A stretch of 59,268 nucleotides of DNA, the filler included, from Bipalium vagum (taxonomy: Eukaryota), in NCBI GenBank assembly GCA_037834085.1. It is 3 parts of 3 records of this genome, joined end to end, with 100 filler letters (N's around TTAATTAATTAA, not from the genome) between each part and the next. Parts side by side here need not be neighbours in the genome. Positions count along the whole stretch, not along the records: positions 22,724 to 40,120 come from JBBMKC010068029.1; 2 more parts are not named here. One strand, given 5' to 3'. A program made the position numbers and the translations under genes. Positions 1 through 59,268 of this stretch are shown piece by piece (the first letter of the stretch is position 1; the number at the start of each line of letters is the position of its first letter). Below the pieces are notes generated by a model, which made no database searches, was not told the DNA's origin, and saw only the letters and a program-made list of their open reading frames with translations.

Positions 1-515
1 TTTTCGGAATTCATTTCTAAAATTTGATTTATAATTTACAAGTTAATGATTAAATGATTAATTTAAACAATGCAGAAGATTACTTTTCTAATGTAAAATG
101 TAAGATTTGTAACAATTATTATCTTCCCGATTTAAGTGGCGCACCCTGTAATATTCCGGAAAGCTTAAACGAAGGTAACCTACAAGCTCGTTTATTTTAT
201 TTTCTGTTTTTTTTTGCGTATCCTAACATTTTACTTTAAAAACATTATTTGATATTAATTATTATTATAATTTGATTATTTAATCACTTTAAGTATTTTA
301 TTATGTTTTAATTGGTTTCATTTTATAAACTTTTATGTTTGATTGATTATTTAAGACAATTGTAGACATTTCAGACCTTATTGTGTTCCCTTTCTCTTAA
401 GTTTGACGATTTTTGTGTTATTCTTATCACTGTGATTTCGTGTGAGTTTTGAGGTATAAATACAAGTTATTGCTTTACTGATTGTTGTTATTTTTGCATC
501 ACCTAAGAGTTGAGA
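1..515. repeat. Unclassified dispersed repeat, copy A (inverted relative to copy B at ~6296-6680)
   Basis: 455-515 (tataaatacaagttattgctttactgattgttgttatttttgcatcacctaagagttgaga) aligns with the reverse complement of 6301-6360. Weaker colinear matches occur at ~361-380 vs ~6412-6432 and ~160-240 vs ~6610-6676. Confidence 0.6.
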
Positions 516-525
516 TTATATTAAC

Positions 526-1340
526 ATGACACTACAGCAACCAACAAAAAAATCTTACACTACATAATGTCATCACTTAAATTTGACACTAAAAATAAAA
601 ATCATTTAAATTTGACACAAAATAATATCATCAGTTAAATTTAAAACTACGCAAGAAAATTAACTAAATTTGACAATACATGATTAAAATTAGAAAACAA
701 ACTCAATAAAAAAATTATATATTATTGTATCATAAGTAATTGTAGAGTTTTACTAAATGCTTCTTCCTTCCGGGTATCTAACCACGTGGATTCTGTTAAA
801 AAAGCATAAAAGTTCAATTTAACATAAGACTGGTGTTCGTCGGTATGTATTATTGAACCGAGACGAACGACACTTCTAATAATTTGTAATATTGTATCAG
901 GTTTTTATCTGGAATTACCTGACAGGATCCTATAGCTGGATTCACTGATGAATTGGCAACTGTTAGTGCTCAAATCTTGGTCCTCTGCAATGGTGGGATT
1001 TGACGTTGTAATTTAGCTTTACTTTGTCGCGTTGGACAATAATCACAATTTCACCCAGTTTTATGGGATTTTTCTCATAAACATAATTTTATGTTACCAA
1101 TTATAAAATACCTCAATCTTATAAAGACTGTGGCTGAAATCGATGCCTGTCATTTCATTTGCGAATACGTCAATTCAGTAGACTACAAAAGGTTGCCTTT
1201 ATGGTTTTCCTAAGTTCAATTTTGAAATTTGATAACCATGAAAAATTTGACACTACGCAATAGAATCATTTAAATTTGACATTAATTTTTCATAAATGTA
1301 GTGTAAACTTAAATAGATCCGTTAATGACAATGACACATA
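526..1340 (-). mobile_element. Degenerate Merlin (IS1016/IS1595-related) DNA transposon
   Basis: Minus-strand translation gives NPIKLGEIVIIVQRD..LNYNVKSHHCRGP (~1070-978) and PDTILQIIRSVVRLGSIIHTDEHQSY (~903-824), matching ISXO2/Merlin motifs 'IKLGG.G.IVQIDE...KSHRGR' and 'GSIIHTDEW.AY'. Short taaatttgacac repeats occur at both flanks (~578-680 and ~1244-1282). Confidence 0.65.
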
Positions 1341-1799
1341 TATATTATACTAATTTTTTATATTGTTGGAATTTACCCACTTTAAAAAGTGATTTAACTT
1401 TATAAGATGCTAACTATATGGAATGACAACTTCATTGTAATTAAAGTATATTATAAGATGCGTGAAGTTTGGAAAATTCCGCCTATACCAGAACTAAAAT
1501 TAGCTTTGAAGGTGAGTCATAAGATGTAGATTCCACTGTGCAATATTCAGCATGGAATAAATGCCTTAAAATTAAATAAACAGGTAATCGCCTCTATATA
1601 ATAATGTAATTGATATTCAAATTAAATAAAATTAATTTGATATTAACAATTAAAACTGGTAATTGTACTGTTTCCTTTTATCTATATGATTTTTATTCAT
1701 TAGGTCTGTGCAAAAAATTGCTATTTTCGACATTCAACTTTAAAACGATTAGACACACAAGTAACAAAATTATATCAATTAAAAGAATAATCATTCAAA

Positions 1800-2845
1800 T
1801 GAACACACCTTCATCATCGTGAAACAAGGTTAGTTATTCCAGTTTAGTAAAAGTTTGGTTTTCTGAAAGCGATGAAATTGTTAAAGGTAGTTTCGACATC
1901 TTACTGGTTTTTGAAGTTTTTTTCCAGAATAAAAGAGGTCACATGTTTGAAAAATGATGATCAGTAGGCAAGAGATCAGGTGAGTAAAAGTGTGAGGTAG
2001 AATTTCGTTTCCCAATTCGTTCAAATTATTCATCGTCATTTTTGAAACATGTCGTCTTGCATTGTTGTACAAAATGATTGGTCTTTTTCTGTTGATCAGT
2101 CCAGGTTTAAACGTAGAAGCTTATTATTATATTATTATTATATTATTATTATAATCTTTGATTTCCTGGACATTTTGTTTACTTAATAGATTCATTTTGT
2201 TTCAGGAAGCTGGAGTGTATTAAGCCCGCTCGTGACCAGCGTCACCATCACCATTTTTTGATTTAAATTCGGATTCGGAAAGTGCAGTGAAGTCTCACTA
2301 TGATCTAACTACTGATTTGATTGTTTCCTATTGTCTTACACAAGCCATTTTACTTCACATATTACAATACTCTCAAGAAATGGTTCAACTTTGTTGCACA
2401 AAAAAGAAAGGAGATTTCTAAAAAGTAATATTTTTGTTTGTCTGCCAATTTATTCAGTGCCCATGAATCTTTTTTTTTCACGTATATATTTCTTTTAAAT
2501 GCCCACTACTTAATCTCTGCTATGGAATTTAGAAAACCACCATCTAACTGTTCGTTCACTAGTTGTCCTGTGCTGAAAGAAGAATTATTTTATAAGCTGT
2601 CTCACCTACTTCAAGGCCATTTTTAAAATGATATAAAAAAGATATCGATTTCAAATCTTGCTTGACATGATTTCTAGAGACTAAAAATAAATTAAAAGTA
2701 ATTTAAACCAATTTTAAGCGAAATATAAGCTTTAAATTGATATAATGATTAATATTTATAAATTAATTTTTTTATATTTACATTTTAAAAAATTTTAACA
2801 ATGGTGGAGCATTATTAAACGATAATTTCTCTTGCACCAACTTAA
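1800..2845 (-). mobile_element. Degenerate mariner (DD34D, Hsmar1/cecropia-like TIR)
   Basis: TIR-like ttaagttggtgcaag on the minus strand ends at 2845, next to TA at 2846-47. ORF 1881-2072 (YNNARRHVSK..LNELGNEILPH) is a decayed HDNARPH..ELGWEVLPHP. Many stops and frameshifts; left boundary approximate. Confidence 0.75.
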
Positions 2846-3077
2846 TATAAATGGTAGTTCTTCAACAAATTTTAATCTAAAGCTCCTATTTTATTAAAAC
2901 TTTAACAAATAAGTACTAATTTTAAATTATCTTAAACATTTTAAATTGTTTTTAGTAGAATTTTTATTTAAATTTTAATTAGTAAGTAAACTAAGGAAAT
3001 TATATAACTAAACCTTGTACCTTTGTTTAAAATTATACATGTTATTGATATTCAAAATTTAGATCTAATTTATATCA

Positions 3078-5685
3078 ATGGAAAACACAAGTATTTTATT
3101 TATTTAGGATAATGCAATTTAAAGATTTTTCAGAAAATTTCCCTGAGAAAGTGCCTGTTGATGAATGGTAAATTTATTTATAATATCATAATCTAGTCAC
3201 TTAAGTATTTAGTATTAAAAAAGAAATTGAGTCAGTAGGATCATTTGAAAATGAAAAGGTAGCAACTGAAGAAAATTTCCCCATAAATAACAGCATTGAT
3301 TACGATGTTGATGATTCCGATGACGATTTTGCTGTCATCACAAAAACATCCAATGCAAATGATTCCAGGTTATTTTAGATTTTAAACATGACCTTTCATC
3401 ATTATTATTATTATCTCAATCAAGTCCAGTGAAAACGATGTTCAGTATCAAAACCATCTCCAATTCTCAAATGCAAAGTAAAGTAATCTCTAGTGACAAA
3501 CAAGGACAATATTTATTTCAACAGATAATTACAAAATATCCAAAACCGCTGTCGATCTTGATCACCCTGGTAACATAAACGGGGTTCCAACCATCGATTA
3601 TGATTTGAGTAAACTGGTTGATGAATATAAGCCTTGGAAAAAGCCTGGAGCAGATGTCAGTGATTACTTTAACTACGGCTTCATAGAGGATACGTGGTTG
3701 CTCTATTGTGAGAAGCAGAAGACGCTGAGATTGTCCCAGGAAAATTCAGCTTTAAAAACGGTAATGATTTTTACCCGATCCGAAAAATACGTTAAATTTA
3801 CACGAATTGATCAAAATGTTAACATTAAAACTTTTATTGCAATTTGTAATTAATGAATAATTATTAAGTGATTTTCCAATAAATTAGATAAGAAATAATT
3901 AAATTTCAATCGATTGTACTAATTATGTAATTTATTAATTTTTTCAATACACGAAATGCTTTTTGAAACGTTTGTCTAAACTTTCTATTGACGTTTGATC
4001 AATTCCATTGTGATTTTAGGTTCCATATTCAACATGAACCGAATTTTAATATAGAAATGTGGTATTTGCACTTGTCTGATTTTTAATCAAGTTTCTTTAT
4101 CGAACAGCTTAGCGGATTGCAAAATTTTGGATACCCACTCAGTGGAAGTCACATTCATCTTGGATTTAACAGAACCAATCACAAGAGTAGCAAAGGCGGT
4201 CTTATCGACGTGATTGGAAGTCAGCAATCCGGTGGTGGTGCTGGAGGAGGAGGTGGCGGCGGTGGAGGTGACTACAAGAACAAGCATAACGATATTGCTA
4301 TGAACATGGTCAATAAAATTTCCACCATACCTGTTCAGACAGGTACCATGAACCCCGGTCCCAACCAGAACAGCAACTACATGTCGGGTATGTCTGGAAT
4401 TTCTGAATATCAATAGATTTCATCTTTGTTAATTATTGATTTTTTATAAATTGTTGATTGATTTTATAATTATTGATTTTTTGTTAATTTATTACTTTTA
4501 TGTTTCAATTCATTCTTCATTTGTCAGGATTGGGTAATCATACAATAAACAATAATTTGTTGAATCCCATCATGTCTGCTGCCATGGCGATGGGTATTTT
4601 GCCGAATGCCGGAAATGTCCAGGTTCTCACAAGTCAACCTAATGCTCCAATCGATGCAAAAATGGCTCCTTTTAGTTCCATGGACGGTACTGGAAACATT
4701 CGCAATATCCATGGTTACAATGGTACTGCCGGTGGACCTGGTGGACAAGGAGGTGGTGTTGGACCAGGAAATTGGAACAGCAACCCAATCTATGATCGAT
4801 CAAACAGTGCTGATTCTATGTAGTAATTGATTGTGATTTGGGATTGTGTTGTGATGAGTGACTTTATTCTTTGGTTTCAGTTCACACGAAGACTATGATC
4901 GCAAGGCCTATGTCAAATCAGAAAAGAGCAGCAGGCGCAGTGAACACGAAGAGTCTCGCATGTACAAATCCAGGGAACGACGAGAACGAAGGTAAAAATC
5001 ACATAATCAAACAAGAAAATCATTATTATAAATTATTTTTTATCGATGGTTTATCTGTTGGTTTTATTCTAGTTCCGAGAGACGTCGTCGAACGCGATCC
5101 AGAAGTCGAGAAAGAGGCCACGAGTCCAAACATTCAAGAAAGTGAGTCATTGATTTTCATTACCATTTTTCAGATAGATTTTTTAAAATGTTCAATTTAA
5201 ATCGATAATTTTAATTTAACTTTTTACAAATCGATTTTATTGAATTTTAAAAACCCTTTATCGATTTCATTTTTTGTCTATTTCGATACAGACGAAATCG
5301 ATCGCCGGAGGAAAGTCGACGTCATCGAAAGCACAGTCGCGACCATCGTTCGTCAAGCGGAAGCGATCGGAAACATCGTAGACATCGATCCAGCAAAAGA
5401 CATCGACAGTCTCGATCTCGTTCGTATGAAACTCGAAAAGATCGCCACCAACGGCGACACAATAAGTCGCCCGGAGAAGAGGGCAGTGGGAAATACAAAG
5501 CCAGTGGAGGAGGTAATGGTGGTGGCAGCGCAGGTAACGGGGGATCTGGTTCCGGTGCCACCGGTAACAGTTTGAAAGAAGATGGAACTGGAAACGGCAA
5601 TAGTGAGATCCGCTTAGAAAAGGTCGAGTCGGCAAATTCTACTGAAAGCGTCAAGCGAGAAATGGATTATCCCAGTGCAGATTAA
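3078..5685 (+). CDS. FIP1L1: Pre-mRNA 3'-end processing factor FIP1 (CPSF subunit), ~549 aa, 10 exons
   Basis: In-frame GT-AG exon chain: 3078-3090, 3125(or 3134)-3167, 3213-3368, 3425-3477, 3525-3760, 4108-4387, 4528-4822, 4881-4991, 5073-5141, 5292-5685 (TAA). It encodes an acidic DDSDDDF patch, the Fip1 core [49 protein letters not shown], a Gly/Asn-rich middle and an R/S/H/E-rich tail. AATAAA lies near 5823. Confidence 0.95.
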
Positions 5686-6295
5686 TTTTTTATCTGTTTG
5701 AAATCGATTGATTGATTGTTCGTCTTTTGGCTTGTGTATTTATAAATATGATTCTGTTCTTTTGTTTTTCACTGATTTAGTAATATGGTAATGGTAATCA
5801 AAAATCATTAATATTTAATAATAATAAAAAATAAAATTATGAAGAAAATTATAAAAATCGATTTCGATTGATAATAACTTCAGTAAATTCAGCATATAAA
5901 ATTTTTTTAAAATAAAAGTAAACTGATTATCAAAGAATTAAAATTTGATATGTTAAAGAGACATTTTTCAAATGGAAGTTGTAAATGGTAGTTTATTAAA
6001 TCAATAGATATGAAATTTAAAATGAAATTAGTTTTTTCAATTAATGTAATGGTCATCAAGTGTAACAAAATGATTTTGTTGGTGAATAGAAAATAAAATT
6101 CTCTAAATATGAGTTGCAAATAATATTATTATTGTGGAATAATGTTGGGACAACACAAAAAGCTCTACCAGAAGTGCAAAGGGAGCCAAGTTTGATTTTT
6201 TACCATATCGCAATAGGGTCGAGTAATAATAAAATTAATGTAAAGGTAAATTAAATTTTAATAGGCAATTTAAAAATTGTTCAATATTAAGGTTC

Positions 6296-7225
6296 ACCTG
6301 ACTCCAAATCTTAGGTGGTGCAAATAAAAACAATCAGTAAAGCAACACTTGTATTTATATCACATAAAATATACGGGACTACAAAAGATAAGTAAGAGTC
6401 TGGGATTACAACTAATGTCTGAAATGTTACACAACCCTTAAACTATCTGATCAAAACAAAACACAAAAATAATTAAAGGTAATGTTCAATCAAATATAGT
6501 CAAAATGAACGTTTAATCAAATAATATTTAATCAAATGTTAACAAAATTTCAAAATTCGATTACAATAAAATATTACTTAGAAATCAATATAAATATTTA
6601 CTTAGAATTAAAAAAAATATTAAGATAAAACAAAAAGGAAAGATCTTAAAATTTAGTTTTCGTTAAAACTCCCGAGCTATCGTCTGAGCCCTAACGGTTG
6701 CTCACCGATAACCCTCTGATGGGGAATTTTAAGCATAGCCCAGGCATAAGAATATTTGTTCAATAGTCGTTACCTTGTGAATTAATAGTAGTCTGCTTTC
6801 GATCAATAAGACTCTGCTAATCAATAAGATTCTGCTAATCAATACGATTCTGATAAGCTTAAGCTGCACGTTTTCTGAGGGGTGAAATTATGCTAGCATC
6901 GCTCTGCTTATATACTTTTCAAAAACTGATCTTCTTCTTGAAATAATCTTAAATTCTCAAAATTTTATTGAAACTCTAGAACTCCCTAAACAATTATTTT
7001 CTGATGACCATTAATATTTGTAAATTCCCTCTTTTGGACTTCTTTAAAAATAAAAATTACTTTTTGAGGGTTGTTTTATTTTCTAAGTAGGTTCAAACTA
7101 AAAATATCTGTAAATTTTTAATTGCTTTTCAAGTGCTAATTAATTTTAATTACTAATATTTATACCCTTTTTATGGTTTTTCTTGCTTATTTTTCTACGG
7201 GGGGTGTCTTGGGTAAACCCAACAA
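6296..7225 (-). repeat. Unclassified repeat, copy B, with LTR-like features
   Basis: Homologous (inverted) to 1-515. It carries a minus-strand TATATAAGCAGAGC at 6901-6914, an internal 18-bp tandem repeat and a near-palindrome tgtcttgggtaaacccaaca at ~7205-7224. Boundaries uncertain. Confidence 0.4.
6803..6856. repeat. 18-bp tandem repeat x3 (tcaataagattctgctaa)
   Basis: tcaataagactctgctaa / tcaataagattctgctaa / tcaatacgattctgataa. Confidence 0.85.
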
Positions 7226-9559
7226 AATTAAGTGATATTGAGAGACTGGTCATAAAGTTATTATAGAAGGCAATATTCGTTAAAAGTTTTCCCTGAGAAG
7301 AGGAATCAGAAAACGTTTTCTTAATTATTAGAAGAATCTTTGCTTAAAAGAAGAATTTATTTTTTGAAAAGAAGGAACGAATATTTCTCAGAAAAATTTT
7401 TTATTCCTTTAGAAGAATTTTGTTTTCGTCTTACGAAACCTACTTCCATGTATAATTTTTTTTGTGATGCAAGCGAATTATGTTCAGATTCCCCATCAAC
7501 CGTAGGGGTTCAGCTAAATATTCCGGTGATCTGAAAAGGAAAAGAGTAACGTTTTCTCTTGTTTTTCTTTAAAAAGCAATTTTGGATTTTTGCTTTGGAT
7601 TTTAATATTTTTGGATTTTTAATATTTTTTTGTACTTTCTAAGAATAATTAACAATAAAGAAGAGATTATTTGTTTAATAACTTTAGGGCTGAGAACATT
7701 GTTCGTATGTGTGTTTATTGATGAGTTGGGAATTGATATCATTGCTAATCTGTGTGCGCGGCTATTGTGTTGTGATATAAACACACACTATCTCTGTTGT
7801 CTAAACCAACTACAGTGTCGGAATCAGGTTGATTTTGAATAATACAAAATAAATAACCATGGTGTAAATTATTATACTGTTGCAAGTCTATTTTAAAATA
7901 AGATCGGTAATGGTGTAAATCTCTCTTATTTCACGAGGCAATTTTTGGAGTATTTATGTTTTCGATTTTATAAAAGTGAATAAAAATCAGGAACATGTCA
8001 ATGGATTTTATCAATATTCAGAAGAGTTTTTGAACTGATAAAATTCACAATGTCTGTAACAAATCAAAAATTGAGAATTAGGATCAATTTATTTCTGTTT
8101 TCATTGACACTAATTTATGTATTTTTCGACCGAGCCAATTAATTACGGGGTGTCGTATGTACAAAGAGAGAAATTAAGTGGGCATTGTGAAATCCGAATA
8201 CTTATTGAAATTTTTATGTTTCGGAGTTTTAAGTTTTAAGTCAATCGAATATCAGTTAGTGGTTCAGTTACAGTTATTAACACCAAGACGTTTTTTGGTA
8301 TTACATTATTTACCAAATAAGCTAACTCCTCCAACTTCATTGTGTTCTTATCTTATCAATCTTTCCATAAGTATAGCAATGGTCATTAGGTAACAAAATT
8401 TAACAATGTCAATAGAGTTTCTCCAATTTTTCCGGTCAACGTAAGGCATTCGTTGTAACATCTAATGATACTGAGCTAAGTGGATACAATAACTTGAAAA
8501 TTGGATTTGTAAACTCTTAATTGACTTCAATCAGTACCTTACTGAGGTAAATAGTTCTCTGTCATTGGTAATCCAGTCTCGAGTTCCAATAACTATCCTT
8601 GAAATATTTTATTTTCAACTTCATCAAAATACATTAAAACCAACCAAACCCTTATTCACCTCAGAACTAGAAGAATCAATCCCATCTAACACTTGCAGCA
8701 ATCAGCAATTACTAAAGCTAGACCACAACACATTGACCGAACATCAGTACTGATGACAGTGTTAAAGTATAACTTAATGTAACAAATCGGTCGAAGATAT
8801 TTCATAACCATGCTCAAAAGTCAATTCTCAATTTCGAGAGCCCAGAATTTTACAAAGATGATAAATAATTTATATCTCAGATTTAAAGTGGTCGTAGAAT
8901 GAGAGCATTTGGAAATGACAGGTTAACTTTTGTCGAATACAAAGTTAACTGGAGAAACTTTATAAAAACTGATACAATGTTACCCAAGAATGTGTTAAGA
9001 TATCAATTCACTATCGCAGCTTTGTATAGTTATAACGGGGCTAGCGGAAACCTAATTCTGTATTTAGTGTCTGTCGTGTAAGGATCTAACTTTTAGTCTT
9101 TTACCCAGTTTCCAAAGTATAAAACAGTGTTCTTATACATTTGTACCAATTCATAACCATTATTGAAAGTCCATTAATTTCCCCATAAAATTATAAGAAG
9201 TTTAGACTGAAGTTACATATCTTTTCAAAATTTGAAATATTAATTGTTGCTTAAAAATCAAACTATTTTAAACCTCACAATTTTGATCCGATTTCTCCAG
9301 CTCTAAAAGTTAGCTTATTTTAAACGTTTTAAGCTTTCAATGATGAATTTTAAACGATTTTCAAAAACAATTGAATGGTTATCAAGTGAAAATTTTTGAA
9401 TCTTGATCTCATTTTTTAGCAATTACTGGAATAAAACATTTTTCCCGCGTCTCCTTTTAGCTCTCATTTGATCAAATGAAAATCTTTTATTAAGAGAAGT
9501 TAAAAAAATTAACATGGTTAAGAATAAAAGAAATCGAAAGAAATAAAAAGATAAATATA

Positions 9560-9808
9560 TCATTTTCTCAAAGTCTGACTGGTGAAGAAATTCAATCTCT
9601 CCTCGTGTTTTACTTCACTCCTGTCACGTAATTTGGTGGGTTTATACATTTGATCGGTATTGTCATCAGTGACAGGTGTTTCATACACGGTTCCCGGGGC
9701 TCTCATTGCTGCAATTCTTTCTCGATTGTTGAACATTTCAATACAGGCATCACAATGACATTTCGGATGTTTTACATCGAAAAAAGGATATCGGGAATTG
9801 CTGGACAT
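9560..9808 (-). CDS. Candidate small orphan protein (82 aa) with HPKCHCDAC motif
   Basis: Intact ATG-to-TGA ORF, more GC-rich than its flanks, with protein-like composition. Minus-strand AATAAA ~70 nt after the stop (~9486-9491). A good minus-strand donor (aag|gtatgt) near 10049 could belong to a 5' UTR exon. No family recognised. Confidence 0.5.
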   Translation of the reverse strand: MSSNSRYPFFDVKHPKCHCDACIEMFNNRERIAAMRAPGTVYETPVTDDNTDQMYKPTKLRDRSEVKHEERLNFFTSQTLRK

Positions 9809-10422
9809 AAATTAAATCAAAATTAACCGAATCAAATTAAAATTGATATATTTAAACAAAATGATTTAGACAAATTATTCTTTGATAATATTGGATAGGG
9901 AAAAGCATTTTGGATTAAAAAAATTTTTAAATTCAGTTTTATATTTAATTAATTGTTAATTTATCTTAAAATATAAAACAAATGTTTGCTTAAATACTTC
10001 TGTATTTTTGAAATGAATTAATGTGGGTGACGAAAAACGAGTTACATACCTTAATAATGTCCGTACTAGATCATGATCCATGTCAAGGAAAACTTCTTAG
10101 ACGATAGCAAAACAGAGATTTATATCAATCAAAATTATGTTAACTGGTGGGATTGAAAATGAATTATTTAATATGAGCTGCAGTAATGGAAAAATATCCC
10201 TTACACATCATTTTTTTCAAAAACTACGCTAAAATCTGTAAAAATAGATCAATAAAAATCTCTAAAAGGTATGAAAAGACATGAAAACAAAACGATAAAA
10301 AAGTAAAACATCACTAAGACAACATTATAATAATATCATATTTTTTACAAAAGCCTACTACTTTATTTTTTTAAAATTTAATTAAAATAACCAAAAATGT
10401 GGTTCTTCTATCATTTAAAATA

Positions 10423-11682
10423 AAGGGTGTATACGAAAAAAAACTGGTCGGCAAAATACAGCTATCAAATCCGCATTTATTTAGCTAAACACAAAATTTA
10501 TGAATATCCAAAAACGTAATAAGAATATATTTACAAAAAATTACATATTTTATTATTTGGCGGTATTGTATGCAAAAGATCGAAGTTTGGAATTCACACT
10601 TCCCATTAGGTGCTGCACATCATTTTGAGTAACCTCAGATGATATTTTGACCCATTCCTTTTAAAATTCCTTTTCATTATAGGTCAGTATTTTTCAGTTG
10701 GTCGGAGTTCCGGACAATTGGTCGAATTAGCACTCTTCGGTAAATTATTGACACCATTTTCATTTTACCAGTCCATGGCCGATTTTCCATAGTGACATGT
10801 TGCCAAATCAGGCCAGAACACAACTGGAACGTTATGAACAAGTAAAATAGGAAGAAGTCGTTTCTGCAAGCACTCCTCAACATAAATAGTTTGTTTCATA
10901 GTACCACAGGTTACAAAAACCCTGCTTTTCAAACCACATTTACAAATTGCTTTGCCAAACCAAATATTTTTTTTCGAACTTGTCCACTTTTTTTTCTTTA
11001 AATTTTGGTGCAACATCACCTTTCTTCTTTAAAGTATAGAAAAGCTGACCAGGAATCTGATTGAAGTCTGTCTTGACATAAGTTTCGTCGTCCATTATCA
11101 TGCAGTCAAAGTTGTGCACGATACTGTCATACAGTTTTCGTGAACGATATTTTGCGGTTGCCTGCTGTTTATTGTTTCTGTTTGGAACAATTGAAACTTT
11201 GTATGATTTCAGACCTTCCTCTTTGCGGACTTTTTGAACATAACCAGGCGATATTTTAACTTTTTTAGCCATATCACGAATAGAGATTCCGGGATTTTTA
11301 TGAAATGTAGGAACCACTTCCTTGGTCTTTTTCTCTGAAACAAATCCCTTCTTTCGTCCACTTCCAACTTTTCTTTCTGTGGTTAATCGTTTATCGAAGT
11401 TTTTAAGCACAAGTGTTACCGTTGATTTGGCAACATTTAGACTTTTTGTAATATTTCTGTGAGATAAATCCACATTTTACAGCTTTTTGCGCACAATTAA
11501 TTCGCAAATACTTTCTTTTGTTGAGACCATTTTTCTAAATTTTCTAGAAACTAAAAAATTATAGATTCTTTATTATAAATTAATGATTCAGCTATAGATC
11601 TGTATGCTTACCTATATTTTTACAATTATATCTGAGGTGTCACATGTGTTTGTATGCGACCATTTTTTTCGTATACACTCTT
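10423..11682 (-). mobile_element. Full-length but inactivated IS630-Tc1-mariner element of the DD37E type
   Basis: TIRs aagggtgtatacgaaaaaaaactggtcg (10423-) and the reverse complement aagagtgtatacgaaaaaaaatggtcg (-11682), each flanked by TA. Transposase runs from ATG ~11530 with MDDETYVK, then FWPDLATCHYGKSAMDW*NENGVNNLPKSANSTNCPELRPTE, which has 37 codons between D and E. Frameshift near 10970 and internal stops. Confidence 0.92.
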
Positions 11683-13559
11683 TAATTCTTTTGTCATCAA
11701 AAGGATCTAATGGTATTTTGTTTTCCTTAATTATATACATATTAAGTTTATTTGATTTTAATCTATAATTATTAGAAATAAAAGTTATACTATTTTTAAA
11801 ATAATTATCATAATGACCATAAATAAATTTCCTTTTTGTTGCTTTTTTAATTACTTTTAATTTTACTATTGAATCTTCACTTTTTTATAAGAATAACATT
11901 AATTTTAAAAACTTCTACTTCATAAATCAGTTGGGTGAATATATTATGAAAATTTTGAAACTTCATTTTCTAAAGAAGGATTAAAGGAAATTCCGTATTG
12001 GAGTAGTTTATTTTCATTCATCTAATCTTTTATCGGTACATTAAAAGTTATACTAATTCTAAAATTGTAAATCTTATAAAATTAAATTTATCATTTTTTA
12101 CATTGCTTTTTATACAATAAACCGCTAAAACTTCAATACTAAATTCTGTACAATATTTATAATTCCGTTTTGAAACTAAATTCTTAAAATTCTTCGCATT
12201 ATAAACTATTTCAATTAATTGTCTATTTCTTATCTATATATGTACAATTAAACGTATTTGAATTTTAAATAAATGAATATTTTCATAAACATTAAACATA
12301 TCTAATGGTATTTCTTGAATTTTTTTCTTCATTTAGTAATCTTTTGTAAATTTTAATAATCATATTTTATTAAATAAATAATTAATTTCTTAAAAATTAA
12401 ATTTCTATATGATTTTGAAATTCTTTATTTTCTGTAAATAATAAGAACCTTATAATAATAATAATAATAATAATTAAAGTTACTGAATAATTAAAGTAAT
12501 TAATATGAGATAATTAACTTACTAAAAAGAAAGATTCCATATTAGATGAATTAAAAATAGAATCATTTTTACTACATTTTTGAAGTACAAAATTTCTAAT
12601 TTATTGAGATCTAAAATTAGTAACATATAATAATTTATAATTTATTTATGAAAAACACCTCTTTCGAGATAAATGTCCATTAAGCACCATTTTTAAGATT
12701 AATCATCATATTATATGGCACTTTCAAATCTAGTAAATGAATGTCACTAAAATATCTTGAAGCATAAAGAGCCCCTAAAATAGTAGAACAGAATTCTTGG
12801 CTGACATCGAAACATGCATTGTTAATTTTTTATTTTTTTAAATCAGACAGTTAGTTGGAGAGAGATTTGTCAATTACAAATCGTTTTGAGGATTGTAGTC
12901 AATTATTGACATGCCCACATTACTTTATTTACTTCTCATAAATCGACAAGGTTTATTAGAGATCATTATCTAAAGAAATATAATATTTTGCGATCAATAA
13001 ACTATTACAGTTTTGTTCAGATTAATAATAATTATAAATAATAATAAAAAATATTGAGACTCCCTAAGCGTGTACGTTTAGTAGAAATTTTTAAAACCAG
13101 CTGTAATTAAAATAATTAAATACTCACAGGATGTTTTCCTTGTTATCTTGAGAGTTATTTAAACTTCTTTCTTAGTCAAGACCTAGAATCTCAAAGCTTT
13201 TAGGTCGAGATTAGTAGCTTGTCTCAGGATTTAAATGGACTACAACTTGTCGTTAAGGTTTCTATTCTTTAATTAATAAACAAAATCAAATTATAATTAT
13301 TTACAGTTTGGAAGCACAAGATCATATCACTCTATTCATTGCATTTTATTATATACAAATATATATTTTTAAACCGCAGCCTATTTTTCTTATTCAATTT
13401 AAATATTAATTGGACTTTTTGTGTTGAGTTAGACAAAGGTTAATCGAACTATCATGACTCATATTCATCAACCCAACACATAGAAGGATATCTCAAGAAT
13501 ATCTCATAATTTTCAGAAAATTGAAACTGCTAACTACTAAAACATATACCTTGATTATA

Positions 13560-13930
13560 TTAAGGTGGTCAATAACTCATTTCGTATTTTTAATCAAAAA
13601 TTAAAAACAAAATAGAACAAAAACAAATATTTATAAAACCTCAAAATACAGACCACTTGGATTAGTATTTTGAATCCATCTATCGGCAAGTTGTTGAATC
13701 CCGCATTAATACCATTTTTGTTTTTGGAGCTGAAAAAGTCTTGACACAATTTTTCTATCTCATCAACAGCGCCATAGTAGAAAATGTGTCATAGACCTGA
13801 AAAGATGATAATTTGATTGCGCGAGATCTGGACTGTAAGATGGATATGGTAAAAGTTCAAAGGAATCAAATTCCTATATTTTTTCCATTGTTTTCCTGCC
13901 GCAGTGTGCGGTTTGGCGTTATCGTAATAT
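13560..13930 (-). mobile_element. mariner 3' fragment with TIR
   Basis: YDNAKPHT, then frameshifted LLPYPSYSPDLAQSNYHLFRSM. The terminus ttaaggtggtcaataactcatttcgtattttt follows TA, and its ~100 bp end is shared with 19715-19820. Confidence 0.75.
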
Positions 13931-15415
13931 ATAATATAGAATTTAATAAATTTTACAAGAGATTTATAACATAGTCTGAGAAAAAATTGGGGAAAAAGGA
14001 GGAAACAAATTAATTGAAACAAACTGGTGAGGGATATTTTTTATTAATAATTTTTTAAAATGCTAAAAACTTAGGAAAAAATCATTAATTTTTCCCCCAA
14101 TATTCTTGTATTTTGATTTTCATTTCTGTGACAGATACTAGAAACAATGAACTGATTTATTATTTAAAAATCTATTTTGTAATTTCTGCTCGAATGAATT
14201 TTTTCTTGACTGTTTCCCGGAATTTTGATTCATCTCTTAACGGCTTGCTTCAATTTTTAAAAAGTTTATTAAAATCTTTATTTATAATGTTTAATAAATT
14301 ATTTTATGATTATTATTAATTTTATAAATTTTTATTCATAATTATTTAATTATTATTTAAATAATTTCTTTAAATTATATTTTTAAAAAATTTTATTGAA
14401 AATCGCTGGCGTGGTGAAATTAGCCGATACTATTTTCGAATTTGGTCCTGATAGTAAACCCACTTATTTCATTAAAGTCACCTCATCCAGAAAAATCTGT
14501 GTCTGGATAAGCTTTAATTAAAAATTCACTAAGAAACCATTATTTTTTTGAAACTGTAAATAAGAATAATTACCTTGTCATGTTTCAAAATGTAGTTAGG
14601 CCTGAACTTGCTAAAGGAAAATTAATAAAGTAAAAGGAAATATCATAAATAAATTAATAAAAAAATCAATAATAATTAGTAAAATCAACTCGCCGTTTTG
14701 GTCAACTTACTTCATGCAGGATGGATGCAAAAAATAGAAACAAAGTACGTACAACAGGCTTACAGAGGTTTAATGACAAAGTTGAGGCATGAAGCCGACC
14801 ATGTCCCATTTTTCGTTGTGCATACATTAATGAAAATATATTGTTATTGGAGTAAAGTAATAAGTGAAATATAATTTTATTTAAAAAGTGCTGTCTGTTA
14901 TTTTTCTAGGTAAAGATTAAATAAGTCCAGATTTCTGATAGTTATCACTCGTTATTATTTTATTATATTTCGCCAATAATATTTTTTAAGCATAAAAGGA
15001 AATAATCATACCAAAACGAAAAATAAAAGAAAAATCAAAACTAAGTGTAAATGTCCAAGCAATATTCCCTTACTTTTATAAAATAATAATTATTTTTTCC
15101 TAACCAGGGTTTGTATTTCTCAGATTGAAAACAGTGATTAAAATAATTGATTTCATTATTTCGGTTTTATCTGTTGAGTTGGTGGGAATAATTATTATCA
15201 CAATACATCTTAGCTTTATTAATATTTCATAATGATTCTTGCTGTTACTCCAGAATCACCATATGTCGGAGTCCCACCGGGATGCTTACAATAACGTAAT
15301 GAGCACGTACACGAAAATTCTTCCAATACACGTAGCGCTACATGGTAAAACTATAATTATTTATACAATTTCTAAATCAAATCAGACAATAGAACTAATT
15401 AAAATTATGAAGAAA

Positions 15416-15510
15416 ATTATTATTATTATTATTATAATTTCTATAATCATAATAATTAATATTATATTTATTATTATTGTTATTGTTATTATTATTATTA
15501 TCATTATTAT
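15416..15510. repeat. Imperfect (ATT)n microsatellite
   Basis: Direct reading; it produces the spurious poly-Ile ORFs 15239-15559 and 15382-15567. Confidence 0.85.
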
Positions 15511-15739
15511 GGGAGTAATCAGACCACGAAAATATTTAACATTAAAATCATATTTATGAGAATACACAAACTTTATTAAGATTATAATGTTTAAAATATT
15601 AATTATTTAAAATTTAAATAAAGTATTTTATTTTAAATGATATATTTATTATGTATTTTAAACTTTGATTCATTAAAACAACTTAATATTCTAAAAATTT
15701 TAATAATGTAAGTAATTTATATATTAGGAGAGTGCATTG

Positions 15740-16620
15740 ATTTCAGACTTTTAAACAACTTTTAATATTTATTTTATGGAAAATAGACACTAAAATCAAC
15801 CAATGTATTTTCCATCTATAAAAGTAAATTACCATAAATCTGAGAGCATGAATATTCCGAGGGGTTAAAATGATTTTTGTTTAAAATGAATCCAATTGAA
15901 CATCAAATTTTGAATTGAATTGTATATCTTTCAGAGAATGTGCGATTCACATGAATAATGAAAATCTGTTGAAGCTATGTTCTGAGAATATGCTGGGTGT
16001 GGAAAGATTTCGTGTTAAAGATTAACAGTATTTGCTTGACGATTGAAACAAATGATTCACAGCACCTTTCATCAAATACAAAGCATAATTTTGATATCAT
16101 AATTATTGCACTTTGCGATGGGCATTGATGCCTATCCTGTATCAAGTCATGATTTCTGTTGTTGATCTCTTTTTTCTGTGCTTGGTAAGTAAAAGTGTGA
16201 CTATATAGAAACATTTACCGATAACAATCTCACTCATATTATGAGGGATCTACCCTCTCTCTGTTTAAATATTTTCTAGTACATGGAGCCATCTAGAAAT
16301 TGTTAATCTGAGTGTTTAATGTCATAGCCAATTGTTTTTCTTTTTGAGCGAGGATGTCATTCAACAAATTCTGCAATTCAATATCATCCAACTTTATTGG
16401 TTGACCTTGTCTTTCTTTAACATTCAAATCAAAGTTGCCTGATTTAATTCTATCATCCCAGAATGTTCTCAAGCATTTGATGAGCTTTCGCTACTAATTT
16501 CCACACATCGAACAGGTACACTGATACCTGTCTATTGTGCCTTCTAAAAGTGCTTATTTAAACAAATAACATTTCTATACCAATTTAAACTTACATTAGA
16601 TATTGAGATATTTAAAATAA
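15740..16620 (-). mobile_element. Degenerate Mos1/mauritiana-like mariner
   Basis: Minus-strand IKSGNFDLNVKERQGQPIKLDDIELQNLLND..QKEKQLA (~16448-16327) resembles Mos1 FKSGDFDVDDKEHGKPPKRYEDAELQALLDED.AQTQKQLA. EIFPHPAYSQNIASTDFH at ~16011-15958. Boundaries approximate. Confidence 0.7.
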
Positions 16621-16649
16621 ATTGTTTTTTGACTTAATTAAAGACTTAA

Positions 16650-17200
16650 CTAAAGTTATGGCTTGTTTTAATTTTAGATCAGAACTAATGCACCTGCTGA
16701 TGATAGAATTTAATCATTTAACAAGTTTAAATATGTTATCAAAATATTTCTTAAGCTCTCAAAATTCTTCTGCATTAACTTTACTTTTTCGTGCAGCCAA
16801 ATTCATTGAATGGTTTACTACTTGGTGGTTCTGCTCAATTGCATATGTTAACTAATATGGGTTCTGAGGTGACGTTGTAATTTTTAAACAGTTCATCATT
16901 TTCGCTGTAATATTGCTTGTAACATGAAGCCAGCAATATCGCAAGCTAATGTGGTGTATCCATTTAAATGTCATAAATGTTTTTCCCTGGAAGAAACAGG
17001 AAAAACATAAAGCTAATGAAGAGAAATTTAGAGTGATTATGAGTTATTTTGGTAACATTGATGAACGAAAGACTTGCGAATCAATATTAATTTTAGACAT
17101 TTTTATAATTTTAATGCGTAATTAAAATTAATATAAATTTGATTGGCCGAAATTTGTTTAAATACTTCGGATTTGTGATGACACAATAATTTATTAAATA
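16650..17200 (-). mobile_element. Possible second, highly decayed Merlin fragment
   Basis: HQVVNHSMN (16827-16801) resembles the Merlin/ISXO2 H.TVNHS.NF motif. Little else is recognisable. Confidence 0.3.
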
Positions 17201-17609
17201 ACTTAGGATTATGGATTGCAAACCGATAGATGGTAATAATGTTCGTATATAATGGCTGAATTCATAGTTACATTTTAATACTATATTCAAGATAAAGAGA
17301 GGAAAAGCAAGTGGATGGGATCTGTTAAATCTGACTTAGCAAAATTAACAGCAATCCTTACTTTGAGAGAATAAAGAGCTTACACCTAATTATTCTTCTA
17401 GCAAGAGAAAAGTCGACTGACAGTGCAGATGTTAGTCTATTTACTTATTTTTAATTGTTACTGACACGAAGGTAACATTTCGCTTACAGCTAATTTCATC
17501 TTTCATGAATTTGAGATAATTTGACATTTTCTAATAATAATAATACCCCACAAGTCACAAATGATAATATTTTTTTCCTGACATATCATTAAAATTGTTC
17601 TTATTTATT

Positions 17610-18420
17610 ATTTTAAAAACGAAAAATTTTGTTTTGCTGAGACATTAATGAATCAATTATACACATTTTCGAAACGACCAATTCTTTCATGTGAAGAATT
17701 GTTCTGTTTAACCGTTCCAAGGTCAACTGCATCTCATATAATGGTATGATAACGATTTCCGTGTTTCGACGTCTCTGCCTAAAATGGAAATACTGCAACT
17801 ATTTGCTTGAGTCTCAACCTTGTTAGATAAGGTGTATGTTTGACTTTGCATTCTTTATGAATTTCAAGAACGAGTTGAACCAAACAAAATTCGATAGTTG
17901 GAAGTCTTTTGCTGCTTATAAGCAGATTATAAAAATCTCTTAGGTCCAAGAGGAATATATGAACAAACCATGTCAAGATCTGTTACCAACTGAATTTACT
18001 AGGAGAAAGGATTCGGTGATGCTTTTTATGAAAGAAGATATGGTCTATTATGAAATTTTTGAAACAGATAGAGATCTTTTTAAAAAATGATTTATCAGGG
18101 ACAACCATCACTGGAACAAAACGAGAAATCCAAGAAAGTTTTTCATTTTCGGGATAGGTTTGCATTTGCTTTTTAAAAGGTTAACAGTTGATGGATTTTT
18201 CAATTAATTCCGATAAAAGGATCACTGGAATGATAAACAGTGAGTGAATATTCAAACATTTTTTGTTTTAATGATATCTGATTTCAGATGGGCAATCTGT
18301 ACAATCTTTTAAGAAGAGCGATGAGTGTTAATAGTAAGATTTAATGAACCGAATCGATTTTTTTTATGAACCTTGTCAATTCTTTTTATCAGTATCCTTT
18401 TTTCTTTCAGTTAACGCTCA
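17610..18420 (-). mobile_element. Decayed Gypsy-type integrase remnant
   Basis: WISRF.P..V.D (ORF 17983-18165), W..IFLLDLR (ORF 17779-17976) and PLYE...LER...IIDSL (ORF 17613-17798) occur in the order expected for a Gypsy integrase core and its GPY/F tail. Confidence 0.45.
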
Positions 18421-19714
18421 TCAGGGGATCGTTGCTGATCTATAACGATATATTACATTTCTGACTGATGAAAGAAGATTTCCTTATTCACAATTCTTTT
18501 CTGCAAATTCATTTATACAAATTTATATATTCAATTTCATCCTTGATTAAGCAGGTGGATTTGAGAGTAATTGTATATATGTAACTATATACGTGAGCCG
18601 TGAAATTACTGTAAATTGTTATAATATTAATAAGTATGAGGATTAGTTTTTAAGGCACACATTCCGAAAACATTTTTAAAAAATATTTCTTGGTGATGTC
18701 CTCAAAAGTTGATTTTCATATCTTCTTGAATATACATTAGTTTGCAACAAAATTTTTCGTGATTTTATGTTATTTTTTACGGTATAACATTTAATTAACA
18801 CTAAATACATTTATTTGAAAGATCTTTTTCTGCTCTACGAAAGTACAGTAAACTTCTTTTATATGTAGTTTCGTTTTATTTGATAGCTTTCAAATACGGT
18901 GTCAAGTTGATCAAAACCATAATTTCCGATGCATATTGATGTTTTTTTAATCAATGTATGATAATGGATTAATAATTTATAGATTTAATAGATAACTAAA
19001 CAACTAATTATACTCGTAATAATTATATATGAAGGTAGTAAATCCAGTTAATTTTGCATCTCCTGATAAAAACGACATTAATAATGGGTATCCGTAATAT
19101 TATAATAATGTTTATGAAAAACAATTATATATTATTACTTTATTGGCCAAGTTCCACCCATTGTTTATTAAACTTAGTAGCTTAAAACTGTTTAAAATCG
19201 ATAAAATTGAACAAGGTTTTCTAGGTCGTCTGCTTATTGAAACGTAGCCATTATAAACGGTCGAAAATATTAAAATAATACGAGAATAATAAAAAGCACC
19301 AGAATTTATATTATAAATTACCTCTTTGAAACAACGATTCATTTCTTAAAATATTTTCTATTTTCAATTTTCAAAGAAACCCAAAGATCTTTTCGGGATT
19401 GTCGACATTCGTAGAATAATAATAATTGTGGTCCTACAGTGATAGTGGAAAAATTAATTAGTTTTCCTTCCAGAAAACACCGTTCTTTTAGGGTAGAACA
19501 CTATTTTATGGATTCGCTCTCAAATAAATGTTTTTTCTTCATGAATAAAATTAAAATATATTCGAAAAATGTAACATTTTGAGGAAAACGTCATCTCCGA
19601 ACACTTTGCATAGATCACTTTGTGATTCAGAGGTCGTTTTATTCGGTTTGAAATCATATAGCATACAAGTCCATACACAATATTTATGATAACTCATTTC
19701 GATTATCCATTATA

Positions 19715-19820
19715 TTGGGGTGGTCCATAAGTCTTTTCGTATTTTTAATCAAAAATTAAAAACAAAATAGAGCAAGAACAACTATTTATTAAAACTCAAA
19801 ATAAAACCATTTGAATTACT
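19715..19820 (-). mobile_element. mariner 3' terminus (same family as 13560-13930)
   Basis: ttggggtggtccataagtcttttcgtatttttaatcaaaaattaaaaacaaaatag.. closely matches 13560-13665 and is preceded by TA. Confidence 0.7.
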
Positions 19821-22525
19821 TACGTATCAAGAATAAATAAACTTCCATATTCTTGACAACGTTGCATTGGTTGATTCTAATTTATTATGAAAAAGTTATG
19901 TCCACTCAAAGTTGATATTTATAAAACGTACATTTCAACTTAATAAATAAATAAATAAATATATTTAAAAAGATATTTAAATAACCTTTTATATATAAAG
20001 ATTATTTCCTCTTTTCGACTCTCCATTCTTACTATTCGATGGAGAAGAAATGAGATTATTTTGAAGTAATTACAAATATTTTTGCATTATTTTTTTCAGT
20101 AAACGAAAATCAAATTAATATCACTGAATTAATTGCCCAACCATCTCGAATTTATTTCACTTAATATTTCATTTAAATTTGATAAAAATCGATAATAATC
20201 GCATGAACTAAAAACGAAGTAAATGAGACCAAGGCGCTTGTCTGAATAAATTGATATTTCATTTCTCAAAATTTTTTAGAGAATAAATAAAATATTTCGA
20301 AAAAATATTTCCCGATTTTCAACTGAAAAAATAAAATCGAATTTTCTTCAATAGAATAAAAATTCATAAGAAAAAATTATGTTACAAATATAAAAAATTA
20401 ACTTTTATTTTTAAGTTAATAATAATAATGATTAATAATAAAAATTAATAATAATAATAATAATCATAATCATAATAATAATGATTATTATTATTATTAA
20501 TTAAATAAAGAAAAAATTCAAATGTTTTTAGTTACTTATTTTTTGAAAATTTAAAATAAGATTTTACTCTTAAGAAACAGTAAACCTACAGAAAAGTAAA
20601 ACTAATGATAATAAAAATAAATCAATAAAACAAATAAAAAAATGAAATAAAATAAAATATTAAAAAAAAGCGAACAACACGTTCTTGGAAGAATTCTTTG
20701 AGCAGTAATACAAAAATAATTTTTTTGCTCATCTAAATTTGCCGAATGAATTTTTTTACCGTTAATTTTCAATTATAAAAATATTGAGAAATTAATTTAT
20801 ATTTTATTTTTTCTTTTATTTATAAAAAGTGGAAAAAATTAATTTTCATTTGACATTAAACAATTTGAGAATTGCTTTATCAATTTTGAGAGGAAATTAT
20901 AAACTTTTTCTTTTTAACTTCATTAAAACAAATTATTTCAATTGTAATGAAGAAATCGGAGCAAGAGACATTTCCCTTTCGTACGTTTTTATTCAAGAAA
21001 TTTGAGATGAAAATGATTCGAGTTTTTATGTATCAAGAAGTGTCGACGATTTCCCCTTAAAATCTGTCTTGTATTGTATAAAAAAGTGATGTTTTCTTTT
21101 AAATATTAACACAAATTTATAATTATTATGATGTCCTAAGTAATGTCGTATTTCTGTTAAACTATTTCAAAATAATTTATTAAATAGATAAAAATATTTG
21201 AATTAATTGATTAAAAAATCGTATTGTGGTCATTTAATATTCTATCACAACGTAAGTGAATTTATGTTTAATAAATACAATTTAATATTTTATAAAATAA
21301 ACGTCTCTTATAAATGAAAAAGAATAATTCATAATTTATTTTCCCTTTAGTATTTAATTATAATTGTTAGTAATAAAAATATTAAATGAAAAAAATCTAT
21401 TTACATATATGTATTAAATTAATATAATTTATAATAATTAAGATAATCATTAATATTATTGATTTCTAATCATCATGGACACTCCATTCATATAAAAGAA
21501 ATATAATCTGAACTCCAATTCCTCATATATTTGAAAACACACTGGACTTTTAATGTCGTCGGAAAAATGATTTTGGAATGATAAAACATTATATTCACAA
21601 GTGAAAAGGAGCATAACTTATTTGACATTAATTCAGAATTTTAGCACCACTCGATTGAGTCACTCGTAAAGAAAATTTTGCTCAGCGCTATTCGATTCAT
21701 ATTTGTTAAATTACTTTTTAACTTATTATAGTTATGAGATTTTTGAAATTAAAATAATAGTTCTTAAATTATTAAAATTACCTGCCTAAGTTGCTTTGGA
21801 TTTATAATTTGGTATAATCTAATTGATGATATGGCTTAATGAGTATAATATTATTTAGATTGATTTGAATAATTTAAATAACCGCCGTTTTTAATAGATA
21901 TTATTATTTATTAGTATTAAGCTAAAATAAACAAATTTATTAAAATAAACTTTAATTAGATGAGATCTCACATCATTATGAGATCATTTGCAAAACTTGT
22001 TAAATTTCTTAGGAAAATGTAAAATTATTTTTATTTGAGTTGAAAAAAAATTAGCGATAAATTTGTCAAATTATTAATTAATTAGGAAATCTTAATTAGC
22101 ATCTCGAAAATTTGGGAAGATAATTATTTTTGAAGAACAAAATAATAAATTAGAATTGTCTGTGGAAAACGGATTATGAATGATGTAAAATATTTTTGAA
22201 TGAAATTCTTTTCACAAAATATAATAATCATTATTATTATTATTATTGTTATTATTATTATGTTTGTTAGTTATTGCTACGTAATTCTGAAGTAATAAAG
22301 TCAAGTATAATGTTTAGTCGAGGAAAATAAATGAATAGTTGAATAAGTGTTTTTTCATTATTTATTTTAACAAATTAATTATCTAAATTTTTATTAAAAT
22401 TACTTTTTTTAAAGAAAACTTTAATATTATTAAAAATTATTTAAATATTTTATATTAAATTAAGGAATAAATTTTAATATATTAGCTTAAAATTTATTTT
22501 TAAAATATTTTTTATAATTTAATAC

Positions 22526-22623
22526 AGTGAAACCTGCATAAATGAAACCTTTGTTAGCTGAACACCTCTTTTATTTGAACATTTAATTCCGTACACTGTA
22601 AATATAAGTTATTGTCACCTGTG
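22526..22623 (+). mobile_element. Possible pogo/Tigger-like terminus, truncated by the gap
   Basis: ta-cagtgaaacctgc start followed by internal aaacct/aacacct repeats. Confidence 0.3.
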
Positions 22624-22723
22624 NNNNNNNNNNNNNNNNNNNNNNNNNNNNNNNNNNNNNNNNNNNNTTAATTAATTAANNNNNNNNNNNNNNNNNNNNN
22701 NNNNNNNNNNNNNNNNNNNNNNN
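22624..22723. other. Assembly gap with artificial TTAATTAATTAA spacer
   Basis: N44-TTAATTAATTAA-N44 (100 bp), identical in layout to 40121-40220. Confidence 0.97.
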
Positions 22724-23377
22724 TTATTATTATTATTATTATTAATCATTATTATTTTAATACGTCAAGAGGAAATATCAATATTTTTAAAATAAGATTC
22801 CTGAAGCAAACCAAAAGAAAAATTAATAATTGCTTAATAATAAAGTAAAACAAATTATGGATGAGGTGTACGTAACAATAACAAATAAGCATTCTTGTTT
22901 ACAATAACGAGTTTCATAAAAAGTTAATTTGATAATATTATTTGTTGAAAATATTTCAAAAGTACCTTTTAACAATGCATGGTTGGGAAACGTTTTACTA
23001 ACAAGCAGGGGAACAATAAAATTGAAATAGGAATTAATGGTTGCAAACTTGTTTCCCTGTTCGTACGCTATCCCTGTCCAATGAAATTAAAAGGGTGGGT
23101 TAAATAATCAATTGACCTTTTCCCACTAATGATCTTGAAAATATTATTTTACCTGTAAAAACAACCTTTAATGAATCAAGGCTAAACTTTACAAAGGATA
23201 TGTAAATTTAATTGATTTATTCAAATTAGATTAATTAAATTTAATTGATTATTTTATTATTATTAATTATTTTACAAGATTTCTATAATACTGTGTTACT
23301 AATATTTTTATTTTATAAATTCCCTAATAAATTGTTTCGCATAGAATCAATTAAGAAATGTATAGGCCTATTATATA

Positions 23378-24120
23378 CATGGTGGCTCAAAAGTAACTCA
23401 ATGATTTTAAATAATAGTAAAAAGTAAATATTCCAGACAATTATTTAATTTGAATATTATACATAAACAATAATTCAGGGAGATTTTTTTAAGTAGATTT
23501 TGAAAATTATGTCCTTCAAATGATCACCACTTTCTGCCTTACAAAATTTGGCTCTTTTTATAGAGTTTTCCATTTTAATATCTACAATTATTTCAAAATA
23601 TAATATTTTATGGTTAGAGTAGGCCCAATAGCAGCAGTTGAGGTGGTTAACAACTCCATTGGGCATGAACTTAATGTCGTCTGACCATATTATCTTGTTG
23701 ATGAAGGCAGAGTCATTTTGGAATTGTACCAACATTGTCTGACAAAATTCCATTCATCGGTCAAAGTCGTCATCGATGGTCTTAAATGAATGAAAGCCTG
23801 CTTCATTAATTGCCTTGTAATAACTGCTTACAGTCATGTCAAGTTCCCCAGCACCCTGCCAACCTAAAATATTGCTAGATTCTTCGACCAATTTTTTCAC
23901 TCTTTGAATTGTTTTCGTTGTTAATACGGAACGAGGTCGGCCGGATTCTACTTGGTCATGAACATTTCCAGTCTTTTTAAACTCTTATTATTATAATTAT
24001 AATACTAATATTTTATTCCATAATATTTTTCGGGTTACATGTTTTGAATTCTGAATTGAAGCAGGCTGAAGGCGAAGATGACGTCTCGCTCTTGAGGTTT
24101 TAATGCCCATTTAACAGTTT
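23378..24120 (-). mobile_element. Decayed Tc1/mariner-superfamily element (rosa/DD41D-like N-terminal and first-D region)
   Basis: KTGNVHDQVESGRPRSV (~23977-23927) and EFCQTML..FINKIIWSDDIKFMPNGVVNHLNCCYWAYSNH (ORF 23475-23753) match the WSDEA.F.LNG.VNRHNC.YW motif. TIR-like catggtggctcaaaagtaactc follows TA at ~23376. Confidence 0.7.
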
Positions 24121-26144
24121 TTTCTTCAAATATTATCATGTCACCCCTAATCACATCGACTCGTGTCTACTGATATTTTGAGCCTTTTTATTATTAAATT
24201 AAAATTTTAATAATTTTATAATTTATTAAAATAAAATGGAAAAGAATAAATATTTGATGAAAAAAATAATTAAATAAAAGCATTATAACAACAGAGAAAA
24301 TTTAGAAAAATATAACTGTAAATACAACTGTAAAGATTATTGCATACATGATAAAAAAATTTAAAATGAAATGTCTGATTATATGACCGAGGAAATGAGT
24401 TTCAATTAAAACAAAAAAAACATTTTAAATGAATTATTTAGCTTGAGAATATTATTCATATCGAAAAGTCTCCTGCTACAGTAAAAAAGAAATAATTATT
24501 AAACCATATTCACACAGGGCTCAGATAGCAACAATAAATTTCTGAAAGGAAAACTTCTCACACTCACAAAATAATAGTTTTCAATGGAAAAAATACGGGA
24601 ATACTCTGAAACAGGAAAATACCAATTACCCGTACCAATTATAAACTCTTCGGGAAAGAATTCAAGGAAAAATAATTTCCAAAAAGTAAATCAACTTATT
24701 CCCGATTCAAGACCGAGATAAGCTGATTTTTCGAACCGTGACAACTTCTCGAACGGTCTCATCCTTTGGCTTAAATCAATCAACGTTGCCACGGAGAAAT
24801 ATTCTCCCAAAAGTGTCGTGGAGATAAATTAATTCACGTTTCCCAAACAGATTTTAAAGATTGGAAAAATATTCATATTGCAATAATAATAATTTTTGTT
24901 CTCTTCAAATAATTTACAAGTAAAATACATAAATAATAGTAACAATACATTTTCTCATTAATAAATAACAATATAATAATATTTTATTTTTTCTTTATTT
25001 TGATGTAACAGTTACTGAAAAATAATGTTTATAATATCATCACGTTATTGAATTATTATAACAATGAAACAAAAGAATCATCGTTATATATATATCGTAT
25101 CTCGAAATGTTATACTAATAATTATTCTGAAAATTTAAAAAATCAATAAAACAGAAAATAATGGCCAATTAAACGCGAATTAGTGAGTTAATTAATTCTA
25201 TTATTTTAAACAAAATCAATTTTTACCCAGTTACATTTCAAAGATTGAGAATTTCATTAAACATAACAAAATAAATTCCAAAATACATAAAATGATTTTT
25301 TTAACCATTCATAAATACGTATTTTGTATATATCAAATAATATTTCAAAAAAATCTTGAATTTTAATTTTTTAATTATTATAAATTATTAATTAAAATAA
25401 TTATAATAATTATTAATAGTAATAATGATAAGAAGATTTTAAAAAAAATTCAAGTCCTGACAAATTTCTTTTGACAGCGCTGGAACTTTTTAAGCTTTAC
25501 ACCCCTTTCTCATTCATTAGAATTGATTAAATATTCCTCATTTCTCATTTTCTTCGATTTTCTTCTTTTTTTATATTTCCAAAAAAGCAATTTTATTTGA
25601 AAAAACAAAAAAAAAACCCAAGCTAATATCTAAATAATAATAAATCATTTGAAAAATTTTCTCTCAATTTTATTTACAATCTTTTAATTCAATTAAAGAA
25701 ATTATTTAAGTTCAAAAATTGTAAACAAAAAACTGAAAAATTAAAACAATAAAAACCAATAAAAACAATATAAATTAAAAATATTATTGATCAATGTATT
25801 AAAATATAAAATATTATTTTTAAAGTATGTCGATTACAAATAATTAAATGAAAAATGTTAATTTTTGTTCAACAAAATTTACAAATTAAATAAAATAGAA
25901 TAGAATATAAAATTCAAAATGACAAAAGGGTTTTATTTTAGGTCTTACCACTAAAATTTTGAGAAGTTCTCAAAAGAAAAAAATCTAATTTAATGACCAC
26001 TTTGATAAATAATGGGTCTCAAAAGATAGCACAAAAGGGAGAATGAGAAGATTTCTATTAAAGATTAGAGAAACTAGAAATTATTTTCTAACCTGAAAAT
26101 AATTAATCATTAAGTATCTTTTATTTCTTTTTTTTATTTTTATC

Positions 26145-26362
26145 ATCGATGGATTAGCTTCAACTTAATTGCGTTTACATCCAAAATCGGTGGTTATTGG
26201 TCTGCCGGGCGTCCTTGATCTTGAAGGTGTTTCTGGTGTTTCAATACTAATTGAAACAAAGTCCTCACCCTTAACCTCACATATCTTTTTGACCGCTTTT
26301 ATTGCATTGACATTTTGTTTTCAATAATGTCTTTCAAATTAACTTGAAGACCACCATAATAA
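26145..26362 (-). mobile_element. mariner 5' fragment
   Basis: NAIKAVKKICEVKGEDFVS...PGRPITTD...VEANP is the mariner HTH region. gaagaccaccataata (~26346-26361) resembles the TIR of the 13560/19715 family. Confidence 0.6.
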
Positions 26363-26669
26363 TTGGTTGTAATTAAAGTAATTAAAAGTAATTTTTATTA
26401 ACTCATTACATTTACTGATACTGTTTATTACTTTTCATTATTTTATTTTTGAGTTTTTATTTATGAGTTCAGTTTATTTTGGCCAATAACCCACCAAATT
26501 ATTTTTCAATAAAAGAAAAATATTTATTTGTGATTCGATTAAAATAAAAAACCAATATGAAAAAAAAAGATTTCCGGCTTTTTCCATTTGTTATTATTTA
26601 AAATTCTCAACGTTTATTAATTTTCCATTTGAAAAGATTTTAAGTATTTTAATTAATTAACAAAATGAT

Positions 26670-27213
26670 AATGTTCAAAGCAAATGATTACAGAAAGGTC
26701 TCATGCAAAATAAGCACTTTTATCGCAGGAGGTAACATGCGTCAACCCATACTTCTTGAAATTACCGAGTGGGTGCTAGCATGCTGGAATGATTTCGAAT
26801 ATCATTCTGAAGGGATTCTTATAATGTGGAATTTCAAATAAATAAGACGGCACTGGGGATTTTTATTTTAACAAAGAAGTATCGGAAGAAAGATTTTCAG
26901 AAGATGATGATGGTGGAGTAGACTATTATGATGGAGAGTATGGTTTTAGAGTACTTCTTTTTAACTGTTCTGAAGAATCGAAGATTTCTCACTGATTTGT
27001 AAATGTCTGTACTGTCATAAAATATGTTGTTTGTTTGTAAAAATAATTAAAATCTCACGCACTTAATGCATAATAATACGCACTTATGTAGCATCATTAT
27101 TTTTCCAAAATTTGACTGTGTATTATATGCGAATATTTAATTTTCCTCAATTTTCAGGCCTAACTGTAGCCGCGTATCATACACAGGTGCGTATTATACG
27201 TGAGATTTTACGG
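26670..27213 (+). mobile_element. pogo-like transposon 3' part with TIR
   Basis: AGGNMRQP..LEITEWVLACWND..I.KGF..CGISN..DG is a pogo/DDE_1 C-terminus, followed by an acidic tail. It ends gcgtattatacgtgagattttacgg-ta (reverse complement CCGTAAAAT..CGTATA) with subterminal gcgtattata-like repeats. Confidence 0.7.
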
Positions 27214-27448
27214 TATATTAGTAATAACTCAAAATATCTGCAACCACAACGTACTGTATTAGTGCCTGTATATTAAACATTTTTTTATTGTTACTGTGAG
27301 GATTTTTAGTTAGTTTTGATTTTAAAAGTTTTATTATTTAAACAAAACTACTAATATTTAAATAATAGCTTTGTTTAAATAGTTTTATTATAGATAAATA
27401 CATATTTTTGAAAATGGATGTTGAAAATTTTTCTAATGATATCAATGT

Positions 27449-27717
27449 AACTAACATGGCAACCACACCAGGACACCAACTAGCGATCGAGGTCTCGAAA
27501 GTCGAATAAGCAAAAGGAAAGGAAATTGAAATTAGAGACTCGGGGCGGTAAAGGGTATGGATGGGATCTTTAAAGGAGGGGGATTTGAGATAATTTGAAA
27601 ATATTCAGGGGATATAGCTCAGCGGTCAGAGCAGCCCATGCGCATGTGAAGGGTCCCGGGTTTGAATCCCGGTATCTCTGATTAATTTTCAACTAACATG
27701 GCGACCACACCAGGACA
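27449..27717 (+). mobile_element. Miniature LTR retroelement (TRIM) unit with a tRNA-derived LTR, tandem/permuted: LTR end-PBS-internal-PPT-LTR-PBS
   Basis: 27-bp direct repeat aactaacatggc(a/g)accacaccaggaca at 27449-27475 and 27691-27717. Each copy is ...AACA plus an 18-nt TGG-initial PBS. PPT aaaggaggggga at 27572-27583. The TG..CA segment 27586-27698 contains the tRNA-like sequence. Confidence 0.7.
27608..27680 (+). pseudogene. tRNA-Ala(CGC)-derived sequence (pseudo-tRNA / Pol III promoter module)
   Basis: GGGGATA acceptor stem pairs with TATCTCT; D stem GCTC/GAGC; T stem CCGGG/CCCGG. A box TAGCTCAGCGG is intact and B box GGTTTGAATCC has one C>T change. The loop TGCGCAT resembles Ala TTCGCAT, but the anticodon stem does not pair. 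Confidence 0.8.
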
Positions 27718-28424
27718 GAAGCAAAATTTGATATTTTTGATTTTTAAATTATTGTTTTAAAATTTATTTAGAAAACATTTTAAAAAGGAAAAGTATTAAG
27801 AAACCATTAAAATTTTAGACTGATAAATTTCTTTCAAAATTTTATTTCCCAAATCAATAAGTACAAAATTTCATTTTTTTCTTTTACTAATTTTTACGTG
27901 CTGTAAAAATATTTTATTATATTATTTTTTTAAAATTAAATCAACATTTAATATATTTTCACAAAAGATCAAGGATGTAATTAGCACAATGTGAAAAGAT
28001 TCAAGTTTCCTCATAATAATTAATAAATTTATCTTAAATTTGCCGTCTTAAAGGAAAAATGTCTATTTATTTTCCTGATTCATTTGAAAATATAATATAA
28101 TTAAATTTTTTTTTCCAAGCAAAATTATCCCATATAAGTTAAAAAGAATTGCAATTTAGATATTTTGATCCTGTAGAAGTACAATAGCTTAATGGACTAT
28201 AAAAATACAGTAAAAAAACTTTCCCCTTTTAACTGCCAGATCCAACATTCATCAAATTTTAATTAGAAATATGTTTTATTTATAAATAAAATAAAATCAA
28301 GCTTGATTACTGTCATCTTATTTGTAATCAACCTTAGATAGCAACATAAAAATTACTAGCAAATATTTAATGATTTATTTTAATTAATTCGATATAATTT
28401 TCGATTTTGATTCTAAATAAATGT

Positions 28425-31400
28425 ATGATGAATGTTGTGGAAGCTAATGTTAACAGGAAGTTGTCGACCAGCTCCAACAGCCTTATTCATGTGGAGAAGC
28501 CTCTCTTTAACCTTGACTGCAACTCCACCACTTCAGATAGCTTTCACAATTTGAATTACGAAAAGAAATCGAATTTTGTTCCTGAAGTATCATTGACCTC
28601 GTCCAGTACTCAATCCTTTCAAACAAATGTCACCAATGGCTCCTTATTTCCAAGTATTAAGAGTTTGGATCAAAGTCAAAATTATACTAATTTTTCCAAT
28701 CTCATGAACGCCAAAAGTGAAAGTTATGAACACGATCAAAATCTCAACGAAGAGCTCAGTATTCCTATGACACCAGTTAAAGAGGAATCTGTGAATATAA
28801 TTAAACCTTTGTCTTTAAATTACACATATGTTACTGAAACCAATCCACCGCAAATAAACGACTGTCCTGTTATTTTTCGTCGAATGTCTTTCGAAAACTC
28901 CTCTCCTCAAAAGAGGCCAAAATCACCGAGCAGAAAAAGTCTTTTCTTAACGCAATTTCTTTGCGACCAAAAAAAGCTAATTCAGTCCGAGTTTATAACT
29001 GATTTCATATTAAATCCGTCCTACAATGAGCACTTTAATAGTATTTTGAAACCCATTTCATGCAAGTCCGTTCAAACATTACCAGTACTTATTTTACCAA
29101 ACTCATCAGAAGACAAAAGAATCGAGACAGAGGTTTGTCGTTGTAATAATAAATAATAAAGTCAACTAATTAAATTAAATTTTGTCTGTTAAATAATATC
29201 TTGTTAACAAATAATTTTAAAAAAGAAGTCTGGTCGATTTTGTTTAAATAATAATATTTTTTGTCAAAATTTATGTTAATATTTCGACAAAATTATTATT
29301 ATAAACATTGCCATTATATTATTTTCTTATTATAATAATTACTCTCATTTTTTCCATTCCGTGGAAAATCCCAGCAAATATTTTTTTTATAAAAATTATA
29401 TATTCGTTATATTTTGTTTTATAGCATGCATATGTAGTATACTAGCAAGTAAAAGACTGATAAACAATATATTAAATAAAACTACAGAAAATTATCTGAT
29501 TCCATTGGTACTTCTTTCTAAACTCAATCTTTAGATACTGTAAGTTAATAGAGGCCAATTTATTGGAATTTGTTTTAATGTGTTACTAGGTGATGAAACC
29601 ATCATCTGGAATAACGATTTATAAATCAAGTTAATATTAGGTTGAACGTAAAGTTCTTGCCAAATTCTAAACAAAAATAAAAACCAAAAAATTTTTAACA
29701 AAGACATTTATTTAATCCAAAATATAGTTTCCATTATTTTCAACAACTTGTCTCCATATATCTGGTAAACCATCGATACCTCTAGCAAAAAAATCTTCGG
29801 ATTTGGACTCGAAGAAAGTCACAAGAGCCGATTTAACATCACTCGAATCAACGAATGATCTCTGGTCCAGATAATTTTGCAAGGTACGAAAAAAATAGAA
29901 CTCCGAAGGAGCAATGTCAGGCAAATATGAAGAATTTGATTAAGAATTTCCCAACCCAGTTCATGTACCTTCCGATGGGTTTTGATTGCAACGTGGCCTT
30001 GCATTGTCATGGTGTAGAATAACACCCTTTCGATTGGCTAAATTCGGACATTTATTTCGTATTTCCTATGATAATCGTGCCAATTGTTCACACTATAGAT
30101 TGGCTGTAATTGTTTCACCAGGAGGTAACAACAATTCGAAATGTACAATTCCCTTGCGATTCCACCAAATCGAAATCACGGTCTTTTTTCCATGGATATT
30201 CGGTTTTGATGTGGTAGGAACTGGTTCACCTGGTAAGACATAGGCTCTTTTACGCGTGACATTACTGTAACGAATCCATTTTTCGTGTCCGGTTATCAAT
30301 CTGTCAAAAAATGGATCATTTTCATATCGTAAAAGGAGAGACGAACATGCAAAAACACGATCCATTTTGTTTTTTTCTGTGAGATCATGTGGTACTCATT
30401 TAGACCATTTTTGAATAAATCCTAGTTTATGAATATTGATTATAATAGCTGTTTGTGAAACCTGGAGTCTCTTCATTAATTCCCTTGTAGTAGAAAATGG
30501 GTCTGCTTTTAATTCAGACTTCAAGATGACGTCATTAACAACAGAAGGGCTGTCTGAACGTGGTTTATCTTCCAAGCTGAAATTTTCATTTTTGGAATTT
30601 TTGAAACCGGAACCGAACTATTTTATCTGTTACAGTTTCCTTTCCGAATACCTCTTGCAAATTTCTGGTTGCCTCAGTCTCACTGTTCTTCTTTTGAAAT
30701 TCGTACAAGATACAGTGTCTTATATGTTTTTTGTCAAAATTCATTTTAGCGCTAAGAAAATAGAAAGTAAATTCAGATAAGCAAATTATTCCTTTATTAA
30801 TATAATTTATTACTTTAATATAAGTTTATTGTATTGCATCAAGAAATTTTTTTTGAGTTATAACATAATATTAAAAATTGGCAAGAACTTTACGTTCAAT
30901 CTAATACAATAAACGAAAGACGCCCAAAATATGCACATGGCGAAGGCATTGTCAACAAACACAATAATCTAGCCGTACATCATTAGACACTCGTAACAAA
31001 TTGACCAATATTTTGTGAAATCGTTTGACTCGTCCTCCGTACTCACAGAACATTGCTGCTATTTTTTATCATTCGTTTCGTTGACTAGAGAATTTCTTGA
31101 ACTAGGAAGCCATTAAAACCCAGATTGACTCATTTTTCCTGTGAAAGGTGACAGCTGTCATTCATATTATTAGTTTAGATATATTCCAATTTGTTAATTA
31201 GTTCTGTTAACAAGTTGATGAACTTATTTTTTCATCAATTATTAAGTTTCATTTAATAAGAATAAATATAACTTGTAAAATGAGCTGATTTATTTAATCA
31301 CTATAAAGGTTAAAACAAGACAAGAATAAATACGGGGTGTGCCAGCAAAATCCGGAAAAAAAACAACTGTAAAAAAACTTAGATATATTAAATAATATCA

Positions 31401-34112
31401 TAATTATTTAAGCAAAAGTTATATTTTTGGATTAAAAATATGTTCCGTGCTTCTATTGCTCGGTAACAAGTTTCACCGAACAACTCTTTTAGTTTTCGTA
31501 GCCTCAGACAGCATTTGTCGTATTTTTAGAAAGTATGAAGTATATCTTAGGTCTTCTTCAGCTATCCGACGCATTGTTGTTATACTTATCTTCAAAGTTG
31601 CTGCCAAACCTCGAAGCGATGTCTTCGGATCTTCCATTATTAACTGCTTAGCTCTTTGAAGAACTTCCGAGGTCCTTATTTTCCTTTCTTTATAATATAT
31701 TTTTCTTTTAGGTGTACTAGAGGTTCCTGCAGATATTTCCAATCTCCGATATATTTGTGCGACATCGTACACTGTCGATCGTAAGTATCCAAAGAAATTA
31801 ATTATTTCAGCCGGCGTTCTTCCAGCGCCAAGACTTTCGAGAATCACGATTCTTCGATAATATTTCAAGCCTGATTTTTGTAAACTTGCCCTTTTGAAAA
31901 TTGTGCGCAATTTACAGACAAATATATCATGTTAAAACAAATGTTAACTCTTATAATTAAAATCAAGCATAAATATAAATTTCAATTACGCTTTGTCAGG
32001 ATTTTGCTGGCACACTCTGTATTATGTCCAGTCATTTCAGTTTTATAAAAAGAAAAGTTTACGAAAAGGTATTTTTATCGACAATTTTAGAAATCAATTT
32101 CATCAAATAACTCTTCTTTATAGTTTATTTAAATTTAATAAACTTCCCGAATGAAAATAACCAGGTATGCAACCCAATAAAGATCTCTACATTGATGGGA
32201 ACAGTTCATAGGCATGGGTTGGTTTAATATCTGGTCTATATGGAAGGAGAGGTAAGAACTTCGATGGAAACTTTATGATTTTCTGGTTGTTGATTCCATG
32301 AAGAATGTATGACTTCATTTCTCTTTGACAAGTTGGGGTTTTTCTTCAATTTTATCTTTTAATCTTTTTAATTACTGCAAATAAAAGTTAAAATTTATTA
32401 TCTCACAATGGTTCAGGAACTCGAGATGAATAATACCTCTGGTTGACCATCTATTATATACAAGTATGCTTTAAAATTATATTACAGTTTTCGTAAATAT
32501 AGGTGATTTTCCAGATGAAAGTCACACTTAATTTCACACTTAGATTATTGTTTATCTTCTATTTCTCATCATTAGAATTTACAGTCCATAATGTTTTGTT
32601 ATAATGTCCTGAAATAAACATTTTGAATGTTCATCACAGCAGATGGTTTTCACACTGAGTGAGTTTGAGGTTCTTATAATATAGACCAGATTTTATTTTA
32701 CGTCAGTTTTGAACTATCACATTTAAGACCGTTTTCTGGTTGAATATTTGTAAAGGTATAATCATCCATTTCATTTCTTGTTATCCGTAATGGATTTTTG
32801 ACTTTTATTAACAGCTTTGGTTGCTTATAACAATTTTGAAACGATTTTTCATAAACCCTTCAGTAACAGAAAATTTAGTAATTTTGCTCATTGAATGACT
32901 TATTTCCCATATTTATTTATAAGCATATCCAGTATATTTTTTTCATTAATTTTATTTGTATTTATTATTATTACCTAATATTATTATATTGATGTTATAA
33001 CTTGTTATATACTAAATATATTTTTAACGATGAAGTGCTCACATAACATACAATGCCTAAACCCGAAGCAAAACCTTTGATCTATTTTTGTGATCCTTAA
33101 GGGCAATCTATATAATTACAATGATCATAAAGAGCAATCAGGTTACTTTACAATATTTAATTATTTATTAATTTTAATTTGCCAAAAATTGAAATAAAAT
33201 TTTAATTAACCAATCCCAATTCAATTAAAATTGTAATATCTTAAAATAAAATTGAAAACTATATTATTTTAGATCGTTTTTAATGTCAGACAGCAAATTT
33301 CAAAGAATCATGTAAACAGTAAGAAGCTTTTCATTGAAGTTAATAATAAAGAAACTCAAGCACCAACAAGAATGGAGCCAAGAGCTAGAACAATTTCAGA
33401 AATTAATTCATATTCCAGGACAAAAGAAAGTACTGGGTTATCTGAAAGAAGATCTAACAAAGGTGACACTAAAAGCTTACAAAGAGGATTTTGGGGCGAT
33501 GTTTATAATGATTATAAAAAAATTTCAGTGTTTAGCAAGAGGAGAGAGGACTTGAAATTATCCACATCACAGAAACTATTAAGTAATCGAATAAATAAAA
33601 CTAATTCTAAAAAGAATTTTGACTTGATATTCAATACTGATGAGGAAATAAAGCCATATGTAAAAATACCAGCGAGCAAAACCTTAACACATGTACCAAG
33701 TGGAACCGTAGACCCTCCGAAAATATGTTTGAATCAAAAAACTTCAGACGAAGAAGATATGATTTCTGAAATTTTAAATTTCCATAAATTTTTTGAAGTT
33801 GAACCTTTTGACGATATTGTTAAGTCGTACTTAACGGTAAGCGATAGACGTGTTCGAGCTATTTGTAGCAGGATGAAATGCAGAATTCGGTTATATGGAC
33901 CCCAGTCTCGAATACAGCCGGAACCAAAATCCCAGCCTCAGTCAGTTCCACGTGAAAAGTCAGCATATTATATTATTATTAGCACTAACGCTAAAGAGGA
34001 TCTGGATAAATGTTTAAAATGTATTCAGGAAACATTTCCAAAGGCATTTTTAAATGAAAAGTCCAATTTTCAGCATACCTTTGAAATATGTGGAGATGAA
34101 ATACCTTTGTAA
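28425..34112 (+). CDS. Uncharacterised ~515-aa protein: S/N/T-rich low-complexity N-terminus and C-terminal degenerate KH-like domain; 2 exons
   Basis: Exon 1 28425-29132 (GAG|gtttgt) joins in frame to exon 2 33273-34112 (ttttag|ATC), linking the two longest non-transposon ORFs. AATAAA at ~34125. The C-terminal DIVKSYLTVSDRRVRAICSRMKCRIRLYG...YYIIISTNAKEDLDKCLKCIQETF has type-I KH periodicity. Confidence 0.75.
29637..30904 (-). mobile_element. Full-length, inactivated mariner (DD34D) in intron 1 of the KH-like gene
   Basis: Near-perfect ~27-bp TIRs ttaggttgaacgtaaagttcttgccaa with TA on both sides; 1268 bp. Transposase runs from ATG ~30744 to 29712, with *VPHDL, LITGHEKWIRY, HDNAR and YLPDIAPSEF broken by frameshifts. 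Confidence 0.95.
30910..31130 (+). mobile_element. Older mariner fragment
   Basis: RPPYSQNIAA..YH.FR*LENFL at ~31032-31099 (decayed HPPYSPDLAPSDYHLFRSL). Confidence 0.45.
31333..32019 (-). mobile_element. Internally deleted Tc1/mariner-superfamily element (maT-like) keeping only the HTH region
   Basis: TIRs cggggtgtgccagcaaaatccggaaaaa and reverse complement cagagtgtgccagcaaaatcctgacaaa, with TA flanks; 687 bp. ORF 31473-31910 has AGRTPAEIINFFGYLRSTVYDV...DPKTSLRGLAATLKISITTMRRIAEEDL and no catalytic domain. Confidence 0.88.
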
Positions 34113-35049
34113 ATTTAGTTTAAAATAAACTTTAATTTAACTTGTCAAAATATTTTATAAAATTTAAATAAAAGTAAATATTTCTGGAAAATATTAAATA
34201 AAATTAATTTGCTTCTAAGTATCAACTTCTGAAAAACTATCAGAAATTTCTCATACTTTCATTCATAAAAATATAAATTTAATATTAAAATAATTACCAT
34301 GATTTTTTTCTATTAAATATTAGTTAATTTGAAGACTAAATAAATATAACAGTCAAAATTAGTATTTCATAAGGATCCGCCATTATTTTCTAGAATACAT
34401 CAAAATATTTATCTCAATTTGGTCAGATTCATGAACAAGAAATAAATCCATTCTAACTAATTTGAGAAAAGATATCAAGGAATTGATTTTGTCTTATAAA
34501 AGAAAAATGTTATTTGAATTAAATGTTTTATAAAAATATTAATTATGATACAATAATATATATATATATATAAACATAAAAACAAAGAAAATCCAGATTA
34601 TAAAGAATTTTTTATATTTATGACAATAAACCGAAATACGAAAAACATAAAAATAAAATATGGACAATAGCTGACGAATAATTTTGGGAAATTTTATTCT
34701 TTAGCAATAATAATAATAAAATAATAGAAATACAAAATGAAGAAAATAACATTTTTGAAGAATTCAACAAATTAAAAGTATACACTTAAAAAATAGAGGA
34801 TTCATTATAAAATGGATTTATTAGAATCAATTCAAGACAAATCAAATATGGAAATGGGAATTTAAAGTAACAGTTAGTTTTAAACCCGATAAATTTTAAA
34901 ATGTTAATCAGCAGAATTTTGAATGGGATCTAATGATGTATTATATACAGTTAATGAATACGTTGGTAAATTTTATTCTAGAAAAAAATTTACTGTAGAA
35001 AAAATAGTAAAATTAAATTTAGAATTAATTACAGAAGACTAAAAATAAG

Positions 35050-37790
35050 GTTTTCTGAACGTTTTCTGAAATGTTGCGTTTAAGGCAAACTCGATTTCTG
35101 GTAATAGATTTTCCCAATCATTGTTTCTTCTCTCAGCCATAGTAGTATTCATGTAGTCACGATTGTTCGGAATTGCCATTCTATTATCCAGTTGGTGATA
35201 TGATGATACGGACTGGATAAACAGATTTTTGAGTTACTCTGTTTGATTAGTATCTTAAAAACCCTAGATTCAAAGACGTTCCCATAGTCTGCATGAATTT
35301 CCTTTGGTGCACCATATTTATAGATCCATTTTTTCATTATTAATCTTCGAATTGTTTCCTCATTCTGTTTCATTATTAACGTTAATGAAATGTACCTGTT
35401 ATACTGATCTATAATAGTTATTATATATCGTTTCCTTCGAAAATTTTCTTTTAACGAACCGCATATGTTTATACCATATGTATATATCTTTTCAAATGGC
35501 TCATCTGCTGATAATTTCATTGTATCTGCTTTCGTTTTTGTAGTGACTACTTTATGCTTCTGACAGATTTCGCATTGTTTGATAACTTCTGTTGCTTTCT
35601 CTATCAGGTCTCTGTGTATCTCTTCCACTAAGATTCGGCTCTTGATTTTTGAAATATATATCTTTCCTTCGACCGTTTTAACCAGACCATCTTCCAAGCA
35701 GCAATAAGATGTAATTCTCTTTTCAATATCTTCTTTAATCCTATTGATTTTATTTTCATCCTTCTGCCATTTACATTGTGTCTCTTCGTTTACTGTATTT
35801 ATTGTTCTGGTCTTTCTTTTTTCTGTCTTTGGCTCTTCATGAACCATCATACACTGAAAGCACGTACAACACATTTTTCTCGACAACATGTCTGCTTTCG
35901 TGTGCTCAATTCCTTTTCTGTATTTAGGCTCTTTATCAAGACTATTGAGATAATTCATCCACGTCTGAAATTATATTGTTATTGGTTTTTTTGTCTTAAA
36001 CATGAATTCTATTGCTTTGTGATCTGTTCTCACTAGAAATTTTTTCCCATACAACTAATGCTAAAAGTGGTTACAGAAGTAATAGATTTCTAATAGCTTT
36101 TTTCTTGTGATGCAGTGTCCTTTTTCATGACTGTTCATTGCATGTGATCCGTACGCGATCACTCTCTTTTCCATTATAGTCTGTCTGTGATCATACTATT
36201 CCAATCGCTTCAAAACTGGCATCATTGTCTAATATAAACGTTCTTTTAATGTATGGAAAGGCTAAAACTGGGGTCTTTGTTGGCGACTTTTTCAAATCTT
36301 GGAAGGCTATATTGCATGCTTCGGTCCATATTAATTTCCCATTTTCTCCCCACACAATTGTTCTAACACTCTTGATTTTTTTGCATATCCATTAATAAAC
36401 TTTCGATAATAATTACAAATGCCCAGAAAGATTCTTACATTTTTTACGCATTTTGGCCTCTCGAAGGTTTTGATTGCCTCAGTTTTTGCTGGGTCTGTCT
36501 TGATTTCTTGTTTGTCAATAATATTTCCAAGAAATTTGACTTCTGTTCTTAGTAGATTGCATTTCTCTGTATTTACTCGCAGTCCTGCTTCTTTTATCCT
36601 CTTAAGTACTTCATTTAATGCGGCGAAATGATGTTCTATATCTTCTGTGTATCACGATATCATCTAAATAAACCATCTTATTTTTAAATTTCATAAAAAC
36701 GTCGTCATCATCTCTTGAAGAGTTCCTGAAGCAGCGGCAATACCAAAAGACATTCTTGTGAAACAAAGTTTTCCTTCTTTTGTTGAAAAAGCTGTTTTTT
36801 CCTGTGAATCCGTCGTCAATTAAACCTGGTAATATGAATTACCCAAGTCAATTGTGCTAAAATATATCGCTCCTTCCAATCTAGCCAGTAGATCCTTTAT
36901 GTTTGGAATCGAAAAAACGTAACTTTCAATCACCTGTTTCCGCTTTCTAAAGTCCAGACATCATCTGACATCTTTTCTTACCTTTTTCCATACGGAAATT
37001 AGTGGCGGGTTTCATGGCGAATTGCATCTTCTTATTATTCTGTCCTAAAATATTATCTTTATTGCTTCTTTGATTCTTTTTTCTATCTGCACGGTTTCGT
37101 GTTAATTGGTTCACCAGTGGTTTTTATATGGTGCTTCATCATTTTTGTACATCCAATATCCCACTGATCTTTATTTTTTCTATCACTTCCAAGAGTTTCT
37201 TCTCTTCGGCGATGACTAATAATATCTACTTTGATCTCAGCATGCACTCTTCATCTTTAACAACTCTTCTAAACTTGGCCTCAATGTTGCATACATATGA
37301 GACCTCATTTCAATCAAAAACTTCATTAATTTAAATCCGAACTTTGTACAAAATTTTGTTCTTCCAAACAGCTCTCGTGAAACCTGCTATAAAATTTTGA
37401 ACAACATTAACTCAGCTCTATCTCCAATATAAACATCAACTGTTATTCTTCAAACAACATTCATAGCACTATTATTCGAAGTCTTCATGGTCTTCATGCA
37501 TCTTTTTATTTCTACATTGCCTAATTTTAGAAATTTATTCCGACTGTTTATATTTATGCTAGCTCCGGTATTCAGTAAAAAATTCAACTTTTTTTTATAA
37601 AACTCTTTTCTGTCATCTTAATTGGTAATTTTTGACTTACATCAACTTACAACATTATTTTCTTCTTTACTACCATCAATACTTTTTATTGCTTTTGAAT
37701 TGTCTTTGGCTTTGATTTGGTTGTTCGCCAGTCATCGGCTTGTTTCATTGACATTGTTATTTTTCGCCATTCATCAGGAAGAGAGAGGTA
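35050..37790 (-). mobile_element. Degenerate Ty3/Gypsy LTR retrotransposon pol (protease tail-RT-RNase H-integrase)
   Basis: RT: CLDFRK, TIDLGNSYYQV, KTAFSTKEG..FTRMSFGIAAA, VYLDDIV (~36673-36653). RNase H: LDNDASFEAIG. Integrase ORF 35149-35958 has C..C, IID, IHADYG.VFES and SSPYHH. Domain order is RT-RH-IN. Confidence 0.9.
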
Positions 37791-38109
37791 CGCTTAAACA
37801 GTAAAAAATTAACTCTCTTTCGCCATTCTTTGGCATAGGAAACTTATCCAGCATACCAAATAAACAGACAAAATCCAAAAAGAACCACAGCATAAAATAT
37901 CTTATCTGAGTCTAGAAAGTGCAATTCAAAAAGTGCAATTTAAAGTTAGAAATATTAATGAAAATATTAATTAGAATTTGTACTTTCTCATCCAGATTTA
38001 ATTTGAATTTTTACAATTATTTACAATTTACCATTTTTACAACCAAAAAAAAATAATTAAACACCAACAAATTTACCAAAATCACATATATATATTTACA
38101 AATTAATAT

Positions 38110-39060
38110 TTTGTAGGGCCACCTCTAGCTTCAATTAATGTTAGCCAGATGATGACGTATTGATTCGATTAAACGTTGAATATGCTTAGCATCCAATTGT
38201 GTCCAAGTATAAGCCAGAGAAACCTTTAACTCATCTTTTAATTGCAGTCGACGATTACTAATTTTCTTTTCTAATCAAGTCAAAAGATTAGAAATTATTT
38301 GCATGATCTTGACTATTTGTCAGTGTTAATTTAACAAAGAAATTGAGTGAATGTTTGTTAAGAACTGCTTGATATGCATCGAAAAGAAGGTTTTTCTCCA
38401 GGATGGTAACTGCTGATGGGAAATTAATGTATTATGAAAACATATCTAAACAGATCATGGAAAAGTCAGGTCGAGAACCTGTAGCAGTAGCTAAGCGTGG
38501 TTTGACTCACAAGAAGGTATTTATGTATATTTTGTTTGGATATTTGAGGGGTTTTCTATAAAGAATTTCTGAAAGTGAACAAACGTTTACTACAGAAGTA
38601 TATATTCAAAAATTAGATAAAGTCAACTCGGTAATCAAAAAGACTTGGCCTTCACATCTAATTAGAAATGGAATAATCTTCTAACAAGATAACCCTAAGC
38701 CACATACTTCCAATTTAACAAAACGAAGCTTGACAGACTGCGTTGGATAGTTTCGAAACATGTTTCTTATTCTCCAGACAAAGCCCCTTCAGATTATTAC
38801 CTATTTAGATGTTTGAAAAATAGTTTATCTGGCACTAAATTCAAATCGAGTGATGAAACAATTTCACAAGTTAAATCTTTTTTCTATGTTCCAAAGATCA
38901 TGATTTCTTGCGAAAGATATCCTACTTTTCTTCAAGAAATGTAATGGTAAGTTTTGATTTGACTATATCTTGGAAAAATATATTGATAAATTTATTATTT
39001 GATTTGAATAAAATTTATAATTCGTTTGTGTTTGTTTTTTGTAAAATCACGCTTTTAAAC
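38110..39060 (+). mobile_element. Degenerate mariner
   Basis: MVTADGKLMYYEN (~38403), QDNPKPHT (~38685) and YSPDKAPSDYY (~38768) are decayed DD34D motifs. Confidence 0.75.
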
Positions 39061-39389
39061 CTTCAATCGTTAAGTTCTGATTTGCTCCTTAAATATTTAA
39101 GAGACATAACATTTGGTGAACCAGACATGATACTACGTTCGGAGCGTTTAAAAATTCTTAATAAATAAAATTTTTAAAACGGCAACTGAAAATATTGATA
39201 CTAGTTTTCTAATTGTTGAAATCCCGGATTTATAAACTCAAACACATACCCAAAAACTAAAACAAAAAGGTTACCCAAACCGTGAGACCAAAAAAATTGA
39301 ACCGTTCTCAAACACGATTTCACAACATACATTTTAAATAATATTTTAACAAAACAAACAAAATGGCAGATGAGAGTAATGATATTCAA

Positions 39390-40120
39390 ACCTACTTTAT
39401 ACAGGTTATATTAAAATAGACACATACTAGTATCTTTCCTACAACAATCATTGCACTATTGTTTGCGGTCTTTATTGTCTCCATACATTTTTGAATTCCA
39501 GGACTTCCAATTTCTTGAAAAGTCTTCAAGCTCATCACATTTATTCTAGCTTCGGTGTCTAGTAAACATTCCATTTCATGGTCCTGAAAAATAATAGTCA
39601 CACTTGGCCTTCCTTTCATTACGTGATATTTGATACTTGGTTCTTTAAAACTGTTCACCATTAAAATCTCAATTTTGTCTCCATTACTGACATTCTTCTT
39701 CAAAAATCTATTCAGCTTTTCCACTACCACTTTTCACATTACCAATCACTTCCCTCTCATTGCGAACCAAATTCCTACGTCTAATTCAAGACTCCGATCA
39801 ACTCGACCTCGGACGGAGACCTCCCTTTTGGGTGTTCATAATACGAATCTGTTTGCTTTTCCCCATTTTCATACTGTCTTTCTCTGTCTTCTATCGTTGA
39901 AAATGCTTCTACCGTATCTTCTGATAAGCCGTTCACGTTTCTATGGAATGTGTTGCTTCTTCTTCCATACTCTCTTTTTCCTGTTTCTGTCATAATTAAA
40001 TCGTTGCCTGTTGGCTCTTATTCTAGATTCACTGTTGTAACATTCTCTTTCCTGATGTCCGTTTCCGTGACAACGATTGCACTTTACTCTGTTACAATCT
40101 CTTCTTATATGGTCTTCTGA
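39390..40120 (-). mobile_element. Second Gypsy copy: gag CCHC knuckles and aspartic protease, truncated by the gap
   Basis: HIRRDCNRVKCNRCHGNGHQEREC (~40112-40041) and protease LLDTEARINVMS (ORF 39392-39730). Confidence 0.85.
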
Positions 40121-40220
40121 NNNNNNNNNNNNNNNNNNNNNNNNNNNNNNNNNNNNNNNNNNNNTTAATTAATTAANNNNNNNNNNNNNNNNNNNNNNNN
40201 NNNNNNNNNNNNNNNNNNNN
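40121..40220. other. Assembly gap with artificial TTAATTAATTAA spacer
   Basis: N44-TTAATTAATTAA-N44. Confidence 0.97.
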
Positions 40221-40729
40221 AAAGTGTTAAAAAAGTTTCATTTATTTTAAACTAAATTTTTTTACTAAATTTATTCAGTTTCCATCACCAAAATTTATTT
40301 TTATTAAAATTTTAATGTCTTCTTTTAATTTTTAAATTATGAAAATATTTAGAAAATCGATATTTATTAATTTATTTTTATTCGGCCTTAAAATGTTAAT
40401 GAAATTGAATGGCATTAAAACGTTAAAAAATACCGCTTATCCAAACTGGAAAATCAAAAGATGACAGAAGCTACTGTGGATAGGTTTATGAATAACAAAG
40501 AACCCAGTATAAAGATAGGAGAAATAAGTCAATTTAAGAACATTATTAAAATTTCCGTTTAGATAGATTCAAAAGTTTTAAAAGACCATCAACAAAGAAG
40601 GTTTAAAGGTAATAATAAATTTCAATAAAAATTTCAATTTAAATACAAAAGTACATTTTAAAAATAGTACTAATAAAAATACTAATGAAATTAATAATGA
40701 AACGGACTATCAATATCTCTTCCAATCCC

Positions 40730-41632
40730 CAAATCATTAGTAAGAGGATCCCAGACTCTCCATGAGAAAAGTCGGACGTGAGACTGGAGTCAAACGTGAA
40801 TCTGTTCGAATGATCTCAAAAAACGAGCTGCAGCTCAGGCTTTACAAGTTCCAAAAAGTTCAGCTATTAACCGATGAAAACAGGCGAGTAAGATTCCAAA
40901 GATGTTGAGTACTGAAACTGCGGGCCGCAGATCAGCGAGTTCTTTTCTCAGATGAGAAGTTATTTACCATAGAACAATCCGATAATCACCAAAACAATAG
41001 GATATATCACCAAAGGCTACTGCGATCTCCAAAACTATAGAACACCGCCAAAATCCCGAATCTTTCATGGTCTCGGGTGGTATCTGTGCAAGTGGCAAAA
41101 CTCCTCTAATTTTCTTTGATAAGAGGGTGAAAATCAACCAAGTATATTGACGGGACATATTGGAATGTTTTAAACACCATTTTAAAAACGAAGAATGGAT
41201 CTTTCAACAAGAGTCCGCTCCAGCCCATAAGGCCAAAAAGACTCAGGAATGGTGCAAATCAAATTTTCCGGATTTTATCACGTCTCAAGAATAGCCACCA
41301 TACTCTTCGGATCTTAACCAGATGAACTACAGTATATGGTCTATCTTGGAAAGCAGAGTATGTGCTAAGCCTCACCAAAATTTGGAAGCACTGAAAAAAT
41401 CTCTGTCGAAAATGGAATATTTTTTACCCAAAGAGCTGTGGTCAATTGCTGAAAATTTTACAAAACGTCTGGTAAATTGTACTCGCGAAAAAGGTGGATA
41501 TTTCGAAACCAAGTGAATATATAAATTCAAAATGATTCATTTATTATTATTTTTCTTCTTTTCTTCTTATATTTCTTTTGGTTAAAAAATTATTGTTAAA
41601 AATGTGTGCCCAGGTTTTTTCTGGTCACCCTG
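40730..41632 (+). mobile_element. 5'-truncated maT (DD37D, Bmmar1-like) transposon
   Basis: LFSDEKLFTIEQ.DNHQNNR and FQQESAPAHKAKKTQEWCKSNFPDFITSQE*PPYSSDLNQMNYSIWSILE. The 3' TIR ends ctggtcaccctg-ta. Confidence 0.88.
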
Positions 41633-42023
41633 TATAATATTCAATGATACTATATAAGTGCTTTTACAATTTAAATTTTATTTTTGTAACTATTTTATAC
41701 AATTAATGATAATTACGTATTTGTAATTCAATTTTTAAAATAGTATTTCACAAGATTATTTATATACACAATATTATAATATTCACATTATGTGATGTAT
41801 CAAATCATAATAAAAATTTTGACATTATCATGATTTTTCTAATAACTTAACATATCAATTATTTCTTAAATAAAAAATACGTAAAACATTAAAATTCATC
41901 TAAAAATAAACAAATATTTGGTTTCAGAGACGTTTATGAAAGTTCTCAAGATAAAATTTAAAAGAAAGTCAAATTCAAGAATAAATAAATTTTGTTTATT
42001 TAAATCAAAAATAATTTTCAAAA

Positions 42024-44926
42024 ATGAATGTGGATGAAGTTTTTAAAGATTATGTAATGAATTAAATTTTTTCAACTGGCACGCTTTTAATTTGATTAAT
42101 GTTTTGTAAAGATAAAGCCGGAAAATCCTGTGCCAGCAAAGCGCAAGAAAGTAGTCGACTCGGCCGAAGCTACTGAGACAGCCGACGACAGTATATTGGA
42201 TATTGACGAAGCCAAAGCAAAGCATTTGCTAATCCAGCTTGACAAAAAACTCAGAGTAAATCAGGAGATGCGAACGAAATACTCGGATCAACCTTTGAAA
42301 TTTATGGACAGCGAAGTTGATCTGTTTAACAGTCTCAATAATTTCATGGTAACGTTTTTTATTCACCGATCAGAGCCCAAAAACCGAAGCGAATCGATCG
42401 AAGCTCCATCTAATTAATTTCCTTCATCACAGATCGTCACTAACAATCCTGAATTTTACGAGATGCTCATGGGCAACAGAATGGTGCCCACGATGCTCCT
42501 GCTCATCCTTCACGACAACACTGACATTTCGCTGGCCGCCATCAAATTCATCTTGCGCCTGACCGAGCCCGACGATGTCCTAAATCTGGCCGAGCTCGGT
42601 GAGCGCCTGATCAACGAGCTCATCGATGGCAAGCTCATCTCACACTGCGTCGACGTACTGGCCAAGTTGGATGAGAACGATCCAGACGAAGCAGATGGGG
42701 TTTTTTCAATTTTGAGTACGTTTTTCAGAAAAATAAATTAGTTTTGATTTGTAATGGAAAAATATAAATTTATCGATTAGTATTATCAATTATTTTATTA
42801 TTAATTTGTATTATCAATTATTATTATTATAAATTAATATTATTAAATATTTTATTCAATAATGAAATTTCTTTTCAAATTTTTGGAATCCATTATAATT
42901 AATATTTTTCCTTCTTTAGATGTCGTCGAAAACATAACAGAGGCTTTTAATTGGACTAAAGTCGAAATTGCTAATCAACAGTTTTTGGGTTGGCTCCTCA
43001 AACGAATCCAGAAACGGACGTTCGACGAAAACAAGCTTTACGTGTCGGAGATTTTGGCGATCCTGCTCCTAAATTGTGAAGGTATTGATATCTAAAGAAT
43101 ATTATTATTATTAGTTCAAAAATGATAATAACTATTGTGGATGGTCATTAATCGATAATAGTAATTAATGATAATAATAATAACAGAAATAATTAATTTT
43201 GAAAATAAATAATATTGATCTTTAATAATAATAATCAATAGTGAGTAATAAAAATCTAAAATAATCAATATATTTCGATTTTTATAATTGATAATTGATA
43301 CAATTTCAAATGTGTAGAAAATCAAGAAAAACTCGGAGAATTGGACGGAATCGATACGCTATTGCGTCAGTTATCGGTGAGTGAGAAAATAAAATATGGA
43401 ATTCCCTTCAGTTACAATGAGAACTAATTACTAATTTTCTCGTTTTAGGTTTTCAAAAGAAACGACCCGACTAGCCTGAACGAGTTTGAAATGATGGAGA
43501 ACTTGTTCGACGCGCTCTGTTACGCTCTGTTCTGTCGGTCGAACCAGGAACGTTTTTTAAAAGGAGAAGGTCTCCAATTAATGATTTTGATGTTGCGGTA
43601 AGTTATTTTGTTCGATAATAATTGAACTTGATTTTCGATGTTTCCGATTATGAATCAATAATAATATGATCGCTATAATTAAATAAATAGTAATAGTCAA
43701 TAATGAAAAAAAATCGATTTTTCTTATGATATGATATTGATTTACAATGTATATTTTCTGTTTTATCTCAATCAATCAAAAATAAAGCGAGCGGAAACTG
43801 AGTAGGAACAGCGCTATAAAAGTCTTGGATTTTTCCACACAAGGACCAATCGGAAACGAGTCGGCCCAGGCCAACTGCAACAAGTTCGTCGACGTTTTGG
43901 GCTTGAGAGTCATTTTCAGCTATGTAATGCGCACTCCCGATCCAAAGGCCACCACGAAAAGTGCTGTTCAAAACGGAGCAATTTCTGCCAAGATCTTGGC
44001 TAAAAATGTGAGGCTTGCTTCTCTTTCTTTTTGCATTGTTTTTTTACAATTCAATTCTTCTTAACTCTGTTTTTTGACACTGTCTCTGATCGATTATCGA
44101 TTATTTTATCAATGATTATGGGAATAAATTTCTTTGAAATTTCTCATTTTGGATTTTAAGATATATTTTGATTGAATCTATCTTTTCTCTTTCCCTCCAT
44201 TATCTTTCATTTATTAATTAGCACATTTTTCTTTTTCTAAAAAGGGCCTTACCAAATCCGAACTGGAAGAGCATATAATCAACATAATGACCAATCTCAT
44301 TTGTCACACAACGGGCCCTCAGAAAGCTCGAATTCTCACAAAATTCAGCGAGAACAATTGCGAAAAGCTGGAACGGATGGTAGAGTTGCACATGACTTAT
44401 CTAAACAAGCTCAGCAAGACCGACACGGAATTGGACAGAAAGCGGGAGGTAGGGTGGTCCGCGACGGCCTATTTATTTATCAATGAATTTTGATTTTCCA
44501 TTTCTCAATTCTATCACTTAGAACGTGGAACTCTGGCGAGGAATGACTCATGACGAAATCGAACAGGAGCTGAGCTACGTGAGGATGAGTGAAGGACTGC
44601 TCGTTCTTCAGAACATCGATATCATTATCGCTGATGTTTTCGTCAATGGAGACTCTTTGGTAACATGACTCAATTGGGTGAAAATTATTTTATCAAAATG
44701 CTCATTTAAGATCCGCACGCGACTGTTGGAACTCTTCAATTTGCACAAATTGTCACCACGGACAATCATCAGGATTATCGGAGGTTTTTTTTGCTTTTAT
44801 TAATTTTTAAAAAAACGACCGATTTCAGATTACAAAAACACTCTGGAACTTAACGGAAGCTCGGAAAACTCGACAAAAGAATGGCTGGAGCAGTTGCTGA
44901 GACGTTTGGTTCCCTTGATTCCATGA
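42024..44926 (+). CDS. CTNNBL1: Beta-catenin-like protein 1 (Prp19/CDC5L spliceosomal complex), 550 aa, 11 exons
   Basis: Exons 42024-42053, 42112-42348, 42433-42715, 42920-43081, 43318-43376, 43449-43597, 43788-44007, 44245-44448, 44522-44659, 44711-44783, 44829-44926 are all GT-AG and in frame. Motifs: NQEMRTKYSDQPLKFMDSEVDL, HDNTDIS, FDENKLYVSEILAILL, LGELDGIDTLLRQLSVFK, EMMENLFDALC, FLKGEGLQLM, NCNKFVDVLGLR, KFSEN.CEKLERMVELH. Confidence 0.97.
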
Positions 44927-47849
44927 GCCGACTTGAAAAGGCTTTCTGTGAGTGCGTGTGCGTTTTTTGTGTTATCGTTGAATATAATTATTAGAAAATG
45001 TCTTCAATTTTGTCACTGATTCGATAGATAAAATTCTGACATAAATCTCTGGCAAAGATTTGTAAACGGGAAGCATCACATTCTCATTGAAAACATTTTT
45101 TTGCGTTACAATTTTTGCTATCATTATGTTCAATTATTGAATAAATGAGTATTTGTTCCTTTTTTATGATGTTTTATAGAAAGGAGTTTGGTAATAAAAT
45201 TCTTCCTCTAATCACCGGAAACGTTAAATTTCAATAGTACGCAATCAGTGTACTGGAGTCCTGCATAGGCTGAAAGTGTAAGATTGAAAAGTATAATTTT
45301 TATAAGTTTTAATCAATTGTATTATAATAACAAGAAAAACTAATCAAGTTTAATAACATTGACATAAAATAGTAAACCATGTGTGGTTTCTAATGTTTTA
45401 ATATTGGACAAAATTAACATCTAAATGTTTAAAAAGATTTTTAGCATTTATTTTATTACTCATAGCTCTTTTCATTATATTTCCAGTAACATTTAAAAAC
45501 TTAGATCTTGGTGTATGTAAAATATTACATTCATCAAGTTAATATTGATGTGATTCGGTAAAATATCCATTTTATTAAAACGAGTGTCTTAAACGAATCA
45601 ATAAACTATTCAGAATAAGAAAAGTAATGTTTCACAGTACAGTTGTAATGAAAGTGTGTCTAATCACTTGAAAACTGGGTTAGAATAATATATATATATA
45701 TATATATCGAAGTGTTAAGTATAATTTTTTGAAACTGTTGCCAGTCATCTTGTATATAAATGTTTTTATTATCATAAAAAGAAGAATTAAATCCAAAGTT
45801 TATTAATACAAAGTTTATTATTACAAAACTGTTAAAAGACGACAAATAAGAATGTAAAAACATGATATTAGAGCTAATTAAGATCTTGGATTTGAAGAAT
45901 CATTTCCTCATTTTGTTTAATTACTACTTAGTTACCCGTCTTGATTTTCCAGATAGATTATTCAATGAGTTTTTCACAAATTGAAAGAAGATTAGTTTTC
46001 AGCGGACACTGTCAGAATGTGGCTAAAGTCGAGAATAATGACTCTAAAAAGCATGATTCTAAAGCGAAATGGAATTTCTTGACTTGAATTAGTTTTAATT
46101 AAAATATTTTTAATTCCTCAGGTAATAATATTATAATTAATAATAAAATATGCCATTTTTTGTAATGTTTTCTTAATATGAGAAAATTAAATATTAAAGA
46201 GGTTTATTTCACAATATAACAAACACAAGTAATATTATTTTACATTAATTTAAAAATTACTCACTTTAACTTTTAGGAAATATTTTGTAGAAAGGGAATA
46301 GGAACTGGTTATCCACGTTGATTCTAATTATGACTGCGAGATAAAAAATAATGTTAATATTTCATGCCTGACTCCAAATTTTATATTGGTTCGTTCGTAA
46401 CGCTGACTAATAAAAGACAATTAGATTTGTGTTAAATATAAAAATTTTTAAAATGATATTTCAAATATGCAGACTTTAATTGATCAATTGAAAATGTTAA
46501 TAAAACTTATCCGCTATTTAAGATAGAATTCTTTCTTTTTGGCGGATTAATAGAGGAAAATAAATTACACAAAGAGAAGAACTAAATTTTTTTGTTTAGA
46601 ACAAAATCATTGATTTTTTTTAAAGTCACGATCCCAATTATCACACAAATGAATGATGACAACAAAATACTCCAAGCTGGGTACTGGGATTAGAGTGTAT
46701 CTGGTAACAGTGACATTCGATAGGTCTGTTTTCGCTTCTCTTTTTATTCTCACGGTTCTTTGGTCTTCTATGTTTTTGCCTTCTTTGGTTTTGGAAAGTT
46801 TGTTTAATGTTGGATCTCACCTTCAGTTCATATTATTAATATTCCTTGTGTTCTCAGCTATCTAACAGTTTGTTATCATGTCAAGTCTGTTAATGGAAAT
46901 TTTGTTGAAACGTGAAATTTTTCATCATGTAATTTATTTATGAATGAAAATATTGATTTTTTAGCTTTTTGCCAGCCGTTCATTTAGAATGCTTTGTAAC
47001 AAATATGGAAAGAATTCTCTTATTGAAATTTGATATCAATGATAGTTTCACCAATATACTCAATGACCACGGTACGAGAATTTCTGTCATCTTTCGCTTC
47101 GTCAATTTAAATATATTATTAACCGGATTCTTATTAATGTTACACAGGTCTCTTGAAATGTTTAAAAAAGATTGCTCATTTTAAGTTAAGAAAATCGAAA
47201 TTTAGCTTTTAGGTGACTTAACAAAGTATTTTAAATCAGAAGAGTTTACGGATGAACGTTCCAGCACAAAACTAAAAATCACTGTCACACTAAACGATCA
47301 AATAAAAATTCAAATGAACTAAGTTAACAATAATGTTTTTAAAATATTTATTTGCAAATCTGATTTTTACAATTAAACTCTTTATGAGATTATCAAGTAC
47401 AGATATCTTTTGACACAAACTTAGTTTAATGCTCAAAAGTCCTCAGCAATTGTGAAAATAAAAAGAAGAAAAAGGGAAAAAATACCACTTTATTTGATTC
47501 TCGAAAAGCTTCGAACACTTATTTAGAAGAGTTAGTTAATAATAATAATACCAAGTCAATCGGTAAAGATTGCTTGATAGTGGATAATATATTTTAATAA
47601 TAAAATAAACTGCTGTTACGAAAATTCGTACAGAGTTTATAAAATATGAATAGAGATTTCTTACTAATTTTTGCAAATCCTAAAACTTTCTCGGGTGATT
47701 CGTCCTTATCTTTTGATGGAAATCGTCCTCTACTGAATTTTCGTGTATAAGACAATGAGAGTTCGCTTGTCTTATAATTGAGCCTATGGTGCGAATTATT
47801 CTGCGTCCTTTTACTATTTTTGTGGGTTTATATACAATTTTTTTGTATA

Positions 47850-47945
47850 ATTTCTATTTTTAGAAACATGATTTCTATTTTTAGAAATTCATATTATTTT
47901 ATTTGCTTGAATTCTATTTTTAGAAACACATATTATTTTATTTAC
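47850..47945. repeat. Short imperfect tandem repeat (ttctatttttagaaa core x3)
   Basis: Direct reading; it explains ORF 47778-47963. Confidence 0.7.
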
Positions 47946-48467
47946 ATTTATTTCTATTCATAGTAATTCCTTTTTTCTATATTTGTTTTCTATATAAATC
48001 CTTTGTTTATTTGTTTTTTGATAATTTTAGTAATTAATAATAAATAATAAAAATTATTATATTTGTTTTTAACTTGATGATTCAATATTACAAAGATAAA
48101 AATAAATTAAAAAAAATCACAAAAAATTGTTTATCAAAAAATGTCATTATTCTGGGATACTCCATAATATTGTGTCATTGATGCAATGTGATTTCTTTAT
48201 AAAAACATTAATCTTTCCGCTCAAAAATTTCAAAACTAATTTTCATTAAAATAAAGTCATCTTAATAATCTTACAAGGTTGACCATTAAGTTATTATTTG
48301 TTAATTTTATTTTTCCTTCAATAGTTACCGAAAAAATTTGTTACATTTATTTCCTTTAATTTTTGCTCGCATAGCAAACGGACGAAAAGAAAAATAGTTG
48401 AGTCAGAGAGAAATAATAGGGAGTGAGAACCAGTAATAAAAATTGGTTAATACTCTTGAATATTAAC

Positions 48468-48632
48468 ATATGGATTCTAGACTTCCGGAAGTCTATGCTA
48501 TCGGACTAAGTAAGCTTGTTTCTCATTTTTTGCAATGGGTTGATTCTGATGAATCTTATTTTGATGAATAAAGTTTATACTTATATTGTTTATTATATAA
48601 TATAATCCTTCATTAACTTTGCACCAACTTGA
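48468..48632 (+). mobile_element. Hsmar1-like mariner 3' end
   Basis: DSRLPEVYAIGLSKLVS...WVDSDESYFDE* resembles the Hsmar1 C-terminus and is followed by TIR-like actttgcaccaactt. Confidence 0.7.
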
Positions 48633-49655
48633 TAATATTTGAGATTTCAAGATTGATTTATCAAGGTCATTTCGGCAACCTCTATTAATCTTTATATGCC
48701 TTAGTGTTTGGCAAGGGATCTCAACTTAATCTGGTTGGACAAAAGAGCAGAAAACAATGAAAGAGTCAATGAGATTAATTTTGTTCTTTGATATAACTAT
48801 TGTTCTATTGCAAAAATTACCAAATAGAACAAGTCAAGTGCGACCGTATTGTATGACGAGTTCTGATATTATTTATACTTCAGTGTTTCTTGTTTTATTT
48901 TCTTTTTAAGTGTGGGCCATTTATTTCGGAAATTTTTATCTTATGATAAATATCACAAATATAAAAATGTCTAACATGAACACATCAACATTTCCTATTA
49001 ACCAATTACTGTGCACAGTAAGATAAGCATGTGTAGGCACAGGCACAATATTTCAAAAATGGCTGAAGGTTAAGGTATTTCTGTAAAATAACTGATCAAA
49101 CTTAAATTAAAAATAAATATATTAAAAATTTATTATTATTTTAATTACTTAAAAAATATTCTGAAAATTTTAATTATTTTTACGGGTAACTTTTATGACT
49201 GACAAATTTTCAATTAAAAATATTTTTGTCAACCCCAAAACAGTGTCACTTTAACCTTGATTTCATGGGTCAGAGAGGTTGTTAAAGGAAAAAGTAACAT
49301 CGTACTCTTATATCCTTATATAAGGGAAGGACTCGGAGAAGCCATGAGATGAAGCAAATAAGAGAGAGACTTTTACGACCTTGTATTCTGAACCGGCTCC
49401 CATGCAGAATGGCATATGAAGAACAAAATGAAATAAAAAAGCCTTTGTATATAATGTGTTAATAAAATTTCAAATATCTATACAATGATAGTATATGGTT
49501 CCGATCTGTAAATGCAATATTTTTAGAAAACATCCTTTTCTGCCGAACTGTCAAAAGTTTGCCGAAATGAGCTACAAAAATGGTTACTTTTTATCGTCAG
49601 ATTAAAATATTGATAAGATTAAAAGATAAATTGGGAATTTTCCACTAGACTGAAT

Positions 49656-52600
49656 TTATTTTGCATCATTTTCTTCTGAAAGTGAGACATTGGCTGATGT
49701 CTTTGGAAGTACCAACTGAAAACTGGACACATAAGCCTTGGGAACGAGACCGGTTTTGGACTCGTCGTTGAAATCCGCTGCCAAGAACCAGCCCGGCTCG
49801 CCCTGAGGCTCCTTGTCGATGATCTTTAACTCTTGGTTTGGAAACATGGCCAGTTCATCTGGATATTTCGGTTCGTAATGAAACAACCCGTAGACTTTGC
49901 CGTCATTGATCACTCCCAACAGATCTTGTTGAGCTAAATCAAATCAGAATACAACTTTTTATGAAGAATAATTAGGAAGCAAAATTTTTAATAGATCAAC
50001 AAACAATTTTTTAACATATTCCCTGCCGGTCAATTATTACCGTTATTGAATTTTCAGTTGAAACTAATCATGTGTGCATTCGTTGCCTAGGGCAAACATA
50101 AACTTTTCTGAGATGAAGAATCACTTATATTATACTACAAAAATAGAGTCGAACGGTGCTCGTCAATAAACCCCGCGAGTCTCTTACAGCCAACATGTTA
50201 GTGAACTTATACGTCCTTATAAGAAATTACTGATTTCGACTGAGACATTGAACAGATCTAGACAAACTCAGAATTGTTTAAAAATGTCTCTGGATAACCG
50301 TGACTGGTATGCCTATGGACGGATTAAAATAAACAAATTAACTCAACAAGTATTTTAGAAATTTATCTCAAAACAATAGTTAAAGCTTCTGGAATGATGA
50401 CATTAGGACATTTATTAACCGCGATTTGTATTGAACTCAGTCGGAAAGAACTTAACTTAAATATTACAGTCTTAAATGTATTTCTTATGACATGGTTTCC
50501 CTTTATGTGCCTTTTCTTTATTTTCTATCATTGTATGAGATTCATGAAAGTGGTATTTTTTCCTCTTGAAATAAACGCTTTCCTTACACTTCAAATCGAC
50601 ACTATTCCTATGAGGAGCGTTCAATATCTTCGACACAAATCAAATGGTAGGTCTTGTACCAGAGAGCTGCTTAAAATCGATTGACGTGAGTAAAAGAGTG
50701 ACTGGATTTGGTACCATCTCCATCAATCAATGATCTTTAATTTCCCAGACGACCCTCATTAAATGAAGTTGATGATTTCCAATAATAAACTTATTTGGAA
50801 ATGTGGAAATTTCTTTTACCAAAAAAAAACAATTGTAATATTGAATATTTGCCAAGACGTTGCCCATGACATTAAGTGTTTTGCGTTTATTCGATTAGAA
50901 ATGTAAAATAATTTAGTAAATAAATCCCGTTTTTGAAATCATTAAAAATTCAAGGTTAAATTAGTAAATAATTAAAACAAACCTCCAAAATATGACAACA
51001 TTTTAGGTAAATATGAAAAATAATAGCAAAAACAAAGAAATGATTACAGTAAGTACAGTACTGTAAATACAATGTGGGAGCGGCATTAAAAAGAAATGTG
51101 CCGAAAGATCTTTGATCACATTCCTATAGCTAAAACGTGTTTCTCATAATAAATTACAGAGAAAAAAGAGTTTTTAACTCAAAAATGATAGATAAAAAAA
51201 ATATTAAAAAAAGAAATAATAATAATTCCAATGATAATCTGAGAAATAAAAAAAGAAACCCTACGCTAATATTATCCAGATCGTTATTTGTAAAAAATAG
51301 AGCACTTAACATAATAAAAACGATTGTCTTTGCACTTTAGCGATGGTGGAGAGTTCTTTCTACATAAAAGCAAAACTAAATAATAAATCTGATTTGTTTT
51401 CATATTGATTGTAAAAGTACAACATTTTTCATGTCAGCAAAATTTCCCCAACCGCAAAAAATCCTCAAAATAATGGATGCCATTATTCTAATCTCTGCCT
51501 CTGGAGAAAAGTCTTAACAATAGTTACCATATCATAATAGCAATGCATTATCAATCATAAACACATTCCAAAGATTGGATTACCATTCAGTTTCTACGAA
51601 ATTTCACATAATAACGTTAGCAATATCATTGGGCCTTTATTTGATATAATAATAATACTACTACTACTAATAATATTACTAGTGATAATAATAGAAATAT
51701 ATAACTACAATTTTAAGTGCTGCTGAGAACTTTATAATATTATGCATATTATATAATATTATATATTATACATAATTGTATATTAAATATTGTAACAGCA
51801 AAAGGGATATGTCAAATCAATATTAACTGAACTTGACAGAGTTTAATTAATATTAGTAATAATATTAATATTTATTAATAATATATAAATCTAAAATTTA
51901 TTAATATTAATATCTATTAATAATATATAAAGTAAACAAATATCATTTCAAAGCGGGATTTCATTGAAAAAGAGAAAAAAATTGAATGGTCACAAGAGCT
52001 GGCTCAGAAAATACGAAGAACGGCTCATGTAAAAGGAGTCCAAAGATCATCATAACACTTGGAAGCTCTCCGTACCAGATGTATTGACAAAGATTCCGTT
52101 TGATATTTTGATTCAAAGCTTAGAAAGACGAGAGGGACTTGGAGATGCACTAACTGACGTTCAGGTCAGAAAAGCATTGCCTAATTTTATGGATTCCCTT
52201 CTCCCCAGGATGTATTGTTCTGTGAGTTAAGCAACTCCATTGAAATCGTACGGCAGTGGAAATAATTAACATAAAAACTCCCTCTGGAATGAGAATATTG
52301 ACAGGGAAATGCTGGGCCATTGTTCGGTTAATTAATTCCCCTCGCTCTACATTGCCCTAAATCAATAATCTCAAGATAGAAATGCGCTCAATCAGATGTT
52401 GCAGCACTCTCAGTGACAGCTGGAATGATATTAAAGCACTGCACGACTCATTTGTTCAGTCTCATTGTTACTGACACTGTGTTTTGTGACGAATGTTGGC
52501 CAGATGGACACGTGGTGAGGATGGAATGGTGAGTTATGAAAAGAAACAAATTGTGGTTTTCCTCAAGTACAAAGTGCTTCACTATCAGAGTTGTCTAAAC

Positions 52601-59268: not shown

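What the first reader, a model, noticed from the sequence alone, without database searches (positions are those of the whole stretch)
27449..27717. Miniature retroelement whose LTR is a tRNA-Ala gene and which appears primed by tRNA-Arg
Seen in sequence: a 242-bp period unit. It reads aactaaca, TGGCAACCACACCAGGAC (27457-27474), ~100 bp internal region, purine tract aaaggaggggga (27572-27583), TG at 27586, tRNA-Ala-like sequence (27608-27680), aactaaCA ending 27698, then TGGCGACCACACCAGGAC (27699-27716). Established: LTR elements have TG..CA termini, a PBS of up to 18 nt starting TGG right after the 5' LTR, and a PPT before the 3' LTR. The PBS complement GTCCTGGTGTGGTCG-CCA resembles the 3' end of metazoan tRNA-Arg(TCG). 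Plant Cassandra TRIMs carry 5S rRNA in their LTRs, and as I recall tRNA-bearing TRIMs have been named Helenus. Inference: this is a non-coding, Pol III-driven TRIM with a 113-bp LTR, mobilised in trans by a Gypsy-type partner. A tRNA scanner would call it only a pseudo-tRNA. It may be an undescribed family in this lineage.
Basis: partly seen in the sequence, partly recalled or inferred. Interest (0 to 1): 0.85.

Follow-up and report, generated by a model that had tools for sequence, protein, structure and literature searches.

The report
Helenus-type tRNA-bearing miniature LTR retrotransposon
This 269-bp GC-rich island is a rearranged copy of a very abundant, non-coding miniature LTR retrotransposon whose LTR carries a decayed tRNA-Ala gene, a kind of element (Helenus/TRIMp3) first described in 2024, so it is a new family of a known kind and not a new class.

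Summary
A 27-nt direct repeat (26/27 identical) lies 242 bp apart. An Rfam tRNA match (42.7 bits) sits at 27608-27680.

Contigs of one public run of the same organism show a large dispersed family: 2,718 contigs were laid on the stretch. 211 of them end exactly at the CA at 27698 and run on into unrelated AT-rich DNA with no A-tail. Other contigs read LTR, then the TGG primer-binding site, then the internal region. Most copies start the LTR with TGT directly after the purine tract, which gives an LTR of 27584-27698 (115 bp).

The tRNA-like part keeps boxes A and B and the G3:U70 pair of tRNA-Ala, but its anticodon arm is broken. The primer-binding site matches the human tRNA-Arg string at 14 of 18 positions.

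This is the anatomy of Helenus (Kojima 2024). None of 19 short motifs, including the primer-binding-site strings, meaningfully matched the published consensus sequences. Its size and primer type differ from the wasp families.

This copy is not canonical. It has only 8 nt of a left LTR, an extra primer-binding site after the right LTR, and no target-site duplication.

Not tested: the host tRNA-Arg, the Gypsy partner, Pol III transcription, and the host taxon.

The parts
27449..27456 (+). Last 8 nt of an LTR (the U5-side tail, ending CA). This is all that is left of a left-hand LTR in this copy.
   Evidence: Identical to 27691-27698. The sequence upstream of 27449 is unrelated AT-rich DNA.
27457..27474 (+). 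Primer-binding site, copy 1 (begins TGGCAACC). The A at 27461 differs from copy 2.
   Evidence: No A>G difference is listed at 27461 among the contigs laid there, so the A form is common in the family.
27475..27571 (+). Non-coding internal region. The two ends are conserved among copies and the middle (about 27492-27527) is variable.
   Evidence: Summed depth is 16k at 27474-27491, falls to 1.2-3.5k at 27492-27527, and rises to 9-12k at 27546-27599. The letters between the joints 27717>27513 are diverged versions of 27476-27512. Only chance ORFs of 42 aa or less are present.
27572..27583 (+). Polypurine tract (12 purines).
   Evidence: Read. It lies directly before the family's TGT LTR start (position 27585).
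27584..27698 (+). Complete LTR, 115 bp. It ends ACA. It starts TGT in most copies; here it reads TTT, and the first TG is at 27586.
   Evidence: 211 contigs have loose ends directly behind 27698, running into dissimilar AT-rich sequence (agreement 0.45). Loose ends before 27608 and 27615 keep the leader motif that starts TGAGATAA. Position 27585 is G in nearly all copies.
27584..27607 (+). AT-rich leader of the LTR (U3-like), upstream of the tRNA-like part.
   Evidence: The motif is kept in the loose-end consensus of 58 + 65 contigs.
27608..27680 (+). tRNA-Ala-derived pseudo-tRNA. Box A is at 27615-27625 and box B at 27659-27669. It has a G3:U70 pair and a broken anticodon arm.
   Evidence: Rfam tRNA 42.7 bits. 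The fold gives acceptor, D and T arms but no proper anticodon stem. ARAGORN finds nothing. This is the most conserved part of the family: summed depth 140-217k at 27618-27689. Most copies have C at 27663, which gives the textbook box B.
27686..27689 (+). T4 run, a Pol III terminator-like signal, 6 nt after the tRNA-like end.
   Evidence: Read. Published Helenus LTRs have a similar T-run between the tRNA-like part and the terminal ACA.
27699..27717 (+). Primer-binding site, copy 2 (begins TGGCGACC), plus one more base shared with copy 1. Unrelated flank follows.
   Evidence: A 1,974-nt contig covers 27688-27840 with no difference, so the junction from LTR tail through primer-binding site to flank is real in the reads (record 8).

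Best explanation
The stretch belongs to a highly repeated family of non-autonomous miniature LTR retrotransposons of the Helenus / TRIMp3 type.

Anatomy. A canonical copy would be LTR (115 bp), then an internal region (127 bp), then LTR, about 357 bp in all. The LTR consists of a short AT-rich leader, a decayed tRNA-Ala gene that keeps boxes A and B, a T4 run, and a 9-nt tail ending CA. The internal region starts with an 18-nt site complementary to the 3' end (CCA included) of a tRNA-Arg-like tRNA. It ends with a 12-nt polypurine tract.

Likely mechanism (inferred). The tRNA-derived module acts as an internal Pol III promoter. The RNA is packaged and copied by the proteins of an autonomous Ty3/Gypsy-type element that uses the same primer tRNA. 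Minus-strand synthesis starts at the primer-binding site, plus-strand synthesis starts at the purine tract, and integrase inserts the DNA.

This copy. It is not a clean insertion. It is a circularly permuted 1.11 units: 8 nt of LTR tail, primer-binding site, internal region, purine tract, full LTR, then a second primer-binding site. It is most likely a remnant of a tandem LTR-internal-LTR-internal arrangement trimmed by deletions.

Shown here: the anatomy, the multi-copy dispersed state, the shared LTR end, and the order LTR then primer-binding site then internal region in other copies.

Inferred: Pol III use, the helper element, the primer tRNA identity, and how this copy arose.
For: - Repeat, primer-binding site, purine tract and TG/CA ends are present as described.
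- Rfam tRNA hit at 42.7 bits. Acceptor, D and T arms fold, with G3:U70.
- 2,718 contigs of run X1 were laid at 80% likeness or more: 85 at 99% or more, 473 at 95-99%, 1,233 at 90-95%.
- 211 contigs end at 27698 and continue into heterogeneous AT-rich sequence.
- Joints 27717>27513 (5 contigs for that joint, plus similar ones) carry about 38 diverged letters homologous to 27476-27512. This gives the order LTR, primer-binding site, internal region.
- Record 5 has purine tract, LTR and primer-binding site in one contig elsewhere in the genome.
- The tRNA-like part is the best conserved part of the family.
- G at 27585 in most copies puts TGT right after the purine tract (all the above).
- Only chance ORFs of 42 aa or less overlap the stretch.
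- The definition of Helenus, its sizes (311-1263 bp) and its LTR:internal count ratios of 2-11 fit.
- Published Helenus LTRs share the layout: TGT, leader, tRNA-like part, T-run, short tail, ACA.
- The primer-binding site matches the human tRNA-Arg string quoted in PMC11905727 at 14 of 18 positions, including the first 10.
Against: - This copy has one complete LTR only and no 4-bp target-site duplication.
- None of the 8 contig pieces listed (of 2,771) carries two LTRs around one internal region.
- The host's tRNA-Arg was not seen. The more common form of the site (A at 27461) would need U, not C, at tRNA position 72.
- No autonomous element with this primer-binding site was found. The only Gypsy-type remnant in the piece (35149-40120, minus strand) is cut off at both ends.
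- The T4 run lies upstream of the primer-binding site, so Pol III would have to read through it in the 5' LTR.
- The very high depth over the tRNA-like part may include true tRNA-Ala genes or a related SINE.
Confidence: 0.85

Rival explanations
1. Same family, different origin of this copy. It would be a captured by-product of reverse transcription, not a trimmed tandem array. The order primer-binding site, internal region, purine tract, LTR, primer-binding site is what minus-strand DNA plus plus-strand strong-stop DNA look like before the second strand transfer. A broken 1-LTR circle would also give a permuted unit. Such DNA could have been joined into a chromosome break without integrase.
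For: The right end lies 1 nt after the 18-nt site, where plus-strand strong-stop DNA ends. The left end lies 8 nt before the other site. There is no target-site duplication. The neighbouring DNA is unrelated on both sides. The right junction is confirmed by an independent contig (record 8).
Against: The 19th base (A at 27717) matches the element's own internal sequence, not the base expected from copying tRNA A58. The 8 extra LTR bases on the left are not predicted by the simple model. Another contig with purine tract, LTR and primer-binding site contiguous (record 5), and the tandem arrays reported for LTR-11_DR, make a tandem origin simpler.
Confidence: 0.12
2. It is a tRNA-Ala-derived SINE (SINE2) present as a partial head-to-tail dimer and mobilised by a LINE. 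The TGG site and the purine tract would then be chance.
For: The tRNA-derived part with boxes A and B and a T-run is far more abundant than the rest: 140-217k against 1-20k summed depth. 49 contigs start matching only at 27660.
Against: The unit ends sharply at CA in 211 contigs, with heterogeneous AT-rich continuation (agreement 0.45) and no A-tail. A conserved leader lies upstream of the tRNA start, whereas a SINE starts at the tRNA. The 18-nt site starts TGG directly after CA. A purine tract directly precedes TGT.
Confidence: 0.03
3. It is an ordinary tRNA-Ala gene or pseudogene, with a chance 27-nt repeat nearby.
For: The Rfam tRNA score is above the gathering threshold, and a T-run follows the 3' end.
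Against: The anticodon arm is broken and ARAGORN calls nothing. Thousands of related contigs include the non-tRNA parts. The 18-mer pair has zero chance expectation.
Confidence: 0.01

Closest known systems
Helenus (tRNA-bearing TRIM; TRIMp3 group), Kojima 2024, PMC10886601
   Same: It is a short non-coding LTR element. The LTR runs TGT, leader, tRNA-like sequence with boxes A and B, T-run, short tail, ACA. A primer-binding site complementary to a tRNA 3' end follows the LTR and a purine tract precedes it. The tRNA-like part is not a working tRNA and is not the primer: 8 of 15 matches outside CCA. LTRs greatly outnumber internal parts. Tandem forms occur. The predicted size of about 357 bp is inside the published range of 311-1263 bp.
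   Different: None of 19 short motifs of this LTR, internal region and primer-binding site gave a meaningful match in the published consensus file. The only arthropod Helenus described, from chalcidoid and cynipid wasps, have LTRs of 167-213 bp and internal parts of 200-350 bp (the Synergus families reach about 320 and 620 bp). They use Lys, Leu, Trp or Arg-TCT sites, not this string. The copy here lacks a second LTR and the 4-bp duplication.
Cassandra and Ajax (TRIMs with 5S rRNA-derived LTR modules)
   Same: The idea is the same: a Pol III small-RNA gene module sits inside the LTR of a TRIM, with its own terminator-like T-run.
   Different: They carry a 5S rRNA-derived module, not a tRNA-derived one. 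Cassandra occurs in plants and Ajax in nemerteans.
tRNA-derived SINEs (SINE2)
   Same: It has a tRNA-derived module with boxes A and B, is short, and has a high copy number. Kojima proposes that Helenus arose by SINE2 insertion into a TRIM LTR.
   Different: There is no A-rich or LINE-derived tail. The unit has TGT/ACA ends, a leader before the tRNA start, and an adjacent primer-binding site and purine tract.
Ty3/Gypsy elements primed by tRNA-Arg (Drosophila 412 and mdg1, from my own recall; human ERVs with the tRNA-Arg site, PMC11905727)
   Same: The primer-binding site starts TGGCGACC. The first 10 nt are identical to the human tRNA-Arg string.
   Different: Four positions in the T-stem and acceptor part differ. 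No coding element with this site was available to compare.

Membership tests
Helenus / TRIMp3 | Short, non-coding element (TRIM size) | tested here: met
   The island is 269 bp and the predicted canonical length is about 357 bp. Only chance ORFs of 42 aa or less are present.
Helenus / TRIMp3 | tRNA-derived sequence with boxes A and B inside the LTR | tested here: met
   Rfam tRNA 42.7 bits at 27608-27680, inside 27584-27698. Box A is at 27615-27625 and box B at 27659-27669. This is the most conserved part across copies.
Helenus / TRIMp3 | LTR with TG..CA ends, shared by many dispersed copies | tested here: met
   211 contigs end at the CA at 27698 and run into unlike sequence. Most copies read TGT at 27584-27586.
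Helenus / TRIMp3 | Two LTRs flanking one internal region | tested here: inconclusive
   This copy has one LTR plus 8 nt of another. Other contigs show LTR, primer-binding site, internal region, and separately purine tract, LTR. None of the 8 contig pieces listed (of 2,771) spans a whole element, and the Logan contigs break in repeats.
Helenus / TRIMp3 | Primer-binding site complementary to a host tRNA, directly after the 5' LTR | tested here: inconclusive
   An 18-nt site starting TGG lies directly after CA, twice. It matches a human tRNA-Arg string at 14 of 18 positions. The host tRNA set was not available.
Helenus / TRIMp3 | Polypurine tract directly before the 3' LTR | tested here: met
   12 purines at 27572-27583, adjacent to the LTR start at 27584.
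Helenus / TRIMp3 | 4-bp target-site duplication (animal Helenus) | tested here: not met
   In this copy the left flank ends with the four bases ATGT and the right flank starts with GAAG, so there is no duplication. This copy is rearranged, so the test says little about the family. Other copies could not be read.
Helenus / TRIMp3 | Sequence kinship with a published Helenus family | tested here: not met
   19 motifs of 7-16 nt were searched in the supplementary consensus file. Only generic tRNA-box hits in fungal and bivalve families came up. Kinship is not required for the class, since Helenus is thought to have arisen many times.
SINE2 (tRNA-derived SINE) | Element begins at the tRNA start and ends in an A-rich, simple-repeat or LINE-like tail | tested here: not met
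   A conserved leader precedes the tRNA start. The common end is CA, followed by heterogeneous sequence.
Functional tRNA-Ala gene | Complete cloverleaf with an intact anticodon arm | tested here: not met
   ARAGORN finds none. The anticodon stem does not form. The first seven bases vary between subfamilies (loose ends at 27615).
Retrozyme (LTR element with hammerhead ribozymes) | Hammerhead ribozyme in the repeat | tested here: not met
   No ribozyme family appears at E of 1 or less in the Rfam scan of the piece.

The most novel reading that the evidence does not exclude
The family would be a previously undescribed Helenus lineage in a host group where none has been reported. It would use a tRNA-Arg (TCG-type) primer and have thousands of LTR copies. 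The permuted copy, flanked by two primer-binding sites, would be a genomic fossil of an unfinished reverse-transcription product or a 1-LTR circle that was joined into the chromosome without integrase.
Probability: 0.15. Interest if true: 0.5.

Novelty: new member of a known kind. Interest (0 to 1): 0.35.

Why it matters
Elements of this kind inflate tRNA gene predictions, because the Rfam tRNA model scores this one above its threshold. They also scatter possible Pol III promoters through a genome. Only one paper (2024) describes them. In arthropods they are known only from chalcidoid and cynipid wasps, with much larger units.

A compact, very abundant family of about 357 bp with a different primer type would widen the known range. 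It would also be a convenient case for asking how a Pol III module with its own terminator can drive an LTR element. The odd copy adds a small data point on how such elements form tandem or permuted structures.

It is not a new class of element.

Tried and rejected
- Exact-pattern scans for the primer-binding-site string in metagenome and viral contigs gave three GC-rich bacterial chance matches (L001-L003). They are of no use.
- No second copy or solo LTR was found in the 17.4-kb piece by sensitive blastn or by pattern search for the purine tract plus LTR start.
- Host identification failed. Run and organism names are coded. Two ORF searches were blank. Exact look-ups were blank. One ORF has a single homologue of 44% identity in one Logan contig, and its run accession appears in no paper. 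The Atlas only hints at Arthropoda for the neighbouring integrase.
- The Gypsy-type remnant in the piece cannot be tested as the helper. It lacks its 5' end, which is cut by the piece's edge, and its 3' end, which is truncated near 35050.
- Literature searches for the primer string found nothing relevant, apart from the human tRNA-Arg string.
- Self-priming by the LTR's own tRNA-like 3' end is rejected: 8 of 15 matches outside CCA.
- A hammerhead or retrozyme reading is rejected.
- Only single positions where most copies differ are reported, as one search printed them.

Full report
**1. What is in the sequence**

Positions 27449-27717 form a GC island (GC 0.465) in AT-rich DNA. The 500 bp to the left have GC 0.26, the 500 bp to the right 0.19, and the whole piece 0.29.

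A 27-nt direct repeat lies at 27449-27475 and 27691-27717. It is 26/27 identical with a spacing of 242. Each copy contains an 18-nt string that starts TGG (27457-27474 and 27699-27716). This string occurs nowhere else in the window, and none is expected by chance.

The Rfam tRNA model matches 27608-27680 on the + strand at 42.7 bits, with E 2.7e-6 and a gathering score of 29. ARAGORN calls nothing. The fold gives an acceptor stem with a G3:U70 pair, a D arm and a T arm, but no proper anticodon stem.

From my own knowledge of eukaryotic tRNA-Ala, the 5' end, the G3:U70 pair and the sequence around the anticodon indicate a tRNA-Ala origin, with three bases lost from the anticodon loop.

Other features, read:
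- Box A (27615-27625) and box B (27659-27669) are recognisable.
- A T4 run follows at 27686-27689.
- A 12-nt purine tract lies at 27572-27583.
- The last bases before the second TGG string are CA (27697-27698).

Only chance ORFs of 42 aa or less overlap the stretch.

**2. It is a large dispersed family with LTR-element anatomy**

One public run of the same organism (names coded, kept as Logan contigs) holds 84% of the sampled words of the locus. Laying its contigs on 27330-27840 at 80% likeness or more placed 2,718 contigs. Of these, 85 were 99% alike or more, 473 were 95-99% and 1,233 were 90-95%.

Summed word depth is about 22 in the single-copy right flank. It is 140-217 thousand over 27618-27689, 16-20 thousand over the TGG string and the bases after it, 1-5 thousand in the middle of the internal region, and 9-12 thousand over 27546-27599. 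The tool warns that these figures are not copy numbers. They do show that the family is very abundant, that the tRNA-like part is its best conserved part, and that the two ends of the internal region are better conserved than its middle.

- **Shared LTR end.** 211 contigs stop matching directly behind 27698 and continue into sequence that is AT-rich but heterogeneous (agreement 0.45). This marks a sharp common end at CA and rules out an A-tail.
- **Order of parts.** Several contigs run through the LTR and the TGG string to 27717. They then continue with about 38 diverged letters homologous to 27476-27512 before rejoining at 27513. This is the order LTR, primer-binding site, internal region.
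- **LTR start.** The unmatched parts before 27608 and 27615 (58 and 65 contigs) keep the leader motif that starts TGAGATAA. Position 27585 is G in nearly all copies (8025 of 8133). The family LTR therefore starts TGT directly after the purine tract.

The LTR is thus 27584-27698 (115 bp). The internal region is 27457-27583 (127 bp). A canonical element would be about 357 bp.

Most copies also have C at 27663, which gives the textbook box B, and C at 27679, which gives a G1-C72 pair. One subfamily lacks the first seven tRNA bases but keeps box A onwards. This points to selection on the promoter boxes, not on a working tRNA.

**3. Comparison with what is known**

[quoted passage not shown] Animal Helenus have 4-bp target-site duplications and probable Gypsy helpers. 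Lengths are 311-1263 bp, LTRs outnumber internal parts 2- to 11-fold, and tandem arrays occur in one fish family.

The published LTR consensus sequences have the same layout as here: TGT, leader, tRNA-like part, T-run, short tail, ACA.

I searched 19 short motifs from this LTR, internal region and primer-binding site in the supplementary consensus file. Only generic tRNA-box matches in fungal and bivalve families came up.

The only arthropod Helenus described come from chalcidoid and cynipid wasps. Their LTRs are 167-213 bp and their internal parts 200-350 bp, with the Synergus families reaching about 320 and 620 bp. Their primer sites are for Lys, Leu, Trp or Arg-TCT, and their Arg-TCT string is different from this one. 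No later paper on such elements was found.

I therefore file this as a new family of a known kind.

**4. The primer**

The site with G at its fifth base shares 14 of 18 positions with the string that PMC11905727 assigns to human tRNA-Arg according to GtRNAdb. The shared positions include the first ten, which cover CCA, the discriminator and six acceptor bases. The four differences lie at the last acceptor base and in the T stem, where tRNAs of distant animals commonly differ.

From my own recall, the Drosophila Gypsy-group elements 412 and mdg1 also use tRNA-Arg.

The host's tRNAs could not be examined. No A>G difference is listed at 27461 among the contigs laid there, so the form with A is common in the family. 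It would pair with U at tRNA position 72.

The element's own tRNA-like 3' end is not the primer: 8 of 15 matches outside CCA.

**5. How it most likely works**

The anatomy above is shown. The following steps are inferred by analogy with Helenus and Cassandra:
- The tRNA-derived module serves as an internal Pol III promoter.
- The RNA is packaged by a Ty3/Gypsy-type helper.
- The tRNA primes minus-strand synthesis at the primer-binding site.
- The purine tract primes the plus strand.
- Integrase inserts the product.

One open point is that the T4 run lies before the primer-binding site. Pol III would have to read through it in the 5' LTR and stop at it in the 3' LTR.

**6. This particular copy**

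The copy is not LTR-internal-LTR. It reads: 8 nt of LTR tail, primer-binding site, internal region, purine tract, complete LTR, primer-binding site plus one base. That is 1.11 circularly permuted units. The flanks carry no duplication.

A 1,974-nt contig confirms the right junction without a single difference (record 8).

Another contig elsewhere in the genome has purine tract, LTR and primer-binding site contiguous (record 5). Such tandem-type junctions therefore exist in the family. A trimmed tandem array is the simplest origin.

The alternative is capture of an unfinished reverse-transcription product or a broken 1-LTR circle. It is attractive because the right end lies one base after the 18-nt site. 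It does not explain the extra 8 nt on the left, nor the identity of the 19th base.

**7. What could not be done**

- The host taxon is unknown. The Atlas gives only a weak hint of Arthropoda for the neighbouring integrase.
- The Gypsy-type remnant in the piece is truncated at both ends, so it cannot be tested as the helper.
- No RNA run was on record.
- No consensus of the family was built. Only positions printed are cited.

Noticed in passing
window 27330-27447 and 27718-27779: Both flanks of the element are themselves repeated in the genome. Summed depth is 900-2300 on the left and 160-300 on the right, against about 22 for single-copy DNA further right. 10-20 variant contigs lie on the left flank. 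A 19-nt hairpin (27335-27353 / 27363-27381) sits in the left flank. The element may lie inside another AT-rich repeat.
   Followed up: partly
window 27048-27212: A MITE-like unit of about 165 bp has inverted ends: both ends share the motif AAAATCTCACG and an inner arm at 27073-27090 / 27180-27197, 89% complementary.
   Followed up: no
window 29635-30906: A mariner-type transposon remnant of about 1.27 kb is bounded by 57-nt inverted repeats (77% complementary). It carries broken transposase ORFs on the minus strand (Pfam Transposase_1, E 5.7e-15, at 30093-30365).
   Followed up: partly
window 31329-32023: A 695-bp unit has 32-nt inverted ends (88% complementary) around a 145-aa ORF on the minus strand with no Pfam match. 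It is probably a small DNA transposon derivative.
   Followed up: no
window 35149-40120 (minus strand): A decayed Ty3/Gypsy-type retrotransposon remnant. It has a gag zinc-knuckle region near 40050-40110, a protease-like ORF at 39392-39730 and an integrase core (rve, 32.4 bits, just under the cut-off of 32.6) at 35149-35958. It is cut by the piece's edge at its 5' end and truncated near 35050 at its 3' end. It therefore has no primer-binding site, purine tract or LTR to compare with the miniature element.
   Followed up: partly
window 33372-34112 (+): A 246-aa ORF without a Pfam family has one homologue of 44% identity (P0001, 289 aa) on a single 1.2-kb Logan contig (L004). Its nature is unknown.
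   Followed up: partly
window 26690-26990: A GC-richer stretch (0.30-0.43) with short open frames, next to the MITE-like unit. It may be another transposon remnant. It was not tested.
   Followed up: no
window 34415-34502 (-): A weak Rfam match to SNORD111 (26.5 bits against a gathering score of 46, E 0.63) in 26% GC sequence. It is most likely chance.
   Followed up: no
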